Sequence record: MZ956761.1 | DNA: 64,000 nucleotides | From: a phage | Strand: one strand, 5' to 3' | Part shown: positions 1 to 64,000 of the stretch, piece after piece | Position numbering within the stretch: position 1 is the stretch's first letter | Layout: each line of letters starts with the position of its first letter | Position numbers and translations under genes: made by a program | Notes under the pieces: model-generated | What the model was told of the DNA's origin: nothing | The model's input: only the letters and a program-made list of their open reading frames with translations | Databases searched by the model: none

Positions 1-308
1 AGCATGAAGTGCAAGATAACTACTCATCAAACGATTCTAAATTTTGGATGTATAGTTCAAGTAACATAGATGCATGTAAACTTAATAAAGTGAGTTTTCT
101 TCCTACTGAAAATTCAAATTTTAAACCTGTAGAAAAATGGCACGCTGACGCGATTGAGAAGTCTATCAAGGCAGTAGATGATGAATTAGTTAAAGCAACC
201 AATGAAATGCTAGAAGCTGAAAAGGTGTTAGAACAAGCTCAGTCAAGGGTTCAAAATCTGACAAAGCAACGTTCTAAACTGAACAATGCATTAAATGCAC
301 TGAATTAG
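1..308 (+). CDS. hypothetical protein, 5'-truncated at window edge, coiled-coil C-terminus
   Basis: Frame open to position 1, stop at 306-308; Leu/Ala/Gln-rich heptad-like tail. Confidence 0.4.
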   Translation, partial: HEVQDNYSSNDSKFWMYSSSNIDACKLNKVSFLPTENSNFKPVEKWHADAIEKSIKAVDDELVKATNEMLEAEKVLEQAQSRVQNLTKQRSKLNNALNALN

Positions 309-337
309 TTTACTTTGCCACAAGGATGTGGTATAAT
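308..337 (+). promoter_or_regulatory. T4-type early promoter (-35 GTTTAC, extended -10 TGnTATAAT)
   Basis: GTTTAC 308-313, TATAAT 332-337; near-identical copy at 45318-45347. Confidence 0.6.
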
Positions 338-365
338 GTTCTTACTTTCTACTGAGGAGATTATT

Positions 366-1367
366 ATGACTCGCAACGAATATATCAAATCATTCAATAG
401 CGTTATTGATGATAAAGCTATACCGATGTTTGGCCAAAATAGCGTTCTTTCTATTATCAATCAGTGGCTCAATAGTGTTGATGCAGGTATTGTTTCTTCT
501 GCTAAATTTATTCATGAAATTCGTAAAATTTCTAGCCGTGTAGATAAAGATGTTATCAAGAAAACCTTTAAAGAGTCTCGTCTTCTTTCATATTTGGTTA
601 ATCGGGATATTCTTGGTAATTTTGGGAAAGAAATTAAACGAACCAAAGATGTAGTAGGATATAATTGGTTCGGTGATGTTAATTCTTATCATCTTAATGT
701 CAAAGAAGACCCTGAGAATATTTTTACTCGTCGTTGGATTAGTAATTTCAGACTTTTCAGAGGACAAATTCTAAAATCAGCTTCTAAATTATGTTATGGC
801 GATTATCGTCAAATTCATCCTTTGGCTTCTGATATGATTATCATAAAAGAATATGAACTTGATAAAAATAAAGTATCTATTTTTGTGAATTATGGATTTT
901 TTACACCAGAAACTAACCAAAAGAATATTAATAAATTTTTCTCAATTGCTAGCACTATAACTCGTCAATTAGAGACTGCATTACTTTGTATGGAAACAGT
1001 AGAAAATATTCATACATATCCTTTTAAGAATATATGCGGTTGGGAAGGATATAAAATTGTAGTTAGTCTTCGTGAAGTAAAGTGTGCGTACTCACCGACT
1101 GATAAAGAAATTTACCAACAAAAATGTGATGAAATTGTGAATACTCCTAAAGAAGAAACTACCCTTGAGGAACTAATGGAATGTCTTGACGATTCACCTG
1201 AACCGGTAGAAATTCGTCCAGAAGTTATTGCACTAGAAAAAGCTTATAAAGAAGTTCTAGAAATTTCTAATAAAGCACAGAAAGAATATGAGCAGGCTAA
1301 AAGGATTTGGGAAGAATCTGTTAATCGCTTGGATCGTCTTGAACAAGCTTTACAGTTAATTAAGTAA
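366..1367 (+). CDS. hypothetical protein (333 aa), C-terminal coiled coil
   Basis: ATG 366 with GAGGAG RBS 353-358, downstream of promoter 308-337; earlier in-frame ATGs lie inside the promoter. Confidence 0.6.
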   Translation: MTRNEYIKSFNSVIDDKAIPMFGQNSVLSIINQWLNSVDAGIVSSAKFIHEIRKISSRVDKDVIKKTFKESRLLSYLVNRDILGNFGKEIKRTKDVVGYNWFGDVNSYHLNVKEDPENIFTRRWISNFRLFRGQILKSASKLCYGDYRQIHPLASDMIIIKEYELDKNKVSIFVNYGFFTPETNQKNINKFFSIASTITRQLETALLCMETVENIHTYPFKNICGWEGYKIVVSLREVKCAYSPTDKEIYQQKCDEIVNTPKEETTLEELMECLDDSPEPVEIRPEVIALEKAYKEVLEISNKAQKEYEQAKRIWEESVNRLDRLEQALQLIK

Positions 1368-1419
1368 TTTAAAGCCAAGGATGGCTCGGAGTATAAATCA
1401 TTAACCAAGTGAGAAGAAC

Positions 1420-2349
1420 ATGAAAACTCGTAAACATTATATTGATTATTTTGATAGTCTTATTACTAAACACCGTAATTATCAGATAGGACACAGAGCA
1501 GTAATCAATAATATTCTTCGTGATTTCCTTCAATATGTTGGCCAGGAAAATCATATCTGTAAAGATACTCAGAACGCCTATTCTCATTCATTGGGCAATT
1601 TGCTTGAATGGTTTAAACGTTCTCGCATGTTATCTTCTACTGTAGCTCACGATAACATTAAAAACTTTATGAAGCCAAGCTTCATTAAATCTGCGACATC
1701 TATAACCGATTTGGTTGAATTTACTATTGTTAACGATGTTAAAAAGACCCATTTAGCTGATTGGTTATCTACCATTCCTGAAACTAAATTTGCTGATAAA
1801 TTTGCTTGTCAGTTCAATGACCAAGTGAATATGCTTTTTAAGCATGCTCGCAAACTATTTACCGCAGGCGATGACCGTACAAATACAGTTCATGTTAAGG
1901 ATTGGGTTATTGCTGATGAAGTAACACACAAGCCAGGTGGTTCATCAGTGTTAATTAATATCCAAGTTCCTTATTATTACTCACGTAATCTCGGCACCAT
2001 GAACTCTAGAGAAATTAATAAGCACAACAAAACTATTCGTTCGTTGTCTTATAAACTCCGCATGATGTTAAAAATCATGGACGTAGTAGAAATGTATGAC
2101 GAAATCGAAGATAATGGTTCAATGTTATACAGTTCACGTATTCTAATTAAACTGAAGAATCCTAATACATATAAGACAGTTGTAAAAGAGCCTAAAGTAG
2201 AAAAGATTGATAATATGAGTGAAGAACGCGAATACCTCAAATCTCGACTGGTTGAAGTTGAAGCCCAGATTGCCGAACACACCAAATTGTTAAAAGCTCT
2301 TAATGCAAAAGCAAGTGGTTTACGTAATGCTATTGAGGTATTGAAATGA
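1420..2349 (+). CDS. hypothetical protein (309 aa), C-terminal coiled coil
   Basis: Long ORF, stop overlaps next start (ATGA). Confidence 0.6.
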   Translation: MKTRKHYIDYFDSLITKHRNYQIGHRAVINNILRDFLQYVGQENHICKDTQNAYSHSLGNLLEWFKRSRMLSSTVAHDNIKNFMKPSFIKSATSITDLVEFTIVNDVKKTHLADWLSTIPETKFADKFACQFNDQVNMLFKHARKLFTAGDDRTNTVHVKDWVIADEVTHKPGGSSVLINIQVPYYYSRNLGTMNSREINKHNKTIRSLSYKLRMMLKIMDVVEMYDEIEDNGSMLYSSRILIKLKNPNTYKTVVKEPKVEKIDNMSEEREYLKSRLVEVEAQIAEHTKLLKALNAKASGLRNAIEVLK

Positions 2350-2735
2350 AAAAGCGCTTATTAGAAGATATTGCAGCTTCAAGTAATTCCAGTCTAATTA
2401 AAATTATTATGGCTGGTGAAGAAGACGATCTGGAAATGCGTGGAAAGATTCACGGCTGCGACGATTTAGATTTTAAACCTCCAGCATGGGATGCTATTAT
2501 GGCTATGGTTGAACGACGTGAAAGAGCTTCTAAAAACGTTCCTAATTGCCCTGAATGCGGTACTGAACAGGTTCAATTGATTAACTGGCGTAAACCGGAA
2601 CTTGAATATAAATGCCGTCATTGTAAACACAAATTTAGCAAGCATGCTCCGGAAATGGTTAAATTACCTGACTCTACTGAGTTCTTTAAAGAACTTGCGA
2701 GTGTTCAACCAATGCCTAATAATATTTTGGATTAA
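2346..2735 (+). CDS. hypothetical zinc-ribbon protein (129 aa)
   Basis: CPECG...CRHC cysteine pairs; translationally coupled to upstream ORF. Confidence 0.55.
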
Positions 2736-2737
2736 AA

Positions 2738-2980
2738 ATGACCAAGCGTAAAGAATATATGGAGACTGCTGAAAAGGCAGTCCGTGAATTAGCAATAGCG
2801 TATTATAATGAACATGGTAAATTTCCTGATAGATACAGCGTGCTTAAATCTGCTATAACTCGTTCATATAAAAATATGCTATCAGAAGTAAGTGATATTA
2901 TATACAAACATAAAGAGCAAACGGGCCAAAGTCTTGATTACGATGAGACTTTTAAACAAGTACTAGGAATTAAGGAATAA
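2738..2980 (+). CDS. hypothetical protein (80 aa)
   Basis: ORF packed between neighbours, same strand. Confidence 0.5.
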
Positions 2981-2981
2981 T

Positions 2982-3245
2982 ATGTTTAAAGTATATGGTT
3001 ATGATAGCAACATCCATAAATGTGTGTATTGCGATAATGCAAAACGTCTTTTGACTGTAAAGAAACAGCCGTTTGAATTTATCAACATTATGCCGGAAAA
3101 AGGTGTTTTTGATGATGAGAAAATCGCTGAGCTTCTGACGAAACTAGGTCGTGATACTCAAATTGGTTTGACGATGCCACAAGTATTTGCTCCTGATGGA
3201 AGTCATATTGGTGGATTTGACCAATTGCGGGAATACTTTAAATGA
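2982..3245 (+). CDS. nrdC: phage thioredoxin/glutaredoxin NrdC
   Basis: 87 aa, CVYC redox motif; size and sequence agree with my recollection of T4 NrdC. Confidence 0.85.
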   Translation: MFKVYGYDSNIHKCVYCDNAKRLLTVKKQPFEFINIMPEKGVFDDEKIAELLTKLGRDTQIGLTMPQVFAPDGSHIGGFDQLREYFK

Positions 3246-3457
3246 TGCTCGAAGGAACTGATTATATCCATGACTACCGCGGAAGCGCGGTATATGTAGG
3301 TGATGAAGTCGCAGTTTACTATGGGTATGGAACTTTGATGACAGCCAAGGTTATTCAAATTAAAAATAATCGTGCTAAACTCGAAGTTTATTATTCTAAT
3401 GGTGAAAAGTCTATTTCTAAATGGAAATACGGCGATTGTATGGTCAAAATGGGGTAA
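3242..3457 (+). CDS. hypothetical protein (71 aa)
   Basis: ORF with ATGA overlap to nrdC stop. Confidence 0.5.
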   Translation: MMLEGTDYIHDYRGSAVYVGDEVAVYYGYGTLMTAKVIQIKNNRAKLEVYYSNGEKSISKWKYGDCMVKMG

Positions 3458-3459
3458 AT

Positions 3460-3630
3460 ATGATTTACGATATTAGTGTATCAAGAACTCCGTCAATGGT
3501 TACTATTCCAGCTGAAGAACTAGATCGTCTTCAGAAAATTGAAGAACTTCTTTGGGAAATTGAATCTGATTTGCCATCAGGACTAGAATCCTGGATTGAT
3601 TATGAAGAACTTAATAAATTGCGAAATTAA
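3460..3630 (+). CDS. hypothetical acidic protein (56 aa)
   Basis: First ATG after upstream stop; start choice uncertain. Confidence 0.4.
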   Translation: MIYDISVSRTPSMVTIPAEELDRLQKIEELLWEIESDLPSGLESWIDYEELNKLRN

Positions 3631-3640
3631 TTGGTGAAAA

Positions 3641-3961
3641 ATGACTATTGAAAATAAATTAGATGTTGATGCAATTCTGAGCGAAATCATCGAAGACCAT
3701 GATGCATTTTCAGAAAATTATGATTTCGATTTTTCGGATTATCTTAAACCTGTCGAAATAGAAGATTGGGTACAAGATGGCAAATGCCAATATCGGCAGT
3801 GCGTTTATTTTAGTCCAAAACATAACGTTTATGTGTCTGTAAATGAATCTCGCTCAGGTTCTTACCATTCTGACTGGTATTATGCAGTTCCTACAGTTGA
3901 ACTGGTTGAGCTTCGAGAACGTGTAGTAACTCAGACAGTACGAGAATGGATTACGCTATAA
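3641..3961 (+). CDS. hypothetical protein (106 aa)
   Basis: ORF, same strand. Confidence 0.5.
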   Translation: MTIENKLDVDAILSEIIEDHDAFSENYDFDFSDYLKPVEIEDWVQDGKCQYRQCVYFSPKHNVYVSVNESRSGSYHSDWYYAVPTVELVELRERVVTQTVREWITL

Positions 3962-4084
3962 AACCTTGGTGGGCGGCTAGATGGGAAACTGTAGAGCCAG
4001 AGCCGGAAGAACCGGTTTACACTGATGAAGAAACAGTATATAATGAACCAACGATAAATGACTTAATTGATATGGAGATGGGAC

Positions 4085-4489
4085 ATGATTACAGTAGATA
4101 AGTGGTTTAGAATTAATCGTGCTGATACAGGGCTGTGTAATTACTGGCCGGAACTTAGTGCAGGTGCTGTCTTTAAAGTTCGTGAACTTGCAAAAGAATG
4201 TGAAGATGATATAGAACCTGATACTGGAATTATTGAAATTGAACTTTCTGATGGAAAGATTATTAACATCTACGATAAGCCAATTACGTATTGGTGCTTA
4301 TGGAATACTGAATCAGTAGAAAATGGCGAAATTGAAGAAGTTGTAGAGAGAACTAATCAAGTTGTTCAGAAGCCTAAAGCCGATTTTCAAGGTGAACGCA
4401 TTTCATACGCATTAGCTAAATTAGCTGCACAAGAAAATAACGATGGTTATGAAGGAAATTTAATGCAAGCTTGCCGCAGAGTACATTGA
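4085..4489 (+). CDS. hypothetical protein (134 aa), 49.x/pin-region ORF
   Basis: ATG 4085 preceded by GGAGATGGG; listed ORF begins at TTG 4067. Confidence 0.5.
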   Translation: MITVDKWFRINRADTGLCNYWPELSAGAVFKVRELAKECEDDIEPDTGIIEIELSDGKIINIYDKPITYWCLWNTESVENGEIEEVVERTNQVVQKPKADFQGERISYALAKLAAQENNDGYEGNLMQACRRVH

Positions 4490-4582
4490 ATGGCTTGAAA
4501 CTCAAATTTCTTTTTCTGACCGAATGATTCAGCAATATAAGCGATTGCATCAAATGTTTTACAATACTTGAAAATAATAAAT

Positions 4583-4607
4583 ACCCTTATCTATTTAAGG
4601 TAAGGGT
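4583..4607 (+). promoter_or_regulatory. RNA hairpin sequestering the gene 49 ribosome-binding site
   Basis: ACCCTTA (4583-4589) / TAAGGGT (4601-4607) inverted repeat, right arm contains the RBS 7 nt before ATG 4613; T4 gene 49 is known to be regulated this way. Confidence 0.55.
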
Positions 4608-4612
4608 TTATT

Positions 4613-5086
4613 ATGTTATTGACTGGCAAATTATATAAAGAAGAAAAACAGAAATTTTATGATGCACAAAACGGTAAATGTTTAATTTGCCAACGAGAAC
4701 TAAATCCTGATGTTCAAGCTAATCACCTTGACCATGACCATGAATTAAATGGACCAAAAGCAGGAAAGGTACGTGGATTGCTTTGTAATCTCTGCAATGC
4801 TGCAGAAGGTCAAATGAAGCATAAATTTAATCGTTCTGGCTTAAAGGGACAAGGTGTTGATTATCTTGAATGGTTAGAAAATTTACTCACTTATTTAAAA
4901 TCCGATTACACCCAAAATAATATTCACCCTAACTTTGTTGGAGATAAATCAAAGGAATTTTCTCGTTTAGGAAAAGAGGAAATGATGGCTGAGATGCTTC
5001 AAAGAGGATTTGAATATAATGAATCTGACACTAAAACACAATTAATAGCTTCATTTAAGAAGCAACTTAGAAAGAGTTTAAAATGA
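4613..5086 (+). CDS. 49: recombination endonuclease VII (Holliday-junction resolvase)
   Basis: 157 aa; CLIC...HLDHDHELNG...CNLCN zinc/HNH-like motif; matches recollection of T4 gp49. Confidence 0.9.
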   Translation: MLLTGKLYKEEKQKFYDAQNGKCLICQRELNPDVQANHLDHDHELNGPKAGKVRGLLCNLCNAAEGQMKHKFNRSGLKGQGVDYLEWLENLLTYLKSDYTQNNIHPNFVGDKSKEFSRLGKEEMMAEMLQRGFEYNESDTKTQLIASFKKQLRKSLK

Positions 5087-6900
5087 CAATTGAAAAAGAA
5101 ATTGAAGGATTGATTCATAAAACTAATAAAGACCTTTTGAACGAGAATGCTAATAAAGATTCTCGTGTTTTTCCAACTCAACGGGACCTTATGGCTGGTA
5201 TTGTGTCTAAACACATTGCCAAAAATATGGTCCCGTCTTTTATTATGAAAGCGCATGAAAGCGGAATTATCCATTTCCATGATATTGATTATTCCCCTGC
5301 TCTTCCATTTACTAATTGCTGTTTAGTAGATTTAAAAGGAATGCTTGAAAACGGATTTAAGCTCGGTAATGCGCAGATTGAAACTCCTAAATCAATTGGC
5401 GTTGCTACTGCAATTATGGCACAAATTACTGCGCAGGTTGCTTCCCATCAATATGGCGGAACAACTTTTGCGAATGTAGATAAAGTACTTTCTCCTTATG
5501 TTAAACGCACCTATGCAAAACATATTGAGGATGCAGAAAAATGGCAAATCGCTGATGTGTTGAATTATGCCCAATCTAAAACAGAAAAAGACGTATACGA
5601 TGCATTCCAAGCTTATGAATATGAAGTAAATACTCTCTTTAGTTCAAACGGACAAACGCCTTTTGTAACAATTACATTTGGTACGGGAACTGACTGGACT
5701 GAACGAATGATTCAGAAAGCAATTCTGAAAAATCGTATTAAAGGTCTTGGTCGTGATGGGATAACTCCTATTTTCCCTAAGCTTGTTATGTTCGTTGAAG
5801 AAGGTGTTAATCTTTATAAAGACGATCCGAACTATGATATTAAGCAGCTTGCTCTAGAGTGTGCAAGCAAAAGGATGTATCCTGATATTATTTCAGTTAA
5901 GAACAATAAAGCTATCACTGGTTCATCTGTTCCTGTTTCTCCAATGGGTTGCCGTAGTTTCTTGAGCGTATGGAAAGATTCGACTGGTAATGAAATTCTT
6001 GATGGGCGTAATAATCTTGGTGTTGTAACACTGAATCTTCCTCGTATTGCGTTAGATTCTTATATTGGAACACAGTTTAATGAACAGAAATTTGCCGAAT
6101 TGTTCAATGAACGAATGGATTTGTGTTTTGAAGCTTTGATGTGTAGAATTAGTTCCTTAAAAGGAGTTAAAGCGACTGTTGCTCCTATTCTTTACCAAGA
6201 AGGTGCATTCGGGGTTCGTCTTAAACCTGATGACGACATAATTGAGTTATTTAAAAACGGTAGAAGTTCAGTGTCCTTAGGATACATTGGTATTCACGAA
6301 TTGAATATTCTTGTCGGTCGTGATATTGGACAGGAAATTTTGACTAAAATGAATGCTCGTCTTAAGCAGTGGACTGAAAGAACCGGTTTTGCTTTTAGCT
6401 TGTATTCTACTCCTGCTGAAAACCTGTGCTATCGCTTCTGTAAACTTGATACTGAGAAATATGGAAGTGTAAAGGATGTTACTGATAAAGGCTGGTACAC
6501 TAACAGTTTCCATGTTTCAGTAGAAGAAAATATTACTCCGTTTGAAAAGATTTCTCGCGAAGCCCCATATCATTTCATTGCGACAGGCGGTCACATTTCT
6601 TATGTTGAACTTCCTGATATGAAAAATAACTTAAAAGGTCTTGAGGCTGTATGGGATTATGCTGCACAACATTTAGATTATTTTGGTGTTAACATGCCAG
6701 TAGATAAATGTTTTACATGTGGAAGTACACATGAAATGACTCCTACTGAAAACGGATTTGTTTGTTCTATTTGTGGAGAAACTGATCCTAAAAAGATGAA
6801 CACAATAAGAAGAACTTGTGGTTATTTGGGAAATCCGAACGAACGCGGATTTAATCTCGGCAAAAATAAAGAAATCATGCATAGGGTTAAACACCAATGA
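5083..6900 (+). CDS. nrdD: anaerobic ribonucleotide reductase NrdD
   Basis: 605 aa; C-terminal zinc ribbon CFTCG...CSICG and glycyl-radical motif RRTCGYLG; one uninterrupted ORF. Confidence 0.9.
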   Translation: MTIEKEIEGLIHKTNKDLLNENANKDSRVFPTQRDLMAGIVSKHIAKNMVPSFIMKAHESGIIHFHDIDYSPALPFTNCCLVDLKGMLENGFKLGNAQIETPKSIGVATAIMAQITAQVASHQYGGTTFANVDKVLSPYVKRTYAKHIEDAEKWQIADVLNYAQSKTEKDVYDAFQAYEYEVNTLFSSNGQTPFVTITFGTGTDWTERMIQKAILKNRIKGLGRDGITPIFPKLVMFVEEGVNLYKDDPNYDIKQLALECASKRMYPDIISVKNNKAITGSSVPVSPMGCRSFLSVWKDSTGNEILDGRNNLGVVTLNLPRIALDSYIGTQFNEQKFAELFNERMDLCFEALMCRISSLKGVKATVAPILYQEGAFGVRLKPDDDIIELFKNGRSSVSLGYIGIHELNILVGRDIGQEILTKMNARLKQWTERTGFAFSLYSTPAENLCYRFCKLDTEKYGSVKDVTDKGWYTNSFHVSVEENITPFEKISREAPYHFIATGGHISYVELPDMKNNLKGLEAVWDYAAQHLDYFGVNMPVDKCFTCGSTHEMTPTENGFVCSICGETDPKKMNTIRRTCGYLGNPNERGFNLGKNKEIMHRVKHQ

Positions 6901-7367
6901 ATTATGATAGATTTTATCCTTGCGATTTTGTGAATGGCCCTGGATGCAGGGTCGTTCTTTTCGTTACAGGTTGTTTGCATAAATGCGAAGGGTGTTATAA
7001 TAAATCAACATGGAATGCTAGAAACGGTGTTCCATTCACTGGTGAAACGCTGGAACAATTAATTGAATGTTTGAATAATGATTATATAGAAGGATTAACT
7101 ATAACTGGAGGAGACCCTCTCTATCCTGATAACCGAGATGTTGTTCATTGCATTGTTCAAACAGTAAAAAATCTTTATCCCAATAAAAGCATTTGGTTGT
7201 GGACAGGATATAAGTTTGAAGATATTAAACAACTAGAAATGCTTAAATATGTTGATGTTATTATTGATGGGAAGTATGAGAAAAATCTTCCGACTAAAAA
7301 GCTGTGGCGAGGATCAGATAATCAGCGACTTTGGTCAAATACCGATGGGGTGTGGAAACATGATTAA
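6897..7367 (+). CDS. nrdG: anaerobic RNR activating enzyme NrdG (radical SAM)
   Basis: 156 aa; CLHKCEGC (CxxxCxxC) cluster motif; ATGA overlap with nrdD. Confidence 0.9.
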   Translation: MNYDRFYPCDFVNGPGCRVVLFVTGCLHKCEGCYNKSTWNARNGVPFTGETLEQLIECLNNDYIEGLTITGGDPLYPDNRDVVHCIVQTVKNLYPNKSIWLWTGYKFEDIKQLEMLKYVDVIIDGKYEKNLPTKKLWRGSDNQRLWSNTDGVWKHD

Positions 7368-7482
7368 ATTGAATTATATTATGGACACTATAAATGATAT
7401 GATTTTTCATTTTGGTCCAGAATTTTATTCGCAATATAGTTTAGTGCTTATCAATGCTTGGTTAATCAATTAAGGGTAAAAT

Positions 7483-7695
7483 ATGTATAAATTTCGCAAA
7501 GGTTTAGCTGATTTTCTTACAACTGTAACATTCTTTCTGTTTATGGCAGTTGGAGCTATTTTCCTTATTCCTTTTATTGCTATATTTTTCGTGATTAGTT
7601 TGATTTCTCCAGAAAAAGGACTGTCTTCTAGCGAGTTCAATGAGCGTCTGGATAAAATTACTAATAAGCTGAATGCTGCTCTTAGTAAGGAATAG
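7483..7695 (+). CDS. hypothetical membrane protein (70 aa)
   Basis: Hydrophobic helix FFLFMAVGAIFLIPFIAIFFVISLI. Confidence 0.5.
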   Translation: MYKFRKGLADFLTTVTFFLFMAVGAIFLIPFIAIFFVISLISPEKGLSSSEFNERLDKITNKLNAALSKE

Positions 7696-7697
7696 TT

Positions 7698-8006
7698 GTG
7701 AAACAAAACAAGATTGAAGTCTATGGAATTCCAGATGAAGTAGGTCGTTGTCCTGGATGTCAATCAGTTACAAAACTTCTAAAGGAGCTCAATGCTCCTT
7801 TTACTTTCTATAAAGTTCTTACAAATAATGGTAAGATTGAGTATGATCGTCCACTGATTGTATCTCTTGCTAAACGCGCTGGATTCACATCTCTTAACAT
7901 TCGTTATCCAGTCATTTTCATTAATGATTCTAGACAAAAGAACATTAAACACTTCAAAGAAACTCTCATTTCACTCGGATATGATAGAGATATCATAGAA
8001 GACTAA
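7698..8006 (+). CDS. nrdH: glutaredoxin-like protein NrdH
   Basis: 102 aa, CPGC motif, GTG start; synteny next to nrdG. Confidence 0.7.
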   Translation: MKQNKIEVYGIPDEVGRCPGCQSVTKLLKELNAPFTFYKVLTNNGKIEYDRPLIVSLAKRAGFTSLNIRYPVIFINDSRQKNIKHFKETLISLGYDRDIIED

Positions 8007-8010
8007 GACG

Positions 8011-8030
8011 GGCCCTCTGGGCCTTTCTTT
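8011..8030 (+). terminator. GC hairpin with U-rich tail after nrdH
   Basis: GGCCC-TCT-GGGCC then TTTCTTT. Confidence 0.5.
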
Positions 8031-8104
8031 CTCACATTCTGTATATTACCATTCTAAGCTATCGTTCCCTTCTTATCGTTCCCTAAAATAATTTTCACAA
8101 AGTT

Positions 8105-8134
8105 GTTTACAAGAAGTTCAAACTGTGGTATTAT
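8105..8134 (+). promoter_or_regulatory. T4-type early promoter
   Basis: GTTTAC 8105-8110, TATTAT 8129-8134. Confidence 0.6.
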
Positions 8135-8164
8135 TAACATATGAATTGCCTTTGAGGATTTGAT

Positions 8165-8341
8165 ATGGTTGATAAAGAGATTAAAAGGGATCAGTATTAT
8201 CGTGTTAACGGACATATTGTTATTGTTACAGCAGTAGATGATCTAGATGTTCATTATACTGTACTTAAATGGAATAAACAGATGATTTGCGATCGTGCTG
8301 TATTTAGTTCAGCTGCTAAGGAAATTAAACTCCATGGGTAA
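8165..8341 (+). CDS. hypothetical protein (58 aa)
   Basis: ATG 8165 with GAGGA RBS; not in ORF track (below 60 aa). Confidence 0.4.
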   Translation: MVDKEIKRDQYYRVNGHIVIVTAVDDLDVHYTVLKWNKQMICDRAVFSSAAKEIKLHG

Positions 8342-8627
8342 AACGTATCGTCGTAAAGACTTGAAAGTTCGTGATTATGACTATTTCGGAAAGCGTAAAG
8401 CTCCTGATGGTGTAAGTCATAAAGATATGGTTGAAAACATTTTTCGCTCAGATAAATGGCGTAGAATGAAAGGCATTGATTCAGAAGTTAAAGATGAGCT
8501 AAATCGCCAATTACGTGGTGAAGTAAGAAAGTTGAAAAAATCAGTTTACATTGACGATGATTTTGATTACAATACTTCTCAACGAGTTGCTAAGCGTAAA
8601 TCAAACGAGTGCTATCGTTACAGCTGA
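8334..8627 (+). CDS. hypothetical basic protein (97 aa)
   Basis: ATG 8334 overlapping upstream stop; Lys/Arg-rich. Confidence 0.45.
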   Translation: MGKTYRRKDLKVRDYDYFGKRKAPDGVSHKDMVENIFRSDKWRRMKGIDSEVKDELNRQLRGEVRKLKKSVYIDDDFDYNTSQRVAKRKSNECYRYS

Positions 8628-8634
8628 GGAAAAT

Positions 8635-8766
8635 ATGAATATCAAACGCATGCTTTTTAAACAAGGATTATACACTTTAAATGTTGCTCCAAAAGGCGAT
8701 ACGACTAAGTGGTCAGTAAATGACTGGATTAAATTTATTGATGAAAATGGTAACTGGAAAATTTAA
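8635..8766 (+). CDS. hypothetical protein (43 aa)
   Basis: ATG 8635 after GAGGA; short. Confidence 0.35.
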   Translation: MNIKRMLFKQGLYTLNVAPKGDTTKWSVNDWIKFIDENGNWKI

Positions 8767-8967
8767 ATGAATCCTGAATCTAAATTATCGCAACGAATTG
8801 CTGAAGCTCGTCGTCAGTTCTTTGAAAATATGATAGCCCAAGGTATTGATGACGAAGTTTTTCTAAACTGGTTTTGGAATCACAAATATTCAAGTTGCTC
8901 AGGAGCAATATTAATATCAGCTGCAATGATGTACGAAGGCTGGAAGGGTGCCAAACAGTTTAGCTAA
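8767..8967 (+). CDS. hypothetical protein (66 aa)
   Basis: ORF followed by terminator hairpin. Confidence 0.45.
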   Translation: MNPESKLSQRIAEARRQFFENMIAQGIDDEVFLNWFWNHKYSSCSGAILISAAMMYEGWKGAKQFS

Positions 8968-8984
8968 GGGCTTCGGCCCTTTTT
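8966..8984 (+). terminator. intrinsic terminator-like hairpin (UUCG loop)
   Basis: AAGGGC-TTCG-GCCCTT-TTT. Confidence 0.6.
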
Positions 8985-9019
8985 GGATAATAAAATTTTA
9001 ACGCAATTGAGGATAATGT

Positions 9020-9346
9020 ATGACTATTCAAATTAAAAACGCCATCAATTCTTATGCATATGATAAAGTAGTCTCTTTGCTAGAAAAAGGCAATATTGTA
9101 ACTCCTCAAATTTTGGATAAATGGGAAAAAGAGCTTCATCAGACGATGAAACAGAATGATCAGAAAATTGGGCGCAATACTGTCCGCGAATTGTTAGTTC
9201 AATATATCTTGTCAGAATTTGATGTTAAAGCTTTTGGTGTAGAATCTAAAGCTTATCAAAAGCATGAAATTTCCGATAAAACTATTCGTCGCATGAAAAA
9301 TCAACGCAAGAAAAAATTTGCTGACCTGAAAATTGCTAAGGTATGA
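9020..9346 (+). CDS. hypothetical protein (108 aa)
   Basis: ORF with GAGGA RBS. Confidence 0.5.
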   Translation: MTIQIKNAINSYAYDKVVSLLEKGNIVTPQILDKWEKELHQTMKQNDQKIGRNTVRELLVQYILSEFDVKAFGVESKAYQKHEISDKTIRRMKNQRKKKFADLKIAKV

Positions 9347-9564
9347 ATATGAACGAAGCTCTTATTAACGATTTACGTCTTGCCGGATATGAAGTAAATA
9401 CAAATAGCATTGGTTTAACTCAAATTGAAGGAAATGGATTCATCCTTGAGTATGAATTTAGCCAATGGTGGTTATACGCTAATTATGGCGAATTGATTGA
9501 ATACGTTGACCAGTTTGATTCACTAGATGCAGCTCTTGAAGCGGCTAAGTTGATGAATGCATGA
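9343..9564 (+). CDS. hypothetical acidic protein (73 aa)
   Basis: ATGA-coupled ORF. Confidence 0.5.
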   Translation: MNMNEALINDLRLAGYEVNTNSIGLTQIEGNGFILEYEFSQWWLYANYGELIEYVDQFDSLDAALEAAKLMNA

Positions 9565-9830
9565 AATTTATTAATATTTCTATTACTATTGAAAATTATG
9601 GCATTTTCTATGTTGATCAATACATGAAAATTTCATTTTTCCCAAATAAGACTGGTGTTGGATATTGGGAAAGCCATGTTTCTGAATTAAATGAAAGTGA
9701 ATATGCTAGCACACATGAAAAGTTTTTAGACTTTTTATATCATGCTGATTTAACTAGTCATTATATAGATATTCATGAATTTAAAAAGATGATGGAGAAA
9801 GTGTTCCAAGCATACTGCTTACTTAGATAA
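9561..9830 (+). CDS. hypothetical protein (89 aa)
   Basis: ATGA-coupled ORF. Confidence 0.5.
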   Translation: MKFINISITIENYGIFYVDQYMKISFFPNKTGVGYWESHVSELNESEYASTHEKFLDFLYHADLTSHYIDIHEFKKMMEKVFQAYCLLR

Positions 9831-9908
9831 CTAATATCCTCTATGCTTTAAGATAGATCTTCAAATATTATGATATAATAGATCTATGAATTGAGCTAAG
9901 AGGTGAAA

Positions 9909-10466
9909 ATGTCAGAAACTAAGCCTAAATATAATTACGTAAACAATAAAGAGCTTTTACAAGCTATTATTGATTGGAAAACAGAATTAGCAAATAATAA
10001 AGACCCAAATAAAGTAGTTCGTCAGAATGATACTATCGGATTAGCCATTATGCTTATTGCAGAAGGCTTATCTAAACGTTTCAACTTTTCAGGATACACC
10101 CAATCCTGGAAACAAGAAATGATTGCAGATGGTATAGAAGCTTCTATTAAGGGGCTTCATAATTTTGATGAAACGAAATATAAAAACCCACATGCATATA
10201 TAACTCAAGCTTGTTTTAATGCATTCGTCCAACGTATTAAAAAAGAACGTAAGGAAGTTGCAAAGAAATACAGTTACTTCGTTCACAATGTCTATGACAG
10301 TCGTGACGACGATATGGTTGCGTTAGTAGATGAAACTTTTATTCAAGACATCTACGATAAAATGACGCATTACGAAGAATCAACCTATAGAACACCGGGG
10401 GCTGAAAAGAAAAGTGTTGTAGACGATTCTCCTAGTTTGGATTTTTTATATGAGGCTAACGATTAA
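9909..10466 (+). CDS. 55: late-transcription sigma factor gp55
   Basis: 185 aa from ATG 9909; N-terminus [20 protein letters not shown] matches my recollection of T4 gp55. Confidence 0.9.
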
Positions 10467-10668
10467 CCTCTCCGGATTCTTGGAAGAAATACCTGAAGTT
10501 GAAGCTATTCCCTATTTACTTAAAATGTATCTCAGGGAAGTTTTAGCTCTTGACATTGATATTGATCCAGAAAATCCGTATGATACCGCTTTTAAATCTA
10601 ATGGTGTAGAATTAAACTATCGGTATCATTTAACAGATGATGATTTTTATTTTATATTAGAGAAATAA
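10450..10668 (+). CDS. hypothetical protein (72 aa)
   Basis: ORF overlapping gp55 3' end. Confidence 0.4.
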
Positions 10669-10669
10669 T

Positions 10670-10987
10670 ATGACTGATAAACCCGAAATTAATGATGAAG
10701 TGGAAAAGCTTATTTCTTCTATTGAAGAAAAGAACCGTCTTGAAGCAGAAAGAAAAGCAAATAAGTTATTGTCTAAAAACAAACGCGAACTGAACCGTCT
10801 TTATAAGCACGCTCAGATTGCAGCTGAAAACAATAATTTTGCTCAATACGAATATGCTATCAAGAAAAGTCGGGATATTCTAAAACAGCCATATAACGAT
10901 GAACTCATTAGTATTCTTTGGAAGACTACTAGATCGCAGATTGAGGATATGATTGATGCTTACACATGTAAAATTCAAGCGTCTTAA
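10670..10987 (+). CDS. hypothetical protein (105 aa)
   Basis: ORF. Confidence 0.5.
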   Translation: MTDKPEINDEVEKLISSIEEKNRLEAERKANKLLSKNKRELNRLYKHAQIAAENNNFAQYEYAIKKSRDILKQPYNDELISILWKTTRSQIEDMIDAYTCKIQAS

Positions 10988-11159
10988 AATTAATGCAGGA
11001 TTTACTGAATCTTTGAATGGTCATCTTTGTGTGAAAATTTCTGAAAAAGAATACCATGATAGTTCAATTAAAGAAGTTAATCCTCCTATTGTAAGAGCAG
11101 ACCCTAATATGAAAGTGTGGGTTGATTCTTATCAAGTCAAAAAATGGTGGCAACTGTGA
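10953..11159 (+). CDS. hypothetical protein (68 aa)
   Basis: ORF overlapping upstream 3' end in another frame. Confidence 0.4.
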   Translation: MMLTHVKFKRLKINAGFTESLNGHLCVKISEKEYHDSSIKEVNPPIVRADPNMKVWVDSYQVKKWWQL

Positions 11160-11162
11160 AAG

Positions 11163-11336
11163 ATGAACGCCCAGACTTGTGAAATAGATTATAATAAAAT
11201 TCGTTCCTCTAAAGTAGAAATGATGAGGCGCTTTAAAGAGTCTCATGATAAAGCTAAAGCAGAAGGAACTATAACATATAAGCGCATAAAATTTAGAAGC
11301 TCTAATGAGCCTCTGTATGGTGTATTATGCGGATAG
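11163..11336 (+). CDS. hypothetical protein (57 aa)
   Basis: ATG 11163 just after upstream stop; below ORF-track cutoff. Confidence 0.35.
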   Translation: MNAQTCEIDYNKIRSSKVEMMRRFKESHDKAKAEGTITYKRIKFRSSNEPLYGVLCG

Positions 11337-11350
11337 GAGCTTCGGCTCCT
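11335..11350 (+). terminator. UUCG-loop hairpin (terminator or RNA stability element)
   Basis: AGGAGC-TTCG-GCTCCT, no strong U tract. Confidence 0.4.
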
Positions 11351-11353
11351 ATA

Positions 11354-11378
11354 TTGCTTTATAAATTTTTGGTAAAAT
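11354..11378 (+). promoter_or_regulatory. candidate MotA-dependent middle promoter upstream of a-gt
   Basis: TTGCTTTA box 11354-11361, about 11 nt, TAAAAT 11373-11378. Confidence 0.4.
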
Positions 11379-11402
11379 AAACCAAAACAATGAGGATATT
11401 AA

Positions 11403-12605
11403 ATGAAAGTATGCATTTTTATGGCTCGAGGTCTTGAAGGTTGTGGTGTAACTAAATTTTCTCTTGAGCAACGTGATTGGTTTATTAAAAATGGTCATGA
11501 AGTAACTTTGGTTTATGCTAAAGATAAATCATTTACTCGTAACTGCGCGCACGATTATAAATCATTTTCAATTCCGGTTTTATTGGCAAAAGAATACGAT
11601 AAAACACTTAAGCTGGTAAATGATTGTGATATTCTAATTATCAATTCAGTTCCTGCTACTTCAGTTGAAGAAGACACTATTAATAACTATAAAAAAATTA
11701 TTGATAACATTAAACCTTCGGTTCGTGTTGTAGTTTATCAACATGACCATTCTTCTCTTTCTTTGCGACGAAATTTGGGATTAGAAGAAACTGTTCGTCG
11801 AGCTGATGTTATTTTTAGCCATTCTGATAATGGTGATTTTAATAAAGTTCTGATGAAAGAATGGTATCCAGAAACTGTTTCTCTGTTTGATGATATTGAA
11901 GAAGCGCCGACAGTATATAACTTTCAGCCTCCTATGGATATTGCGAAGGTTCGGTCAACCTACTGGAAAGATGTTTCTGAAATTAACATGAATGTCAACC
12001 GTTGGATTGGTCGTACGACTACATGGAAGGGTTTTTATCAGATGTTTGATTTTCACGAAAAACATCTTAAACCTGCAGGACTAAGTACTATTATGGAAGG
12101 TCTGGAACGTTCTCCAGCATTCATTCCTATTAAAGAAAAAGGAATTCCATACGAGTATTATCGTCTTCATCAAGTAGACCAAATTAAAATTGCTCCTAAT
12201 TTGCCAACGCAAATTCTTGACCGTTATGTAAATAGCGAAATGCTTGAGCGTATGAGTAAATCCGGATTTGGTTATCAGTTGAGTAAGTTGGATAAAAAAT
12301 ATCTACAACGTTCTTTAGAATATACTCATCTCGAGCTTGGTGCATGTGGAACAATTCCGGTATTTTGGAAATCTACTGGCGAAAATTTAAAATTCCGTGT
12401 TGATAATACTCCTTTGACCTCACATGATAGCGGTATCATTTGGTTTGATGAAAATGATATGGAATCAACATTCGAGCGTATTAAAGAACTGTCATCTGAC
12501 CGAGCTCTTTATGACCGTGAGCGAGAAAAAGCGTATGAATTTTTGTATCAGCATCAAGATTCAAGCTTCTGCTTTAAAGAACAGTTTGACATTATTACAA
12601 AATAA
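11403..12605 (+). CDS. a-gt: DNA alpha-glucosyltransferase
   Basis: 400 aa, same size and position (between 55 and 47) as T4 a-gt. Confidence 0.8.
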   Translation: MKVCIFMARGLEGCGVTKFSLEQRDWFIKNGHEVTLVYAKDKSFTRNCAHDYKSFSIPVLLAKEYDKTLKLVNDCDILIINSVPATSVEEDTINNYKKIIDNIKPSVRVVVYQHDHSSLSLRRNLGLEETVRRADVIFSHSDNGDFNKVLMKEWYPETVSLFDDIEEAPTVYNFQPPMDIAKVRSTYWKDVSEINMNVNRWIGRTTTWKGFYQMFDFHEKHLKPAGLSTIMEGLERSPAFIPIKEKGIPYEYYRLHQVDQIKIAPNLPTQILDRYVNSEMLERMSKSGFGYQLSKLDKKYLQRSLEYTHLELGACGTIPVFWKSTGENLKFRVDNTPLTSHDSGIIWFDENDMESTFERIKELSSDRALYDREREKAYEFLYQHQDSSFCFKEQFDIITK

Positions 12606-12620
12606 AGGGCTTCGGCCCTT
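12605..12620 (+). terminator. UUCG-loop hairpin after a-gt
   Basis: AAGGGC-TTCG-GCCCTT. Confidence 0.55.
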
Positions 12621-12644
12621 TAGCTTTATACGGAGTTTGATATA

Positions 12645-12785
12645 ATGATATTTCTTGGATATGTGATACTTTTTCTAGCGTTTTATCTATTCGCCAGAGC
12701 ATGTTGGATTGGGTTCTTTAGCACTCCAGATGGATTTATTTCAATAATTTTATTTTGCATTTCAATGACGGTTCTTGATATATGA
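12645..12785 (+). CDS. hypothetical small membrane protein (46 aa)
   Basis: ATG 12645 with GGAG RBS; hydrophobic; stop overlaps gene 47 start. Confidence 0.4.
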   Translation: MIFLGYVILFLAFYLFARACWIGFFSTPDGFISIILFCISMTVLDI

Positions 12786-13801
12786 AAATTTTAAATTTAG
12801 GTGATTGGCATTTAGGTGTTAAAGCCGATGATGAGTGGGTTCAATCTATTCAGCTGGATGGAATTAAACAAGCAATAGAATATTCTAAGAAAAACGGAAT
12901 TACTACATGGATTCAATACGGCGATATTTTTGATGTGCGAAAAGCAATCACGCATAAAACTATGGAGTTCGCTCGTGAAATAGTTCAAATGCTTGATGAT
13001 GCTGGTATTACCCTACATACTGTTGTAGGAAACCATGATATGCACTTTAAAAATACTTTAACTCCAAATGCTTCTACTGAGCTTTTGGCTAAATATCCTA
13101 ATGTTAAAGTATATGATAAGCCTACTACAGTAGATTTTGACGGATGTTTAATTGATTTAATTCCTTGGATGTGTGAAGAAAATACTGGTGAAATTCTTGA
13201 ACACATCAAAACTTCATCTGCTTCTTTTTGCGTTGGTCACTGGGAACTGAATGGATTTTATTTTTATAAAGGAATGAAATCTCACGGTCTTGAACCTGAT
13301 TTCCTTAAGACTTATAAGGAAGTGTGGTCTGGTCACTTCCATACTATCTCTGAGGCTGCTAACGTCAGATATATTGGGACACCATGGACACTAACTGCAG
13401 GTGACGAGAATGACCCTCGTGGGTTCTGGATGTTTGATACAGAAACAGAACGAATGGAATTTATTCCAAACAACACCACCTGGCATCGTCGAATTCAATA
13501 TCCATTTAAGGGAAAAATTGACTATAAAGATTTTACAAATCTATCAGTACGTGTTATAGTAACTGAGGTAGACAAAAATCTAACGAAGTTCGAATCTGAA
13601 CTAGAAAAAGTTGTGCATTCATTACGAGTTGTGTCAAAGATTGATAACTCTGTCGAGTCAGATGATAGTGAAGAAGTTGAAGTTCAATCTCTTCAGACAT
13701 TGATGGAAGAATACATTAATGCAATTCCAGACATCACTGATTCTGATCGCGAAGCACTTATTCAATATGCAAATCAGTTATATGTAGAGGCAACACAATG
13801 A
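12782..13801 (+). CDS. 47: recombination nuclease subunit gp47 (Mre11-like)
   Basis: 339 aa; GDWHLG and GNHD phosphoesterase motifs. Confidence 0.9.
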   Translation: MKILNLGDWHLGVKADDEWVQSIQLDGIKQAIEYSKKNGITTWIQYGDIFDVRKAITHKTMEFAREIVQMLDDAGITLHTVVGNHDMHFKNTLTPNASTELLAKYPNVKVYDKPTTVDFDGCLIDLIPWMCEENTGEILEHIKTSSASFCVGHWELNGFYFYKGMKSHGLEPDFLKTYKEVWSGHFHTISEAANVRYIGTPWTLTAGDENDPRGFWMFDTETERMEFIPNNTTWHRRIQYPFKGKIDYKDFTNLSVRVIVTEVDKNLTKFESELEKVVHSLRVVSKIDNSVESDDSEEVEVQSLQTLMEEYINAIPDITDSDREALIQYANQLYVEATQ

Positions 13802-14061
13802 CTTTTGATGAATTTAAAAATGTTATGATGAGTCAGCATTTTGAATGCGAAGTAAAAGATGATATTGGGCATAAAGAAATTATTGAATATTGGTTTGAAC
13901 CGCTAGAGGTTGAAGATAATTGTATTAAAAAGGTTACGGTCTGCACTGACTGGGCTGTATCTTTTAACTTCAACATTTTAGATAATGATACACCTAAATC
14001 ATTACAAGATATGGCTGTATCTTGTATTAAGGATGCATACTGTGAAGTTTTCGACATTTGA
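13798..14061 (+). CDS. hypothetical protein (87 aa)
   Basis: ATGA-coupled ORF. Confidence 0.45.
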   Translation: MTFDEFKNVMMSQHFECEVKDDIGHKEIIEYWFEPLEVEDNCIKKVTVCTDWAVSFNFNILDNDTPKSLQDMAVSCIKDAYCEVFDI

Positions 14062-14248
14062 CATTAATGATGAATTCATAGCAAATATTGATTACACCGA
14101 AGAAGATTCTAGATATGTTGGAATAATTTATATCACATCAAAAGCAGCACAAGGCGTTGTTTGCATGGCTGAATTTGATGAATACTTTTTAGATTATGAT
14201 GATATGATAGAATGGTCTAAAAGATACATTAAAAGGAATCTTTTGTGA
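14033..14248 (+). CDS. hypothetical protein (about 71 aa)
   Basis: ATG 14033 in frame of listed ORF 13985-14248; start uncertain. Confidence 0.4.
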   Translation: MHTVKFSTFDINDEFIANIDYTEEDSRYVGIIYITSKAAQGVVCMAEFDEYFLDYDDMIEWSKRYIKRNLL

Positions 14249-15933
14249 AGAATTTTAAACTAAACCGAGTTAGGTATCAAAATATAATGTCAGTAGGTGG
14301 AAATCCTATTGACATTCAACTAGATAAGGTTCAAAAAACTCTTATTACTGGACGAAATGGCGGTGGTAAGTCTACTATGTTAGAAGCCATCACATTTGGG
14401 CTTTTTGGCAAGCCATTTCGTGATGTAAAGAAAGGTCAATTAATAAACAGCACAAATAAGAAAGAACTTTTAGTTGAACTGTGGATGGAATATGATGAGA
14501 AAAAGTACTATATCAAAAGAGGACAAAAACCAAACGTTTTCGAAATCACCGTTAACGGTACACGTCTTAATGAATCTGCCAGCAGTAAAGATTTCCAAGC
14601 AGAATTTGAACAGCTTATCGGAATGTCATATGCCAGTTTCAAGCAGATTGTTGTCCTTGGTACAGCAGGGTATACCCCTTTCATGGGTTTGTCGACCCCT
14701 GCACGAAGAAAGCTTGTGGAAGACCTGCTCGAGGTAGGAACATTAGCTGAAATGGATAAGCTTAATAAAGCACTAATACGTGAATTAAATTCACAAAACC
14801 AAGTGCTTGATGTTAAAAAAGATAGTATTATCCAACAAATTAAAATATATAATGATAACGTTGAACGCCAGAAAAAATTAACTGGTGATAACCTTACTCG
14901 TCTACAGAATATGTATGATGATTTGGCAAAAGAAGCTAGAACGTTAAAATCGGAAATAGAAGAAGCTAATGAAAGATTAGTTAATATTGTTTTGGATGAA
15001 GACCCGACTGATGCATTTAATAAAATCGGTCAAGAAGCATTTTTAATTAAATCAAAAATTGACTCGTATAATAAAGTCATTAATATGTATCACGAAGGTG
15101 GATTATGTCCAACCTGTTTGTCACAATTAAGTTCCGGTGATAAAGTTGTTTCTAAAATTAAAGATAAAGTTTCTGAATGCACGCATTCGTTTGAACAGCT
15201 TTCAACNCNNCNNGNNNNNNNNNNAGTATNTCGTTNNTNANTNNNGNGATNNTNNNAANNNCNANNNGTNNGTTGCTTGCNNNTNNTNTGTNNCNNTNNA
15301 AANCANTNNNTNNNCACGACTGTAGATAAAGCTAAAANAGTTAAAGCAGCTATAGAANAAGCATCATCTGAGTTTATTGNCCATGCTGATNAAATNGCNC
15401 TGCTTNAAGANGAACTTGATAAAATTGTTAAGNCAAANACTAATTTNNTAATGGAAAAATNCCACNGAGGAATTTTGACTGATATGCTCAAAGATTCTGG
15501 TATTAANGGTGCTATTATTAAAAAGTACATTCCATTATTTAATAAGCAGATTAACCATTATCTTAAAATAATGGAAGCGGATTATGTGTTTACATTAGAT
15601 GAAGAATTTAATGAGACAATTAAATCCCGTGGTCGTGAAGATTTTAGTTATGCTTCATTCAGTCAAGGCGAAAAAGCACGAATTGATATTGCTCTTCTAT
15701 TTACTTGGCGTGATATTGCTGAAAAAGTTTCAGGTGTTAAAATAAACACACTAATTCTCGATGAAGTTTTTGATTCAGCAACTGATGTTGAAGGTGTAAA
15801 AGCTATTTCAACTATTTTAGATAGTTTAAAAAATACTAATGTTTTTGTTATTTCACATAGAGACCACGACCCGCAAGCATATGGTCAGCATCTTCAAATG
15901 AAGAAAGTTGGTCGATTTACTGTAATGGTTTAA
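14245..15933 (+). CDS. 46: recombination ATPase gp46 (Rad50/SbcC-like)
   Basis: 562 aa; Walker A GRNGGGKST; central part contains ambiguous bases. Confidence 0.85.
   Translation: MKNFKLNRVRYQNIMSVGGNPIDIQLDKVQKTLITGRNGGGKSTMLEAITFGLFGKPFRDVKKGQLINSTNKKELLVELWMEYDEKKYYIKRGQKPNVFEITVNGTRLNESASSKDFQAEFEQLIGMSYASFKQIVVLGTAGYTPFMGLSTPARRKLVEDLLEVGTLAEMDKLNKALIRELNSQNQVLDVKKDSIIQQIKIYNDNVERQKKLTGDNLTRLQNMYDDLAKEARTLKSEIEEANERLVNIVLDEDPTDAFNKIGQEAFLIKSKIDSYNKVINMYHEGGLCPTCLSQLSSGDKVVSKIKDKVSECTHSFEQLSXXXXXXXVXRXXXXXXXXXXXXXCLXXXCXXXXXXXXTTVDKAKXVKAAIEXASSEFIXHADXXXLLXXELDKIVKXXTNXXMEKXHXGILTDMLKDSGIXGAIIKKYIPLFNKQINHYLKIMEADYVFTLDEEFNETIKSRGREDFSYASFSQGEKARIDIALLFTWRDIAEKVSGVKINTLILDEVFDSATDVEGVKAISTILDSLKNTNVFVISHRDHDPQAYGQHLQMKKVGRFTVMV
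15207..15507. other. run of ambiguous bases (N) inside gene 46
   Basis: Scattered N characters in the sequence. Confidence 0.95.
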
Positions 15934-15939
15934 TTTATA

Positions 15940-15975
15940 AGAGATTATGCTTTAATTTATTAGAGTATAATCTCT
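15940..15975 (+). promoter_or_regulatory. hairpin-embedded -10 element (9-bp inverted repeat)
   Basis: AGAGATTAT 15940-15948 / ATAATCTCT 15967-15975, TATAAT 15966-15971. Confidence 0.4.
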
Positions 15976-15988
15976 ATGGAGGAAAAAC

Positions 15989-16177
15989 ATGGAATATTCA
16001 ACTGGACAGCATCTATTAACTATTCCTGAAATAAAACGATATATTCTGAGAAATAATTTTTCTAATGAAGAGCATATAGTTACTGAATCTATGCTTAAGA
16101 ATGCATTTAAAGCAGAATATACAAAAATAATGTCCAATAGAAATGAAGCTTGGACTGTTACTGATTATTATGACTAA
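15989..16177 (+). CDS. hypothetical protein (62 aa)
   Basis: ORF with GGAGG RBS. Confidence 0.45.
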   Translation: MEYSTGQHLLTIPEIKRYILRNNFSNEEHIVTESMLKNAFKAEYTKIMSNRNEAWTVTDYYD

Positions 16178-16186
16178 AGGTGTATT

Positions 16187-16576
16187 ATGACTAAAATTAC
16201 TGTGAATTATACTGTTGATGTAAAAGATATTCAGCCAAAACACGTGCGTTCTGAATCAAATCCACAAAACCAAAATAAAATTCGTCGAGCATGGGTTTTG
16301 TCTCTTTCTGATAACGCGATGGAAGTTATTCAGAGCAAAATTAAATCTGCACCTGCTCGTCATGCGTATTATGAAGCTATCGATCGTGAAGTAAGTAATA
16401 AATGGATTGAACTAATGCGCAAACATACGACAGAATCTTTAAATGCTGGTGCTAAATTTATTATGACTTCATGCGGTGAACGCCTTGAAGACGATTATTG
16501 TGGTAATGCAGATGAACGCCTAATTGTTGCTGCTCAAATTGTTGCGGAAACAATTGCTGCCGATTTTAATCGTTAA
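16187..16576 (+). CDS. rpbA: RNA polymerase-binding protein RpbA
   Basis: 129 aa, directly upstream of gene 45 as in T4. Confidence 0.65.
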
Positions 16577-16602
16577 TTGCTTTATTAAATTAGTTATAAA
16601 AT
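16577..16602 (+). promoter_or_regulatory. candidate middle promoter for gene 45
   Basis: TTGCTTTA 16577-16584, 12 nt spacer, TAAAAT 16597-16602. Confidence 0.45.
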
Positions 16603-16631
16603 TAAATCTCATTTGAATTGAAGGAAATTAC

Positions 16632-17318
16632 ATGAAACTGTCTAAAGATACTACTGCTCTGCTCAAAAATTTCGCTACTATTAACTCTGGCATTATGCTT
16701 AAATCCGGTCAATTTATTATGACTCGTGCAGTTAATGGTACAACTTACGCGGAAGCAAATATTTCTGACGTTATTGATTTTGATGTAGCAATTTACGATT
16801 TGAACGGTTTTCTCGGTATTCTGTCCCTAGTTAATGACGATGCAGAAATTTCCCAGTCAGAAGATGGAAATATTAAAATTGCTGATGCTCGTTCAACAAT
16901 TTTTTGGCCAGCAGCCGATCCGAGTACAGTAGTTGCTCCTAATAAACCAATTCCATTCCCGGTAGCATCTGTTGTTACTGAAATTAAAGCTGAAGACCTT
17001 CAACAGCTGTTGCGTGTATCTCGCGGTCTGCAGATTGATACAATTGCTATCACAGTAAAAGAAGGTAAAATCATAATTAACGGTTTTAATAAAGTAGAAG
17101 ATTCTGCTTTGACCCGCGTTAAATATTCTTTGACTCTTGGTGATTATGATGGTGAAAATACATTTAATTTCATTATCAATATGGCAAATATGAAAATGCA
17201 ACCAGGAAATTATAAACTTCTGCTCTGGGCAAAAGGTAAACAAGGTGCTGCTAAATTTGAAGGTGAACACGCAAATTATGTAGTAGCTCTTGAAGCTGAT
17301 TCTACCCACGATTTTTAA
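16632..17318 (+). CDS. 45: sliding clamp gp45
   Basis: 228 aa; synteny 45-44-62-regA-43. Confidence 0.9.
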   Translation: MKLSKDTTALLKNFATINSGIMLKSGQFIMTRAVNGTTYAEANISDVIDFDVAIYDLNGFLGILSLVNDDAEISQSEDGNIKIADARSTIFWPAADPSTVVAPNKPIPFPVASVVTEIKAEDLQQLLRVSRGLQIDTIAITVKEGKIIINGFNKVEDSALTRVKYSLTLGDYDGENTFNFIINMANMKMQPGNYKLLLWAKGKQGAAKFEGEHANYVVALEADSTHDF

Positions 17319-17321
17319 TAG

Positions 17322-17337
17322 AGGGCTTCGGCCCTTT
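17322..17337 (+). terminator. UUCG-loop hairpin after gene 45
   Basis: AGGGC-TTCG-GCCCTT. Confidence 0.5.
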
Positions 17338-17369
17338 ATAATTTACACTAAAACTTGAATGAGGAAATT

Positions 17370-18329
17370 ATGATTACCGTAAATGAAAAAGAACACATTC
17401 TTGAACAGAAATATCGTCCATCTACTATCGATGAATGTATTCTTCCCGCCTTTGATAAAGAAACCTTTAAATCTATTACAAGTAAAGGTAAGATTCCACA
17501 TATTATTCTTCATTCTCCTTCTCCAGGAACAGGTAAAACAACTGTAGCAAAAGCATTGTGTCATGATGTAAATGCTGATATGATGTTTGTGAATGGATCA
17601 GATTGTAAAATTGATTTTGTTCGTGGTCCTTTGACTAATTTTGCCAGCGCCGCTTCATTTGATGGTCGTCAAAAAGTAATCGTTATTGATGAATTTGACC
17701 GTTCAGGGCTAGCAGAGTCTCAGCGACATCTTCGTTCCTTTATGGAAGCTTATAGTTCAAACTGTAGTATTATTATTACTGCTAACAATATTGATGGTAT
17801 TATTAAACCGCTTCAGTCGCGCTGTCGAGTTATTACATTCGGTCAACCGACTGATGAAGATAAAATTGAAATGATGAAGCAGATGATTCGTCGATTGACT
17901 GAAATCTGCAAGCATGAAGGAATTGCTATAGCTGATATGAAAGTTGTAGCAGCTTTGGTTAAAAAGAATTTTCCTGATTTTCGTAAAACTATTGGTGAGC
18001 TCGATAGTTATTCATCTAAAGGTGTTTTGGATGCTGGTATTTTATCACTGGTTACTAACGATCGTGGTGCTATTGATGATGTTCTTGAGTCTCTCAAAAA
18101 TAAAGATGTTAAACAGCTCAGAGCTTTAGCGCCAAAATATGCAGCTGATTATTCGTGGTTCGTAGGTAAACTTGCCGAAGAAATTTATACACGCGTAACT
18201 CCGCAAAGTATTATTCGTATGTATGAAATTGTTGGTGAAAATAACCAGTATCATGGAATTGCGGCTAATACGGAATTACATTTAGCATATCTTTTCATTC
18301 AATTAGCATGCGAAATGCAGTGGAAGTGA
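17370..18329 (+). CDS. 44: clamp-loader large subunit gp44 (AAA+)
   Basis: 319 aa from ATG 17370; Walker [11 protein letters not shown]; N-terminus [17 protein letters not shown] as recalled for T4. Confidence 0.9.
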
Positions 18330-18330
18330 T

Positions 18331-18894
18331 ATGAGCTTATTTGAAGATGATATTCAATTAAACGAGCATCAAGTTGCTTGGTATTCAAAAGATTGGACAG
18401 CTGTCCAATCTGCTGCTGATTCTTTTAAGGAAAAAGCTGAAAATGAATTTTTTGAAATAATTGGAGCTATTAATAATAAAACTAAATGCTCTATTGCTCA
18501 AAAAGATTATTCAAAATACATGGTTGAGAATGCATTATCACAATTTCCTGAATGCATGCCAGCTGTATATGCTATGAATTTAATTGGATCAGGTTTAAGC
18601 GATGAAGCACATTTTAATTATCTGATGGCTGCTGTTCCTCGGGGTAAAAGATATGGTAAATGGGCAAAACTGGTCGAAGATTCTACCGAAGTATTGATTA
18701 TTAAGTTACTTGCTAAGCGGTATCAAGTTAATACAAATGATGCAATTAACTATAAATCAATTCTTACTAAAAATGGAAAACTTCCTTTAGTATTAAAAGA
18801 ACTAAAAGGTTTAGTCACGGATGATTTTTTAAAAGAAGTGACTAAGAACGTAAAAGAACAGAAACAACTCAAAAAACTAGCATTGGAATGGTAA
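18331..18894 (+). CDS. 62: clamp-loader small subunit gp62
   Basis: 187 aa, coupled to gene 44. Confidence 0.85.
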
Positions 18895-18895
18895 A

Positions 18896-19264
18896 ATGAT
18901 TGAAATTACTCTTAAAAAACCTGAAGATTTTCTGAAAGTAAAAGAAACTTTGACTCGTATGGGAATTGCTAATAATAAAGATAAAGTTCTGTATCAGTCC
19001 TGCCACATTCTTCAGAAAAAAGGACTATACTATATCGTTCATTTTAAAGAAATGCTTCGTATGGATGGCCGTCAGGTTGAAATGACAGAAGAAGATGAAG
19101 TTCGTCGTGATTCGATTGCGTGGCTGTTAGAAGATTGGGGACTGATTGAAATCGTTCCTGGTCAAAGAACTTTTATGAAAGATTTAACCAATAACTTCCG
19201 AGTTATTTCTTTTAAACAAAAACATGAGTGGAAACTCGTTCCTAAATATACGATTGGTAATTAA
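18896..19264 (+). CDS. regA: translational repressor RegA
   Basis: 122 aa, coupled to gene 62. Confidence 0.85.
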   Translation: MIEITLKKPEDFLKVKETLTRMGIANNKDKVLYQSCHILQKKGLYYIVHFKEMLRMDGRQVEMTEEDEVRRDSIAWLLEDWGLIEIVPGQRTFMKDLTNNFRVISFKQKHEWKLVPKYTIGN

Positions 19265-19265
19265 T

Positions 19266-19487
19266 ATGACTGCTATAACTCCACAAGAATACATGGCGTC
19301 TCTTAAAGAAAAATATAATCTTTCTGCAACAGAAACACTTTTTGATTTACCAGAAAACCTCCAACTAAAATTTCAGGTAGAATTTCAAAAATTAGTTCAC
19401 CCAGAACAAAAACACTTTACCGCAGTGGTTAAGTCAATTAATGCAGATGGATTAACAATTTTTCACCGACAACTGGTATTAATTTAA
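19266..19487 (+). CDS. hypothetical protein (73 aa) between regA and gene 43
   Basis: ATG 19266 two nt after regA stop; followed by terminator hairpin. Confidence 0.5.
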   Translation: MTAITPQEYMASLKEKYNLSATETLFDLPENLQLKFQVEFQKLVHPEQKHFTAVVKSINADGLTIFHRQLVLI

Positions 19488-19489
19488 GC

Positions 19490-19510
19490 AAGGGGCTTCG
19501 GCCCCTTATT
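19490..19510 (+). terminator. intrinsic terminator-like hairpin
   Basis: AAGGGGC-TTCG-GCCCCTT-ATTT. Confidence 0.6.
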
Positions 19511-19527
19511 TGGAGTATAATATATCA

Positions 19528-19568
19528 AGAGCCTAATAACTCGGGCTATAAACTAAGGAATATCTATG
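19528..19568 (+). promoter_or_regulatory. gene 43 translational operator (autoregulatory hairpin plus RBS)
   Basis: AGCC-UAAUAACUC-GGGCU hairpin then AAGGAA RBS and ATG; resembles recalled T4 operator. Confidence 0.5.
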
Positions 19569-22262
19569 AAAGAATTTTATATCTCTATCGAAACAGTCGG
19601 AAATAACATTGTTGAGCGTTATATTGATGAAAATGGAAAGGAACGTACTCGTGAAGTAGAATATCTTCCGACTATGTTTAGGCATTGTAAGGAAGAGTCA
19701 AAATACAAAGACATTTATGGTAAAAACTGTGCTCCTCAAAAATTTCCATCAATGAAAGATGCACGAGACTGGATGAAGCGAATGGAAGACATCGGTCTCG
19801 AAGCTCTCGGTATGAACGATTTTAAACTCGCTTATATCAGTGATACATATGGTTCAGAAATTGTTTATGACCGAAAATTTGTTCGTGTAGCTAACTGTGA
19901 CATTGAGGTTACTGGTGATAAATTTCCTGACCCAATGAAAGCAGAATATGAAATTGATGCTATCACTCATTATGATTCAATTGACGACCGTTTTTACGTC
20001 TTTGATTTGTTGAATTCAATGTACGGTTCAGTATCAAAATGGGACGCAAAGTTAGCTGCTAAGCTTGACTGTGAAGGTGGTGATGAAGTTCCTCAAGAAA
20101 TTCTTGACCGAGTAATTTATATGCCATTTGATAATGAGCGTGATATGCTCATGGAATATATTAATCTCTGGGAACAGAAACGACCTGCTATTTTTACTGG
20201 TTGGAATATTGAGGGATTTGACGTTCCGTATATCATGAATCGCGTTAAAATGGTTCTCGGCGAACGTAGTATGAAACGCTTCTCTCCAATCGGTCGAGTA
20301 AAATCTAAACTAATTCAAAATATGTACGGTAGCAAAGAAATTTATTCTATTGATGGCGTATCTATTCTTGATTATTTAGATTTATACAAGAAGTTTGCAT
20401 TTACTAATTTGCCATCGTTCTCTTTGGAATCAGTTGCTCAACATGAAACCAAAAAAGGTAAATTGCCGTACGATGGTCCTATTAATAAACTTCGTGAGAC
20501 TAATCATCAACGATACATTAGTTATAACATCATTGACGTAGAATCAGTTCAAGCAATTGATAAAATTCGTGGGTTTATCGATCTAGTTTTAAGTATGTCT
20601 TATTACGCTAAAATGCCTTTTTCTGGTGTAATGAGTCCTATTAAAACTTGGGATGCTATTATTTTTAACTCACTGAAAGGTGAACATAAGGTTATTCCTC
20701 AACAAGGTTCGCACGTTAAACAGAGTTTTCCAGGTGCATTTGTGTTTGAACCTAAACCGATTGCTCGTCGATACATTATGAGTTTTGACTTGACGTCTCT
20801 GTATCCTAGCATTATTCGTCAGGTTAACATTAGTCCTGAGACTATTCGCGGGCAGTTTAAAGTTCATCCAATTCATGAATATATCGCAGGAACAGCTCCT
20901 AAGCCAAGTGATGAATATTCTTGCTCTCCGAATGGATGGATGTATGATAAGCACCAAGAAGGTATCATTCCAAAGGAAATCGCTAAAGTATTTTTCCAGC
21001 GTAAAGATTGGAAAAAGAAAATGTTCGCGGAAGAAATGAATGCCGAAGCTATTAAAAAGATTATTATGAAAGGTGCAGGGTCTTGCTCAACTAAACCAGA
21101 AGTTGAACGATATGTTAAGTTCAGTGATGATTTCTTAAACGAATTATCGAATTACACCGAATCTGTTCTTAACAGTCTGATTGAAGAATGTGAAAAAGCG
21201 GCTACACTTGCTAACACAAATCAGCTGAACCGTAAAATTCTTATTAACAGTCTTTATGGTGCTCTTGGTAATATTCATTTCCGCTACTATGATTTGCGAA
21301 ATGCTACTGCTATCACAATTTTCGGTCAAGTTGGTATTCAGTGGATTGCTCGTAAAATTAATGAATATCTGAATAAAGTATGTGGAACTAATGGTGAAGA
21401 TTTCATCGCAGCAGGTGATACTGATTCGGTATATGTTTGTGTAGATAAAGTAATTGAAAAAGTAGGTCTTGACCGCTTTAAAGAACAAAATGATTTAGTT
21501 GAATTCATGAATCAGTTTGGTAAGAAAAAGATGGAACCTATGATTGATGTTGCATATCGTGAGTTATGTGATTATATGAATAACCGCGAGCATCTGATGC
21601 ATATGGACCGTGAAGCTATTTCTTGCCCTCCGCTTGGTTCAAAGGGTGTTGGTGGATTTTGGAAAGCGAAAAAACGTTATGCTCTGAACGTTTATGATAT
21701 GGAAGATAAGCGATTTGCTGAACCGCATCTAAAAATCATGGGTATGGAAACTCAGCAGAGTTCAACACCAAAAGCAGTACAAGAAGCTCTCGAAGAAAGT
21801 ATTCGTCGTATTCTTCAGGAAGGTGAAGAGTCTGTCCAAGAATACTACAAGAACTTTGAGAAAGAATATCGTCAACTTGATTATAAAGTTATTGCTGAAG
21901 TAAAAACTGCGAACGATATAGCGAAATATGATGATAAAGGTTGGCCAGGATTTAAATGTCCGTTCCATATTCGTGGGGTGCTAACTTATCGTCGAGCTGT
22001 TAGTGGTTTAGGTGTAGCTCCAATTTTGGATGGAAATAAAGTAATGGTTCTTCCATTACGTGAAGGAAATCCATTTGGTGACAAGTGCATTGCTTGGCCG
22101 TCGGGCACAGAACTTCCAAAAGAAATTCGTTCTGACGTACTGTCTTGGATTGACTACTCAACTTTGTTCCAAAAATCGTTTGTTAAACCGCTTGCGGGCA
22201 TGTGTGAATCGGCTGGTATGGACTATGAAGAAAAAGCTTCGTTAGACTTCCTGTTTGGCTGA
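19566..22262 (+). CDS. 43: DNA polymerase gp43 (family B)
   Basis: 898 aa; exonuclease and polymerase motifs (KILINSLYGALGN, DTDS). Confidence 0.95.
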   Translation: MKEFYISIETVGNNIVERYIDENGKERTREVEYLPTMFRHCKEESKYKDIYGKNCAPQKFPSMKDARDWMKRMEDIGLEALGMNDFKLAYISDTYGSEIVYDRKFVRVANCDIEVTGDKFPDPMKAEYEIDAITHYDSIDDRFYVFDLLNSMYGSVSKWDAKLAAKLDCEGGDEVPQEILDRVIYMPFDNERDMLMEYINLWEQKRPAIFTGWNIEGFDVPYIMNRVKMVLGERSMKRFSPIGRVKSKLIQNMYGSKEIYSIDGVSILDYLDLYKKFAFTNLPSFSLESVAQHETKKGKLPYDGPINKLRETNHQRYISYNIIDVESVQAIDKIRGFIDLVLSMSYYAKMPFSGVMSPIKTWDAIIFNSLKGEHKVIPQQGSHVKQSFPGAFVFEPKPIARRYIMSFDLTSLYPSIIRQVNISPETIRGQFKVHPIHEYIAGTAPKPSDEYSCSPNGWMYDKHQEGIIPKEIAKVFFQRKDWKKKMFAEEMNAEAIKKIIMKGAGSCSTKPEVERYVKFSDDFLNELSNYTESVLNSLIEECEKAATLANTNQLNRKILINSLYGALGNIHFRYYDLRNATAITIFGQVGIQWIARKINEYLNKVCGTNGEDFIAAGDTDSVYVCVDKVIEKVGLDRFKEQNDLVEFMNQFGKKKMEPMIDVAYRELCDYMNNREHLMHMDREAISCPPLGSKGVGGFWKAKKRYALNVYDMEDKRFAEPHLKIMGMETQQSSTPKAVQEALEESIRRILQEGEESVQEYYKNFEKEYRQLDYKVIAEVKTANDIAKYDDKGWPGFKCPFHIRGVLTYRRAVSGLGVAPILDGNKVMVLPLREGNPFGDKCIAWPSGTELPKEIRSDVLSWIDYSTLFQKSFVKPLAGMCESAGMDYEEKASLDFLFG

Positions 22263-22275
22263 TAGAATAAATCTA

Positions 22276-22297
22276 GGGACCTCCGGGTCCCTTTTTC
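22276..22297 (+). terminator. intrinsic terminator after gene 43
   Basis: AGGGACC-TCCG-GGTCCCT-TTTT. Confidence 0.65.
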
Positions 22298-22378
22298 ATA
22301 CAAGTAATATAAATCTATACTTATGAAAAACAGATGATTCTGGACCTTTAGAATTCCCCAAAAAATTTTCACAAAACT

Positions 22379-22408
22379 GTTTACAAGACTGTTCTTCCAT
22401 GGTACTAT
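22379..22408 (+). promoter_or_regulatory. T4-type early promoter with conserved leader
   Basis: GTTTAC 22379-22384, TACTAT 22403-22408; leader to ATG identical to 49600-49644. Confidence 0.6.
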
Positions 22409-22442
22409 ACAACTATCAACTAATACGGATTTGGAGAATAAA

Positions 22443-22679
22443 ATGAAAATTGTTATGGGATGCTTAGCAGTTTGTTTAGTTGCATTAGCAGCTGTTCCAT
22501 TTATTGATATTGAAAATGATACTCAGAATGTGATTGAATCTAATACTGTTATTCACATGAATGGTAAAGTATCAACAAAAATTGATGATAATCTTCATAT
22601 GAATACTAATGGAACGCTGGGTGTTCAATTAGGTAATACCTGTGTAAGCACTACTGGAGTAATTACTACTTGTATTTGA
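22443..22679 (+). CDS. hypothetical secreted protein (78 aa)
   Basis: ATG 22443 with GGAG RBS; N-terminal signal-like hydrophobic segment. Confidence 0.5.
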   Translation: MKIVMGCLAVCLVALAAVPFIDIENDTQNVIESNTVIHMNGKVSTKIDDNLHMNTNGTLGVQLGNTCVSTTGVITTCI

Positions 22680-22689
22680 GGAAATTATT

Positions 22690-23070
22690 ATGAAAATCGC
22701 TATTTTGGTTATTGCATTAGGTCTTACTGGTTGTGTAGCTCAAGGACCGGTAGTAAATCAGTCTGATGTAGGAAAAATTGTAAACTGTTCAAGCAAATTT
22801 TATAATCCTAATGTCAAGTGTTATAAAGAAGCTCCAAAACAGACAGTAGAACAAATGCAGGCGAATTTTGACGAAGCTATTCGTCCAGATGAATCTGCTC
22901 AAGCATATCGTAATTCGGATGTAATTACACGCGAAGAAAAAATTGAAAACTACTGCGCTGAACTTTGGGCTAATTGGGCTAATAATTACCAATGGCGTAC
23001 TGGTAAAAATGCTCCGATGGAGTATGTAGTGAATTCTTATAATTCATGTGTAAAAAATTTGACTAAGTGA
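22690..23070 (+). CDS. putative lipoprotein (126 aa)
   Basis: Signal peptide with lipobox LTGC. Confidence 0.55.
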   Translation: MKIAILVIALGLTGCVAQGPVVNQSDVGKIVNCSSKFYNPNVKCYKEAPKQTVEQMQANFDEAIRPDESAQAYRNSDVITREEKIENYCAELWANWANNYQWRTGKNAPMEYVVNSYNSCVKNLTK

Positions 23071-23077
23071 GGAAAAC

Positions 23078-23329
23078 ATGGAAACTTTAGTAGCAGGTTC
23101 AATTTTTATGGTTTTAGTTTCAGGTGTGTTGGCTATTATTATATACATGCTTCCATGGTTTATCGCCTTGATGCGTGGGTCAAAATCGACAGTAGGAATC
23201 TTTTTCACATCTTTACTGTTTAACTGGTCAATTATTGGTTGGTTTATTACATTTATTTGGTCAATTGCGGGTGAAACTAAAAAGTCTGCACAACCAAATC
23301 AGGTAATTATCATCAGAGAGAAGGAATGA
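23078..23329 (+). CDS. imm: two-TM membrane protein, candidate Imm (superinfection immunity)
   Basis: 83 aa, two hydrophobic helices; position between 43 and 42 and size match T4 imm; sequence not verified. Confidence 0.5.
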   Translation: METLVAGSIFMVLVSGVLAIIIYMLPWFIALMRGSKSTVGIFFTSLLFNWSIIGWFITFIWSIAGETKKSAQPNQVIIIREKE

Positions 23330-23475
23330 AAAGCAAAATTATAGCAGTGTTGCTTTTAATCTTGATGATTATAATAAGTATATACTATAGTGTAACGGTT
23401 CCTCTTATGATTCCAACTATTATTTTAGGTTGGGGTTTATTACTGTTACAAGTTAAATATGAATGTATCAATTGA
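23326..23475 (+). CDS. hypothetical small membrane protein (49 aa)
   Basis: ATGA-coupled; strongly hydrophobic; below ORF-track cutoff. Confidence 0.35.
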   Translation: MKSKIIAVLLLILMIIISIYYSVTVPLMIPTIILGWGLLLLQVKYECIN

Positions 23476-23482
23476 GGTTTAA

Positions 23483-24223
23483 ATGATTAGTGACTCTATG
23501 ACAGTTGAAGAAATCCGTCTTCATTTGGGGCTTGCATTAAAAGAAAAAGATTTCGTAGTTGATAAAACCGGTGTTAAAACTATTGAAATTATTGGTGCAT
23601 CATTTGTAGCAGATGAACCGTTTATTTTTGGCGCTCTTAATGATGAATACATTCAACGTGAACTTGAATGGTATAAATCTAAAAGTTTGTTTGTTAAAGA
23701 TATTCCGGGTGAAACACCGAAGATTTGGCAGCAGGTAGCATCTTCTAAAGGCGAAATTAACTCGAATTATGGTTGGGCCATCTGGTCAGAAGATAACTAT
23801 GCCCAGTATGATATGTGTTTAGCTGAACTTGGTCAAAATCCTGATTCTCGGCGTGGTATCATGATTTATACTCGTCCATCCATGCAATTTGACTATAATA
23901 AAGATGGTATGTCAGATTTCATGTGCACGAATACAGTACAGTACCTGATTCGTGATAAGAAAGTTAATGCAGTAGTAAGCATGCGTTCAAATGACGTGGT
24001 CTTCGGATTCCGTAATGATTATGCATGGCAAAAATACGTACTAGATAAATTAGTATCTGATTTGAATGCAGGTGATTCAACTCGTCAGTATAAAGCAGGT
24101 TCTATTATATGGAATGTTGGAAGTCTTCATGTATATTCTCGTCATTTTTACTTGGTTGATCATTGGTGGAATACTGGCGAAACTCATATTGTGAAAAAAG
24201 ATTATAAAGGTGAGTGGAAATGA
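23483..24223 (+). CDS. 42: dCMP hydroxymethylase gp42
   Basis: 246 aa, thymidylate-synthase-like fold; synteny. Confidence 0.85.
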   Translation: MISDSMTVEEIRLHLGLALKEKDFVVDKTGVKTIEIIGASFVADEPFIFGALNDEYIQRELEWYKSKSLFVKDIPGETPKIWQQVASSKGEINSNYGWAIWSEDNYAQYDMCLAELGQNPDSRRGIMIYTRPSMQFDYNKDGMSDFMCTNTVQYLIRDKKVNAVVSMRSNDVVFGFRNDYAWQKYVLDKLVSDLNAGDSTRQYKAGSIIWNVGSLHVYSRHFYLVDHWWNTGETHIVKKDYKGEWK

Positions 24224-25062
24224 TTCAATTCGTAATTCCAAGCTATCAACGCGTAGGGGCAGTTTCTGCCCTTGATATGTTTCCGACTGATTATGAACCT
24301 CATATTGTAGTACGTGAACACGAAGAAAAAGCTTATTATGACGCTTACGGGTCTAGAGCTAAAATTATAACTATTCCTGATGATGTTAACGGAATTGCTG
24401 GTACTCGTAAAGCAATTACTGATATGTATGCAGGTCAACGAATTTGGATGATTGATGATGATACTACTATTCGTATGAGTTCAATGCGAAAGAAAGATGA
24501 TCGTCGCTGCGTAGATAAAATTAATCAATTAACTCGTGAACAGTTCTATGAATTGATTCAATACGTTGAAGATGCCATGGATTGCGGGTATTATCATGGT
24601 CATGCTCGTTTACCAATTTTTAAAATTACTTCATCTTGGGGTAATTATCGTGAAAATTCATATGGATTCACGAATACTTGGTATGACCTCGGGAAACTTA
24701 CAACAGAACAAATTGGGTATGGAAAAATTGATTTATGCGAAGATATGTATGCATTTCTCAATTTAATTAATCAAGGTTATCCGCATTTGGCCTTGTTCAA
24801 ATATCTGGTTGTATCTGGAAAAGCACAGGCTCCAGGCGGATGTAGTTCAATTCGTAGTAATTCAAAACATAATAGAGCTCTTGAGCAAATCAATAGAGAG
24901 TTTCCAGAGCAAGCTCGTTGGAAAACATCGAATATCGAAAAGAGAAAATCGTTGGGTGAAGAAGACGAGCCATTAAAAGTTCTTCGCATGTGTGTTTCGC
25001 GCAAAGAAAAATCAGAAGCATTTCATAAGTTTAATGCTATTCATCCAATAGCAGTTGATTAA
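24220..25062 (+). CDS. DNA glucosyltransferase, not T4 beta-gt-like (possibly beta-alpha-gt type)
   Basis: 280 aa from ATG 24220; IWMIDDD motif; occupies the beta-gt slot between 42 and uvsX but is shorter and unlike recalled T4 beta-gt. Confidence 0.55.
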   Translation: MIQFVIPSYQRVGAVSALDMFPTDYEPHIVVREHEEKAYYDAYGSRAKIITIPDDVNGIAGTRKAITDMYAGQRIWMIDDDTTIRMSSMRKKDDRRCVDKINQLTREQFYELIQYVEDAMDCGYYHGHARLPIFKITSSWGNYRENSYGFTNTWYDLGKLTTEQIGYGKIDLCEDMYAFLNLINQGYPHLALFKYLVVSGKAQAPGGCSSIRSNSKHNRALEQINREFPEQARWKTSNIEKRKSLGEEDEPLKVLRMCVSRKEKSEAFHKFNAIHPIAVD

Positions 25063-25139
25063 TGCCTAAATTTATTGTGTTATAATTACTCTATCTTTAA
25101 CCAGTGAGGAAAATATAATGTTGCCTATGGAAAAAATGA

Positions 25140-26321
25140 ATGTCTATTGCAGATTTAAAATCCCGTTTGATTAAAGCTTCCACTTCTAAAATGACTGCTG
25201 AACTGACTACATCTAAATTCTTTAATGAAAAGGATGTAATCCGTACAAAAATCCCAATGCTTAATATCGCTATTTCTGGTGCGATTGATGGTGGTATGCA
25301 GTCTGGTTTAACCATTTTTGCAGGTCCTTCTAAACACTTTAAATCAAATATGTCTTTGACTATGGTTGCAGCGTATTTGAACAAATATCCTGACGCGGTA
25401 TGTCTATTCTATGATAGCGAATTTGGTATTACTCCTGCTTATTTGCGATCCATGGGAGTTGACCCGGAACGAGTAATTCATACGCCAATTCAGTCAGTTG
25501 AACAGCTGAAAATTGATATGGTGAATCAGCTTGAAGCTATTGAGCGTGGTGAAAAAGTTATTGTATTCATCGACTCAATTGGTAATATGGCTTCTAAGAA
25601 AGAAACGGAAGATGCCTTGAATGAAAAATCTGTGGCAGATATGACTCGTGCTAAATCACTGAAGTCATTATTCCGTATTGTTACTCCTTATTTTAGTATT
25701 AAAAACATTCCGTGCGTTGCGGTTAACCATACAATTGAAACAATTGAAATGTTTAGTAAAACCGTGATGACAGGTGGTACAGGCGTAATGTATTCGGCTG
25801 ATACTGTATTCATTATCGGTAAGCGCCAGATTAAAGATGGTTCTGATCTTCAGGGGTATCAATTTGTTCTAAATGTAGAAAAATCTCGTACCGTTAAAGA
25901 AAAAAGTAAATTCTTTATTGATGTTAAATTTGACGGTGGCATCGATCCTTATTCTGGATTGTTAGATATGGCTCTAGAATTAGGATTTGTGGTAAAACCT
26001 AAAAATGGCTGGTATGCTCGTGAATTTCTTGATGAAGAAACCGGCGAGATGATTCGCGAAGAAAAATCTTGGCGTGCAAAAGATACCAACTGTACTACAT
26101 TCTGGGGTCCTTTATTTAAGCATCAACCATTCCGAGATGCTATTAAACGTGCTTATCAGTTAGGTGCTATTGATAGTAATGAAATTGTTGAAGCTGAGGT
26201 TGATGAATTGATTAACTCAAAGGTTGAAAAATTTAAATCTCCAGAAAGTAAAAGTAAATCAGCAGCTGATTTAGAAACTGACCTAGATCAGTTAAGTGAT
26301 ATGGAAGAATTTAATGAATAA
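25140..26321 (+). CDS. uvsX: RecA-like recombinase UvsX
   Basis: 393 aa; Walker A GPSKHFKS; N-terminus DLKSRLIKASTSK as recalled for T4 UvsX. Confidence 0.9.
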   Translation: MSIADLKSRLIKASTSKMTAELTTSKFFNEKDVIRTKIPMLNIAISGAIDGGMQSGLTIFAGPSKHFKSNMSLTMVAAYLNKYPDAVCLFYDSEFGITPAYLRSMGVDPERVIHTPIQSVEQLKIDMVNQLEAIERGEKVIVFIDSIGNMASKKETEDALNEKSVADMTRAKSLKSLFRIVTPYFSIKNIPCVAVNHTIETIEMFSKTVMTGGTGVMYSADTVFIIGKRQIKDGSDLQGYQFVLNVEKSRTVKEKSKFFIDVKFDGGIDPYSGLLDMALELGFVVKPKNGWYAREFLDEETGEMIREEKSWRAKDTNCTTFWGPLFKHQPFRDAIKRAYQLGAIDSNEIVEAEVDELINSKVEKFKSPESKSKSAADLETDLDQLSDMEEFNE

Positions 26322-26658
26322 AGATGATTTAGATTTAGATCTAGAAATTATCGATGAATCCCCCTCTTCGGAGGGGGAAGAAGAAAGAAAAGAACGTCTT
26401 TTTAATGAATCTCTTAAGATAATTAAATCTGCTATGGAAAATGTTATCCAGGAGATTGTCATTAAACTAGAAGACGGTTCTACACACATTGTGTATGTGA
26501 CAAAATTAGATTGGGTTGATGGAAAAGTCGTAATGGACTTTGCTGTTCTTGACCAAGAAAGAAAAGCTGAGTTAGCTCCTCATGTAGAAAAATGTATTAC
26601 AATGCAACTGCAAGATGCATTTAATAAAAGGTCAAAGAAAAAATTTAAATTCTTTTAA
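26314..26658 (+). CDS. 40: head-vertex assembly chaperone gp40 (by position)
   Basis: 114 aa from ATG 26314; lies between uvsX and 41. Confidence 0.5.
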   Translation: MNKDDLDLDLEIIDESPSSEGEEERKERLFNESLKIIKSAMENVIQEIVIKLEDGSTHIVYVTKLDWVDGKVVMDFAVLDQERKAELAPHVEKCITMQLQDAFNKRSKKKFKFF

Positions 26659-26667
26659 GGAGTAAGT

Positions 26668-28095
26668 GTGGTAGAAATTATTCTTTCTCATCTCATATTT
26701 GATCAAGCTTATTTTTCAAAAGTTTGGCCATATATGGATTCAGAATATTTTGAAAGTGGTCCAGCTAAAAATACATTCAAATTAATTAAATCTCATGTTA
26801 ATGAGTACCATAGCGTTCCATCTATTAATGCGTTAAATGTTGCATTAGAAAATAGTTCATTTACTGAAACAGAATATTCTGGTGTAAAAACACTTATTTC
26901 AAAACTAGCTGATTCTCCGGAAGACCACAGTTGGTTAATAAAAGAAACAGAAAAATATGTTCAGCAAAGGGCGATGTTTAATGCTACGTCTAAAATAATC
27001 GAAATTCAAACTAATGCTGAGCTTCCTCCGGAAAAACGAAATAAGAAAATGCCGGACGTTGGTGCTATTCCTGACATCATGCGTCAAGCATTATCTATTT
27101 CATTTGATAGCTACGTTGGTCATGATTGGATGGATGACTACGAAGCACGCTGGCTATCTTATATGAATAAAGCTCGTAAAGTTCCATTTAAACTTCGTAT
27201 TTTGAATAAAATTACAAAAGGCGGAGCTGAAACAGGAACACTGAACGTTTTAATGGCTGGTGTTAACGTTGGTAAGTCATTAGGATTGTGTTCATTAGCA
27301 GCAGATTATTTGCAGCTCGGACATAATGTTCTTTACATTTCCATGGAAATGGCAGAAGAAGTTTGTGCTAAGCGTATTGACGCTAATATGCTTGATGTTT
27401 CTCTTGATGACATTGATGATGGGCATATTTCTTACGCTGAGTATAAAGGAAAAATGGAAAAATGGCGTGAGAAATCTACTCTCGGTCGTTTAATCGTTAA
27501 GCAATATCCCACTGGTGGAGCAGACGCTAATACATTTCGATCGCTTTTAAACGAATTGAAGCTCAAGAAGAATTTTGTTCCAACAATCATTATTGTTGAC
27601 TATCTAGGTATTTGTAAATCTTGCCGCATCAGAGTTTATTCAGAAAATAGTTACACAACTGTTAAAGCTATCGCAGAGGAATTGCGTGCTCTGGCTGTTG
27701 AAACCGAAACTGTTCTTTGGACTGCAGCGCAGGTTGGTAAGCAAGCTTGGGATTCTTCTGATGTTAACATGAGCGATATTGCAGAATCTGCCGGTCTTCC
27801 AGCAACAGCCGATTTTATGCTTGCGGTCATTGAAACCGAGGAGCTAGCAGCTGCTGAACAACAACTCATTAAGCAAATCAAATCACGATATGGTGATAAG
27901 AATAAATGGAATAAGTTTTTGATGGGTGTTCAAAAAGGAAATCAGAAATGGGTAGAAATTGAACAAGATTCTACTCCAACTGAAGTAAGTGAAGTAGCAG
28001 GTTCACAGCAGATTCAGGCTGAACAGAATCGCTATCAAAGAAACGAATCTGCTCGAGCCCAGTTAGATGCTTTAGCGAATGAATTAAAATTTTAG
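26668..28095 (+). CDS. 41: replicative DNA helicase gp41
   Basis: 475 aa; GTG start; Walker A GVNVGKS; N-terminus MVEIILSHLIFDQAYF as recalled for T4. Confidence 0.9.
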   Translation: MVEIILSHLIFDQAYFSKVWPYMDSEYFESGPAKNTFKLIKSHVNEYHSVPSINALNVALENSSFTETEYSGVKTLISKLADSPEDHSWLIKETEKYVQQRAMFNATSKIIEIQTNAELPPEKRNKKMPDVGAIPDIMRQALSISFDSYVGHDWMDDYEARWLSYMNKARKVPFKLRILNKITKGGAETGTLNVLMAGVNVGKSLGLCSLAADYLQLGHNVLYISMEMAEEVCAKRIDANMLDVSLDDIDDGHISYAEYKGKMEKWREKSTLGRLIVKQYPTGGADANTFRSLLNELKLKKNFVPTIIIVDYLGICKSCRIRVYSENSYTTVKAIAEELRALAVETETVLWTAAQVGKQAWDSSDVNMSDIAESAGLPATADFMLAVIETEELAAAEQQLIKQIKSRYGDKNKWNKFLMGVQKGNQKWVEIEQDSTPTEVSEVAGSQQIQAEQNRYQRNESARAQLDALANELKF

Positions 28096-28132
28096 TTTAC
28101 AAGCCGACAAGACTATGGTATAGTAGTCTTGT
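28095..28132 (+). promoter_or_regulatory. early promoter embedded in inverted repeat
   Basis: GTTTAC 28095-28100, TATAGT 28119-28124, arms ACAAGACTA 28107-28115 / TAGTCTTGT 28124-28132. Confidence 0.55.
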
Positions 28133-28153
28133 TGGTTAAATGAGGAGATTGTT

Positions 28154-28336
28154 ATGGAATTGGTAAAGGTAGTTTTTATGGGGTGGTTTAAGAACGAAAG
28201 CATGTTTACTAAAGAAATCACAATGATGAAAGATGACGTTCAATGGGCTACTAATCAATATGCTGAAGTTAATAAAGCACTAGTTAAAGCTTTCATTGAT
28301 GACAAGAAAGTATGCGAAGTGGATTGCCGAGGATAA
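28154..28336 (+). CDS. dmd: Dmd antitoxin (inhibitor of RnlA/LsoA)
   Basis: 60 aa; sequence agrees with my recollection of T4 Dmd; adjacent to gene 41. Confidence 0.8.
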   Translation: MELVKVVFMGWFKNESMFTKEITMMKDDVQWATNQYAEVNKALVKAFIDDKKVCEVDCRG

Positions 28337-28337
28337 T

Positions 28338-28595
28338 ATGCATATCGTTTTATTTAAACCTACTCCGTATAACGTCAGGAAAAATACTCAATTCAAAGCA
28401 CTTATCGCAGATACGTGGGAATTGGTATTAGATATTCCAGCAGAAGAAAGCCCTCCATTTGGTCGAGTGGAATTTATTAAGTTTGCTGTGCGCCCTACAA
28501 AGCGGCAGATTCGCCAATGCAAAAGATACTTTCGTAAAATCGTCAAGTTAGAGAAACAGTTTGTAACATGTGATTATACAGAAGTTTTAAAATAG
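28338..28595 (+). CDS. 61.4-position protein, possibly TifA-like
   Basis: 85 aa, ATG 28338 coupled to dmd stop; name by position only. Confidence 0.45.
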   Translation: MHIVLFKPTPYNVRKNTQFKALIADTWELVLDIPAEESPPFGRVEFIKFAVRPTKRQIRQCKRYFRKIVKLEKQFVTCDYTEVLK

Positions 28596-28597
28596 CT

Positions 28598-28640
28598 GTT
28601 TACAAGCTGATAGAGTTGTGTTATAGTAATTCTATCAGCT
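28598..28640 (+). promoter_or_regulatory. early promoter embedded in 10-bp perfect inverted repeat
   Basis: GTTTAC 28598-28603, TATAGT 28622-28627, arms AGCTGATAGA 28605-28614 / TCTATCAGCT 28631-28640. Confidence 0.6.
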
Positions 28641-28658
28641 AATCGCGGAGAAAAGAAA

Positions 28659-28913
28659 ATGATGCTAGTTAATAGAGAATATCAGTTTAAATCAGAAGAA
28701 GATTTGGAAAAATTCGCGAGTGGTTGTGAACTGAATAGACGCACAGCTAAAGTCATAGGATTAAAACCCTTTACAGTTCTAGATTGTGAAGTTTCTAAAT
28801 TCCGCAGAGGGTGTTCTATTAGCGGTCATGCTCTGGTTGATGGGAACACATTTTTCTTTGTTTTTAGCGTCAGAGAACTTTTATTGATTAACGAACTTGA
28901 GGAAATAAAATAG
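28659..28913 (+). CDS. hypothetical protein (84 aa)
   Basis: ORF with GGAG RBS, own promoter-hairpin upstream. Confidence 0.5.
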   Translation: MMLVNREYQFKSEEDLEKFASGCELNRRTAKVIGLKPFTVLDCEVSKFRRGCSISGHALVDGNTFFFVFSVRELLLINELEEIK

Positions 28914-28958
28914 TTTACTTTTGTTTTAAACATGTTATTATAGACTTATCAAAACAAA
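28913..28958 (+). promoter_or_regulatory. early promoter embedded in 8-bp inverted repeat
   Basis: GTTTAC 28913-28918, TATTAT 28936-28941, arms TTTGTTTT 28920-28927 / AAAACAAA 28951-28958. Confidence 0.55.
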
Positions 28959-28977
28959 CGAGTAAATGGAGAACAAA

Positions 28978-29160
28978 ATGTCTAAAGTATCAGGTTATCA
29001 ATTATTAACACAAGAACAACGTTCAGAGATGGATTCTTTACAAGAACGGTGTCAGCATAGAAATAACGCACTTGATTCATTTTTATTAGTTGAATATGAA
29101 AACTTGTGCTCTAGACTTGAAAAAGAATATGTTCATCAACATGAAGGAGGAGAAGAATGA
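28978..29160 (+). CDS. hypothetical protein (60 aa)
   Basis: ATG 28978 after GGAG RBS. Confidence 0.45.
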   Translation: MSKVSGYQLLTQEQRSEMDSLQERCQHRNNALDSFLLVEYENLCSRLEKEYVHQHEGGEE

Positions 29161-29234
29161 AACTGAAATCACCAATTATTGCAATTTGTCTGTTTGCTTC
29201 TACTAGTGTTTACTTTTGTTGAAAATTGAGATAC

Positions 29235-29242
29235 TATAAATA
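29235..29242 (+). promoter_or_regulatory. T4 late promoter TATAAATA
   Basis: Exact TATAAATA about 22 nt upstream of the sp start. Confidence 0.6.
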
Positions 29243-29263
29243 TAAACTACTGAGGAGATTATC

Positions 29264-29557
29264 ATGAAAAAATTTGTTTTTGCTGCAATTTTTGCTTTGG
29301 CTTCTTGTACTGCTCAGCCTGCTATGGCGGGTTATGATAAAGATTTGTGTGAATGGTCTATGACTGCAGATCAGACTGAGGTTGAAACTCAAATTGAAGC
29401 AGATATTATGAATATCGTTGAGCGTGATCGTCCTGAAATGAAAGCTGAAGTGCAAAAACAGCTTAAGTCTGGTGGTGTAATGCAGTATAATTATGTTCTG
29501 TATTGCGATAAAAACTTTAATAATAAAAATATCATCGCTGAAGTGGTAGGTGAGTAA
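29264..29557 (+). CDS. sp: Spackle (Sp), periplasmic superinfection-exclusion protein
   Basis: 97 aa with signal peptide; sequence agrees with my recollection of T4 Sp. Confidence 0.75.
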   Translation: MKKFVFAAIFALASCTAQPAMAGYDKDLCEWSMTADQTEVETQIEADIMNIVERDRPEMKAEVQKQLKSGGVMQYNYVLYCDKNFNNKNIIAEVVGE

Positions 29558-29569
29558 TTAGAGGTTAGT

Positions 29570-29926
29570 ATGTATAGTTCTGAATTTTCATATTTAAAAA
29601 TGGAAAAAATTTCATACGATTTTATAGATGAAAAGGTTTATTACAGCTTCCATGAACCACGTTTTAATAGTGAGGTTGGGTTTATTGTAGTAAAAGACAA
29701 TTTCATTTTAAAAATATATTCGGCATTAAAGGATTTTCACTACGAAAATATTAACCTAAAATTTGATAAAGAAAACGTTCGTAATTGTGCAGTAACAATT
29801 ACAGGAAATAAAGGTACATGCGTTATGCTATCTGATGAAATTAATGATTTGCTAAATGATGCCGAAAAGGTTGTTGTTCCATCGATTGATGACCAAATTT
29901 TTAATGCTTTTATGAATAGAGGTTAA
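29570..29926 (+). CDS. hypothetical protein (118 aa)
   Basis: ORF. Confidence 0.5.
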   Translation: MYSSEFSYLKMEKISYDFIDEKVYYSFHEPRFNSEVGFIVVKDNFILKIYSALKDFHYENINLKFDKENVRNCAVTITGNKGTCVMLSDEINDLLNDAEKVVVPSIDDQIFNAFMNRG

Positions 29927-29927
29927 T

Positions 29928-30092
29928 ATGAAAACATATAAAGAATTTATTAAAGAAGATATGGTCGCTGGAGATTCAGGTGGTAATCCTGAAAATATCT
30001 CCACTGGAACAACGTCAGGCGCTGTAGTAAATAAAGGTCCTGAACAGATTCCTAAAAAGAAAAAAGAGGAATCTAAAGAAAAAGAAGAGTAA
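29928..30092 (+). CDS. hypothetical Lys/Glu-rich protein (54 aa)
   Basis: ATG 29928 after upstream stop; below ORF-track cutoff. Confidence 0.4.
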   Translation: MKTYKEFIKEDMVAGDSGGNPENISTGTTSGAVVNKGPEQIPKKKKEESKEKEE

Positions 30093-30094
30093 AA

Positions 30095-31123
30095 ATGTCA
30101 TCAATACCTTGGATTGATAATGAGTTTGCATACCGTGCATTAGCTCATTTACCTAAATTCGCACAAGTAAATAATAGTTCAACTTTTAAATTACGGTTTA
30201 GATGTCCTGTTTGTGGAGATTCAAAAACCGATCAAAATAAAGCCCGTGGATGGTATTATGGTGATAATAATGAAGGAAATATTCATTGTTATAACTGTAA
30301 CTATCATGCACCAATCGGAATATATTTAAAGGAGTTTGAACCTGATTTATATCGTGAGTATATCTTTGAAATAAGAAAAGAAAAAGGTAAAAGTCGTCCA
30401 GTAGAAAAACCTAAAGAACTTCCTAAACAACCTGAGAAGAAAATAATTAAATCTCTTCCGTCATGCATTAGATTAGATAAACTGGCGGAAGACCATCCAA
30501 TTATAAAATATGTAAAAGCTCGTTGTATTCCAAAGGATAAATGGAAATATCTTTGGTTTACAACTGAATGGCCTAAATTAGTTAATAGCATAGCACCCGG
30601 AACATATAAAAAGGAAATACCTGAGCCTCGTCTTGTTATTCCAATTTATAATGCTAATGGAAAAGCTGAGTCTTTTCAAGGACGTGCATTAAAGAAAGAT
30701 GCTCCTCAAAAATATATCACCATCAAAGCTTATCCCGAGGCAACAAAAATCTATGGAGTCGAACGAGTCAAAGATGGTGATGTATATGTTCTAGAAGGAC
30801 CTATAGATTCACTTTTTATTGAAAATGGTATAGCTATTACGGGTGGTCAATTAGACCTAGAAGTTGTTCCATTTAAAGATAGACGTGTGTGGGTCTTAGA
30901 TAATGAACCTCGTCACCCTGACACTATTAAACGAATGACTAAATTAGTTGATGCAGGAGAAAGGGTTATGTTTTGGGATAAATCTCCCTGGAAATCAAAA
31001 GATGTTAATGATATGATTAGAAAGGAAGGTGCAACCCCTGAACAAATTATGGAATATATGAAAAATAATATTGCCCAAGGGTTGATGGCTAAAATGCGGC
31101 TATCTAAATATGCTAAGATTTAA
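30095..31123 (+). CDS. 61: DNA primase gp61
   Basis: 342 aa; zinc ribbon CPVCGD...CYNC and TOPRIM-like core. Confidence 0.9.
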   Translation: MSSIPWIDNEFAYRALAHLPKFAQVNNSSTFKLRFRCPVCGDSKTDQNKARGWYYGDNNEGNIHCYNCNYHAPIGIYLKEFEPDLYREYIFEIRKEKGKSRPVEKPKELPKQPEKKIIKSLPSCIRLDKLAEDHPIIKYVKARCIPKDKWKYLWFTTEWPKLVNSIAPGTYKKEIPEPRLVIPIYNANGKAESFQGRALKKDAPQKYITIKAYPEATKIYGVERVKDGDVYVLEGPIDSLFIENGIAITGGQLDLEVVPFKDRRVWVLDNEPRHPDTIKRMTKLVDAGERVMFWDKSPWKSKDVNDMIRKEGATPEQIMEYMKNNIAQGLMAKMRLSKYAKI

Positions 31124-31320
31124 ATTAACCCAACCAAAGCAAATGCTAAATCTACGAATGTATCAAGAGTAATTACTGGAATATTAACACCATGAGCAAT
31201 AGCAATTGGTGATAAAACAAAATTCCAGAGTAAAATTCCTACCGTAGCAGAAATAGTAAAAGCTATACGCTTTTTATTACCTTTGATGGCATTAACAAGT
31301 GCCATTAATTTTTGTACCAT
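31120..31320 (-). CDS. hypothetical small membrane protein on the opposite strand (66 aa)
   Basis: Reverse-strand ORF with strong AAGGAGG RBS 5 nt before ATG; two hydrophobic segments. Confidence 0.5.
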   Translation of the reverse strand: MVQKLMALVNAIKGNKKRIAFTISATVGILLWNFVLSPIAIAHGVNIPVITLDTFVDLAFALVGLI

Positions 31321-31330
31321 ATGTCCTCCT

Positions 31331-31357
31331 TATTGCTTTATATATTTATTGTATAAT
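31331..31357 (+). promoter_or_regulatory. candidate MotA-dependent middle promoter for gene 56
   Basis: TATTGCTTTA box 31331-31340, TATAAT 31352-31357. Confidence 0.45.
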
Positions 31358-31391
31358 TAATCTACTAACCCATGAATTGAAAGGAAAAATA

Positions 31392-31910
31392 ATGGCTCAC
31401 TTTAATGAATGTGCTCATTTGATCGAAGGTGTTGATAAAGCAAATCGTGCATATGCTGAGTATATTATGCACAGTATTGACCCATTGCAGGTTATGCTTG
31501 ACATGCAGCGGCATTTACAGATTCGTTTGGCTAATGATAAACCAGAAACAAATCGTCATCCTGATTCACTTGAAACTGCAGGAGAAGTTCTTGCTTGGTT
31601 GCGAAACCAAGACGATTATATCGCAGACGAAACTCGCGAGCTATATACTTCTCTTGGTGGTATGAGTAATGGTGAAAAAGAAGCTTCTGCTGTATGGAAA
31701 CCTTGGAAGAAACGTTATTCTGAAATGCAATCCAAGAAAATTCAAGATTTATCTCCTGAAGATCAACTTGAAATTAAATTTGAACTAATTGACCAATTTC
31801 ACTTTTTCATGAATAAATTTATTGCTCTTGGAATGTCAGCTGAAGAAATCTTTAAACTTTATTATCTGAAAAATGCTGAAAACTTCGCTCGTCAAGACCG
31901 AGGCTATTAA
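31392..31910 (+). CDS. 56: dCTP pyrophosphatase gp56
   Basis: 172 aa from ATG 31392 with AAGGAAA RBS; N-terminus and size as recalled for T4 gp56. Confidence 0.8.
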   Translation: MAHFNECAHLIEGVDKANRAYAEYIMHSIDPLQVMLDMQRHLQIRLANDKPETNRHPDSLETAGEVLAWLRNQDDYIADETRELYTSLGGMSNGEKEASAVWKPWKKRYSEMQSKKIQDLSPEDQLEIKFELIDQFHFFMNKFIALGMSAEEIFKLYYLKNAENFARQDRGY

Positions 31911-32113
31911 TGGCTCGTTTAAATAAACGTCAGCTTAAGAAAGCCCACAAGAAACGTATTGACCAGCTATTTAAAAATTATGACAAGGAGCTCACATACG
32001 AGCTCTTATCTAATCAGCTCCACAAAGCTTACACAATTAAAACTGGACATATACCATTAGGTAAGTGGGTACATGAAGAAGCCTTAAAATTAATTGTAGA
32101 GCATTCAAAATGA
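31910..32113 (+). CDS. hypothetical basic protein (67 aa)
   Basis: ORF coupled to gene 56. Confidence 0.45.
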   Translation: MARLNKRQLKKAHKKRIDQLFKNYDKELTYELLSNQLHKAYTIKTGHIPLGKWVHEEALKLIVEHSK

Positions 32114-32319
32114 AATTTGATTTTTATGCATGGCAAAAAGCCGGGCGACCGGCTAGTCGAGCATTTGGTTCTGATGGATATAATATTAGAGCCCATTGGA
32201 AGTTTAATGCTCCAGCCGATTATTCTCCGGTAATTATTAACGGTGATGTTGTTATATTAACTAAAATTGGGTATTTTAACGTTCCGCAAGAATTTATTAT
32301 AAATAGTCATGTAATTTAA
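32110..32319 (+). CDS. hypothetical protein (69 aa)
   Basis: ATGA-coupled ORF. Confidence 0.45.
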   Translation: MKFDFYAWQKAGRPASRAFGSDGYNIRAHWKFNAPADYSPVIINGDVVILTKIGYFNVPQEFIINSHVI

Positions 32320-32335
32320 ATAAAAGGAGAATTAC

Positions 32336-32581
32336 ATGGCTAGTACTCGCGGTTATGTTAATATTAAAACATTTGAGCAAAAATTAGATGGAAATAAGAA
32401 AATTGAAGGAAAGGAAATTTCTGTAGCTTTCCCTCTTTATTCTGACGTTCACAAAATTTCTGGTGCTCATTACCAGACATTCCCTTCAGAAAAAGCAGCA
32501 TATTCTACAGTATATGAAGAAAATCAACGTGATGCATGGATTACTGCAAACGAAGATTTGTGGAAAGTAACTGGTGAATAA
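32336..32581 (+). CDS. soc: small outer capsid protein Soc
   Basis: 81 codons; sequence agrees with my recollection of T4 Soc. Confidence 0.85.
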   Translation: MASTRGYVNIKTFEQKLDGNKKIEGKEISVAFPLYSDVHKISGAHYQTFPSEKAAYSTVYEENQRDAWITANEDLWKVTGE

Positions 32582-32585
32582 ATTC

Positions 32586-32612
32586 AAGGACTCCTTTGGG
32601 AGTCCTTTTTTC
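32586..32612 (+). terminator. intrinsic terminator after soc
   Basis: AAGGACTCC-TTTG-GGAGTCCTT-TTTTT. Confidence 0.7.
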
Positions 32613-32677
32613 ATTTTACCGGTTTACTTTCCACAATGAGTATGGTATAATAGAATTATCTTATAGAGGAGATCACT

Positions 32678-32884
32678 ATGTTAAATCGCTGGATTAAACC
32701 AAATGAAGATTTAGATATTATCATTTCACGGCATGTAATGAAAAAATATGAACTACAGCCATGGTCTACAGAAGTTGTTGTGCATTCATTTATGATGTAT
32801 GCAGATGGTTCTGTCGAATTTAATGCAGAGATTCGATATGATTATGGCGAAAAGCAAGTTGAATTCAAAAGAGGCTTTTTGTAA
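32678..32884 (+). CDS. hypothetical protein (68 aa)
   Basis: ORF with GGAG RBS. Confidence 0.45.
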   Translation: MLNRWIKPNEDLDIIISRHVMKKYELQPWSTEVVVHSFMMYADGSVEFNAEIRYDYGEKQVEFKRGFL

Positions 32885-33222
32885 TGTTTATCTTTAATTG
32901 GTTTAAAAGTTTCTTTACGGATTTTTTCTCTACAACTCCTGGGGAAGGTGTAGTTCCTATTTCAAACGATTACCTTCCTTTAACTGTAGTTGAATATGTT
33001 TATATGGGAGATGGAACAGTAGAAGCAGTTACTATGACTTATGAAGAAGCCCAAGAATATTATAAAAATCCTTGGCGCTGGTCAACACCTACATCATCTA
33101 ATACGCAGAATACACAGTCTAGTTCTGATTCATATGATACCAATGTTCCTGTTCATGTATGGACAGGCGATTCATGTGGAAGTTCTTGTGATTCTAGTTG
33201 TTCATCTACATCTTGTGATTGA
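32884..33222 (+). CDS. hypothetical protein with Ser/Cys-rich C-terminal tail (112 aa)
   Basis: Tail [18 protein letters not shown]. Confidence 0.45.
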
Positions 33223-33230
33223 GGAAAATT

Positions 33231-33716
33231 ATGGAAGCGATTTTGTTTGAAATGTATATTAGCAGTAATAGTTTGTCGTTTGCTAAAGACGTTCCAATTA
33301 CCGTAGCGGTAATGATTGATAAGGGTTATTGTGACCCAATGTATCTCGTAGAAAATTTCGTTTCAATGCCAGTTCCAGAAGATGCTGAAATAAAACTTAA
33401 AAAGATTGGTATTATTGAAACTGTACCAAATATTCCATTTAGAGCAATTGAAGCATTTACTAAATCAGAATACATTAATGTTAACACAGAAAAATATAAT
33501 GATGAACCTTTATCTTTTTATTCGTACGATTCAGTATATAGTTGGAAAATAGATAAAGGAAATAAATTTATAATTGTGGACGAAGATGCTTTATCATACT
33601 TTATTTCTTCTGTATGGAATAGTTTACATCCAAATTTGCTAAAAATTCATGAATTTGATGATGCTCCTACTGTTGTTTTAGGTAAAACAAATGAAAGTTC
33701 TGAAGAAAATGCTTGA
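33231..33716 (+). CDS. hypothetical protein (161 aa), possibly Mrh by size and position
   Basis: ATG 33231 with GAGG RBS. Confidence 0.45.
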
Positions 33717-33894
33717 ATGGTTCAGTAGACCAAACTCAATGTACATTGATGATGGTTGGGTTGAACAGGCAAATAAAGAAATGCAGAACGAATCAGAAGA
33801 ATGGATGAAATCAATGATTAGCGTTGAGAAAGAAAAGAAATTAGAACGCTCAGCGCTTAAATTGATGAGAGACATCTATGGTGATAAATCGTGA
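33691..33894 (+). CDS. hypothetical protein (67 aa)
   Basis: ORF overlapping upstream 3' end. Confidence 0.35.
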
Positions 33895-33902
33895 ACAGAG
33901 AT

Positions 33903-34055
33903 ATGACGTTAGAAGAGGCTAAAGCTAAAGCAAATGAAGCAATGGATTTGCTTCTTAAAATTGGCAGTAAAATGATGGAAGAAAATGAGAAATATATCCA
34001 GGAAAACAAAATTCCTGACGGTCCATTAGTAGGCAAAAGGAAATCATATGATTGA
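33903..34055 (+). CDS. hypothetical protein (50 aa)
   Basis: ATG 33903; below ORF-track cutoff. Confidence 0.3.
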
Positions 34056-34518
34056 AGTAGCAAAACATTATTCAATAGAATTTATGTCTAAAGAAGGTAA
34101 ATCAGTAAATACACTTGATAAAAAGTGCTCATTAATTATTCCTTTAGCAGAAAATCCGGATATTTTAATTAAAGATATAAAAGAAAGAAAATATCCAGAA
34201 AATGTTATTCTAATTATAAAGCATACTGAAGATATTTTGCAGAATACTGATTCACCGTTTTCTTCTTCTGAAGCTTTAACTATTAAAGGCTATAAAAGAG
34301 CTCATGAATATGGTCTTTTTGACCTGTTTGAAGACGATAAAGTTAAATTAGCTAGTCAACCTTCTAAAAGTAAAACATTCATTATTGAAGATATTAAAGA
34401 TATAAATGCATTTGTTAAGATGGTCTGGGCTCATTTTGATGTTGGACTACGCTGGAGAATGTCCGAAGAAGAAAGAAAGATTATTGAAACTAATCGTCGG
34501 TTTGGTTTTTATCGCTAG
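34048..34518 (+). CDS. hypothetical protein (156 aa)
   Basis: ORF. Confidence 0.5.
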
Positions 34519-34526
34519 GAATTAAT

Positions 34527-34709
34527 ATGGATTTATTTGAGATGTTAGAAGATAATCATTCTACGAATATCCAGAATGATTCTAGTGATTATAAGAAAGA
34601 GTACCGTATAGTATTACAGAATTATGGAATTGAAGCCCCAGATGCTCTTCTAGAAGAACTAGCTTCATACCATCTTGACCCTCCGCCCTGGGCTCCCTGG
34701 GCAAAATAA
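34527..34709 (+). CDS. hypothetical acidic protein (60 aa)
   Basis: ORF. Confidence 0.4.
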   Translation: MDLFEMLEDNHSTNIQNDSSDYKKEYRIVLQNYGIEAPDALLEELASYHLDPPPWAPWAK

Positions 34710-34720
34710 TTCAAAAAGTT

Positions 34721-34779
34721 GTTTACTTTCCTTCCTAACAATGATATGATAGCTTCTGAAGTATACGGAGGCTATCATG
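34721..34779 (+). promoter_or_regulatory. early promoter plus inverted repeat overlapping the modB start codon
   Basis: GTTTAC 34721-34726, TATGAT 34745-34750; arms ATGATAGC 34748-34755 / GCTATCAT 34771-34778. Confidence 0.45.
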
Positions 34780-35400
34780 ATTATTAATCTTGCAGATGTT
34801 GAACAGTTATCTATAAAAGCTGAAAGCGTCGATTTTCAATATGATATGTATAAAAAGGTCTGTGAAAAATTTACTGACTTTGAACAGTCAGTTCTTTGGC
34901 AATGTATGGAAGCCAAAAAGAATGAAGCTCTTCATCAGCAGTTGAATAAAATCGTTAAAAAGCATTTAACTAAATCACCTTATCAGCTATATCGTGGTAT
35001 ATCAAAATCGACAAAAGAACTCATTAAAGATTTACAAGTCGGAGAAGTGTTTTCAACGAACAGAGTAGATTCATTTACTACTAGTTTGCATACAGCGTGT
35101 TCTTTTTCTTATGCCGAATATTTCACTGACACAATACTTCGCTTAAAAACTGATAAAGCTTTTAATTACTCTGACCATATCAGCGATATTATACTTTCTT
35201 CTCCTAATACTGAGTTTAAGTATACATATGAAGATACTGATGGATTAGATTCAGAACGTACTGATAACTTAATGATGATTGTACGTGAACAAGAATGGAT
35301 GATTCCAATTGGAAAGTATAAAATAACTTTTATTTCAAAAGAAAAATTACACGATTCGTTTGGAACATTTAAAGTGTATGATATTGAGGTAGTTGAATGA
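34777..35400 (+). CDS. modB: ADP-ribosyltransferase ModB
   Basis: 207 aa; R (LYRG), S-T (FSTN), EQE motifs of R-S-E ARTs; size and position as T4 ModB. Confidence 0.75.
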   Translation: MIINLADVEQLSIKAESVDFQYDMYKKVCEKFTDFEQSVLWQCMEAKKNEALHQQLNKIVKKHLTKSPYQLYRGISKSTKELIKDLQVGEVFSTNRVDSFTTSLHTACSFSYAEYFTDTILRLKTDKAFNYSDHISDIILSSPNTEFKYTYEDTDGLDSERTDNLMMIVREQEWMIPIGKYKITFISKEKLHDSFGTFKVYDIEVVE

Positions 35401-35999
35401 AATATTCAGCAATGCAATTAAAAGATTTTAAAATCAAATCAATGGATGCATCTGTGCGTGCTTCTATTCGTGAAGAATTACTTTCTGAAGGATTTAATTT
35501 ATCCGAAATTGAACTTTTAATTCATTGTATTACTAATAAGCCAGACGATCATTCTTGGTTAAATGAAATAATCAAATCTCGTTTGGAACCAAACGATAAA
35601 CCTCTTTGGAGAGGTGTTCCAGTTGAGACTAAACAGGTGTTAAATCAAGGAATTGATATTATTACATTTGATAAAGTAGTATCAGCTTCATATGATAAAA
35701 ATATAGCTCTACATTTTGCTTCTGGATTAGAATACAACACACAAGTTATTTTTGAATTCAAAGCTCCTATGGTATTTAATTTCCAGGAGTATGCTATAAA
35801 AGCTCTACGTTGTAAAGAATACAGCCCGAGTTTTAAATTTCCGGATAGCCATCGCTATCGTAATATGGAATTAGTTTCAGATGAACAAGAAGTAATGATA
35901 CCAGCTGGAAGTGTATTTAGAATTGCAGATAGATATGAGTATAAAAAGTATTCAACATACACTATCTATACTCTTGAATTTGAAGGATTTAATCTATAA
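35397..35999 (+). CDS. modA: ADP-ribosyltransferase ModA
   Basis: 200 aa; LWRG, SAS, EQE motifs; ATGA-coupled to modB. Confidence 0.75.
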   Translation: MKYSAMQLKDFKIKSMDASVRASIREELLSEGFNLSEIELLIHCITNKPDDHSWLNEIIKSRLEPNDKPLWRGVPVETKQVLNQGIDIITFDKVVSASYDKNIALHFASGLEYNTQVIFEFKAPMVFNFQEYAIKALRCKEYSPSFKFPDSHRYRNMELVSDEQEVMIPAGSVFRIADRYEYKKYSTYTIYTLEFEGFNL

Positions 36000-36055
36000 T
36001 GGAAGGACTTAGATTCATTATACCATGAAAGTTTTAAAGCATTTTTCATAAAGTT

Positions 36056-36085
36056 GTTTACAAGCTGAAGTAAAAATGTTATAGT
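36056..36085 (+). promoter_or_regulatory. T4-type early promoter
   Basis: GTTTAC 36056-36061, TATAGT 36080-36085. Confidence 0.55.
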
Positions 36086-36115
36086 ATAAGTAGTTAACCC
36101 GTCCGTGAGAAAAAT

Positions 36116-36862
36116 ATGAAACTGACTAATAATCAAATTCGTAAAATTAAACGTCGTCTAGAGCATACTCAGGCATCTGCTAAAAGACGTTCTAAAGATT
36201 TTAACTTAGACTTCAATTACATTAAGAACATTTTAGATCAGAAAGTTTGCGCTTACTCAGGAGAACCTTTTGATAATCGTATTGAAGGAGAGAAATTATC
36301 ATTAGAACGTTTTGATAATAACGTTGGATACATTAAAGGGAATGTTATTGCAGTAAAGAAAAAGTATAATACATTTCGTTCTGATTATACTTTAGAAGAG
36401 TTGATTGAAAAGCGTGATTTATTTGCTTTGCGAATTGGTCGTTCATCTGCGAAAAAAGTTCATAAACTAAATTTAGATGAAAAGAAATGGGCTAAAATCA
36501 AAAAGATTTATAATCAAATTAAAGCTATACAGAAAAAACGTGAAAACCGAATTGAACACATTTCTCAGCTTTCTAAATCAAAACAAACCTCTGATATTAA
36601 GCTAACGATTGTAGCACTCAAAGCTCGTATTGATGGTTCTCGCATAGCTGAAGGCGCTGAAGTTGTTAAATTGAACGTTCTTCTTAAAGGCTCGGATTGG
36701 AAAACTGTGAAAAAGTTGTCAGAAGCAGAAATGCAATATGATATGTGTGATAAAATTATTCAAGGTGTAGAGCGGTATCAAAACTTGTCTTTTATTGATA
36801 AACTTAAACTGAAAAGAGGATATCCGCTAAATTGTTCAATTTTTAAACTTATCCGAGGATAA
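36116..36862 (+). CDS. hypothetical protein (248 aa) in the srd position
   Basis: Lies between modA and dda.1 as srd does in T4; degenerate HNH-like DNN-GY-KGN segment. Confidence 0.5.
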   Translation: MKLTNNQIRKIKRRLEHTQASAKRRSKDFNLDFNYIKNILDQKVCAYSGEPFDNRIEGEKLSLERFDNNVGYIKGNVIAVKKKYNTFRSDYTLEELIEKRDLFALRIGRSSAKKVHKLNLDEKKWAKIKKIYNQIKAIQKKRENRIEHISQLSKSKQTSDIKLTIVALKARIDGSRIAEGAEVVKLNVLLKGSDWKTVKKLSEAEMQYDMCDKIIQGVERYQNLSFIDKLKLKRGYPLNCSIFKLIRG

Positions 36863-36863
36863 T

Positions 36864-37175
36864 ATGGTTTATGTATATGCGATAGTTTACCGAGACAAAG
36901 ACGGATTTACGGCGCCAGTTCCGCTTGATGAACATCGTCCTGCTGTATTTTTTGAATGGAAGATTGCTGATAAAGTATTTACCACTCTTAAAGAGCAGTA
37001 TCAACTAGCTTTAGGTAAGGGAATTCCAAGATTAGTTGAGACTCCACGCAAGTTTTGGTTTAATAAAATAGAAGTTAAACATGTTAAGCCTGACGTAGAC
37101 ACGCAAAGATTATATCAGCGAATTTTAGATACTGGGCGTATTGTTAGTATACCAATTGCAGGGAATTTACGATGA
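36864..37175 (+). CDS. hypothetical protein (103 aa)
   Basis: ORF coupled to dda. Confidence 0.5.
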   Translation: MVYVYAIVYRDKDGFTAPVPLDEHRPAVFFEWKIADKVFTTLKEQYQLALGKGIPRLVETPRKFWFNKIEVKHVKPDVDTQRLYQRILDTGRIVSIPIAGNLR

Positions 37176-38491
37176 CATTTGATGATTTGACCGAAGGCCA
37201 GAAAAATGCCTTTAACATTGTTATGAAGGCTATTAAAGAAAAGAAACACCATGTAACTATTAATGGACCTGCCGGTACCGGTAAGACTACTCTTACTAAG
37301 TTCATCATTGAAGCCTTAATATCTACGGGCGAAACTGGCATTATTTTAGCAGCTCCTACTCATGCAGCTAAAAAGATTCTTTCAAAACTGTCAGGGAAAG
37401 AAGCGAGTACTATTCACAGTATTCTCAAAATTAACCCGGTAACATATGAAGAAAACGTTCTTTTTGAACAAAAAGAAGTACCGGATTTAGCTAAATGCAG
37501 AGTATTAATCTGCGACGAAGTGTCAATGTATGATAGAAAGCTATTCAAAATTCTGCTTTCAACTATCCCGCCGTGGTGTACTATAATTGGAATAGGCGAT
37601 AATAAGCAAATTAGACCTGTTGACCCAGGAGAAAACACCGCTTATATCAGTCCGTTCTTTACACATAAAGATTTTTATCAGTGTGAACTCACTGAAGTTA
37701 AACGCAGTAATGCTCCTATTATTGATGTAGCTACTGATGTTCGCAACGGTAAGTGGATTTATGATAAAGTTGTTGACGGGCATGGAGTACGTGGATTTAC
37801 TGGTGATACCGCTTTACGCGATTTTATGGTAAATTATTTTTCAATTGTAAAATCACTAGATGATTTGTTTGAAAATCGCGTAATGGCATTTACGAATAAA
37901 TCTGTCGACAAGTTAAATAGCATTATTCGCAAAAAGATTTTTGAAACTGATAAAGATTTTATCGTTGGCGAAATTATTGTAATGCAGGAACCATTAATTA
38001 AAACATATAAAATTGACGGAAAGCCTGTGTCAGAAATTATTTTTAATAACGGACAATTAGTTCGTATTATAGAAGCAGAGTATACATCAACATTTGTTAA
38101 AGCTCGCGGTGTTTCTGGAGAATATCTAATTCGTCATTGGGATTTAACAGTAGAAACTTACGGCGATGATGAATATTATCGTGAAAAGATTAAAATAATT
38201 TCATCTGATGAAGAGCTGTATAAGTTTAACTTATTTTTAGGTAAAACAGCAGAAACTTATAAAAATTGGAATAAAGGTGGAAAAGCTCCGTGGAGTGATT
38301 TTTGGGATGCTAAATCACAGTTTAGTAAAGTGAAAGCACTTCCTGCATCAACATTCCACAAAGCTCAGGGCATGTCTGTAGACCGTGCTTTCATCTATAC
38401 GCCTTGTATTCATTATGCAGACGCTGAATTGGCTCAGCAGCTTCTTTATGTTGGTGTCACTCGTGGTCGTTATGATGTGTTTTATGTGTGA
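37172..38491 (+). CDS. dda: DNA helicase Dda (SF1B)
   Basis: 439 aa; Walker A GPAGTGKTT. Confidence 0.9.
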   Translation: MTFDDLTEGQKNAFNIVMKAIKEKKHHVTINGPAGTGKTTLTKFIIEALISTGETGIILAAPTHAAKKILSKLSGKEASTIHSILKINPVTYEENVLFEQKEVPDLAKCRVLICDEVSMYDRKLFKILLSTIPPWCTIIGIGDNKQIRPVDPGENTAYISPFFTHKDFYQCELTEVKRSNAPIIDVATDVRNGKWIYDKVVDGHGVRGFTGDTALRDFMVNYFSIVKSLDDLFENRVMAFTNKSVDKLNSIIRKKIFETDKDFIVGEIIVMQEPLIKTYKIDGKPVSEIIFNNGQLVRIIEAEYTSTFVKARGVSGEYLIRHWDLTVETYGDDEYYREKIKIISSDEELYKFNLFLGKTAETYKNWNKGGKAPWSDFWDAKSQFSKVKALPASTFHKAQGMSVDRAFIYTPCIHYADAELAQQLLYVGVTRGRYDVFYV

Positions 38492-38497
38492 GGATAT

Positions 38498-38758
38498 ATG
38501 ATTAACATCAATTCAAAATATTTAAATCGTCTAATAGATGGTATAAAGAAGCATACTAATAAGCAAGATAACCTCAGTGTTATGGTAACAGGAGCTGAGC
38601 TCCTTTATAAGCTTAATCTTATAAGTGATACTATACTAGCAATTAAACGAATTGAAAAACAATCATATCACAGTAATACAGATACGGTAATTACATTAGA
38701 TGAAAGTGTCTGTAAGCTGCTGATTAAATTTGAGGAAGCTATTCGTGGAAATAACTAA
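38498..38758 (+). CDS. hypothetical protein (86 aa)
   Basis: ORF. Confidence 0.45.
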   Translation: MININSKYLNRLIDGIKKHTNKQDNLSVMVTGAELLYKLNLISDTILAIKRIEKQSYHSNTDTVITLDESVCKLLIKFEEAIRGNN

Positions 38759-38990
38759 AGACCAGTTTTATCTGCTTCAAGATAAAGTGAGCGAAATTTA
38801 TGAAATAGCTTATAGTAAAAATCGCAAAAACGTGAAAATTGAATCAGGCAAGTTAATGCTTCAATTGGAAGAAATTGAACGAGATTTGATTGCATTAGAA
38901 TTCTTTTGCGGCGAAGTGAAAACTGTTACAATCAGTGATTATGTTTTAGGTGAAATTAGCCATCTTTATAAGGCGGTTATTAATGATTGA
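38730..38990 (+). CDS. hypothetical protein (about 80-86 aa), start uncertain
   Basis: Non-ATG start (TTG 38730 or GTG 38745); paralogous to the next ORF. Confidence 0.4.
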   Translation: MRKLFVEITKDQFYLLQDKVSEIYEIAYSKNRKNVKIESGKLMLQLEEIERDLIALEFFCGEVKTVTISDYVLGEISHLYKAVIND

Positions 38991-39225
38991 ATTAAGTTTG
39001 CATCAGTTTAAATCTCTTATGACAAATGTTAAAGCTGTCATTCAAGAAAATCCAGGACCTGATAATGTTACTATTCGTGAAAAAGCTTTAAAGATAGTAT
39101 ACAGTCTTGAAGAGATGCAAAAAGATATTGAATCTATGGCAAAATTTATTGATGAGCCCATTAATAAAGTTTATATCCAAGATTATACTGTAGGTCAAAT
39201 TCGCGATTTAGCGAGGAAAGTTTAA
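38983..39225 (+). CDS. hypothetical protein (80 aa)
   Basis: ATG 38983; C-terminus resembles the preceding ORF. Confidence 0.45.
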   Translation: MIELSLHQFKSLMTNVKAVIQENPGPDNVTIREKALKIVYSLEEMQKDIESMAKFIDEPINKVYIQDYTVGQIRDLARKV

Positions 39226-39908
39226 TGTTTGATTTTATTATAGATTTTGAAACAATGGGAAGCGGTGAAAAGGCAGCTGTTATTGATTTGGCTGTTATTG
39301 CCTTTGACCCTAATCCAGAAGTAGTTGAAACATTTGATGAATTAGTTTCACGTGGCATTAAAATCAAGTTTGATTTAAAAAGCCAAAAAGGACATCGTCT
39401 TTTTACTAAAAGCACTATCGAATGGTGGAAAAATCAATCTCCTGAAGCTCGAAAAAATATTGCACCATCAGATGAAGATGTAAGCACTATCGATGGTATT
39501 GCAAAATTTAATGATTACATCAATGCGCATAATATCGATCCTTGGAAATCTCAAGGCTGGTGCCGTGGAATGTCGTTTGATTTTCCAATTTTAGTCGATC
39601 TCATTCGCGATATTCAACGTCTTAACGGCGTTTCCGAGAATGAGCTTGATACATTTAAGTTAGAACCTTGTAAATTTTGGAATCAGCGCGATATTCGTAC
39701 CAGAATTGAAGCACTTCTGCTTGTTCGTGATATGACCACATGCCCTCTTCCAAAAGGAACCTTAGATGGATTTGTTGCGCATGATTCTATTCATGACTGT
39801 GCGAAAGACATCCTGATGATGAAGTATGCTTTGCGATATGCTATGGGTCTTGAAGATGCTCCGTCAGAGGAAGAATGCGATCCTCTATCTCTTCCAACAA
39901 AACGATAA
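39225..39908 (+). CDS. dexA: exonuclease A (DexA)
   Basis: 227 aa; DEDD-like N-terminus; size and position as T4 DexA. Confidence 0.8.
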   Translation: MFDFIIDFETMGSGEKAAVIDLAVIAFDPNPEVVETFDELVSRGIKIKFDLKSQKGHRLFTKSTIEWWKNQSPEARKNIAPSDEDVSTIDGIAKFNDYINAHNIDPWKSQGWCRGMSFDFPILVDLIRDIQRLNGVSENELDTFKLEPCKFWNQRDIRTRIEALLLVRDMTTCPLPKGTLDGFVAHDSIHDCAKDILMMKYALRYAMGLEDAPSEEECDPLSLPTKR

Positions 39909-39914
39909 AAAGTT

Positions 39915-39944
39915 GTTTACTTCCTCGGTTAGTTGTGGTATTAT
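39915..39944 (+). promoter_or_regulatory. T4-type early promoter
   Basis: GTTTAC 39915-39920, TATTAT 39939-39944. Confidence 0.55.
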
Positions 39945-39971
39945 AACACCATAGCTACTGAGGATAATAAA

Positions 39972-40475
39972 ATGAAAATTTATCGTGTTGAATCATCGTT
40001 TAGTATTCTTAATTGTGAAGATGCTATAACAATACGTCGAAATCTTTGTGTTCAAATAACGCCATACAGGAGTATAATAGATTCATGGAGCGAAGAGTGG
40101 TTATTACACGTAGGTTATGATAGACCTAATTTTATGCATCATAGTAATGATAACAAAAGAATTCCTCTTCCGCGCGAAGACAAATTATTAGTTAAAAATG
40201 CTAATATAGCAATTAATACTAACTTTGAGAAAGAAGAATATGTAGGCGTAGATCATTATATTCCCGGATGGTTTATAGCTATTTATCATTTTGCTTTCGC
40301 TAGTGAATATGATATGATGAGATGGTTCACACGAGAAGAGCGTGAAGAATTATCTTCTAAAGGATTTTATCTTGCTGTATACGAAGTGCCAGATGACCAA
40401 GTTATCATTGGCGGACACCAAGTAATGTTCCGCAAATCGCATGCTGAACTCGTAGATTTTATTGAAATGAGATAA
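39972..40475 (+). CDS. hypothetical protein (167 aa)
   Basis: ATG 39972 with GAGGA RBS. Confidence 0.5.
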   Translation: MKIYRVESSFSILNCEDAITIRRNLCVQITPYRSIIDSWSEEWLLHVGYDRPNFMHHSNDNKRIPLPREDKLLVKNANIAINTNFEKEEYVGVDHYIPGWFIAIYHFAFASEYDMMRWFTREEREELSSKGFYLAVYEVPDDQVIIGGHQVMFRKSHAELVDFIEMR

Positions 40476-40477
40476 TT

Positions 40478-41017
40478 ATGAAATTTAATTATAATCCTGA
40501 GTACATACCAAATCCGGTAGCTAAACTGATTGATTTTGATGTTGTAAGCACTTATGTATGCCCTGTTAAACCACTGGAAATTAAGGAAACTACTATGACT
40601 ACCGCTATTGAAATCGGCAAAACCTACAAACTGGTTGAAACTGAAATTAAAACTACTGAACTAGATTTGGGTTATAAAGCATTGACCAGTGTTTTTGGTG
40701 AAGGCGAGTTTGTGGTTAAAAGTTTTTCAAAAAGTAATTGGTATGATAAGAATAAAGCTTACGTGATTCGAGCACATCGCTTAGATAATGATGAAGTAAT
40801 TAAAACTATGGCCTTTGAAGCAGAGCTTATCCTCTTCAAAGAAGTTGATCCTACTGACCTTTTGACTCATGCAGTAGCTATTAAGACCCCATTTATTTCG
40901 GTCTGTGGTTGGGTAACAGACCAATGGATTGAAGATGGTGTTGAACTTCTGAACGTTGTTCATGCAGGTGATTTTAGCGTAGTACCTCGTAGTGCAGTGG
41001 TAGCTATTTTGAATTAA
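40478..41017 (+). CDS. hypothetical protein (179 aa)
   Basis: ORF; C-terminus paralogous to the next ORF. Confidence 0.5.
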   Translation: MKFNYNPEYIPNPVAKLIDFDVVSTYVCPVKPLEIKETTMTTAIEIGKTYKLVETEIKTTELDLGYKALTSVFGEGEFVVKSFSKSNWYDKNKAYVIRAHRLDNDEVIKTMAFEAELILFKEVDPTDLLTHAVAIKTPFISVCGWVTDQWIEDGVELLNVVHAGDFSVVPRSAVVAILN

Positions 41018-41046
41018 TAGTTTACAAACTCTTGGGACCAGAGTAT
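41011..41046 (+). promoter_or_regulatory. early promoter with -10 in hairpin loop
   Basis: GTTTAC 41011-41016, TATAAT 41035-41040, arms GGGACC 41025-41030 / GGTCCC 41041-41046. Confidence 0.55.
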
Positions 41047-41093
41047 AATGGTCCCGTGGAGTATAAAATCTTTTTAACAAGTGAGAGATAACT

Positions 41094-41591
41094 ATGATTA
41101 TTAATATTGGTGAATTAGCTCGTGTATCTGATAAATCCCGCTCTAAAGCAGCAGGAAAATTGGTCGAAATTGTAAGCATTCAGCTTAAACACGGCGTTAA
41201 AGATGAAGATTCTGAAGTAAAAGTGCGTATCATTCCTAAAGATGGAAAGTCTAAACCTCAGTTTGGTTATGTTCGCGCGAAATTTCTTGAATCTGCATTT
41301 TTGAAAGCTGTTCCCGCTAAAGGAATTGAAACGATTGATACTTCGCATGTAGGTGTAGACTTTAAGTGGAAACTCGGTCAAGCTATCAAGTTCGTTGCTC
41401 CTTATGAATTCGAATTTACTGAAGATGAGGAAGGGGTTGTTCAAAAACACCGTACTCGCGCTATGTGTGCATACATTACTGATCAATGGGTAGAAGATGG
41501 CGTTAAGTTATACAACGCGGTATTTTTAGGAACATACAAAGTCATTCCTGAAAGTTGGATTAAACACTACAGCAAAGCTCGCTATGCATAA
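41094..41591 (+). CDS. hypothetical protein (165 aa) in the motB position
   Basis: ORF; shares (W/Y)(V/I)TDQW(I/V)EDGV(E/K)L motif with the preceding ORF. Confidence 0.5.
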   Translation: MIINIGELARVSDKSRSKAAGKLVEIVSIQLKHGVKDEDSEVKVRIIPKDGKSKPQFGYVRAKFLESAFLKAVPAKGIETIDTSHVGVDFKWKLGQAIKFVAPYEFEFTEDEEGVVQKHRTRAMCAYITDQWVEDGVKLYNAVFLGTYKVIPESWIKHYSKARYA

Positions 41592-41621
41592 AGTTTAAAA
41601 TTTTTCATAAAACTATATACA

Positions 41622-41663
41622 TCAGTAGTTGATTATGGTACTATATCAATATCAACTACTGAT
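41622..41663 (+). repeat. 13-bp perfect inverted repeat around a promoter-like loop
   Basis: ATCAGTAGTTGAT 41622-41634 / ATCAACTACTGAT 41651-41663. Confidence 0.6.
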
Positions 41664-41687
41664 ACAGAAAATAACTTGGAGAATAAA

Positions 41688-41957
41688 ATGGAAAACTTAA
41701 TTATCATCGAGCAATCTTTCAATGATTATGGTATGGCTTATGGTTATCGTGCGATAATGGAAGATTCTCGTGGATGTGTTATCGATATTGCTGAATGTAA
41801 AGATTTACTGCAGCTTTTGAAGATTGTTCGTAAAAATTGGGATTGTGAAAACATTAAAGCTCGTGTTGTAACGGAAGAAGAAACTGTTTTTCATGATGTA
41901 AAATTCGCTAAAGGTGCTGCTACTCTTCTGAAACGTATCGCTCCACTGTTTAATTAA
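41688..41957 (+). CDS. hypothetical protein (89 aa)
   Basis: ATG 41688 with GGAG RBS. Confidence 0.45.
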   Translation: MENLIIIEQSFNDYGMAYGYRAIMEDSRGCVIDIAECKDLLQLLKIVRKNWDCENIKARVVTEEETVFHDVKFAKGAATLLKRIAPLFN

Positions 41958-41970
41958 TGAGGAAATTGTA

Positions 41971-42186
41971 ATGAAACGTAAAATTGTTCAGAATTGCACT
42001 AATGACGAATTTGAAGATGTATTATTTGATCCAGATTTGGTAGTGGTTCAAAAGGAACATACCGTTAAGTTTACTCACTTGACTTCGGTTTATGTGTATG
42101 AAAAGATTGGTGATAAACAACCGATTTATGGTGTATTCCGTGAAATCACTGAAGACGGTACAACTTACTGGAAGGAAATTTATTAA
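41971..42186 (+). CDS. hypothetical protein (71 aa), cef-position
   Basis: ORF; size fits T4 cef. Confidence 0.45.
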
Positions 42187-42611
42187 TGGCTATTAAATTT
42201 GAAGTTAATAAATGGTATCAATTTAAAAATAAACAAGCTCAAGAAAATTTTATTAAAGACCATACTGATAACGGAATCTATGCACGTCGTTTAGGTATGC
42301 ATCCTTTTAAAATTTTAGATGTTGACCATCTTGGTCGTCCTACTAAAATTGTGACATCTGCTGGCACAGTTGGATATGCAACACATGGTGATATCCTTGA
42401 CGAAAACTTTATCTGGCTTTCTACTAACGAAGCTGGGTTCTTTGATGAAGTGGAAAATCCATATCAGGCAGCTGAAGAGCAAGAGCAGGAAGAGAAAGAG
42501 CAAGAACAAATAGAAGATTTCACAGAATTCCCGGTCATGAAAGTTACTATTGAAAATAATGAACAGGCATGGTCCTTGTATCAGATGTTGAAAGCTCACT
42601 TTAAGGAATAA
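42186..42611 (+). CDS. hypothetical protein with acidic [11 protein letters not shown] segment (141 aa), goF-position
   Basis: ORF. Confidence 0.5.
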
Positions 42612-42613
42612 TT

Positions 42614-42790
42614 ATGCCAATGTATGATTATAAATGCCAATCCGAAGATTGCGGGCATGAATATGAAAAAATTAAAAAGATTTCTGAACGAGAAAATGAT
42701 GTTTGCCCTAAATGTCATCGTCTGTCTACTCGTCGGCCTTCTGCTCCTAAGCATGTGAATGGTGGATTTTACGACTTACTTAAAGGGTAA
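42614..42790 (+). CDS. FmdB-like zinc-ribbon protein (58 aa)
   Basis: YDYKCQSEDCGHEYE...CPKCH; below ORF-track cutoff. Confidence 0.45.
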   Translation: MPMYDYKCQSEDCGHEYEKIKKISERENDVCPKCHRLSTRRPSAPKHVNGGFYDLLKG

Positions 42791-42792
42791 TT

Positions 42793-43164
42793 ATGTTTAA
42801 AATCGGTAAAAAATATCGCATTCGTGAAGGTGAAGAACAGAAATATCTACTTTCTGCTAGTAATAGGAATAGTTCTATTAATGCTGTAATATTGACTAGT
42901 GAATTTATCGTTGAAGATATGAAAGGTCATAATGTTACAATGATTAGTACAGCATCTGGAAATGATGGAAAAATTCTTCATAGTTGTCAGAGTAATGTTC
43001 TAATTTATGATGAAGAATTTGACTTCTTCAAAGAAGTTTCCGAAGATTTTGATTTTGAATGTACTATTACTATGAAATCTGGTGACCCTCTTTCTTTTAC
43101 AGTTAAAGATGAAAGAAGTCGCTTGAGAATTATTAGTCTTCTTCAAGCCATTAAATTTAAGTGA
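42793..43164 (+). CDS. hypothetical protein (123 aa)
   Basis: ORF. Confidence 0.5.
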   Translation: MFKIGKKYRIREGEEQKYLLSASNRNSSINAVILTSEFIVEDMKGHNVTMISTASGNDGKILHSCQSNVLIYDEEFDFFKEVSEDFDFECTITMKSGDPLSFTVKDERSRLRIISLLQAIKFK

Positions 43165-43430
43165 AAATTATGAAATATATTAATCGTTCTATCGCAGCAT
43201 TAGTATTAGCAGTGTCTTTAGCAGGATGTACTGATGCTGATAATGCAACCAAAGTTTTGTCTTCAAGTGGTTTTACTAATATTGAAATCACTGGATACAA
43301 TTGGTTTGGTTGCTCTGAAAATGATTTCCAACACACTGGATTTCGTGCTATTGGACCTACCGGGCAGAAAGTAGAAGGAACAGTATGTTCTGGTCTATTC
43401 TTCAAGGATTCGACTATCCGTTTTAAATAA
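43161..43430 (+). CDS. putative lipoprotein (89 aa)
   Basis: Signal peptide with lipobox LAGC. Confidence 0.5.
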   Translation: MKIMKYINRSIAALVLAVSLAGCTDADNATKVLSSSGFTNIEITGYNWFGCSENDFQHTGFRAIGPTGQKVEGTVCSGLFFKDSTIRFK

Positions 43431-43447
43431 AAGGCCTTCGGGCCTTT
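43431..43447 (+). terminator. UUCG-loop hairpin
   Basis: AAGGCC-TTCG-GGCCTT. Confidence 0.5.
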
Positions 43448-43499
43448 AGCTTTATGATTATTGGAGTATAATATTCCCGAAACCAAACGAGGATAAGTG

Positions 43500-45317
43500 A
43501 TGATTAAGAATGAAATTAAAATTCTGAGCGATATTGAACATATCAAAAAGCGTAGTGGCATGTACATTGGCTCTTCAGCTAATGAAATGCATGAGCGCTT
43601 TCTGTTTGGTAAATGGGAAAGTGTTCAGTATGTACCTGGTCTTGTTAAGCTTATTGATGAAATTATCGATAACTCAGTAGATGAAGGTATTCGTACTAAG
43701 TTTAAATTCGCAAATAAAATTAATGTTACTATTAAAAACAATCAAGTAACAGTTGAAGATAACGGTCGCGGTATTCCACAAGCGATGGTTAAAACACCTA
43801 CCGGTGAAGAAATTCCTGGTCCAGTTGCTGCTTGGACTATTCCAAAAGCGGGTGGTAACTTTGGTGATGATAAAGAACGTGTCACCGGTGGTATGAATGG
43901 TGTTGGTTCTAGTTTAACTAACATTTTTTCTGTGATGTTTGTCGGTGAAACTGGCGATGGTCAAAATAATATTGTAGTTCGTTGTTCAAATGGCATGGAA
44001 AATAAATCCTGGGAAACTATTCCTGGAAAATGGAAAGGAACTCGTGTTACTTTCATTCCAGATTTTATGTCATTTGAAACTAATGAGCTGTCCCAAGTTT
44101 ATCTTGACATTACACTAGATCGTCTCCAGACACTTGCTGTTGTTTATCCCGATATTCAATTTACCTTTAATGGTAAAAAGGTTCAAGGCAATTTTAAGAA
44201 ATATGCACGCCAATATGATGAGCATGCTATTGTTCAAGAACAAGAAAACTGTTCTATTGCAGTTGGTCGTTCACCGGATGGTTTTCGTCAATTAACTTAT
44301 GTGAATAACATTCACACTAAGAATGGTGGCCATCACATTGACTGTGTTATGGATGATATTTGTGAAGACTTTATTCCACAAATCAAACGTAAGTTCAAAA
44401 TTGATGTAACTAAAGCACGTGTTAAAGAATGTTTGACTATCGTTATGTTTGTTCGTGATATGAAAAACATGCGATTTGATTCTCAAACTAAAGAGCGTTT
44501 GACTTCTCCATTTGGTGAAATCCGTAGTCATATTCAGCTTGATGCTAAAAAGATTTCACGCGCTATTCTAAATAATGAAGCAATTCTAATGCCGATTATC
44601 GAAGCTGCTTTGGCTCGTAAATTGGCGGCAGAAAAAGCAGCAGAAACTAAAGCAGCTAAAAAGGCTTCTAAAGCTAAGGTTCATAAACATATCAAAGCGA
44701 ATCTTTGTGGTAAAGATGCTGACACTACTCTTTTCTTGACTGAGGGTGATTCTGCTATCGGATATCTTATTGATGTTCGTGATAAAGAACTTCATGGTGG
44801 TTATCCATTACGTGGTAAAGTTCTCAACAGTTGGGGTATGTCTTATGCAGATATGCTTAAAAACAAAGAACTATTTGATATTTGCGCAATCACTGGTCTA
44901 GTTCTCGGTGAAAAAGCTGAAAACTTGAATTATCATAATATTGCTATTATGACCGATGCTGACCACGATGGTCTAGGAAGCATTTATCCTTCTCTGCTCG
45001 GATTTTTTAGTAATTGGCCAGAACTGTTTGAACAAGGAAGAATTCGCTTTGTCAAAACTCCTGTAATCATCGCTCAGGTCGGTAAAAAACAAGAATGGTT
45101 TTATACAGTCGCTGAATATGAGAGTGCCAAAGATGCTCTACCTAAACATAGCATCCGTTATATTAAGGGACTTGGCTCTTTGGAAAAATCTGAATATCGT
45201 GAGATGATTCAAAACCCAGTATATGATGTTGTTAAACTTCCTGAGAACTGGAAAGAGCTTTTTGAAATGCTCATGGGAGATAACGCTGACCTTCGTAAAG
45301 AATGGATGAGCCAGTAG
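43500..45317 (+). CDS. 39: topoisomerase II large subunit gp39 (GyrB-like, fused 39+60 type)
   Basis: 605 aa from ATG 43500; GHKL ATPase motifs; single uninterrupted ORF. Confidence 0.9.
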   Translation: MIKNEIKILSDIEHIKKRSGMYIGSSANEMHERFLFGKWESVQYVPGLVKLIDEIIDNSVDEGIRTKFKFANKINVTIKNNQVTVEDNGRGIPQAMVKTPTGEEIPGPVAAWTIPKAGGNFGDDKERVTGGMNGVGSSLTNIFSVMFVGETGDGQNNIVVRCSNGMENKSWETIPGKWKGTRVTFIPDFMSFETNELSQVYLDITLDRLQTLAVVYPDIQFTFNGKKVQGNFKKYARQYDEHAIVQEQENCSIAVGRSPDGFRQLTYVNNIHTKNGGHHIDCVMDDICEDFIPQIKRKFKIDVTKARVKECLTIVMFVRDMKNMRFDSQTKERLTSPFGEIRSHIQLDAKKISRAILNNEAILMPIIEAALARKLAAEKAAETKAAKKASKAKVHKHIKANLCGKDADTTLFLTEGDSAIGYLIDVRDKELHGGYPLRGKVLNSWGMSYADMLKNKELFDICAITGLVLGEKAENLNYHNIAIMTDADHDGLGSIYPSLLGFFSNWPELFEQGRIRFVKTPVIIAQVGKKQEWFYTVAEYESAKDALPKHSIRYIKGLGSLEKSEYREMIQNPVYDVVKLPENWKELFEMLMGDNADLRKEWMSQ

Positions 45318-45347
45318 TTTACTTTACCACAAGGATGTGGTATAATT
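45318..45347 (+). promoter_or_regulatory. T4-type early promoter (duplicate of 308-337)
   Basis: GTTTAC 45318-45323, TATAAT 45342-45347. Confidence 0.6.
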
Positions 45348-45371
45348 AATTGGGCAAATGAGGATATTGAA

Positions 45372-45575
45372 ATGAAATCATATAAAGTAAATTTAGAGCT
45401 TTTTGATAAAGCAGTTCATCGAGAATATAGAATCATTCAGCGCTTTTTCGATATGGGAGAAGCCGAAGAATTTAAAAACCGCTTTAAAGATATTAGAGAT
45501 AAAATTCAATCCGACACCGCAACTAAAGATGAACTACTAGAAGTTGCTGAAGTTATTAAGCGTAATATGAATTAA
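45372..45575 (+). CDS. hypothetical protein (67 aa)
   Basis: ORF with GAGGA RBS. Confidence 0.45.
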
Positions 45576-45585
45576 TGAGGAAATT

Positions 45586-47763
45586 ATGATTATCACCACT
45601 GAAAAAGAAACAATTCTTGGTAATGGTTCTAAATCAAAAGCATTTAGCATCGCAGCAAATCCTAAAGTATTTAAAATTCTATCATCTGATTTGTATACAA
45701 ACAAGATTCGCGCAGTAGTCCGTGAATTGATTACTAACATGATTGATGCCCATGCACTTAATGGAAATCCTGAAAAATTTATCATACAAGTTCCTGGACG
45801 TTTAGACCCACGATTTGTTTGTCGAGATTTTGGTCCGGGTATGAGTGATTTTGATATTCAGGGTGATGATAATTCTCCTGGACTGTATAATTCATACTTC
45901 AGTTCATCTAAGGCTGAATCTAACGATTTCATTGGCGGATTTGGTTTAGGTTCTAAATCTCCATTTAGTTATACTGATACGTTTAGTATTACTTCGTATC
46001 ATAAAGGTGAAATTCGTGGTTATGTAGCTTACATGGATGGTGATGGCCCACAGATTAAACCTACATTCGTAAAAGAAATGGGTCCAGATGATAAAACTGG
46101 TATTGAAATCGTAGTTCCAGTTGAAGAAAAAGACTTTAGAAACTTTGCTTATGAAGTTTCTTATATCATGCGACCGTTCAAAGATTTGGCTATCATTAAT
46201 GGTCTTGACCGCGAAATTGATTATTTTCCGGATTTTGATGATTATTATGGCGTAAATCCAGAAAGATACTGGCCAGATCGTGGTGGATTATATGCTATCT
46301 ATGGCGGTATTGTTTATCCTATCGATGGTGTTATTAGAGACCGTAACTGGTTAAGCATTCGCAATGAAGTGAATTACATTAAGTTTCCAATGGGTTCACT
46401 TGATATTGCTCCATCTCGCGAGGCTCTTTCACTGGATGATCGTACTCGTAAAAATATTATTGAGCGTGTTAAAGAGCTTAGTGAGAAGGCATTCAATGAA
46501 GATGTAAAACGATTTAAAGAATCCACATCTCCCCGTCATACATATCGTGAATTGATGAAGATGGGATATTCTGCTCGAGATTATATGATTAGTAATTCAG
46601 TCAAATTTACGACTAAAAATCTGTCATATAAGAAGATGCAAAGCATGTTTGAACCTGATAGTAAGTTATGTAATGCAGGAGTTGTGTATGAAGTAAATCT
46701 TGACCCTCGACTGAAGCGCATTAAGCAAAGTCATGAAACTTCAGCCGTTGCATCAAGTTATCGTCTGTTTGGTATTAATGCAACAAAGATTAATATCGTT
46801 ATTGATAATATTAAAAATCGTGTTAATATTGTCCGTGGATTAGCACATGCGTTAGATGATAGTGAATTTAATAACACTTTGAATATTCATCACAACGAAC
46901 GCCTTCTGTTTATTAATCCAGAAGTAGAATCGCAGATTGATTTGCTTCCTGATATTATGGCGATGTTTGAAAGTGATGAAGTTAACATTCATTATTTGTC
47001 AGAAATTGAAGCTTTAGTTAAAAGCTATATTCCAAAGGTAGTTAAAAGTAAAGCTCCTCGTCCTAAAGCTGCTACAGCATTTAAGTTTGAAATTAAAGAC
47101 GGGCGCTGGGAAAAAGAGGAATTATTTACGCTCACATCAGAAGCAGATGAAATTACTGGGTATGTAGCGTATATGCATCGTTCTGATATTTTCTCTATGG
47201 ATGGTACTACATCTCTTTGTCATCCATCTATGAATATTTTGATTCGTATGGCTAATCTTATTGGCATTAATGAATTTTATGTTATTCGTCCGCTTTTGCA
47301 GAAAAAGGTAAAAGAACTCGGTCAGTGCCAATGTATTTTTGAAACTCTGCGTGATTTATATGTAGATGCTTTTGATGATGTAGATTATGATAAGTATGTA
47401 GGTTATTCAAGTTCAGCTCAACGATATATTGATAAAATTATCAAGTATCCTGAACTAGATTTTATGATGAAGTACTTCAGTACAGATGAAGTTTCTGAAG
47501 AATATACACGACTCGCTAATATAGTTAGTTCATTGCGCGGCGTATATTTTAATGGTGGAAAAGATACCATCGGTCATGACATCTGGACAGTAACTAATCT
47601 TTTTGATGTATTATCAAATAATGCTTCAAAAAACAGTGATAAAATGGTTGCTGAGTTTACCAAGAAATTCCGTATTGTTTCCGACTTCATCGGATATCGC
47701 AACTCTTTAAGCGATGATGAAGTTTCCCAAATCGCTAAAACTATGAAGGCCCTTGCGGCCTAA
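45586..47763 (+). CDS. rIIA: rIIA protein (GHKL-ATPase-like N-terminus)
   Basis: 725 aa, identical in length to T4 rIIA; directly followed by a 312-aa ORF. Confidence 0.85.
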
Positions 47764-47774
47764 TAAGGAAAATT

Positions 47775-48713
47775 ATGTACAATATTAAATGCCTGACCAA
47801 AAACGAACAAGCTGAAATTGTTAAACTGTATTCAAGTGGTAATTACACCCAACAGGAATTGGCTTATTGGAAGGATGTATCGGTTGATACAATCCGTCGT
47901 GTTTTGAAAAATGCTGAAGAAGCTAAACGCCCTAAAGTTACTATTAGCGGTGATATTACAGTTAAAGTTAATAGCGATGCAGTTATTGCTCCAGTTGCTA
48001 AATCTGACATTATTTGGAATGCATCTAAAAAATTCATTTCAATTACTGTTGACGGTGTAACTTATAACGCAACTCCTAATACTCATTCAAACTTCCAGGA
48101 AATTCTTAATCTGCTTGTAGCAGATAAGTTGGAAGAAGCGGCACAAAAAATTAATGTTCGTCGCGCTGTTGAAAAATATATTTCCGGCGATGTTCGAATT
48201 GAAGGCGGAAGCTTGTTCTATCAAAATATCGAATTACGGTCTGGTTTAGTTGATCGTATTCTCGATTCGATGGAAAAAGGTGAAAACTTTGAATTTTATT
48301 TTCCGTTCTTGGAAAATCTGCTGGAAAACCCAAGCCAGAAAGCGGTATCTCGACTCTTTGATTTCTTGGTAGCAAACGATATTGAAATTACAGAAGATGG
48401 TTACTTCTATGCTTGGAAAGTAGTTCGTGACAACTACTTTGACTGTCACTCAAACACCTTTGATAACAGTCCTGGTAAAGTAGTTAAAATGCCGCGTACT
48501 CGTGTGAATGACGATGATACACAAACTTGTTCTCGTGGTCTGCATGTGTGTTCTAAATCTTATATTCGTCACTTTGGCAGTTCAACCAGCCGAGTTGTAA
48601 AAGTTAAAGTACATCCACGTGATGTAGTATCAATTCCGATTGATTACAACGATGCTAAAATGCGTACCTGCCAATACGAAGTAGTTGAAGACGTTACTGA
48701 ACAATTTAAATAA
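47775..48713 (+). CDS. rIIB: rIIB protein
   Basis: 312 aa, same as T4 rIIB; synteny. Confidence 0.85.
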   Translation: MYNIKCLTKNEQAEIVKLYSSGNYTQQELAYWKDVSVDTIRRVLKNAEEAKRPKVTISGDITVKVNSDAVIAPVAKSDIIWNASKKFISITVDGVTYNATPNTHSNFQEILNLLVADKLEEAAQKINVRRAVEKYISGDVRIEGGSLFYQNIELRSGLVDRILDSMEKGENFEFYFPFLENLLENPSQKAVSRLFDFLVANDIEITEDGYFYAWKVVRDNYFDCHSNTFDNSPGKVVKMPRTRVNDDDTQTCSRGLHVCSKSYIRHFGSSTSRVVKVKVHPRDVVSIPIDYNDAKMRTCQYEVVEDVTEQFK

Positions 48714-48726
48714 GGGCTTCGGCCCT
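48711..48726 (+). terminator. UUCG-loop hairpin after rIIB
   Basis: AAGGGC-TTCG-GCCCTT. Confidence 0.55.
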
Positions 48727-48745
48727 TATCATATTAAGGAAAATT

Positions 48746-48940
48746 ATGTTAGGTTATCAAGCACGAGTAAAAGAAGAATACGATCAATTAATGCTCAAAA
48801 TTAATGCACTGAGCAAATTTTTAGAAAGCACAAAGTTTCTAACGGTTAGTGCAGTTGAGCAAGAACTGCTGCTTTCACAGTTCATCTCAATGAAATCTTA
48901 TGCTGAGTGTCTAGAGAAAAGAATCGCACAATTCAAATAA
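48746..48940 (+). CDS. hypothetical protein (64 aa)
   Basis: ORF bracketed by two near-identical hairpins. Confidence 0.45.
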   Translation: MLGYQARVKEEYDQLMLKINALSKFLESTKFLTVSAVEQELLLSQFISMKSYAECLEKRIAQFK

Positions 48941-48944
48941 AATA

Positions 48945-48967
48945 AGGGCTTCGGCCCTTTTGTTTTA
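48945..48967 (+). terminator. intrinsic terminator
   Basis: AAGGGC-TTCG-GCCCTT-TTGTTTT. Confidence 0.6.
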
Positions 48968-49003
48968 AGAGAAATTATGATTCCGACATAAAGGAAAGTT
49001 TAA

Positions 49004-49561
49004 ATGCAGAAAACGAATCCGGGTTTGCAGAGACTATTTCAGATTCCGTCATTTACCCTATCGAACAGTGACTTGACTAGTGAAATGAAGGCCAAAATTG
49101 CTGATACTGCAAGATATTCTTTAAAGCAAAATCCAAATCAGGATAAGGCAGAAGTTATCGAAAGATGCCGTATCGCTGTGTACGCAGAGTTTTTTGTGGC
49201 AGATTGGCTGAGCGGATATGTCAATAAAGGCCAAGAAGATGTCGATGATCCGTACACATATGCATGGGATGTTTTAGCACATCCAAAATACTGCGGGCTT
49301 CGTGTAGAAGTTAAGACACATCAAACTGACTCACGTTGGATTTCGGTGACAACAGGATGCAGCGGAGAGTATCCATATGGTTCTGGAATAAATCTAGGGC
49401 CCATTCTAAATCATCAAGTCGCTGACTGTATAATTATATTCAACACTAAAGAAATTCATCCAGGTGTCATCCAGTACACTCCGAAGTTCATCGGTGACAG
49501 AGAAGACCTTCGTAAAGTTGTAAGAAAAAGCAACTACAACGGATGGTATCTTTCCATTTAA
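49004..49561 (+). CDS. denB: endonuclease IV (DenB) by size and position
   Basis: 185 aa, adjacent to rIIB as in T4. Confidence 0.6.
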   Translation: MQKTNPGLQRLFQIPSFTLSNSDLTSEMKAKIADTARYSLKQNPNQDKAEVIERCRIAVYAEFFVADWLSGYVNKGQEDVDDPYTYAWDVLAHPKYCGLRVEVKTHQTDSRWISVTTGCSGEYPYGSGINLGPILNHQVADCIIIFNTKEIHPGVIQYTPKFIGDREDLRKVVRKSNYNGWYLSI

Positions 49562-49577
49562 AAAATTTCACAAAATG

Positions 49578-49608
49578 GTTTACATACCACAAGGACCGTG
49601 GTACTATA
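49578..49608 (+). promoter_or_regulatory. T4-type early promoter with conserved leader
   Basis: GTTTAC 49578-49583, TACTAT 49603-49608; leader identical to 22401-22445. Confidence 0.6.
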
Positions 49609-49641
49609 CAACTATCAACTAATACGGATTTGGAGAATAAA

Positions 49642-49848
49642 ATGTTTACTACAGCTGAATTAAAACGAGCAAAAGCTAAGAAAGGGCAAGGGAAATATAA
49701 AGCTGAACTAGTTAAAGAACTTCAATTTGCTGAGGCTGAGTTGAATTCGATGATTATTCAAAATGCTCCAGAAACTGAAATTGCTCTTAAACGTATTGCG
49801 AATAAGTGTCTTCGTGATGCAATCGTTGATCTTTTAGCGGATTATTGA
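49642..49848 (+). CDS. hypothetical protein (68 aa)
   Basis: ATG 49642 with GGAG RBS. Confidence 0.45.
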   Translation: MFTTAELKRAKAKKGQGKYKAELVKELQFAEAELNSMIIQNAPETEIALKRIANKCLRDAIVDLLADY

Positions 49849-50117
49849 GTAAAATGAAATTTAAATTTTATTATGCTAAGCATAAAATAACTGATGAGTT
49901 TGTGTCAGTTGAATATTCTAGCGATGATGAAGGTATGATTTATACTCGCTTAGGATTATCGCATTGGGAGTCTGATCAGCCTTATTTTTCAACTCCTGAA
50001 GAAATTACACGCTTAGTTAATGGTCATATGAATGATCACTGGAATGTAATTCTTTCAGATAGTCTTAAAGCGGCTATTAATAGTAATGAAATGAAAATCG
50101 CTGAGATTGAACTATGA
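49845..50117 (+). CDS. hypothetical protein (90 aa)
   Basis: ATGA-coupled ORF. Confidence 0.45.
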   Translation: MSKMKFKFYYAKHKITDEFVSVEYSSDDEGMIYTRLGLSHWESDQPYFSTPEEITRLVNGHMNDHWNVILSDSLKAAINSNEMKIAEIEL

Positions 50118-50200
50118 GTTCATTATGGTGGTGTTTTGTTTGGTTAATTAGTATTCCATTAATTTGTTTAACATTTACTTTTGTAATGAGGTTATTATGA
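50114..50200 (+). CDS. candidate hydrophobic micro-protein (28 aa)
   Basis: ATGA-coupled; single TM-like segment; speculative. Confidence 0.25.
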   Translation: MSSLWWCFVWLISIPLICLTFTFVMRLL

Positions 50201-50295
50201 AAATTTTGAATTCTGTGCTTATTGCTTGTGCGTGGTGGGTTGCGCAAGTTTCAGCGGTAGTAGTTGGTATTCACATTTATTACGAATATTTTTAA
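50197..50295 (+). CDS. candidate hydrophobic micro-protein (32 aa)
   Basis: ATGA-coupled; TM-like; speculative. Confidence 0.25.
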   Translation: MKILNSVLIACAWWVAQVSAVVVGIHIYYEYF

Positions 50296-50302
50296 AAAAG
50301 TT

Positions 50303-50332
50303 GTTTACAAGACTGTTCCTCTGTGGTATTAT
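50303..50332 (+). promoter_or_regulatory. T4-type early promoter
   Basis: GTTTAC 50303-50308, TATTAT 50327-50332; first 16 nt identical to promoter 22379. Confidence 0.55.
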
Positions 50333-50360
50333 TACCCTATCAACTACGGAGGAACAGAAA

Positions 50361-50474
50361 ATGAAAAAGATTGTTAAAGCTATATGGAATGTAGTTATAA
50401 TACTAGTAGTTTTGAGTATATTCCCAATCGTTTTAATGATTGATGTATTAAACGCTTACTTTGGATTTATGTGA
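50361..50474 (+). CDS. candidate hydrophobic micro-protein (37 aa)
   Basis: ATG with GGAGG RBS; TM-like. Confidence 0.3.
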   Translation: MKKIVKAIWNVVIILVVLSIFPIVLMIDVLNAYFGFM

Positions 50475-50481
50475 GGAAAAT

Positions 50482-50679
50482 ATGAAGCGTAAACGCGGTG
50501 CTTTTACATTTATTGAATGGTTTTTCGATAATATTTTTCCAGCTTTATTCATTTTCATGCTGATTTTCGCCTTAGGTTCAGTTGTAGTTGGAATCTATTT
50601 GATGGCAGTTGTCGGAATGGACATTCATCAAAATGGCTTAAAATCTGTAGTTGAAACAATTTGGAATGGTGTAAAATGA
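50482..50679 (+). CDS. hypothetical membrane protein (65 aa)
   Basis: ATG 50482 with GAGGA RBS; two hydrophobic segments. Confidence 0.4.
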   Translation: MKRKRGAFTFIEWFFDNIFPALFIFMLIFALGSVVVGIYLMAVVGMDIHQNGLKSVVETIWNGVK

Positions 50680-50786
50680 TGAATTTGCTGAGTGGTTGGT
50701 TTTATATTCTCATGTTTTACATTGGTGCAAATTTCCCATATTGGATGGGATGGTCAACAACTGCATTCGGATTTTATACTCCTTGA
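50676..50786 (+). CDS. candidate hydrophobic micro-protein (36 aa)
   Basis: ATGA-coupled; speculative. Confidence 0.25.
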   Translation: MMNLLSGWFYILMFYIGANFPYWMGWSTTAFGFYTP

Positions 50787-50794
50787 GGTGAATT

Positions 50795-51010
50795 ATGAAA
50801 ATCTTTAAAGATGTAAAAGTTGGTGAAATTTTCTGTTTAGATAACGGTGATCAGTTAATTCGTATTTCACCTCTTAAGAGCACTAGCGAGAAACCGACAG
50901 TTAATGCTACTTTAGCAAATAACAGTAATGAACGTTTCTGTATTGAAAATGATACTGAAACTTATACCGTAGAAGAGTTTTGGAAATTGAGCGTCGACTG
51001 CGACGATTAA
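50795..51010 (+). CDS. hypothetical protein (71 aa)
   Basis: ORF with GAGG RBS. Confidence 0.45.
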   Translation: MKIFKDVKVGEIFCLDNGDQLIRISPLKSTSEKPTVNATLANNSNERFCIENDTETYTVEEFWKLSVDCDD

Positions 51011-51070
51011 TTTATCGGCCGTGTGTATTCATGCGGCCTTGGAGTAGAAAATAATTTAGAGGAAATTAAT

Positions 51071-51529
51071 ATGAAATATATGACTGTTACTGATCTGAAT
51101 GATGCAGGTGCTACTGTTATTGGTACAATCAAGGGTGGTGAGTGGTTTTTGGGAACTCCGCACAAAGACATTTTGTCTAAACCTGGATTTTACTTTTTAG
51201 TAAGTAAATTAGATGGTCGTCCATTTAGTAATCCATGTGTGTCTGCACGATTTTATGTAGGTAATCAGCGTTCTAAGCAAGGATTCAGTGCAGTTCTAAG
51301 TCATATTCGTCAACGTCGGTCTCAGCTTGCACGTACTATTGCAAATAACAATATGGTATACACGGTGTTTTATCTGCCTGCTTCTAAGATGAAACCTCTG
51401 ACGACGGGATTTGGAAAAGGTCAGTTAGCTTTGGCGTTTACTCGTAATCATCATTCTGAGTATCAAACACTTGAAGAAATGAACCGTATGTTGGCTGATA
51501 ACTTTAAATTTGTTTTGCAGGCATATTAA
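51071..51529 (+). CDS. ndd: nucleoid disruption protein Ndd (by size and position)
   Basis: 152 aa from ATG 51071; immediately upstream of stp. Confidence 0.55.
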
Positions 51530-51609
51530 TGAGTAATTTCCATAACGAACATGTGATGCAGTTCTATCGTAACAATCTTAAAACCAAAGGCGTCTTCGGA
51601 CGCCAGTGA
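51529..51609 (+). CDS. stp: Stp peptide (activator of host PrrC anticodon nuclease)
   Basis: 26-aa [29 protein letters not shown], as I recall T4 Stp. Confidence 0.75.
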
Positions 51610-51616
51610 GGAAAAT

Positions 51617-51772
51617 ATGAAATTTGTTCACGGTATAGCCTTTTTCTGTTGGTTCTTTTTATGCATCGGAACAGTAATAACTGGAGAAACTTCAGTATTT
51701 TTGCAAGCATCAGCTCAGGGCGTATTAGCGATTTTATCATTATTCGCGTACATTGGTTCTAAAAATAGTTGA
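51617..51772 (+). CDS. ac: small membrane protein Ac (by size and position)
   Basis: 51 aa, hydrophobic, GAGGA RBS. Confidence 0.5.
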   Translation: MKFVHGIAFFCWFFLCIGTVITGETSVFLQASAQGVLAILSLFAYIGSKNS

Positions 51773-51782
51773 GGAGAATATT

Positions 51783-51941
51783 ATGAATATCGCAAAATTA
51801 TTAGGAGTTATTTCATTTATTTGTTGGATAGTAGCATGTGTTTTAACTATCTGTATCGATGCTAGCAGTGTGTTTTCACAAGCTTTAGCNCAGGGTATGT
51901 GTNNATATTTNANNTTTGTGTTGTTATCTNCTAATGNTTAA
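51783..51941 (+). CDS. hypothetical membrane protein, 3' end obscured by N run
   Basis: ATG 51783 with GAGGAG RBS; stop position uncertain. Confidence 0.25.
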   Translation: MNIAKLLGVISFICWIVACVLTICIDASSVFSQALXQGMCXYXXFVLLSXNX

Positions 51942-52041
51942 GAAAATCTTNGGCTANTCANTANCCCNTGCTACTTTANTGGTAGCACTANANTANGGAG
52001 TAANGNTCNGANTAANTCAAGTCGTGCNTTTCATTTCNGAN
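51890..52041. other. run of ambiguous bases (N) upstream of gene 52
   Basis: Scattered N characters. Confidence 0.95.
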
Positions 52042-52078
52042 GTTATTATGGCACTACATTCACTAGTATGGTAAATTT

Positions 52079-53407
52079 ATGCAACTGAATAATCGCGATT
52101 TAAAAAGTATCATTGATAATGAAGCATTGGCTTATGCTATGTACACGGTTGAAAATCGTGCTATTCCAAATATGATTGATGGATTTAAGCCAGTTCAACG
52201 ATTTGTTATTGCTCGAGCTCTTGATTTGGCACGAGGAAATAAAGATAAGTTTCACAAACTCGCTTCTATCGCAGGTGGTGTAGCGGACCTTGGATATCAC
52301 CATGGCGAAAACTCTGCACAAGACGCAGGTGCTTTGATGGCTAACACTTGGAATAATAACTTTCCTCTGTTAGATGGTCAAGGAAACTTTGGTTCTCGTA
52401 CCGTTCAAAAAGCAGCAGCAAGTCGTTATATTTTTGCTCGTGTAAGTAAAAATTTCTATAACGTATATAAAGATACTGAATATGCTCCGGTACATCAAGA
52501 TAAAGAACACATTCCGCCTGCTTTTTATTTGCCTATTATTCCTACTGTTCTTCTTAATGGTGTTTCCGGTATTGCAACTGGTTATGCAACTTACATTCTT
52601 CCTCATAGTGTTTCTTCTGTCAAGAAAGCTGTACTGCAAGCTCTTCAAGGAAAGAAAGTAACTAAACCGAAGGTAGAATTCCCAGAATTTCGTGGTGAAG
52701 TCGTTGAAATTGATGGGCAGTATGAAATTCGTGGAACATATAAGTTTACTTCACGAACTCAAATGCATATCACTGAGATTCCATATAAGTATGATCGTGA
52801 AACTTATGTGAGTAAAATCTTAGACCCACTTGAAGATAAAGGCTTCATTACATGGGATGATGCTTGCGGTGAGCACGGTTTTGGATTCAAAGTTAAATTC
52901 CGTAAAGAATATTCTTTGAGCGATAATGAAGAAGAACGCCATGCAAAAATTATGAAAGACTTCGGGTTGATTGAGCGTCGTTCTCAGAATATTACCGTCA
53001 TTAATGAGAAAGGAAAGCTGCAAGTTTACGATAACGTAGTTGATTTAATTAAAGACTTCGTTGAAGTTCGTAAAACTTATGTCCAAAAACGAATTGATAA
53101 CAAAATTAAAGAAACTGAGTCAGCCTTTCGTTTAGCCTTTGCCAAGGCACATTTCATTAAGAAAGTAATTTCAGGTGAAATTGTTGTACAGGGTAAAACT
53201 CGTAAAGAACTGACCGAAGAACTTTCGAAAATCGATATGTATTCTTCTTATGTTGATAAACTAGTTGGAATGAATATTTTTCATATGACTTCCGACGAAG
53301 CAAAGAAACTTGCTGAAGAAGCTAAAGCTAAAAAAGAAGAAAACGAATATTGGAAAACTACTGATGTAGTTACCGAATACACCAAAGATTTAGAGGAAAT
53401 CAAATGA
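52079..53407 (+). CDS. 52: topoisomerase II medium subunit gp52 (GyrA-like)
   Basis: 442 aa; GyrA-type N-terminal region. Confidence 0.9.
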   Translation: MQLNNRDLKSIIDNEALAYAMYTVENRAIPNMIDGFKPVQRFVIARALDLARGNKDKFHKLASIAGGVADLGYHHGENSAQDAGALMANTWNNNFPLLDGQGNFGSRTVQKAAASRYIFARVSKNFYNVYKDTEYAPVHQDKEHIPPAFYLPIIPTVLLNGVSGIATGYATYILPHSVSSVKKAVLQALQGKKVTKPKVEFPEFRGEVVEIDGQYEIRGTYKFTSRTQMHITEIPYKYDRETYVSKILDPLEDKGFITWDDACGEHGFGFKVKFRKEYSLSDNEEERHAKIMKDFGLIERRSQNITVINEKGKLQVYDNVVDLIKDFVEVRKTYVQKRIDNKIKETESAFRLAFAKAHFIKKVISGEIVVQGKTRKELTEELSKIDMYSSYVDKLVGMNIFHMTSDEAKKLAEEAKAKKEENEYWKTTDVVTEYTKDLEEIK

Positions 53408-53553
53408 GTCCATTCATTGGTATTACAAGCGCCGCATTAGTATCCGGTGGCATTTTACTGGCGGGTTTAGGTGTTGTTCCTGCCGTAGCAGGAGGTCTTC
53501 TTGCATTCGGAATTCAACGTGTTATCATGACAGTTATCACAGTCATGCAGTAA
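53404..53553 (+). CDS. hypothetical small membrane protein (49 aa)
   Basis: ATGA-coupled to gene 52; Gly/Ala-rich hydrophobic. Confidence 0.35.
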   Translation: MSPFIGITSAALVSGGILLAGLGVVPAVAGGLLAFGIQRVIMTVITVMQ

Positions 53554-53557
53554 TTTT

Positions 53558-53590
53558 AGGGAGAGCCTCGGCTCTCCCTTTTTTATTTCA
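53558..53590 (+). terminator. intrinsic terminator
   Basis: GGGAGAGCC-TCG-GCTCTCCC-TTTTTTATTT. Confidence 0.7.
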
Positions 53591-53609
53591 AAAATTTTTT
53601 CACAAAACG

Positions 53610-53639
53610 GTTTACAACCAAAGCATACTGTGGTACTAT
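53610..53639 (+). promoter_or_regulatory. T4-type early promoter for motA
   Basis: GTTTAC 53610-53615, TACTAT 53634-53639. Confidence 0.6.
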
Positions 53640-53680
53640 ACAACTATCAACTACTGATACAGAATTACGGAGATTAGAAA

Positions 53681-54316
53681 ATGTCTAAAGTAACTTACAT
53701 CATCAAAGCTTCTAACGATGTTCTGAATGAAAAAACTGCTGCGATTTTAATTACCATTGCTAAGAAAGATTTCATTACAGCTGCAGAAGTTCGTGAGGTG
53801 CATCCAGATTTAGGTAACGCAGTAGTTAATAGTAATATTGGGGTATTGATTAAAAAAGGCCTGGTGGAGAAATCTGGTGATGGATTAATCATTACAGGCG
53901 AAGCTCAGGATATTATTTCAAATGCAGCAACTTTATATGCGCAGGAAAATGCTCCTGAACTACTGAAAAAACGAGCAACTCGTAAAGCTCGTGAGATTAC
54001 TTCCGATATGGAAGAAGATAAAGACTTCATGTTAAAACTTTTAGATGAAAATGGATTTGTTCTTAAAAAGGTTGAAACTTACCGCAGTAACTATCTTGCT
54101 ATTTTAGAAAAACGCACTCACGGAATTCGTAATTTTGAAATTAACAACAATGGAAATATGCGAATTTTTGGATACAAAATGATGGAACATCATATTCAGA
54201 AATTTACTGACATCGGAATGTCATGTAAAATCGCTAAAAACGGTAATGTGTATCTTGACATTAAACGCTCGGCAGAAAACATTGAAGCAGTAATCACCGT
54301 AGCATCTGAACTGTGA
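53681..54316 (+). CDS. motA: middle-transcription activator MotA
   Basis: 211 aa; N-terminus MSKVTYIIKASNDVLNEKTAAIL as recalled for T4 MotA. Confidence 0.85.
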   Translation: MSKVTYIIKASNDVLNEKTAAILITIAKKDFITAAEVREVHPDLGNAVVNSNIGVLIKKGLVEKSGDGLIITGEAQDIISNAATLYAQENAPELLKKRATRKAREITSDMEEDKDFMLKLLDENGFVLKKVETYRSNYLAILEKRTHGIRNFEINNNGNMRIFGYKMMEHHIQKFTDIGMSCKIAKNGNVYLDIKRSAENIEAVITVASEL

Positions 54317-54326
54317 GGAATAAATA

Positions 54327-54656
54327 ATGAACAAGTTAGAAATTGTTAATGAACTTCGTCGTTGCGCAGAACCTACTCAAGAGGGTTGGGATATTTGGTA
54401 CCATGGAGCTTATCTTGGAACTATTGTAAAGATTAAGACTGGTAAATACATGATTATTCGTGAAAGTAAAGATGCTCCAGTAGGTATTCGTAATAATTTT
54501 ATGGCAGCGATAAGTTCATTTACTGATGCAGCTTACGAAATTTACCTTGCCGATTATAAAGAATTCCAGGAATCTCAACCAGTTATTCGTTCAATTGGTG
54601 TTAACAAAGCTCAACAGAAAACTTTGTGGCAACGTATTAAAGGATGGTTTAAATGA
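54327..54656 (+). CDS. hypothetical protein (109 aa)
   Basis: ORF. Confidence 0.5.
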
Positions 54657-55114
54657 ACCCATTTATCAATCGTTTAAAAATGTTGAATGTTCCTTTATCT
54701 CGTGAAACTCCAGAAAGTCTTGTTGAAAAATTTAAAGCACATGGTTATAAATGCACAGAAGAAGATATTCTGAAAGAAGTTCCTGAAATCTGTTGGCAGA
54801 CTGCGTATTGGGATGAAAACCAAAAGTATCAACGACGAATTGTCTGTGCGGCCAACCGTTTTAAATTAAAAGATGGACGAACTCTTATTATTCCAGGTGC
54901 TCGTCATTATTCTAAAGATATGGCAGAAGTTTTAGATGTAGTTAAACCTCAATTAGTTACTCAACAAGTTTGTGATGATGACCAAGGGTTTATTGACCAA
55001 TATAGTAATTATTGGACACGTGAAGAAGCAATGATTATTGCAACTTACGCTGGGCAAGTACGTATTGAACGTGGTGGTAATGAAAAAGAACTTTACTCTG
55101 AGGACCTTTACTAA
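54653..55114 (+). CDS. hypothetical protein (153 aa)
   Basis: ATGA-coupled ORF. Confidence 0.5.
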
Positions 55115-55410
55115 TGAATATTAAAAAGTTTCAAATTGATGGAATTATGAATCAAATCCAGGCACTGGAATATGCTAATAAAATGATGTCAACTAATTGG
55201 GGAATTTATACCAATGAGCCGGGATTTAAGTTCTGTGATATGGAATTCGCCAAAAAGCTTGTAGGAAAAGATTATGTATGTCCATTTAGTTCTCCGGTAA
55301 ATGGAATGCTAAAACCTGCTTTACGTGATCTTTATATTGCGATGAACGAAGAGATGATAAAAGAGCTAAAACGTCAACTGAAGGTGATTCAATTTGGCCA
55401 GGGAAATTAA
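55114..55410 (+). CDS. hypothetical protein (98 aa)
   Basis: ORF. Confidence 0.5.
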   Translation: MNIKKFQIDGIMNQIQALEYANKMMSTNWGIYTNEPGFKFCDMEFAKKLVGKDYVCPFSSPVNGMLKPALRDLYIAMNEEMIKELKRQLKVIQFGQGN

Positions 55411-55612
55411 TTCAAAATCTGATTATTTTAATTCTCTTAATGATAAAGATAAAAATCTAATACGGCATTTTATCGTTGAGATGGGATATACTGATACACG
55501 TGATTTAAGAGAACACATATTTGAATGTGGTGTAGCTAAAAAGTTTTCATTCACATGCAAATGCTTGAGAGAGGTAATTCAGCACTATGAACAATTTAGT
55601 CGCAAAGCATAA
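55394..55612 (+). CDS. hypothetical protein (72 aa)
   Basis: ORF overlapping upstream 3' end. Confidence 0.4.
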   Translation: MAREINSKSDYFNSLNDKDKNLIRHFIVEMGYTDTRDLREHIFECGVAKKFSFTCKCLREVIQHYEQFSRKA

Positions 55613-55695
55613 TTTTAATAAAGCTTCTGTTCATAAGGATAAGAAGAAAGCGTTTAAAGAATCTAATCGCAAACAGAAACATAAGGGGAAGGTCT

Positions 55696-55974
55696 ATGAT
55701 TATTGATTCTCAGTCTGTGGTTCAATACACAATCAAAATTGATATTCTAGAAAAGCTATATAAGTTTCTACCAAATTTATACCACTCAATTGTTAATGAA
55801 TTAGTTGAAGAACTACATCTCGAGAATAATGATTTCTTGGTTGGAACTTATAAAGACCTCTCAAAAGCAGGATATTTTTACGTAATTCCAGCTCCAGGAA
55901 AAAGTATTGATGATGTATTAAAAACTATAATGATTTATGTCCATGATTATGAAATTGAAGATTATTTCGAATGA
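55696..55974 (+). CDS. arn: acidic protein, candidate Arn (anti-restriction, McrBC inhibitor)
   Basis: 92 aa, acidic; size and position (between motA and asiA) as T4 Arn. Confidence 0.5.
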   Translation: MIIDSQSVVQYTIKIDILEKLYKFLPNLYHSIVNELVEELHLENNDFLVGTYKDLSKAGYFYVIPAPGKSIDDVLKTIMIYVHDYEIEDYFE

Positions 55975-56123
55975 GTCATAATCTTGAAAAGGTAATCGAG
56001 CATAATGTAGCTCAGGAACGTAAGTCGTTCAAGGAATTCGTAGAAAAAATTTTTGAAGAAAATAACACAGACCAGTTTACAAATCACGCGTCTGATGATA
56101 TTATAACAAAGTCAACTAATTGA
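55971..56123 (+). CDS. hypothetical protein (50 aa)
   Basis: ATGA-coupled; below ORF-track cutoff. Confidence 0.3.
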   Translation: MSHNLEKVIEHNVAQERKSFKEFVEKIFEENNTDQFTNHASDDIITKSTN

Positions 56124-56135
56124 GTGGTATAGTTA

Positions 56136-56408
56136 ATGAATAAAAACATTGATACAGTTCGTGAAATTATTACTATTGCATCTATTTTGATTAAATTTTC
56201 CAGAGAAGATATTGTTGAAAATCGTGCTAATTTTATTGCATTTCTGAATGAGATTGGAGTAACGCATGAAGGTAGAAAATTAAATCAGAATTCATTCCGT
56301 AAAATTGTTTCTGAATTAACTCAAGAAGATAAGAAAACCCTCATCGACGAATTCAACGAGGGTTTTGAGGGTGTATATCGATATCTAGAGATGTATACGA
56401 ACAAATAA
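56136..56408 (+). CDS. asiA: anti-sigma70 factor AsiA
   Basis: 90 aa; sequence agrees with my recollection of T4 AsiA. Confidence 0.85.
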   Translation: MNKNIDTVREIITIASILIKFSREDIVENRANFIAFLNEIGVTHEGRKLNQNSFRKIVSELTQEDKKTLIDEFNEGFEGVYRYLEMYTNK

Positions 56409-57065
56409 TTATTTAGCCCTTCCTAATATTCTGGCCGCCTGAGCACATATTGATTCAAGGCGGTCATTACTTATATGATCATTTCTATACCAGTACATGG
56501 TTATCGTTCCAGCATAGATATTATCCAAATTAAAATATGGACAACTGTACATGTAGTTTATTTCGGGAGTAGGCTTTTTAGTTGGTAAAAAAGCAAATTT
56601 TGAGTCAGAATAATAATGACGTCCATTTAAATGAACTGTATATTCATCCATAGTTTTATCAACAGGATATCCTCCAAGTGATTTTTCAGTTATTGTTGAA
56701 GGTAATCTTCCTTCGTATGCTATAATATCAACAAAATAGTTTAAGTTTTTAGGGCGGAAAGAATACACCGCACTAAAGTCTGCCTCAGATGATATATGAA
56801 CTATCTGGAGTTGTTCCAGGGCGACAGATTCAAAGCGTGCATTTCTTTCCTTTTCAATAATTTCACTGTATGTTTCATACTTTGATTGCTTATAGTACTC
56901 AAAGAAACTATCTCCCCTATACCAAACAATCGCCATCATAAATAAAAGAATTACGACAGCTACCCGGGAAGCAAGAACATTCCCGGTAGCGTTATCTTTG
57001 AACAAGCGATCTAGAACACCAAACAGAATATCAGAGGGCGAAAATGATATTCTAGGTGCTGCCAT
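56409..57065 (-). CDS. t: holin T
   Basis: 218 aa; N-terminal TM segment then large periplasmic domain; follows gene 38 on the - strand. Confidence 0.85.
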   Translation of the reverse strand: MAAPRISFSPSDILFGVLDRLFKDNATGNVLASRVAVVILLFMMAIVWYRGDSFFEYYKQSKYETYSEIIEKERNARFESVALEQLQIVHISSEADFSAVYSFRPKNLNYFVDIIAYEGRLPSTITEKSLGGYPVDKTMDEYTVHLNGRHYYSDSKFAFLPTKKPTPEINYMYSCPYFNLDNIYAGTITMYWYRNDHISNDRLESICAQAARILGRAK

Positions 57066-57095
57066 AGACCCTCCTTTTAAGGATATTTATTCAAA

Positions 57096-57887
57096 TTATA
57101 CTCTTGCACCATATATTGTACCAACTTTAGTCCAAGTTGGAGCATTACCAGTAACAGCTTTACCTGCTGCGCCACCCGAGTGAACAGTTCCTCCAGTACC
57201 ACCTTGAATATATGAAGATTTGCCCGCAGCCCCCAAATCTCCACCATCTCCTCCATGGTGAACCCCAGAAACAGTACCTTTACCAGGAGCAGAAATTGTA
57301 GCGGCAGATGCTGCCGCTGCGCCGCCGCCTGCTGCACCCGCTGCACCAAATGGACGACCTCCGCCGCCACCAAATATCATATCCATCTGGGGGAAAGGAT
57401 GATATCTAGCACCAGCGCCACCACCACCTCCACCACCGATAATACCATTATTGTTTATTCTTAAACGAGTTCCAATTCCGTTATTTATTGCAGTTCCTCC
57501 TGCTCCACCAGCAGAGTTACTTCCGCCATTTCCTCCTCGACCCAATACATGAACACCACTATTAATATTTAAGGTAACATATGCATTAGTTAATGAGCTA
57601 GGAAAATCTAAGCATGGTTGACCTGTCGATGAAGAAACGATATTGCCTGTAATAGTAATAACAACAGGAGTACTTCCTTGGGCTTTTATCCAATTTATTA
57701 GTGTGTCTTTATTATAAGAATTGCTAGCACCAATGCTGTAATATACTTCTTTAGATTGTCCGGCCATTGAGCTCATCCAACCAGGAACTGAAACACGAAC
57801 TGCTCTCATCGCAGCATCCATCCAGCGTTGTCCAGTTTCATTCACGGCAGATTCACCAATCCAGCCAGGAACACCTACAATTGCCAT
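57096..57887 (-). CDS. 38: tail-fibre adhesin gp38 (T2-type, glycine-rich motifs)
   Basis: 263 aa; poly-Gly/Ala blocks (GGGGGGGAGA, GGGGRPFGAAGAAGGGAAA) separated by variable segments. Confidence 0.8.
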   Translation of the reverse strand: MAIVGVPGWIGESAVNETGQRWMDAAMRAVRVSVPGWMSSMAGQSKEVYYSIGASNSYNKDTLINWIKAQGSTPVVITITGNIVSSSTGQPCLDFPSSLTNAYVTLNINSGVHVLGRGGNGGSNSAGGAGGTAINNGIGTRLRINNNGIIGGGGGGGAGARYHPFPQMDMIFGGGGGRPFGAAGAAGGGAAAASAATISAPGKGTVSGVHHGGDGGDLGAAGKSSYIQGGTGGTVHSGGAAGKAVTGNAPTWTKVGTIYGARV

Positions 57888-57898
57888 TAAAAATCCTT

Positions 57899-57916
57899 AG
57901 AGGGCCGAAGCCCTCT
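57899..57916 (-). promoter_or_regulatory. UUCG-loop hairpin between genes 37 and 38
   Basis: On - strand AGAGGGC-TTCG-GCCCTCT directly before the gp38 RBS; no U tract. Confidence 0.45.
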
Positions 57917-57917
57917 T

Positions 57918-60900
57918 TTACATAAGTTTAGATTCGAGTTCTTTTACACGAGAAGAAAGTGTTTTCACAGCTTCAACCAGAAGAGCAATCTGGGCTTGAG
58001 AAGAAACAGTGAGTATTTTATTACCCTTGCTATCTTCTGTTTCATGGACGGCTTCTGGTAAAACGTCTTGCAACGTTTGAGCTATAATACCCGCTTCGGT
58101 TTGAACAGGTTCACCGCCTATATATTCAGCTTTGTCATAGATTAAACCATCAAGTTGCTCAACCCTTTCGAGCGCATTTTTAATAGGTTTAAAATTAGAT
58201 TTCAAGCGAACATCAGAACGAATATAAACGTTAGGAGCATTGACGTTTTTCTCGGAATAAACTTCACTTGAGGTGAATCTAACAACTTTAACGTTGTTCG
58301 CCCACGCTTCTAAAAGCCCATCGCCTACTTGTCTAAAACCAGTATCACTATCACCAATTGCAATGGAGTTACCACCCCAACCGTTGGAGGTATTTACACC
58401 AAATGCTCTCGCAGATCCGCATGATAGTATAGGAGCATAAAATGTTCCGTCCATATCAAAAGTCCAACGAGCCTGTTGCCCCGATGGGTTGTCGCCACGC
58501 ATGCGAATAATACCTTGACGCCAAGTACCAGAAACACCTAACCATCCAAATTCAAATGATTGACGATAGCCCGCGTCAGTTAAAAAACTGTATCCAGAAA
58601 ATAGCGGGTAATAAGCTTGACTTGTCTTGGAAATGCCACCCGTATTCGCTAAGAATGCAGAATTGTCGCGAGTCACATCTGAAATAGCAGAAAAGCTAAC
58701 ACTCCATTGTCCGGCAGCTTTAACTCGTGAATTAATGTTTCCATTAATAGTAATATCTTTATCAAAAGAAGTATTTTCGCCAAGACGAACAGTACCAGCA
58801 GTCATATCGATTGAAAACGGTCGTTTTCCATTCCAATCGCCTTCAGTTGCTTTATTATCGCCGTCTGAAGAGTTTTTGTCAGTCAGTAAAATATAGAAGT
58901 TTCCACCGTCATTTCGAAATAAAACGGAATTAGAACCTGATCTATCAGAATTACTCGTAATACGAATACCGGTTTGGTTATTAATAGCAATTTCCGACTC
59001 TGCTACATAACGCTTAGAACCATTAGGCGTTTTTTGCAAGTTGTTAAGAACACTAGCAACCTGTCCTTGAATAGCCGTCTCAGGAAGTTCAACCGCAGTT
59101 TCTGTTGCACCCGGTTGGTCCGTTGCAAATACCTGGTTAATGGTAGCATTAGGAGTAGCATAATAAGAAACTGCTAGCGCTTGAGCATAAGTACCAACGT
59201 TTACATAGATGTCATAAACATCGCCTGATGTATTAACCGTTGCAACATTCTTAATACCCTGATCGGTATCCATCGACCAAACAACAGCGTTAATACCTTT
59301 CGGGTTATTGTTCGAAGTTCTTAAAACAATTTTCGAAGTAACGCATTGGTGTGGGGTGTTGACATTATAGCCATTACCACCAGCAATTTCGAATGTGACG
59401 GTTGAAGTGGATTGTGGCATTGTCACCGTTGCTAATTTGTACCAACCGCCAGTACCTGAATAAGAAACCATTCGGGTATTGACTTTACGATCTAATGTCG
59501 AGTTCAAGTTAGCAAAGTTAGGTAATGAACCACCCGTGATATTACCATCAGTACCAATACGAACATTACCAGCACCTAATTTACCAGGAGAGTAAAAATC
59601 ACCATTTTTATTAAATTCCCAACCTAAATCCTTTATAATTGCGCCAGTAGAACCGCCATCGCCACCTTCGTGATAATGAACTCTAAAGTTACCACCATTA
59701 ATTAAAGTACCAATAGAATAGCAACTATTATTTTGAACGTATCTTTGTTTCACAATAGGAACATAAGTGCTTGTATCGGTTCTATCTATATTCATGTAGA
59801 ACGGAGCACGAACGTTTTCATTATTTTGTGAAGCAAATGAACCTGCACCGGCTGGGCGAACAGCATCAGTACATTCTGCATCAATGTATGCCGACTGACC
59901 TATCTGCATACGGTAATTAGGAGAAATACGACTATGACTAGTAACAACAACAAGTTTGTTATCATTGTCTACAGTAATCATATTGCCGCCTCTGCCATCA
60001 TCGCCTAATGTGACAGAATGACGCATGGTGACTTTACCATCACTTAATGCAATATAGAACGGGCGTAAATTAGAAATACCACCTGATTCACCAACATTCT
60101 GTGGAGTTGGAATAATATAAAGCTTATCTTCAGAACGTCGGAAAATAGCACCGTATTCAGCATTCCAAATTCTTAATGCATCAGCCGTTCCACCAAATTT
60201 AGCTTGTCCGTTTACAGATAATCCATTATTAACATTTAAAGAAGATTCAGTTGTAATAGAACCAGAAGCAACAATACTACCTGAAGTTAATAAACCACCA
60301 TTAACTCGAAATTGAATAGGTCCGACAGTAGAACCTGATCCGGGAGCAACTCGCTGAGAATAAAAATGGTAACCTTGCCCATCTGATACTTCAAAAACTG
60401 TTTCACGGGAACGATCTCCAGATGTGTTAAATGAATTACCCCACGCTTTAACAGTTACATAGCTTTTATTCTGCCCAGCACGCTTACCACCTTCCCACAA
60501 AATTTGCTTAGTGCCGTCAATTGTAGTAGTTGGAGCGAATGTTAGCCCAGCAGTAGAATTATTAGCTGCTAAATATATGCCGTTATATATTGAAAGCTGC
60601 TTAACAGATGTAATACCGCCATCAGCATAAAACATTACATTATTAGAGCCAGTTACTAGTTTAAGAATACCAGGGTTAACTTCCATGCCTTCTTGGGTAT
60701 TAATATTAGTTTTGCCTTTACCACGGAAATAGTGGTTCATTTTTCCGCCTGAGTTATAGCCAATATGTGTCTGACCGTCTCCAGCAGTGTTTTCATCAGC
60801 TTGTGTTTGAACTGATAAAAATGCAGCGTTCGTTCCAGGCATAATCCATGTTGTACCTTGGTCTTCTGAGCGTCCAAATATTGCTTTGCGAGTACTACGG

Positions 60901-61901
60901 AAACTATCAGGTGTAATAGATGCCAAAGATAAACCAGAACCAACAAAATCAAATACGCCGGTTTTTCTATAAACTAGACCAGTTCCATTATCACCTAAAG
61001 CAAGAAATATATTTCCTAGTGCCCCAACATTTCCATAATCGCTTGACGGAAACCCTTGCGTCACAGTACCAATGGCCAAGCTATTGCGAATAATCATTCT
61101 ACCGTCGTTACGAATACCATATAGTTTAAATAACGGTATATTACCAGTCCACCAAGAAACTTCATCAGCCAGGCCTGTTTGGGCAGTAACAATTTCATGA
61201 TAAATTGTACCACCGGACTTAGCGCGAACTTTACGAAGATAGTTTACGCCATTTGTTTCACCGGTTCCAGGATAAACATAGTTAACCAAAGATTGTGAAT
61301 CGTATTGTCCAAATGATTTAGAATCATGATTAATTAAATTAACACTAATAGTTGGTGTACTAATAGAAGTTAAAGCAGTTAATTTGCGTGCCTGGAAGAT
61401 ACCACCATCGGTAGAAATGAAATGAAATTCTGAATTTTGAGCTCCCGCAGCGGTTCCTTGACGAACACGCATTGTAATTACGCCTTCATTTTCAGACTGC
61501 GGTTTTGAATATAAAACGCCACGTTCTGAGCCATTTGTATTTTCAAACCAAAGATGGGCATTTGCAGTATCGTTTGTTGCTCTTGCATAAAATGAACCCT
61601 GTGTAGATCTGAAAACTTTTGCAGTTACGCCATCAGTAGAACCAATAGGTCCATTTATAGTCATTCCACCTGTTTGTACATAATCGCCGTTTAACCTCAA
61701 AAGACCATTGATAGTTACATTTCCATCAATTTGACCGCCTTTAGCAATACCTAGATCAATGATATTTCCTGAATCATCTTTAGTAAAAATTGTTCTATCT
61801 TTTAAGTTTATAGCCAATTCACCTTCGGCTAATACTGAAGCAGCAGGACGTGCACCTGCGGTTTTGCTTCTTTTAAATTGTATTTGTTTTAAAGTAGCCA
61901 T
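57918..61901 (-). CDS. 37: long tail fibre distal subunit gp37
   Basis: 1327 aa, Gly/Ser/Thr/Asn-rich fibre; C-terminal chaperone-like domain. Confidence 0.9.
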
Positions 61902-61909
61902 AAGTCCTC

Positions 61910-62575
61910 TTAATAATAGCCGAAATCTTGAACAGAATCCTTAATTACGATTTGATCAAATCGTGGAACGTGTGAGGGTTGAGATGCGGGATTCTGTGAG
62001 AAAAAGTTTGGCGCTGTTAAATTACCTATCATAGTGTCGCCAGAACGCAACACTCTAGAGTTCGCATTTGCCGTAACAGTATTTATTGCTCCATCAACAT
62101 AGTCCTTTCTAGTAAGGTCATTCGCTGCTATAGGAGCAGCCGCATCACTTCTTACTTGACCAGCTGCCGATACAACACCTTTTGTGTTAATATCACCATT
62201 ACGTGCATTAATTACAACAGTTCGAGCTGCTGAACCTTGCGATGATTTAAAACCAATACCATTCCACGAAACAATATCGATATTTGCTACAGCAAAAGTA
62301 GCATTATCACCGTTACCTGGATAAATACCGCATGGGTTTGTGTTGTTTACAGCATATGGGACTTGGACGCCGCCGTTAAATGTTACCTTTGATGCATAAG
62401 TACCACCATTAGCTTTAGAAACGAAATCGTTATCAGCAGCTTGTGGTTTATTATATTCTGAATATATTTTAAATGATTTATAGAGTACATCGTCACCGGC
62501 TGGATTCAATGGAAAATTTCCTTGATGCCAAATGACAGAGCCTCCAGTTGTTGAACCTACTTTTAAATCAGCCAT
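61910..62575 (-). CDS. 36: long tail fibre subunit gp36
   Basis: 221 aa as in T4; synteny 35-36-37. Confidence 0.85.
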
Positions 62576-62598
62576 TGTATGCCCCTTTATTTTAATAG

Positions 62599-62606
62599 TA
62601 TTTATA
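62599..62606 (-). promoter_or_regulatory. T4 late promoter TATAAATA for gene 36
   Basis: TATTTATA on + strand equals TATAAATA on - strand, about 24 nt upstream of the gp36 ATG. Confidence 0.6.
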
Positions 62607-62610
62607 AAGA

Positions 62611-62632
62611 AAAAGGGAGCCCGAAGGCTCCC
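62611..62632 (-). terminator. intrinsic terminator after gene 35
   Basis: On - strand GGGAGCC-TTCG-GGCTCCC-TTTTTCTTT. Confidence 0.65.
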
Positions 62633-62637
62633 TCAAT

Positions 62638-63753
62638 TTATACTTCTCTAAATTCTTGCCCAAACACTTTACCAGTTTTAGACGATGCTTGTGTAGGAAG
62701 TACCATTATATCCGGAGGTGAAGCAGATTCACAGATATAATTAACTCGAATACCGTTGACGCCAAATTCAGCGGGTTTTGAAATGCCGCCATTTCTTGAT
62801 ACTTCAGAAAAGCTTAAATTTCTCATGCCACCTTGGCCAGCTTGTGCAGTTCTCTGTGCGTATATCGTAAATCCTACTGCGTTTTCTGGAACAACTACAT
62901 AATCTTCCTTTAATTCCCATGACCCAGCTTGCCCAGTAAATTCAGCTTGTGTCGAGGAAATATATCCATTTGATGCATTATAAAATCGAATGGATATATT
63001 CGTAGTTCCAAGAGCAAGTAAATCGGCATCAGCATATAACTGAGCTTTAAGATAAAGAACATCACCAGGAATTAAATTATAATCAGATAATTTACTTATA
63101 GCAGCTGAAGTTGGTAGACGCGCAATTTCGTTATTAGTTCCACCAACAGCTGACATAAATTGCTCAACGCTTTCATACGTTCTTCTTGGAAACCCGGTAG
63201 CTCCGACATCTTCTAAACTGTCAAATACTACATCTAAAATAGTTTGATAATCATCTGTGCTTTTTCTATTACTCAGTTTAACATGCTCTAATGCAATAGC
63301 TCTTTTAGAAGAAGTATAAAAAGCAGCATATGATACGTCGAATCTTGACAATATAGAGTCAGATGGAAAAGCAGACGTTCCGGCGGTTCTTAACCAAGAT
63401 ACTACTTCAGGAGGAAAATTAACCTTTCCGTTAGTTAATATAGCAACAATTCGATTATTCGTCAAAGAATTCATGAAACTAACAAAAGCAGCTGATGTAG
63501 TATCATTTGAAGTAGAAAAAGCATATGACTTACTATCAACTAATGCTCCTGTGGAAGGGTCAAAAACTCTTAAATGAAGACCTGTGCTAAATGTTTGACT
63601 TCCTACAGGATTATCTTGAAATTTAACGTATGGCCCTGCAGTAGAAAGCGGGCAAGAACCCGCTATGCTTATTTTATATCTTACTGAATTGCTTTCCGAT
63701 AAAAACGGCGTTTGGACATATCCTTGTCCAAACTCTGCCATAAATTTTTCCAT
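62638..63753 (-). CDS. 35: long tail fibre hinge subunit gp35
   Basis: 371 aa; synteny. Confidence 0.85.
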   Translation of the reverse strand: MEKFMAEFGQGYVQTPFLSESNSVRYKISIAGSCPLSTAGPYVKFQDNPVGSQTFSTGLHLRVFDPSTGALVDSKSYAFSTSNDTTSAAFVSFMNSLTNNRIVAILTNGKVNFPPEVVSWLRTAGTSAFPSDSILSRFDVSYAAFYTSSKRAIALEHVKLSNRKSTDDYQTILDVVFDSLEDVGATGFPRRTYESVEQFMSAVGGTNNEIARLPTSAAISKLSDYNLIPGDVLYLKAQLYADADLLALGTTNISIRFYNASNGYISSTQAEFTGQAGSWELKEDYVVVPENAVGFTIYAQRTAQAGQGGMRNLSFSEVSRNGGISKPAEFGVNGIRVNYICESASPPDIMVLPTQASSKTGKVFGQEFREV

Positions 63754-63762
63754 AATACCTCT

Positions 63763-64000
63763 TATTCAACCCATTCAAATTTAACCGTTTTATTCACTGG
63801 GTCAGGAACAATGCGAACATTACCAATTCGCAAGAAATCACGAATAGTAAGATTCCCCATTGTAGCATTATCAGATGGTAAAGCACCGATATCAGATGGT
63901 TGAGGAGGGTTACCTCCGTCAAATACCTGAACAAAACTTGACCAAGAGTTTTTGGTTTTCTGCCATGTACGTGTCCAGCGAGTGGTACGCGCTTCTGGCG
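63763..64000 (-). CDS. 34: long tail fibre proximal subunit gp34, C-terminal fragment
   Basis: Open frame on - strand ending ...KFEWVE, stop at 63763-63765, continues beyond window. Confidence 0.7.

Follow-up and report, generated by a model that had tools for sequence, protein, structure and literature searches.

The denB–ndd interval of Escherichia phage ADUt carries the ndd.x micro-genes of T4, probable early single-pass membrane accessory proteins

The window analysed here, 64,000 nucleotides of phage sequence record MZ956761.1, matched Escherichia phage ADUt (Tequatrovirus) with 100% identity. Its gene order is that of T4, denB-ndd.6...ndd.1-ndd, and the stretch flagged in a first-pass annotation corresponds to the T4 denB–ndd interval (Table 1). 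The rIIB gene lies upstream of the cluster, and ac, an extra ac paralogue and 52.1 lie downstream. The annotation had described positions 49642-51010 as a cluster of hydrophobic ORFs. All of these (28, 32, 37, 65 and 36 aa) were found on the plus strand as claimed, but the interval also holds three soluble ORFs of 68, 87 and 71 aa. The 36-aa ORF at 50676-50786 is likewise present; its first ATG (50676), however, is replaced by ATA in 7 of 21 relatives, and the conserved start of ndd.2 is therefore 50679, yielding 35 aa. Every ORF matched a separate PHROG family, and the 65-aa ORF matched the Pfam family DUF7248 as well.

Table 1 Features of the denB–ndd interval and its flanks (positions in the window)
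Feature	Position	Strand	Description
denB (endonuclease IV), 5' flank	49004..49561	+	annotated in ADUt and T4
Early promoter P1	49578..49607	+	T4-type, GTTTACA-N17-GTGGTACTAT
ORF A	49642..49848	+	68 aa, soluble, charged; phrog_4535, E=4e-24
ORF B	49854..50117	+	87 aa, soluble, acidic; phrog_2390 ('RB51ncORF272c'), E=1e-46
ndd.6 orthologue	50114..50200	+	28 aa, predicted single TM; phrog_8851, E=3.2e-17
ndd.5 orthologue	50197..50295	+	32 aa, predicted single TM; phrog_5011, E=3.6e-26
Early promoter P2, in the ndd.5/ndd.4 gap	50303..50332	+	T4-type, GTTTACA-N17-GTGGTATTAT
ndd.4 orthologue	50361..50474	+	37 aa, predicted single TM; phrog_3098, E=3.1e-21
65-aa DUF7248 gene	50482..50679	+	PF23906; phrog_2401, E=2e-29
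ndd.2 orthologue	50679..50786	+	35 aa from the conserved start; phrog_4135, E=1.7e-24
ndd.1 orthologue	50795..51010	+	71 aa, soluble, acidic; phrog_2183, E=4e-38
ndd (nucleoid disruption protein), 3' flank	51071..51529	+	annotated in ADUt and T4; pN/pS 0.14

Position, order and lengths (28, 32, 37 and 36 aa) are shared with the T4 reference (NC_000866, T4p275-T4p270); the micro-proteins of the two phages are 92-100% identical in amino acid sequence and have their PHROG families in common. On this comparison the five hydrophobic ORFs are orthologues of T4 ndd.6, ndd.5, ndd.4, ndd.3+ndd.2a and ndd.2, and their identity as the T4 ndd.2-ndd.6 genes, together with their protein-coding status, is almost certain. 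The cluster, catalogued since the T4 genome project, is thus a rediscovery and no new element; the first-pass annotation had not recognised it as such. The two records nevertheless differ in three respects. ADUt has two additional soluble ORFs (A and B) 5' of ndd.6, which T4 is without. The ADUt record carries no annotation for ndd.6, whereas T4 has it (T4p275) at the same position. Finally, the 65-aa gene is intact in ADUt, whereas in the T4 reference record it is broken up into 'ndd.3', which is out of frame, and 'ndd.2a', which is truncated. That record has a 1-nt deletion after the ATG of this gene, and T2 has a stop at its codon 45. The T4 'ndd.3' and 'ndd.2a' are in reality one 65-aa DUF7248 gene.

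Short hydrophobic frames are common in this DNA. The window contains 35 such ORFs, many of them off-frame within large genes, and the cluster could in principle consist of chance hydrophobic frames in AT-rich spacer DNA that encode nothing, a reading to which the failure of mass spectrometry to find any ndd.2-ndd.6 peptide in T4 also lends some weight. Four consecutive, non-overlapping hydrophobic ORFs within 566 nt represent about 13 times the background rate. As the sequence data stand, hydrophobic short ORFs are by themselves not above chance, and it is the comparative evidence that is decisive. The reading frames of the five hydrophobic ORFs are unbroken in 19-21 of 21 aligned relatives, and start codons and Shine-Dalgarno motifs are kept to the same extent. 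Low pN/pS values (0.07-0.14) are confined to the annotated frames; most off-frames give about 1-2.7 and contain stop codons. Individually, ndd.6 is intact in 20/21 relatives (7 synonymous and 3 nonsynonymous changes, pN/pS 0.10), ndd.5 in 21/21 (11 and 3, 0.07), ndd.2 in 21/21 (15 and 9, 0.14) and the 65-aa gene in 19/21 (0.13). Pooled over the four micro-ORFs, pN/pS is 0.145 (p=5e-12). The flanking denB gene (intact in 21/21) and ndd.1 gave 0.05 and 0.10, respectively. Moreover, the peptides are conserved across six genera despite saturated synonymous sites, and PHROG and Pfam families of their own exist. These comparative data effectively refute the chance-frame reading, which we regard as hardly credible, and mark the micro-ORFs as genuine protein-coding genes under purifying selection. 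Such genes had been postulated in the first-pass annotation, with frame conservation and the balance of synonymous and nonsynonymous change named as the check; both bear the proposal out, and the corresponding T4 transcripts are early.

One gene deviates from this pattern. The 37 codons of ndd.4 are intact in 21/21 relatives and between-genus dN/dS is 0.08-0.21; within Tequatrovirus, however, ndd.4 shows an unusual surplus of nonsynonymous over synonymous changes, which does not fit simple purifying selection. An RNA-level cause for its low synonymous diversity was considered and dropped as unsupported (no Rfam family, folding z-score −0.8).

The hydropathy of the products is pronounced, with best 19-residue Kyte-Doolittle means of 2.2-3.1 for ndd.6, ndd.5, ndd.4 and the 65-aa protein and of 1.2 for ndd.2. 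Hydropathy, charge placement and an AlphaFold (AF2) model of the 65-aa protein were used to assign topology, and each product is very probably a single-pass inner-membrane micro-protein that would be too small for catalysis. By the positive-inside rule, ndd.5, ndd.4 and the 65-aa protein are predicted to be N-in. Profile matches are full-length for ndd.6 (residues 1-28 on phrog_8851 1-28/28), ndd.5 (phrog_5011 1-32/32) and ndd.4 (phrog_3098 1-37/37). The ndd.6 product is predicted to be N-out/C-in from its single R26, and has homologues in 662 phage records, of which about 160 come from other genera and are around 50% identical. Homologues of ndd.5 (491 records, all more than 90% identical) are confined to Tequatrovirus. 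Its residues L8-I9-A10-C11 resemble the lipobox L-[ASTVI]-[GAS]-C; the presumptive signal peptide has just 10 aa (typically about 15-25), and the 22-aa 'mature' part, soluble in a lipoprotein, is itself TM-like. An 'outer membrane protein' label found on ndd.5 was traced to the bacterial lipoprotein pattern. In ndd.4, K2, K3 and K6 account for the predicted N-in orientation, and the motif KK.LKAIWN-TM-IFP.V.MID, carried by family peptides of 37-40 aa, holds in six genera together with the denB-ndd synteny. PF26889 (Phage_T4_Y16N) is precomputed on ndd.4 homologues; our local Pfam copy gave no score for ndd.4 itself. The ndd.2 product has zero charged residues and is 34% aromatic (F/W/Y); Marfavirus phages of Klebsiella and contig L028 encode homologues that are about 46-49% identical to it.

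The 65-aa protein scored 70.5 bits against PF23906 (cut-off 27) over residues 13-63. Its layout comprises a KRKR N-terminus, one TM segment (~18-46) and a conserved C-terminal helix, NGLKSVVETIWNG. Within the latter, the motif GLKSVVE.IWNG is invariant in our alignment (A1) and present in the family representatives. The protein had been taken for a two-TM protein. It contains one uncharged hydrophobic stretch of 29 residues, and the AF2 model, built on a shallow 6-sequence alignment, shows a single continuous helix over residues 19-64 (mean pLDDT 79; 87-94 over residues 11-40). A homologue search returned 8 clusters, and the DUF7248 representatives (n=31, shortest homologues 51 aa) are small and single-TM except for two tape-measure-like matches. 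The length of the stretch, the continuous helix and the single TM throughout the family therefore speak against a hairpin, and the two-TM description is abandoned. The conserved helix of the protein, amphipathic in character, would face the periplasm. The likeness between the C-terminal motif and the WNGIK repeats of the tape-measure-like proteins was judged to be one of amphipathic repeats, with no functional evidence behind it.

ORF A (GRAVY −0.29) occurs in the window and in 6 of 20 aligned relatives, T2 among them, and not in T4. ORF B exists in at least three divergent alleles among the relatives, is frameshifted in phage Killian and missing from T2, and has been deleted from T4 with its last ~33 nt remaining. 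The TGA of ORF B overlaps the ATG of ndd.6.

Scanning the whole window for the early-promoter motif GTTTAC-N15-19-GGTAYWAT gave 9 matches against 0.02 expected, and two of these, P1 and P2, lie in the denB-ndd interval. Both are conserved in 21/21 relatives and were also picked up by a sigma-70 scan. P2 shares its motif class with the PeSL promoters described for the T4/PST pair (TTTACW-N17-TAYWAT), and the ndd.4/.5 cassette is a published case of PeSL-mediated shuffling (PMC4122927). The genes form two short polycistronic units, P1 serving A-B-ndd.6-ndd.5 and P2 serving ndd.4-65aa-ndd.2-ndd.1. This arrangement qualifies the earlier description of four translationally coupled micro-ORFs joined by intact ATGA/ATG junctions and ribosome-binding sites. 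The junctions and ribosome-binding sites that exist are indeed conserved, including the ATGA overlap of ndd.5 with ndd.6 and the overlap of the ndd.2 start with the stop of the 65-aa gene, but overlaps (of the ATGA/TGATG type) occur only at ORF B/ndd.6, ndd.6/ndd.5 and 65aa/ndd.2. Gaps precede the other genes: 7-8 nt before the 65-aa gene and ndd.1, and 65 nt, carrying the early promoter, before ndd.4, so that coupling of all four does not hold.

In T4 transcriptomics the ndd.2-ndd.6 transcripts are classed as 'early'. In T4 proteomics, ndd.1 protein was seen early and all ndd.2-ndd.6 products are listed as 'NA', none having been detected by MS; this is weak evidence, since peptides so small and hydrophobic are hard to catch by MS. 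The Shine-Dalgarno sequence of ndd.4 is GGAGG. GGAG in early mRNAs is cleaved by RegB (PMC1702504), and the GGAG in the Shine-Dalgarno sites of ndd.4 and ORF A makes these likely targets. With cleavage there, the ndd.4 and ORF A products would be made only briefly, in a burst early in infection.

The set and order of the micro-ORFs vary by genus, and ndd.4 and DUF7248 are the members that recur between denB and ndd. Homologues of ndd.4 were found at this position in Gaprivervirus, Dhakavirus, Mosugukvirus, Karamvirus, Marfavirus and one metagenome contig. Phage PM2 has ndd.4 alone, JS10 is without DUF7248, and in L028 the order is shuffled. An obligate hetero-oligomer of all five peptides, considered on account of the translational coupling, was rejected as a general model in view of this variation; pairwise complexes among the micro-proteins may form. 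None of the window's other small ORFs proved to be a paralogue of the micro-genes. In T4, CRISPRi-ART classed all of ndd.2-ndd.6 as 'Not Fit' and transposon insertion (HIDEN-SEQ) as 'Non-essential', and neither knock-down nor insertion had a fitness effect on E. coli K-12 in these genome-wide screens. The hits reported for the HIDEN-SEQ challenges (RexAB, RnlAB, CBASS, DarTG1/2, minimal medium) include no ndd.2-ndd.6 gene. The sa-delta-9 deletion, which removes the whole region, still gave a yield of 50% of wild type (PMC6071114). The micro-genes are dispensable on laboratory E. coli.

Searches with the micro-proteins in Pfam, NCBIfam, PADLOC and PDB sequences returned no meaningful functional match, and no similarity to characterised families of small membrane regulators, toxins, holins or defence/anti-defence proteins was seen. 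Among the PADLOC models of defence components the one match, ndd.4 with KwaA (13.8 bits, E=0.0085, over one TM segment), was taken as compositional. Although DUF7248 (PF23906) and Phage_T4_Y16N (PF26889) have members in the cluster, both are families without an assigned function, and membership therefore gives no mechanism. Family, structure and literature sources assign no function to the ndd.x genes or DUF7248, Kutter 2018 being the sole relevant paper; the first-pass annotation had suggested that such proteins can modulate host transporters or exclusion, which is a conjecture. A holin, antiholin or spanin role was rejected on the early promoters and early T4 transcripts, the lack of a charged C-terminal tail, and neighbours (denB and ndd) that are not lysis genes.

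The bacterial proteins AcrZ, MgrB, MgtS, KdpF, CydX and SgrT are single-TM proteins of 30-50 aa that bind larger proteins within the membrane. The micro-proteins share their single-TM, non-catalytic size, and it is this analogy alone that provides the working model; they show no sequence similarity to AcrZ/MgrB-type regulators (Pfam/NCBIfam, E<=1), and the micro-genes are phage-borne and immediate-early. In the proposed mechanism the micro-proteins would insert into the cytoplasmic membrane in the first minutes of infection, where each would singly bind a host or prophage envelope protein by helix-helix packing or act on the bilayer, and the envelope would thereby be conditioned for takeover. 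They would be niche-specific accessory factors in host range or counter-defence and not core functions. Binding and modulation at the envelope is a tentative suggestion, drawn from the analogy. The explanation as a whole, namely that these are the T4 ndd.x micro-genes and encode early single-pass membrane accessory proteins, is the one we favour and consider probable.

Three more specific roles were weighed against it. The first starts from the stimulation of host phosphatidylglycerol/phospholipid synthesis after T4 infection, which one or several of the micro-proteins might trigger via the inner-membrane lipid machinery or its sensing. The sa-delta-9 deletion (52.1, ac, stp, ndd, ndd.1-ndd.6 and denB removed) abolishes this stimulation, a protein made within 5 min is needed for it, and several genes of the region, as the authors point out, have predicted membrane proteins as products (PMC6071114), all of which suits micro-genes that are early and predicted to be membrane-targeted. 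Since the deletion spans 13 genes, ac, 52.1 and ndd included, the lipid phenotype is unmapped; a dCTPase/EndoIV/Alc mutant is also without stimulation, pointing to denB or alc and not to the micro-genes (PMC6071114). With no similarity to lipid-metabolism proteins in Pfam or NCBIfam either, we consider this role distinctly unlikely.

T4 exclusion factors are small early envelope proteins, and here too early small membrane proteins adjoin envelope-related genes. Like proteins of the Imm/Sp/Ac type, the micro-proteins might accordingly protect the envelope, sealing or altering the membrane so as to keep out toxic compounds and the DNA of secondary phages and to resist lysis from without. T4 Ac, gp52.1 and Imm are early, small, hydrophobic and non-essential like the micro-proteins, and Ac and 52.1 lie within the same deletable rIIB-52 region, yet these two have no detectable homology to the micro-proteins in the window, and no relation to Imm/Sp/Ac-type proteins emerged from profile and window searches. 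Ac (acridine resistance) and Imm (exclusion) have genetic phenotypes, whereas the ndd.x genes have none, and imm and sp already explain T4 exclusion genetically. A role of this type is improbable.

In size, hydrophobicity and single TM helix the micro-proteins also resemble the type I toxins Hok, TisB, Ibs and Ldr, and many small immediate-early T4 genes of deletable regions are host-lethal if cloned (Kutter et al., PMC6071114). Toxin-like peptides could add to host shut-off by depolarising the inner membrane or making it permeable. The micro-proteins gave no toxin-family match in Pfam or NCBIfam at E<=1, and Rfam returned no family over 49500-51700 (the best hit, potC, was sub-threshold with 20.5 bits vs 44) and no antisense RNA locus was evident. 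T4, moreover, depends on the membrane staying energised, both for the entry of its DNA and for lysis inhibition, and knock-down or insertion leaves fitness unchanged. Host-lethal peptides are as improbable here as an exclusion function.

In summary, the gene model of this interval is corrected to one 65-aa single-TM DUF7248 gene (not ndd.3 and ndd.2a), a 35-aa ndd.2 and a 37-aa ndd.4. The genes belong to phage 'dark matter', conserved in about 500 sequenced Tequatroviruses, with two of them recurring in at least six T4-like genera. The place to look for their action is narrowed to the inner membrane, the first minutes of infection and non-laboratory hosts. It is an unlikely but conceivable extension that ndd.4 and DUF7248, and perhaps others, are host-range or counter-defence determinants directed against membrane-embedded abortive-infection or exclusion systems of natural hosts, or triggers of the phospholipid switch. 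If so, the excess of amino-acid over silent changes seen within the genus in the ndd.4 TM helix would mirror an arms race fought where two helices pack against each other.

The segment 49000-51600 matched 566 of 50,697 phage records by megablast, with 100% identity along the entire query to Escherichia phage ADUt (OQ466432.1, Tequatrovirus) and 95.6% identity over 83% of the query to T4. The annotations of ADUt and T4 give the gene order rIIB-denB.1-denB-[ndd.6...ndd.1]-ndd-stp-ac-52.1-52, oriented on the + strand in the window. Between denB and ndd, eight ORFs follow in succession, each with a separate PHROG match (E 1e-17 to 1e-46); the 65-aa ORF also scored 70.5 bits with Pfam DUF7248 (cut-off 27). 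The micro-ORFs and lengths listed in the first-pass annotation were confirmed from the sequence and the ORF list. These are ndd.6, ndd.5, ndd.4, ndd.3 plus ndd.2a (the 65-aa gene) and ndd.2, all known from T4. The finding is a rediscovery, the ndd.2-ndd.6 family having long been annotated with its own PHROG and Pfam entries, and the gain over existing annotation lies in some useful gene-model corrections.

Features of the denB-ndd region and other positions in the window, with frame conservation and substitution counts from 21 aligned sequences
Feature	Coordinates	Strand	Product	Intact frame or motif	Syn/nonsyn	pN/pS
Off-frame hydrophobic ORFs	409-774
denB	49004-49561	+			85/15	0.05
Mosaic hot spot	49578-50117
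Early promoter P1, before ORF A	49578-49607			21/21
ORF A	49642-49848	+	68 aa
ORF B	49854-50117	+	87 aa
ndd.6	50114-50200	+	28 aa	20/21	7/3	0.10
ndd.5	50197-50295	+	32 aa	21/21	11/3	0.07
Early promoter P2, before ndd.4	50303-50332			21/21
ndd.4	50361-50474	+	37 aa	21/21
Low-diversity tract	50361-50550
65-aa gene	50482-50679	+	65 aa	19/21	25/12	0.13
ndd.2	50676/50679-50786	+	36/35 aa	21/21	15/9	0.14
ndd.1	50795-51010	+	71 aa
ndd	51071-51529	+			74/36	0.14
stp	51529-51609	+	26 aa
Extra Ac paralogue	51617-51772	+	51 aa
ac	51783-51941	+
52.1	51934-52074	+

In the 64-kb window, 35 ATG-initiated ORFs between 25 and 70 aa long have a TM-like segment, and several of them lie off-frame inside large genes, as would be expected if the micro-ORFs were non-coding chance ORFs. 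Three successive hydrophobic ORFs lying off-frame within a 350-aa gene (409-774) provide a useful negative control for their chance production in an AT-rich genome. Hydrophobicity of short ORFs by itself is thus no more than chance, and frame conservation and substitutions were therefore analyzed in an alignment of the window with 20 related loci, counting distinct variants relative to the consensus. The micro-ORF frames were intact in 19-21 of the 21 sequences at pN/pS values of 0.07-0.14, on par with denB and ndd; the four micro-ORFs pooled gave 0.145 (p=5e-12). Alternative frames showed pN/pS of about 1-2.7 plus stop codons in most. Start codons, overlap junctions and Shine-Dalgarno motifs were kept across the aligned relatives, in line with the intact ribosome-binding sites proposed earlier. 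The test named in advance was thereby passed; the chance-ORF explanation is effectively refuted and the micro-ORFs are real genes.

ndd.4 was uninformative for coding within Tequatrovirus, with 1 synonymous and 5 nonsynonymous variants among the 21 sequences (1:5 versus 58:27, Fisher test, p=0.019). Between genera its dN/dS was 0.08-0.21 with dS saturated. Together with the 5' end of the 65-aa gene it forms a low-diversity tract in Tequatrovirus. At the DNA level ndd.4 varies unusually little there, but most of the differences it has change an amino acid. Its DNA is more conserved than its protein, whereas the opposite holds for ndd.2. The region gave no RNA family and no stable structure that would explain this pattern. 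The simplest reading of these counts would be a recent recombinational cassette sweep, followed by diversification at V5, V16, S19 and A32.

Numbers of records by identity to the window (about 495 records; the ndd.2 segment is equally long)
Identity	ndd.4 DNA	ndd.4 protein	ndd.2 DNA	ndd.2 protein
>=99%	223	138	23	260
95-99%	270	108	255	74
90-95%	2	247	182	149

Several gene models could be corrected. In the T4 reference NC_000866 (T4 locus L002, 1837-2033), the 65-aa gene has lost 1 nt directly behind its ATG, which makes 'ndd.3' an off-frame product and 'ndd.2a' an internal-start fragment; the CRISPRi-ART supplement lists T4 'ndd.3' as a PHROG singleton (PMC11879866). The frame is intact in another T4 record and in most relatives. 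T2 PV648363 (locus L010, 1548-1745) has a nonsense codon at position 45, so that two classical laboratory strains carry lesions in this gene. The 36-aa ORF of the first-pass annotation is a real frame, but its first ATG is ATA in 7/21 relatives; the conserved start is therefore 50679, which yields 35 aa and forms a TGATG or TAATG overlap with the preceding stop codon. The same annotation described the micro-ORFs as translationally coupled. Overlaps are present at ndd.6/ndd.5 and 65-aa/ndd.2, and B/ndd.6 is the only further one; ndd.4 follows a 65-nt gap. Both ndd.6 and stp are missing from the public ADUt annotation; the stp product is identical to T4 Stp, the activator of host PrrC. An extra paralogue of the acridine-resistance protein Ac (41% identity) precedes T4-type ac and 52.1 in ADUt, which carries the series of small TM proteins on past ndd. 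The window contains 98 scattered N characters (73 in 15207-15507, 25 in 51890-52041), which give X residues in translated ac and 52.1; compared over 51880-52080, OQ466432.1 has ordinary bases there.

Nine copies of the T4 early-promoter motif GTTTAC-N15-19-GGTAYWAT are present in the window, where 0.02 would be expected; two of them, the conserved P1 and P2, define two early units. In T4, transcripts of ndd.2, 2a, 3, 4, 5 and 6 were classed as 'early' and their proteins went undetected by proteomics, which did pick up the ndd.1 and Ndd products at an early stage (Wolfram-Schauerte 2022, PMC9697503 Table S2). The ribosome-binding sites of ndd.4 and ORF A contain GGAG, the motif cleaved by RegB (PMC1702504), which suggests that their synthesis may be a short burst.

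Distribution was followed by tblastn of each peptide against the phage collection. ndd.5 (491 records, >90% identity throughout) was found only in Tequatrovirus. ndd.6 gave 662 records, about 160 at ~50% identity from other coliphage genera; ndd.4 gave 601, including Gaprivervirus, Dhakavirus, Mosugukvirus and Karamvirus at 43-61%; ndd.2 gave 519, among them Klebsiella Marfavirus phages at ~46-49%. The 65-aa protein gave 498 plus Aeromonas phage 65.2 at 33%, where the unannotated homologue of 87 aa (locus L014, 2486-2749, +) lies under an annotated opposite-strand ORF. VR7, JS10, PM2, P545, EnA02 and a metagenomic contig carry micro-genes in varying set and order, but invariably between denB and ndd: ndd.4 is the sole micro-gene in PM2, and the contig (L028) reads denB-ndd.4-B-ndd.2-like-DUF7248-ndd. 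The mosaic hot spot directly follows P1. ORF A occurs in the window and in 6 of the 20 loci aligned with it; for ORF B there are three or more divergent alleles, a frameshift in phage Killian and, in T4, a deletion sparing the last ~33 nt. Comeau et al. 2014 cited 'ndd.4/.5' to illustrate how cassettes are exchanged via promoter-stem-loop (PeSL) repeats (PMC4122927), whose promoter consensus TTTACW-N17-TAYWAT is also seen at the window's micro-gene promoters. The mosaic tract is consistent with this shuffling, and the variation in set and order together with the published exchange indicates that the peptides behave as separable cassettes. An obligate complex of all five peptides was rejected as a general model on these grounds.

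By hydropathy, the A, B and ndd.1 products are charged and soluble. Those of ndd.6, ndd.5 and ndd.4 are barely more than one TM helix apiece (best 19-residue KD means 2.2-3.1), and that of ndd.2 is 34% aromatic with zero charged residues. ndd.5 contains a lipobox-like L-I-A-C11, probably the origin of its T4-derived 'outer membrane protein' label; a presumptive signal peptide of just 10 aa makes lipidation doubtful. The 65-aa protein, previously read as two-TM, has a KRKR N-terminus, one uncharged 29-residue stretch (18-46) and an amphipathic tail, and its AF2 model (mean pLDDT 79) has a helix 5-17, a Pro20 kink and a continuous helix 19-64; it is not a two-TM protein. A profile search of 1.8 billion representatives returned 31 proteins, all of 25-81 aa except two tape-measure-like matches; the ten inspected share a basic N-terminus, one TM and [EQ].GLKS[VI][VI]E.IW.G. 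The long tape-measure-like proteins P0016 (820 aa) and P0028 (976 aa) contain hendecad 'WNGIK' repeats, 9-10 in tandem, that match the LKSVVETIWNG motif conserved at the DUF7248 C-terminus, probably a common amphipathic-helix repeat and not functional homology. A natural fusion protein, Shigella phage Sf25 gp120 (P0007), joins the N-terminus and TM of ndd.4 in frame to the DUF7248 C-terminal half and bears both PF26889 and PF23906.

No functional match for the micro-proteins was found in Pfam, NCBIfam, PADLOC or PDB, and the literature open to searching contained no mention of ndd.2a or DUF7248. Experiments on T4 bear on function negatively or indirectly. A switch of lipid synthesis is one competing explanation: the T4 deletion sa-delta-9 (52.1 through denB) abolished post-infection stimulation of phosphatidylglycerol synthesis and halved the burst, but it spans 13 genes (PMC6071114). 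Imm/Sp-like protection of the envelope and type-I-toxin-like depolarisation are two others. CRISPRi-ART knock-down of T4 ndd.1-ndd.6 was scored 'Not Fit' (PMC11879866). In HIDEN-SEQ, transposon insertions in the T4 ndd.x micro-genes were 'Non-essential', and the micro-genes are not among its reported hits (RexAB, RnlAB, CBASS, DarTG1/2, minimal medium). Strong purifying selection in nature combined with laboratory dispensability marks the micro-genes as accessory genes. In the preferred explanation they probably encode immediate-early, single-pass inner-membrane micro-proteins. We tentatively propose, at somewhat less than even chances, that these would bind envelope components of the host or a prophage, within the membrane or at its interface, each acting on its own.

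Follow-up and report, generated by a model that had tools for sequence, protein, structure and literature searches.

The gp38 adhesins of phages such as T2, T6 and S16 have been studied by decades of genetics, and two crystal structures are available, one of S16 gp38 in the complex forming the gp37-gp38 tip (PDB 6F45, chain D) and one of the receptor-binding domain of PP01 gp38 (PDB 9V85). Their design of five glycine motifs (GRMs) and four variable segments (HVSs) was described by Trojet et al. 2011 (PMC3157838), and work with gp38 swaps, point mutants and cross-linking has established that specificity depends on the HVS loops (PMC3157838; PMC12892980; bioRxiv 10.64898/2026.04.02.716166). Mutation of Y209 in PP01 abolishes infectivity, and in RB51-type gp38 the exchange Q206L alone, located in HVS3, switches the receptor from OmpF to OmpW (bioRxiv 10.64898/2026.04.02.716166). 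Closely related gp38s share receptors in published phylogenies (PMC12032242). For one group of alleles that receptor is Tsx: it is listed as the primary receptor of Bas43 (TadeuszReichstein; BASEL S1 table, supplementary file 5), AV114 and AV115 were "shown to recognize Tsx" (PMC10844046), and a tsx deletion mutant is not infected by KIT06 (PMC11274021). The paper on phage ADUt names as hosts E. coli (BL21 and DH10B among the strains), S. flexneri and S. dysenteriae; a search of it for data on the receptor or the tail fiber yielded host range only, and no receptor experiment was found for SA20RB or RP1 either.

The window analyzed here, 64,000 nt of phage DNA (sequence record MZ956761.1), carries gene 38 of a Tequatrovirus, which, with a probability estimated at roughly 0.85, encodes a receptor-recognizing gp38 adhesin of the T2/T6/S16 family with Tsx as its most likely receptor. 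Its gp38 belongs to this family, has the architecture of the family and lies in the corresponding gene context. The protein as such is already known; its sequence is public, close relatives have been characterized, and it does not depart from the family.

Gene 38, its neighbors and the intergenic junctions

The genes 37, 38 and t follow one another on the minus strand, with the elements listed below.

57918..61901, minus strand, gene 37, distal long-tail-fiber subunit of the T2 type, 1327 aa (phrog_1699)
57899..57916, minus strand, hairpin at the gp37/gp38 junction, AGAGGGC-UUCG-GCCCUCU, with a 7-bp stem and a UUCG tetraloop
57096..57887, minus strand, gene 38, 263-aa adhesin, ATG at 57887 and stop codon at 57096-57098
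56409..57065, minus strand, gene t, holin of 218 aa (PF11031, 4.4e-116), immediately downstream of gene 38

The gp37 ORF ends 30 nt upstream of gene 38 and the gene t ORF lies 30 nt downstream of it; the order 37-38-t is the canonical one, found also in T2, T6, T4, S16, Bas43 and AV115. An earlier note on this DNA had described a gp38 of 263 residues with glycine/alanine blocks separated by variable segments, which is confirmed by the ORF, by its composition (60 Gly and 32 Ala) and by the entropy profile given below; no strand was named in that note, and the gene is on the minus strand. In the C-terminal 148 residues glycine accounts for one third (49/148, 33%). At the DNA level, GC content peaks at 0.56 in gene 38 over a background of approximately 0.35, and the GC skew of the plus strand is strongly negative, which is what runs of GGN codons on the minus strand should produce. 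Two further ORFs overlying gene 38, one on the plus strand (57255-57464) and one in another frame of the minus strand (57077-57373), encode 69 and 98 aa rich in Cys/Ala/Thr or Leu/Gln/Val; they were dismissed as by-products of the GC-rich runs of GGN codons, because they lie wholly within gene 38, for which the evidence from homology is overwhelming.

Across 24 kb around gene 38 the window and phage ADUt (OQ466432.1) are 99.9% identical, and the window's gp38 is 100% identical to the ADUt protein WFG41952.1; an identical protein is also on record for the Shigella phage RP1 MAG. Of the window's bases, 98 are ambiguous ("n") and fall into two clusters, one from about 15207 onward (spanning roughly 300 bases) and one at 51890-52041, immediately upstream of the topoisomerase ORF (gene 52); since the GenBank record of ADUt has ordinary bases at these places, they belong to the window's copy of the sequence.

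The hairpin at the gp37/gp38 junction precedes an SD sequence, AAGGA (57894-57898), which is followed by the ATG of gene 38. It folds with -13.4 kcal/mol and, in a 56-nt context, is modestly more stable than shuffled sequence (z = -1.78); T2 and AV115 have exactly this hairpin, Bas43 keeps its stem and loop, and in T4, T6 and S16 the 37/38 junction has another sequence that nevertheless pairs. It is this conservation across phages, and not the z-score, which argues that the hairpin is real. It resembles the classical CUUCGG intercistronic hairpin of T4, and several GGGCTTCGGCCC elements of a similar kind stand behind other genes of the window. The spacer between gene 38 and gene t (57066-57095) reads, on the minus strand, TTTGAATAAATATCCTTAAAAGGAGGGTCT. 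At this place T4 has TATAAATA, overlapping the stop codon of gene 38, and the window, T2 and Bas43 have GAATAAATA; the GAATAAATA element is a putative late promoter, of variant form, for the holin gene.

Family membership and the partner gp37

Two gene products of very different nature bear the name gp38. If the product of the window's gene were of the T4 type, it would be an assembly chaperone absent from the virion, and receptor recognition would reside in gp37 itself. Such a reading is favored only by GenBank labels and by the shared gene name and position: gene 38 of ADUt (OQ466432.1, 71079-71870) is labeled "tail assembly protein", as are the genes of AV114, AV115, vB_Eco_Geo and TB37, and those of SA20RB and RB18 are labeled "distal long tail fiber assembly catalyst". 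Direct comparison has already refuted it at the sequence level. The window's gp38 has no similarity to T4 gp38 (183 aa; best BLASTP E = 13), but matches T2 gp38 with E = 7e-78 and 63% identity overall. T4 gp38 belongs to phrog_105 ("tail fiber assembly"), is also matched by phrogs 7290 and 1807, and has no Pfam match, hence no GP38 domain; the window's gp38 matches none of these three PHROG families and falls instead into phrog_2056 ("tail fiber protein; host specificity", 7e-101). It matches the Pfam family GP38 (PF05268) over its full length (positions 1-218 of 218) with 1.3e-68 and 231.6 bits, and Gp38_N (PF21721) in residues 1-42 with 8.2e-18 and 64.6 bits, the cut-off being 25 bits in both cases; an NCBIfam scan gave no family match. 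Among proteins of known structure it matches S16 gp38 (6F45_D) with 3.4e-47 and the PP01 receptor-binding domain (9V85) with 1.5e-30. A search of 5.8 billion proteins yielded 172 gp38 homologs, and nearly all of the 120 matches listed contain both Pfam domains.

The predicted fold points the same way. An AlphaFold2 model built from 88 homologs has a mean pLDDT of 93.1 and a pTM of 0.87, with beta strands at residues 48-115 (pLDDT 91-98). In a Foldseek search of the PDB the best match of the model was 6F45_D (E 7.9e-23, TM 0.78/0.82), followed by 9V85 (TM 0.74/0.88); there was no significant match to the PDB beyond these two, the next having E > 4. Thus, gp38 is predicted to consist of an attachment domain, a beta-helix and a polyglycine-II sandwich, as in 6F45 chain D, and this fold of the S16 and PP01 adhesins is a further point against a T4-type chaperone.

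The gp37 encoded directly upstream of gene 38 has a chaperone domain of the self-cleaving type at its end.

57921..58217, minus strand, C-terminal intramolecular chaperone (S74) of gp37, residues 1229-1327, starting with SDVRLK (PF13884, 1.6e-13)
58218..58511, minus strand, distal tip of gp37, residues 1131-1228, predicted to bind the N-terminal domain of gp38

The Peptidase_S74 match itself spans residues 1229-1286, and the domain comprises the last 99 residues, which are predicted to be cleaved off. The domain is 87% identical to the C-terminus of T2 gp37, and the gp37 C-terminus has a further match in the tip of S16 gp37 (6F45_A, 4.8e-09); it has no similarity to the needle tip of T4 gp37, which is rich in His, so that the partner protein, too, lacks the T4 feature and has that of T2. 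Taken with the fold and the direct comparison of the two gp38 proteins, this makes a T4-type chaperone exceedingly improbable. The earlier note, which had read the protein as a T2-type adhesin and not a T4 chaperone, and had named homology to T4 gp38 as what would overturn that reading, is therefore supported by Pfam, PHROG, structures and gp37 partner alike, including the alignments with T2 and S16 gp38 it had proposed. The names taken from the T4 type are wrong for T2-type adhesins in ADUt, AV109, AV114, AV115, SA20RB, RB18 and other phages, and their correction concerns a common mis-annotation.

The gp37 tip (1131-1228) is 97% identical to that of the Mosigvirus AV115, 80% to that of Bas43, 64% to that of T2 and 41% to that of S16. 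Tip and chaperone domain together (57918-58511) are 92-97% identical to AV115 and gp38 is 97% identical, whereas the N-terminal 900 residues of gp37 share 41-50% identity with AV115; gp37 tip and gp38 thus seem to be a cassette moving between Tequatrovirus and Mosigvirus. Another observation on gp37 concerns residues 451-632 (60006-60551), which match the C-terminal trimerization domain of gp34 (PF21446, 4.4e-13; PDB 4UXE, 2.4e-17), and a weaker second copy of this domain is found near residues 995-1069; the gp34-type trimerization domain is common to different fiber subunits, the proximal gp34 and the distal gp37.

From the S16 complex, the cross-linking work on PP01 and gp38-swap genetics we infer both the location of gp38 in the virion and the contacts of its loops with the receptor. 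In such a scenario, gp37 would trimerize with the aid of its C-terminal S74 domain, which would then cleave itself off near R1228/S1229; one gp38 per long tail fiber would be placed at the distal end, its N-terminal ~45 residues docking on the exposed tip of the gp37 trimer. The remainder of gp38 would form a small beta-helix and, from the five glycine motifs, a sandwich of polyglycine-II helices, with the HVS loops at the distal face binding the extracellular loops of Tsx, a beta-barrel protein of the outer membrane. Reversible binding by gp38 would be the first step of adsorption and would lead to rearrangement of the baseplate and, subsequently, to irreversible binding of the short fibers to LPS.

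Glycine motifs, variable segments and the predicted receptor

Variability along gp38 was determined as per-column entropy from a MAFFT alignment of 92 family members. Most tblastn alignments against the phage collection stop at residue 114, the glycine runs being masked by the low-complexity filter; tblastn identity bands consequently refer to the N-terminal half of gp38 only, and explicit MAFFT alignments were used instead. All of the following segments lie on the minus strand.

57762..57887, minus strand, N-terminal attachment domain, residues 1-42 (PF21721), predicted from S16 6F45 to dock on the gp37 trimer tip
57543..57749, minus strand, N-terminal part of the beta-helix domain, residues 47-115, in the AlphaFold2 model, aligning to 6F45_D and 9V85
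57522..57542, minus strand, GRM1, residues 116-122 (GRGGNGG), mean entropy 0.39 bits
57438..57521, minus strand, HVS1, residues 123-150, mean entropy 1.02 bits
57414..57437, minus strand, GRM2, residues 151-158 (GGGGGGGA), mean entropy 0.19 bits
57372..57413, minus strand, HVS2, residues 159-172 (GARYHPFPQMDMIF), mean entropy 2.68 bits, carrying PFPQM
57345..57371, minus strand, GRM3, residues 173-181 (GGGGGRPFG), mean entropy 0.24 bits
57255..57344, minus strand, HVS3, residues 182-211, mean entropy 2.06 bits, with A196 and H211
57222..57254, minus strand, GRM4, residues 212-222 (GGDGGDLGAAG), mean entropy 0.93 bits, with D214
57177..57221, minus strand, HVS4, residues 223-237, mean entropy 2.19 bits
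57099..57176, minus strand, GRM5 and conserved C-terminal end, residues 238-263, mean entropy 0.7-0.9 bits

Across the 92 homologs the GRMs are conserved (0.2-0.9 bits; GRM5 proper, residues 238-247, has a mean of 0.72 bits) and HVS2-4 are hypervariable (2.1-2.7 bits), while HVS1 varies only moderately among these sequences. Every indel column of the specificity domain (residues 116-263) falls between glycine blocks; in HVS1 such columns follow residues 122, 125 and 128, and the largest indel hot-spot is in HVS4, after residue 226. With this entropy profile, gp38 shows the five GRMs and four HVSs that define the described design. The proposal, made in the earlier note, that the segments between the glycine blocks set receptor specificity accords with published genetics and structures (PMC3157838; PMC12892980; bioRxiv 10.64898/2026.04.02.716166). 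The loop definitions of the PP01 crystal structure (PMC12892980), carried over through a HMMER sequence alignment, predict five receptor loops in the window's gp38.

residues 122-127, predicted receptor loop A, from the alignment with PP01 loop A
residues 162-171 (YHPFPQMDMI), predicted receptor loop B, from the alignment with PP01 loop B, within HVS2
residues 185-190, predicted receptor loop C, from the PP01 alignment, within HVS3
residues 206-210, predicted receptor loop D, from the PP01 alignment, within HVS3
residues 228-234, predicted receptor loop E, from the alignment with PP01 loop E, within HVS4

The window's gp38 falls into a 90%-identity cluster of 81 sequences which also contains those of Bas43, AV114/AV115 and KIT06, and within the specificity domain it differs from these at 4-5 positions. 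Over HVS2-4 it shares 95-97% identity with Bas43 and AV114/115, all of which use Tsx, and the value then falls to 42% for JK38 (Tsx), 37% for T6 (Tsx), 20% for M1 (OmpA), 19% for S16 (OmpC) and 8% for T2 (FadL/OmpF); given this last value, T2 is not a model for the receptor of the window's gp38. Taken one by one, HVS1 and HVS2 are 100% identical to those of Bas43 and AV114/115 (HVS2 is 7% identical to T2), HVS3 is 93% identical to that of the Tsx-verified alleles, and HVS4 is 100% identical to AV114/115 and 0% to T2. The motif PF(P/S)QM in HVS2 is present in 7 of 120 cluster representatives among the matches listed, and all seven carriers belong to the RB18/Bas43-like or the T6-like groups, T6 and JK38 being users of Tsx. 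The near-identity to adhesins tested as Tsx-dependent and the shared PF(P/S)QM motif together predict that the primary receptor of this allele is most likely the E. coli nucleoside channel Tsx. For ADUt such a prediction is useful in the composition of cocktails that combine phages with different receptors.

The Tsx-verified relatives all have G196, Y211 and N214, while the window's allele has A196, H211 and D214, a combination common to ADUt, SA20RB, the RP1 MAG and a single metagenomic sequence; the specificity domain of SA20RB is exactly that of the window's gp38. It is conceivable that these three residues shift or broaden the choice of receptor, either to another porin (e.g., OmpA, OmpF or OmpW) or to other variants of Tsx. 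In a sequence alignment H210 and H211 correspond to Y209 and Y210 of PP01 at the end of loop D, so that H211, which differs from all Tsx-verified relatives, adjoins the equivalent of the PP01 residue Tyr209; the step from RB51 to RB68 by Q206L is a precedent for a switch by one residue in HVS3 (bioRxiv 10.64898/2026.04.02.716166), and changes of a few residues in HVS2/3 broaden T6-like adhesins (PST; PMC3157838). Against a shift stand the free variation of positions 196, 211 and 214 across the family (H, Y, T and N occur at 211; A, N, S and D at 214), the identity of HVS2 and HVS4 to AV114/115, and the use of the same receptor by related gp38s in phylogenies (PMC12032242). A changed receptor is thus considered unlikely and Tsx is kept as the predicted one. 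Were the shift true, the sub-allele would be a natural receptor switch by few residues, resembling that of RB51/RB68; as they lie near a likely contact loop, A196/H211/D214 are in any case candidate substitutions for the tuning of host range.

Comparison with described gp38 proteins

With T4 gp38 the window's protein has only the gene name and the place between gene 37 and gene t in common; the T4 protein is unrelated in sequence, has 183 aa, belongs to another PHROG family and is not an adhesin. S16 gp38 (6F45 chain D) and the PP01 gp38 receptor-binding domain (9V85), both specific for OmpC, have the same three-part fold as the AlphaFold2 model (TM 0.74-0.88), and their glycine motifs align with those of the window's gp38 at 40-48% identity; their loops, however, have other sequences and lengths, and their receptor is a different one.

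T2 gp38 is alike in family and length (262 versus 263 aa), with 98% identity over the attachment domain (residues 1-46) and 77% over residues 1-115, but differs in HVS2-4 (8%) and in its receptor, FadL/OmpF. The term "T2-type" of the earlier note thus holds for the family and for the N-terminal scaffold, and does not extend to the specificity segments. T6 and JK38 gp38 share with the window's gp38 the family, the predicted receptor Tsx and the PF(P/S)QM motif; as their HVS2-4 are 37-42% identical to it, the window's gp38 represents a Tsx-binding allele group distinct from T6/JK38, and the N-terminal half of T6 gp38 is divergent as well (45%).

Closest are the gp38 proteins of Bas43, AV114/AV115, KIT06, RB18, Kha5h and slur07, which have 263 aa, are 96-97% identical and are encoded in the same 37-38-t context. 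HVS1, HVS2 and all glycine motifs of this cluster are identical to those of the window's gp38 except for one residue in GRM4; apart from A196/H211/D214 in place of G/Y/N, the window's gp38 has A261, where these relatives mostly have S.

Follow-up and report, generated by a model that had tools for sequence, protein, structure and literature searches.

Intramolecular chaperone domains located at the C-terminus of phage proteins and removed by autoproteolysis have been described in several systems, and those of S16, T5, K1F and phi29 have been grouped together on this basis (PMC7289586). In T5 pb1, cleavage takes place between Thr1263 and Ser1264 and is blocked by a Ser1264Ala substitution, Ser1264 being activated by Lys1269 (PMC4690869). 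An arginine from a neighbouring chain ties the cleavage of pb1 to correct folding of the trimer, and upstream residues, namely an Arg from a neighbouring chain and an Asp, complete the active site of the folded trimer in both K1F and T5; the T5 chaperone was furthermore shown to contain a central trimeric coiled coil, and a pb1 mutant that still bears the chaperone no longer competes to inhibit infection, whereas processed pb1 does (PMC4690869).

Among phages with T-even-like tail fibres, the last 113 residues of S16 gp37 are described by Salem et al. (PMC7917993) as an intramolecular chaperone which is autocleaved between two serines (DLNVS^SDRRIKK) after trimerisation, thereby exposing the docking surface for gp38. 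For gp37 of the Yersinia phages fPS-2, -65 and -90, autocleavage at DVYIR^SDGRLKI, exposing the gp38 docking tip, was predicted in silico (Salem et al. 2021, PMC7917993), and the same autocleavage inference has been made for another T4-like phage (PMC8309999). The gp37 proteins of T2 and T6 are stated to undergo proteolytic cleavage at the C-terminus, after which gp38 caps the fibre (PMC3157838, citing Drexler, Riede & Henning 1986, J Mol Biol 191:267). The tryptophans of gp38 enter three pockets that are related by symmetry and lie at the gp37 trimer's base (PMC6851490), their role in docking being described in PMC7917993 as well, and C-terminal subtypes of gp37 reportedly co-vary with N-terminal subtypes of gp38 (Trojet et al., PMC3157838, citing Drexler, Riede & Henning 1986).

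The window analysed in the current study is a stretch of phage DNA of 64,000 nucleotides (64 kb), in which the 5-kb region around the gp37 C-terminus exhibited 100% identity with Escherichia phage ADUt (OQ466432), a Tequatrovirus from hospital wastewater in Turkey. The gene order on the minus strand, i.e. gp35, gp36, gp37, gp38 and holin t, corresponds to that of the standard T-even long-tail-fibre locus (Table 1). In the GenBank record of ADUt, gp37 is labelled 'tail fiber' and gp38 'tail assembly protein', names which hide the adhesin and processing arrangement outlined below.

Table 1. Features of the gp37-gp38 region, with positions in the 64,000-nucleotide window
Feature	Position	Strand	Basis
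Gene 38, T2-type adhesin, 263 aa	57096..57887	-	Pfam GP38 (E 1.3e-68), Gp38_N (E 8.2e-18)
gp38 N-terminal attachment domain, aa 1-42, with Trp9, Trp22 and Trp37	57762-57887	-	Alignment with S16 gp38
Gene 37, long tail fibre distal subunit precursor, 1327 aa, 142.4 kDa	57918..61901	-	ORF list; OQ466432 match
Gene 37 stop codon	57918-57920	-	ORF list
Heptad-like C-terminal segment, aa 1300-1327, 28 residues, presumed trimeric coiled-coil helix	57921..58004	-	Sequence; aligned with the S16 and MYRF C-terminal helix region
C-terminal intramolecular chaperone domain, aa 1229-1327 (Ser1229-Met1327), 99 aa, 10.9 kDa, release predicted to follow trimerisation	57921..58217	-	PF13884, PDB, T2 and PHROG matches
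Conserved core GIIAQTLQ, aa 1271-1278 (family consensus G-x-I-A-Q ... L-P-E-A-V)	58068..58091	-	Sequence; invariant columns
Motif S1229-D-V-R-L-K1234, predicted catalytic Ser...Lys pair (Lys = Ser+5; Ser-x4-Lys)	58200..58217	-	Sequence; invariant Ser, Asp and Lys
Predicted scissile bond Arg1228/Ser1229, codons CGT TCT	58215..58220	-	Aligned with the S16, fPS, GA-1 and T5 sites
Predicted mature gp37, aa 1-1228, 131.5 kDa, ending ...NAPNVYIR	58218..61901	-	6F45_A alignment reaching upstream of the predicted cleavage site; NVYIR / DVYIR / DLNVS strand alignment

A preliminary description of this DNA, made from the sequence alone, had assigned a chaperone-like domain of approximately 105 residues to the C-terminus of gp37. 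Such a domain was indeed found, with a length of 99 rather than 105 residues, and it occupies the extreme C-terminus of the protein (aa 1229-1327 of 1327), as expected for S74-type fibre and spike proteins. The homology to S74-type (chaperone-of-endosialidase) domains that had been put forward was borne out by profile searches: Pfam model PF13884 (Peptidase_S74, 'chaperone of endosialidase') matched aa 1229-1286 (58044-58217) across the full model (positions 1-58 of 58; E 1.6e-13), with scores of 51.1 bits for the whole of gp37 and 55.6 bits for its 160-aa C-terminal fragment, compared with a curated cut-off of 22 bits. T2 gp37 itself also scored against PF13884 (aa 1243-1300), and NCBIfam holds no model for either gp37 or the chaperone domain.

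Searches against solved structures matched the last 160 residues of gp37 to chain 6F45_A of S16 gp37 (E 3.3e-10; query residues 8-158). This alignment begins approximately 55 residues upstream of Ser1229, so that homology to S16 extends over the mature tip as well as the terminal domain, and the last ~55 residues of the predicted mature gp37 correspond to the part of the S16 tip at which gp38 docks. A profile built from homologous domains reached further PDB members, namely the MYRF domain 7DC3 (E 1.5e-12), a tail fibre, 8JOV (E 5e-13), and 3GUD, the chaperone of the GA-1 neck appendage. The deposited chain 3GUD_A, which represents the released chaperone, starts with the aligned Ser (SDERHK...), as would be expected if the bond N-terminal to this Ser is cut. 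The K1F endosialidase (3GW6) and T5 pb1 (4UW8) structures were not recovered from the PDB by this small homologue profile, even at E<=10; a relationship of the gp37 domain to these founding members is suggested by the Pfam model together with the literature.

Furthermore, a 104-aa C-terminal segment of gp37 matched 34 PHROG fibre families at their extreme C-terminus, and the homologous segment was present in 1791 of 50,697 phage records, the match covering at least 80% of the query in 1715 of the 1791. The C-terminal domain of gp37 is a common, modular fibre-terminal domain.

The sequence YIRSDVRLK, from which the original suggestion of an autocleavage site had been derived, occurs once in gp37 (aa 1226-1234). 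It is located at 58200-58226 on the minus strand, i.e. 3 nt, or one codon, away from the approximate position first given for it (58203-58229), and it is followed downstream by GIIAQTLQ, as had been noted. For comparative analysis, the C-terminal sequences of the fibre proteins of ADUt, T2, slur13, Lw1, Sf21, PYPS2T, AR1, S16, a Vibrio schizoT4 phage, a T5-like Salmonella phage and the Thermus phage phiYS40 were aligned. Ser1229, Asp1230 and Lys1234 were invariant in both diverse alignments (n=11 and n=10 sequences), and the invariant columns of the core segment comprised G, A and Q (G-x-x-A-Q) as well as L, P and V (L-P-x-x-V). The domain opens with the Ser, and the Lys lies five residues downstream of it, Ser1229 and Lys1234 of gp37 corresponding to Ser1264 and Lys1269 of T5.

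Taken by itself, the motif is weak evidence, since translation of the 64-kb window in six frames yielded two occurrences of the bare pattern S-D-x-R-x-K, and SDVRLK might on that account be viewed as a chance resemblance in a protein with no S74 homology. This explanation is practically untenable, being refuted by the full-model PF13884 match, the alignment to 6F45_A, the agreement of the further profile, PDB and PHROG matches, and the abundance of the segment among phage records. The homologue profile, when compared with the six-frame translation of the window, produced exactly one match (E 2.4e-43); as the window's own sequence is included in that profile, this match is indicative of uniqueness only.

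A terminal coiled coil had also been proposed for gp37. The last 28 residues are heptad-like, in agreement with that proposal, and the helix itself (aa 1302-1326) was seen in a single-sequence AlphaFold2 model at low confidence (pLDDT only ~50-56), the model of aa 1178-1327 as a whole being too poor for a fold search (mean pLDDT 43, pTM 0.31). The heptad-like end, together with the alignment to solved members, fits a mixed alpha/beta module that carries a C-terminal trimeric coiled-coil helix.

The gene located immediately downstream of gp37 encodes a gp38 protein that matched S16 gp38 (6F45_D; E 3.4e-47), with Trp9, Trp22 and Trp37 all aligned, and whose residues 1-46 were almost identical to those of T2 gp38. 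The locus thus displays the arrangement of a T2/S16-type tip, in which an adhesin-type gp38 with three tryptophans is encoded directly downstream of a gp37 whose tip is homologous to that of S16.

Membership of the S74 family, the catalytic residues, the terminal position, the closeness to T2 and the T2-type gp38 downstream are features observed at this locus. The cleavage, its site and the exposure of a docking surface are taken from the literature on homologues, and on this combined basis aa 1229-1327 of gp37 very probably constitute an S74-family self-removing chaperone, the self-cleavage of which would yield the gp38-docking tip. We infer that gp37 of ADUt behaves in the same manner and that its cleavage precedes the binding of gp38, an order of events that follows published descriptions of the S16 structure. 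The preliminary description had likewise proposed that self-cleavage generates the fibre tip before gp38 binds; this proposal coincides with the published S16/fPS model and is supported, by analogy, by a domain that is identical to that of T2 at 86 of 99 positions.

By analogy with these homologues, three copies of gp37 would join through the C-terminal helices of their chaperone domains, and the chaperone domain would nucleate, or set the register for, folding of the trimeric beta-helical gp37 tip. Once the tip is folded, Ser1229, activated by Lys1234, would attack the peptide bond between Arg1228 and Ser1229. Dissociation of the 10.9-kDa domain would then leave a mature gp37 of 131.5 kDa ending in ...NVYIR, and the exposed trimeric end would serve as a platform for a single gp38, which would dock through its N-terminal helical bundle with Trp9, Trp22 and Trp37. 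The docked gp38 adhesin would, in turn, supply receptor specificity.

Two variations on this scheme concern the cleavage step. A genuine S74-type chaperone might be cut in trans, by a protease of the phage or of the host: the source on T2 and T6 speaks simply of gp37 as 'proteolytically cleaved', with no mechanism specified (PMC3157838), and Ser-Lys self-cleavage of gp37 is a prediction. Trans-cleavage is nevertheless considered very improbable, as the Ser and the Lys at +5 are invariant across very distant phages, the Ser1264Ala substitution in T5 pb1 blocks cleavage of the protein when it is produced in E. coli in the absence of further phage proteins (PMC4690869), and the cleavage in S16 is described as autocleavage (PMC7917993, PMC7289586).

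Alternatively, the domain might be kept uncleaved in the mature fibre, either to cap it structurally or to provide the binding site for gp38. Cleavage of gp37 in ADUt is a prediction, the only paper on this phage containing no virion proteomics and making no mention of the tail fibre, and the domain is part of at least one fibre chain (8JOV, 439 aa), as judged from the deposited sequence. Retention of the domain is, however, highly improbable in view of the intact catalytic residues, the reported cleavage of the T2 homologue, whose domain is 87% identical (PMC3157838), and the docking of S16 gp38 on an end that is made by cleavage (PMC7917993, PMC6851490). Self-removal of the chaperone followed by docking of gp38 is thus the preferred interpretation.

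The arrangement described here is already known, being that of the textbook T2-type long tail fibre, with experimental evidence from T2 and S16 and in silico evidence from several other T4-like phages, and its recognition in the present gp37 advances no open question. Its significance is confined to annotation and engineering, as the predicted end of the mature fibre protein is Arg1228 and not Met1327. In designs of chimeric fibres or gp38 swaps, the gp37 tip and its chaperone domain should therefore not be separated from each other or from the gp38 N-terminal subtype that matches them.

When compared with known systems, the gp37 analysed here is distinct from that of T4. T4 gp37, which was included as a negative control, gave no match to PF13884 and contains Collar and Phage_fiber domains instead, a pattern opposite to that of the gp37 of the window. 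T4 gp37 is folded with the aid of separate chaperones, a non-structural gp38 and gp57A, whereas the gp38 of the current locus is of the adhesin type. Assignment to the T4-type gp37 class was ruled out by the presence of the S74 domain and by a gp38 that is not of the assembly-chaperone type. C-terminal processing of gp37 is absent from the text of a review of the T4 tail (PMC3004832).

The K1F (3GW6), T5 pb1 (4UW8) and GA-1/phi29 (3GUD) domains of the MEROPS/Pfam Peptidase_S74 family share with the gp37 domain an extreme C-terminal position on a trimeric fibre or spike, the Ser...Lys (+5) pair, the G-x-I-A-Q core and a terminal helix. The mature proteins that they serve (e.g. an endosialidase or the bullet-shaped T5 tip), however, are unrelated, and the T5 domain is larger, with 133 aa and long beta-hairpin 'tentacles' as compared with the 99 aa of the gp37 domain. 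Furthermore, what cleavage exposes in those systems is the very protein that binds the receptor or acts as an enzyme, whereas cleavage of gp37 would expose a docking site for gp38. The eukaryotic MYRF domain (7DC3) shows detectable kinship, sharing the D-x-R-x-K motif and the G-x-I-A-Q-E...L-P-E-A-V core; it frees a transcription factor from its membrane anchor and has no role in fibre assembly.

The resemblance to S16 (PDB 6F45; Dunne et al. 2018) encompasses a homologous gp37 tip and terminal domain, a Ser that aligns with the reported cleavage site, and a homologous gp38. The two domains are nevertheless divergent, the available S16 fragment being identical at just 24 of 99 positions. At 113 aa, as opposed to 99 aa here, the domain of S16 is further extended at its C-terminus and contains an insertion of 3 residues, and the S16 tip carries an insertion of approximately 17 residues upstream of the cleavage site relative to the gp37 of the window. 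The fPS junction, DVYIR^SDGRLK, is almost identical to NVYIR^SDVRLK of the present gp37, yet Sf21 and PYPS2T, which were sampled as phages with an fPS-type junction, possess a 113-aa domain that is identical at only 42-43 of 99 positions and represents a different domain allele. The allele shared by T2, ADUt and slur13 consists of 99 aa and is devoid of the amphipathic C-terminal extension of 11-15 residues that is seen in the S16, AR1, Sf21, Vibrio-phage and T5-like domains. An effect of this minimal 99-aa allele on trimerisation or dissociation, or a further function of the 10.9-kDa trimer once it has been released, is speculative and highly doubtful.

The closest of the compared systems is T2, the gp37 of which displays 60% identity end to end with the gp37 of the window (1341 aa and 1327 aa, respectively), the middle and distal shaft segments being mosaic between the two. 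Over the last 170 aa, which include the tip, identity amounts to approximately 60-76%. Processing of gp37 has been reported for T2, while here it is predicted from sequence; the junction of the two proteins can be written as NVYIR/SD(V/I) and reads NVYIR/SDVRLKS in the present gp37. The terminal domain has a length of 99 aa in both proteins and differs by 13 substitutions, and in both phages the next gene encodes a T2-type gp38 adhesin with a nearly identical attachment domain.

The C-terminus of gp37, the distal subunit of the long tail fibre of phage ADUt, was compared with those of other phage fibres. In T2, ADUt and slur13, the Peptidase_S74 chaperone domain was found to be 99 aa long and to end directly after ...KELESKLM, without the extension of 11-15 residues (e.g. 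ELKK-IVKSLL) that is present in the S16, AR1, Sf21, Vibrio phage and T5-like domains. In Pseudotevenvirus phages, an S74 chaperone domain forms the C-terminus of the protein annotated as 'gp36 small distal tail fiber subunit', as observed for Escherichia phage Lw1 (KC801932, 168842-169189) and also for RB16 and RB43. The Lw1 domain is identical to that of ADUt at 58 of 99 residues, whereas the sampled Tequatrovirus alleles (Sf21 and PYPS2T) reach only 42-43 of 99, and the Lw1, RB16 and RB43 genomes each contain two matching places. This suggests that the S74 domain is swapped among different fibre genes and genera.

Outside the window, chain 1 of PDB 8JOV, a solved assembly of 18 chains, is a 439-aa 'putative tail fiber protein'. 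Its deposited sequence still includes a C-terminal S74-type domain (E 5e-13), which would be uncleaved if it also appears in the atomic model.

Features of the gp37-gp38 region in the window
Feature	Position	Strand	Details
gp37 C-terminal end	57921-57960		compared with aligned records L002, L004, L005 and L010
Hairpin	57899-57916	minus	AGAGGGC-UUCG-GCCCUCU; 7-bp GC-rich stem, C(UUCG)G tetraloop
Alternative-frame ORF	57077-57373	-	
Alternative-frame ORF	57255-57464	+	
Alternative-frame ORF	56998-57183	+	
Pfam Gp34_trimer (PF21446) matches, gp37 shaft	60050-60427		aa 492-617; two stretches, E 4.4e-13

A hairpin lies in the short gap that separates the stop codon of gp37 (57918-57920) from the start of gp38 (57887), and it is followed by a Shine-Dalgarno sequence (AAGGA) and a T-run. 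With a free energy of -13.4 kcal/mol (z -2.1 compared with shuffles), this hairpin was flagged as terminator-like, and it may represent an mRNA-stabilising or attenuating element. Three ORFs in alternative frames, 61-98 aa long, overlap gene 38 in its glycine-rich region as well as the beginning of the holin gene; they do not look like genes but like artefacts of the repetitive Gly codons with their high GC content.

In GenBank record OQ466432, gp38 (57096-57887) is labelled 'tail assembly protein' and gp37 (57918-61901) merely 'tail fiber'. Its Pfam and PDB matches show gp38 to be a receptor-binding adhesin of the T2/S16 type and not an assembly chaperone of the T4 type.

The gp37 shaft also matches Gp34_trimer, the domain through which the proximal fibre subunit trimerises. 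Such matches were likewise obtained for the gp37 proteins of T2 and T4, consistent with modules common to gp34 and gp37.
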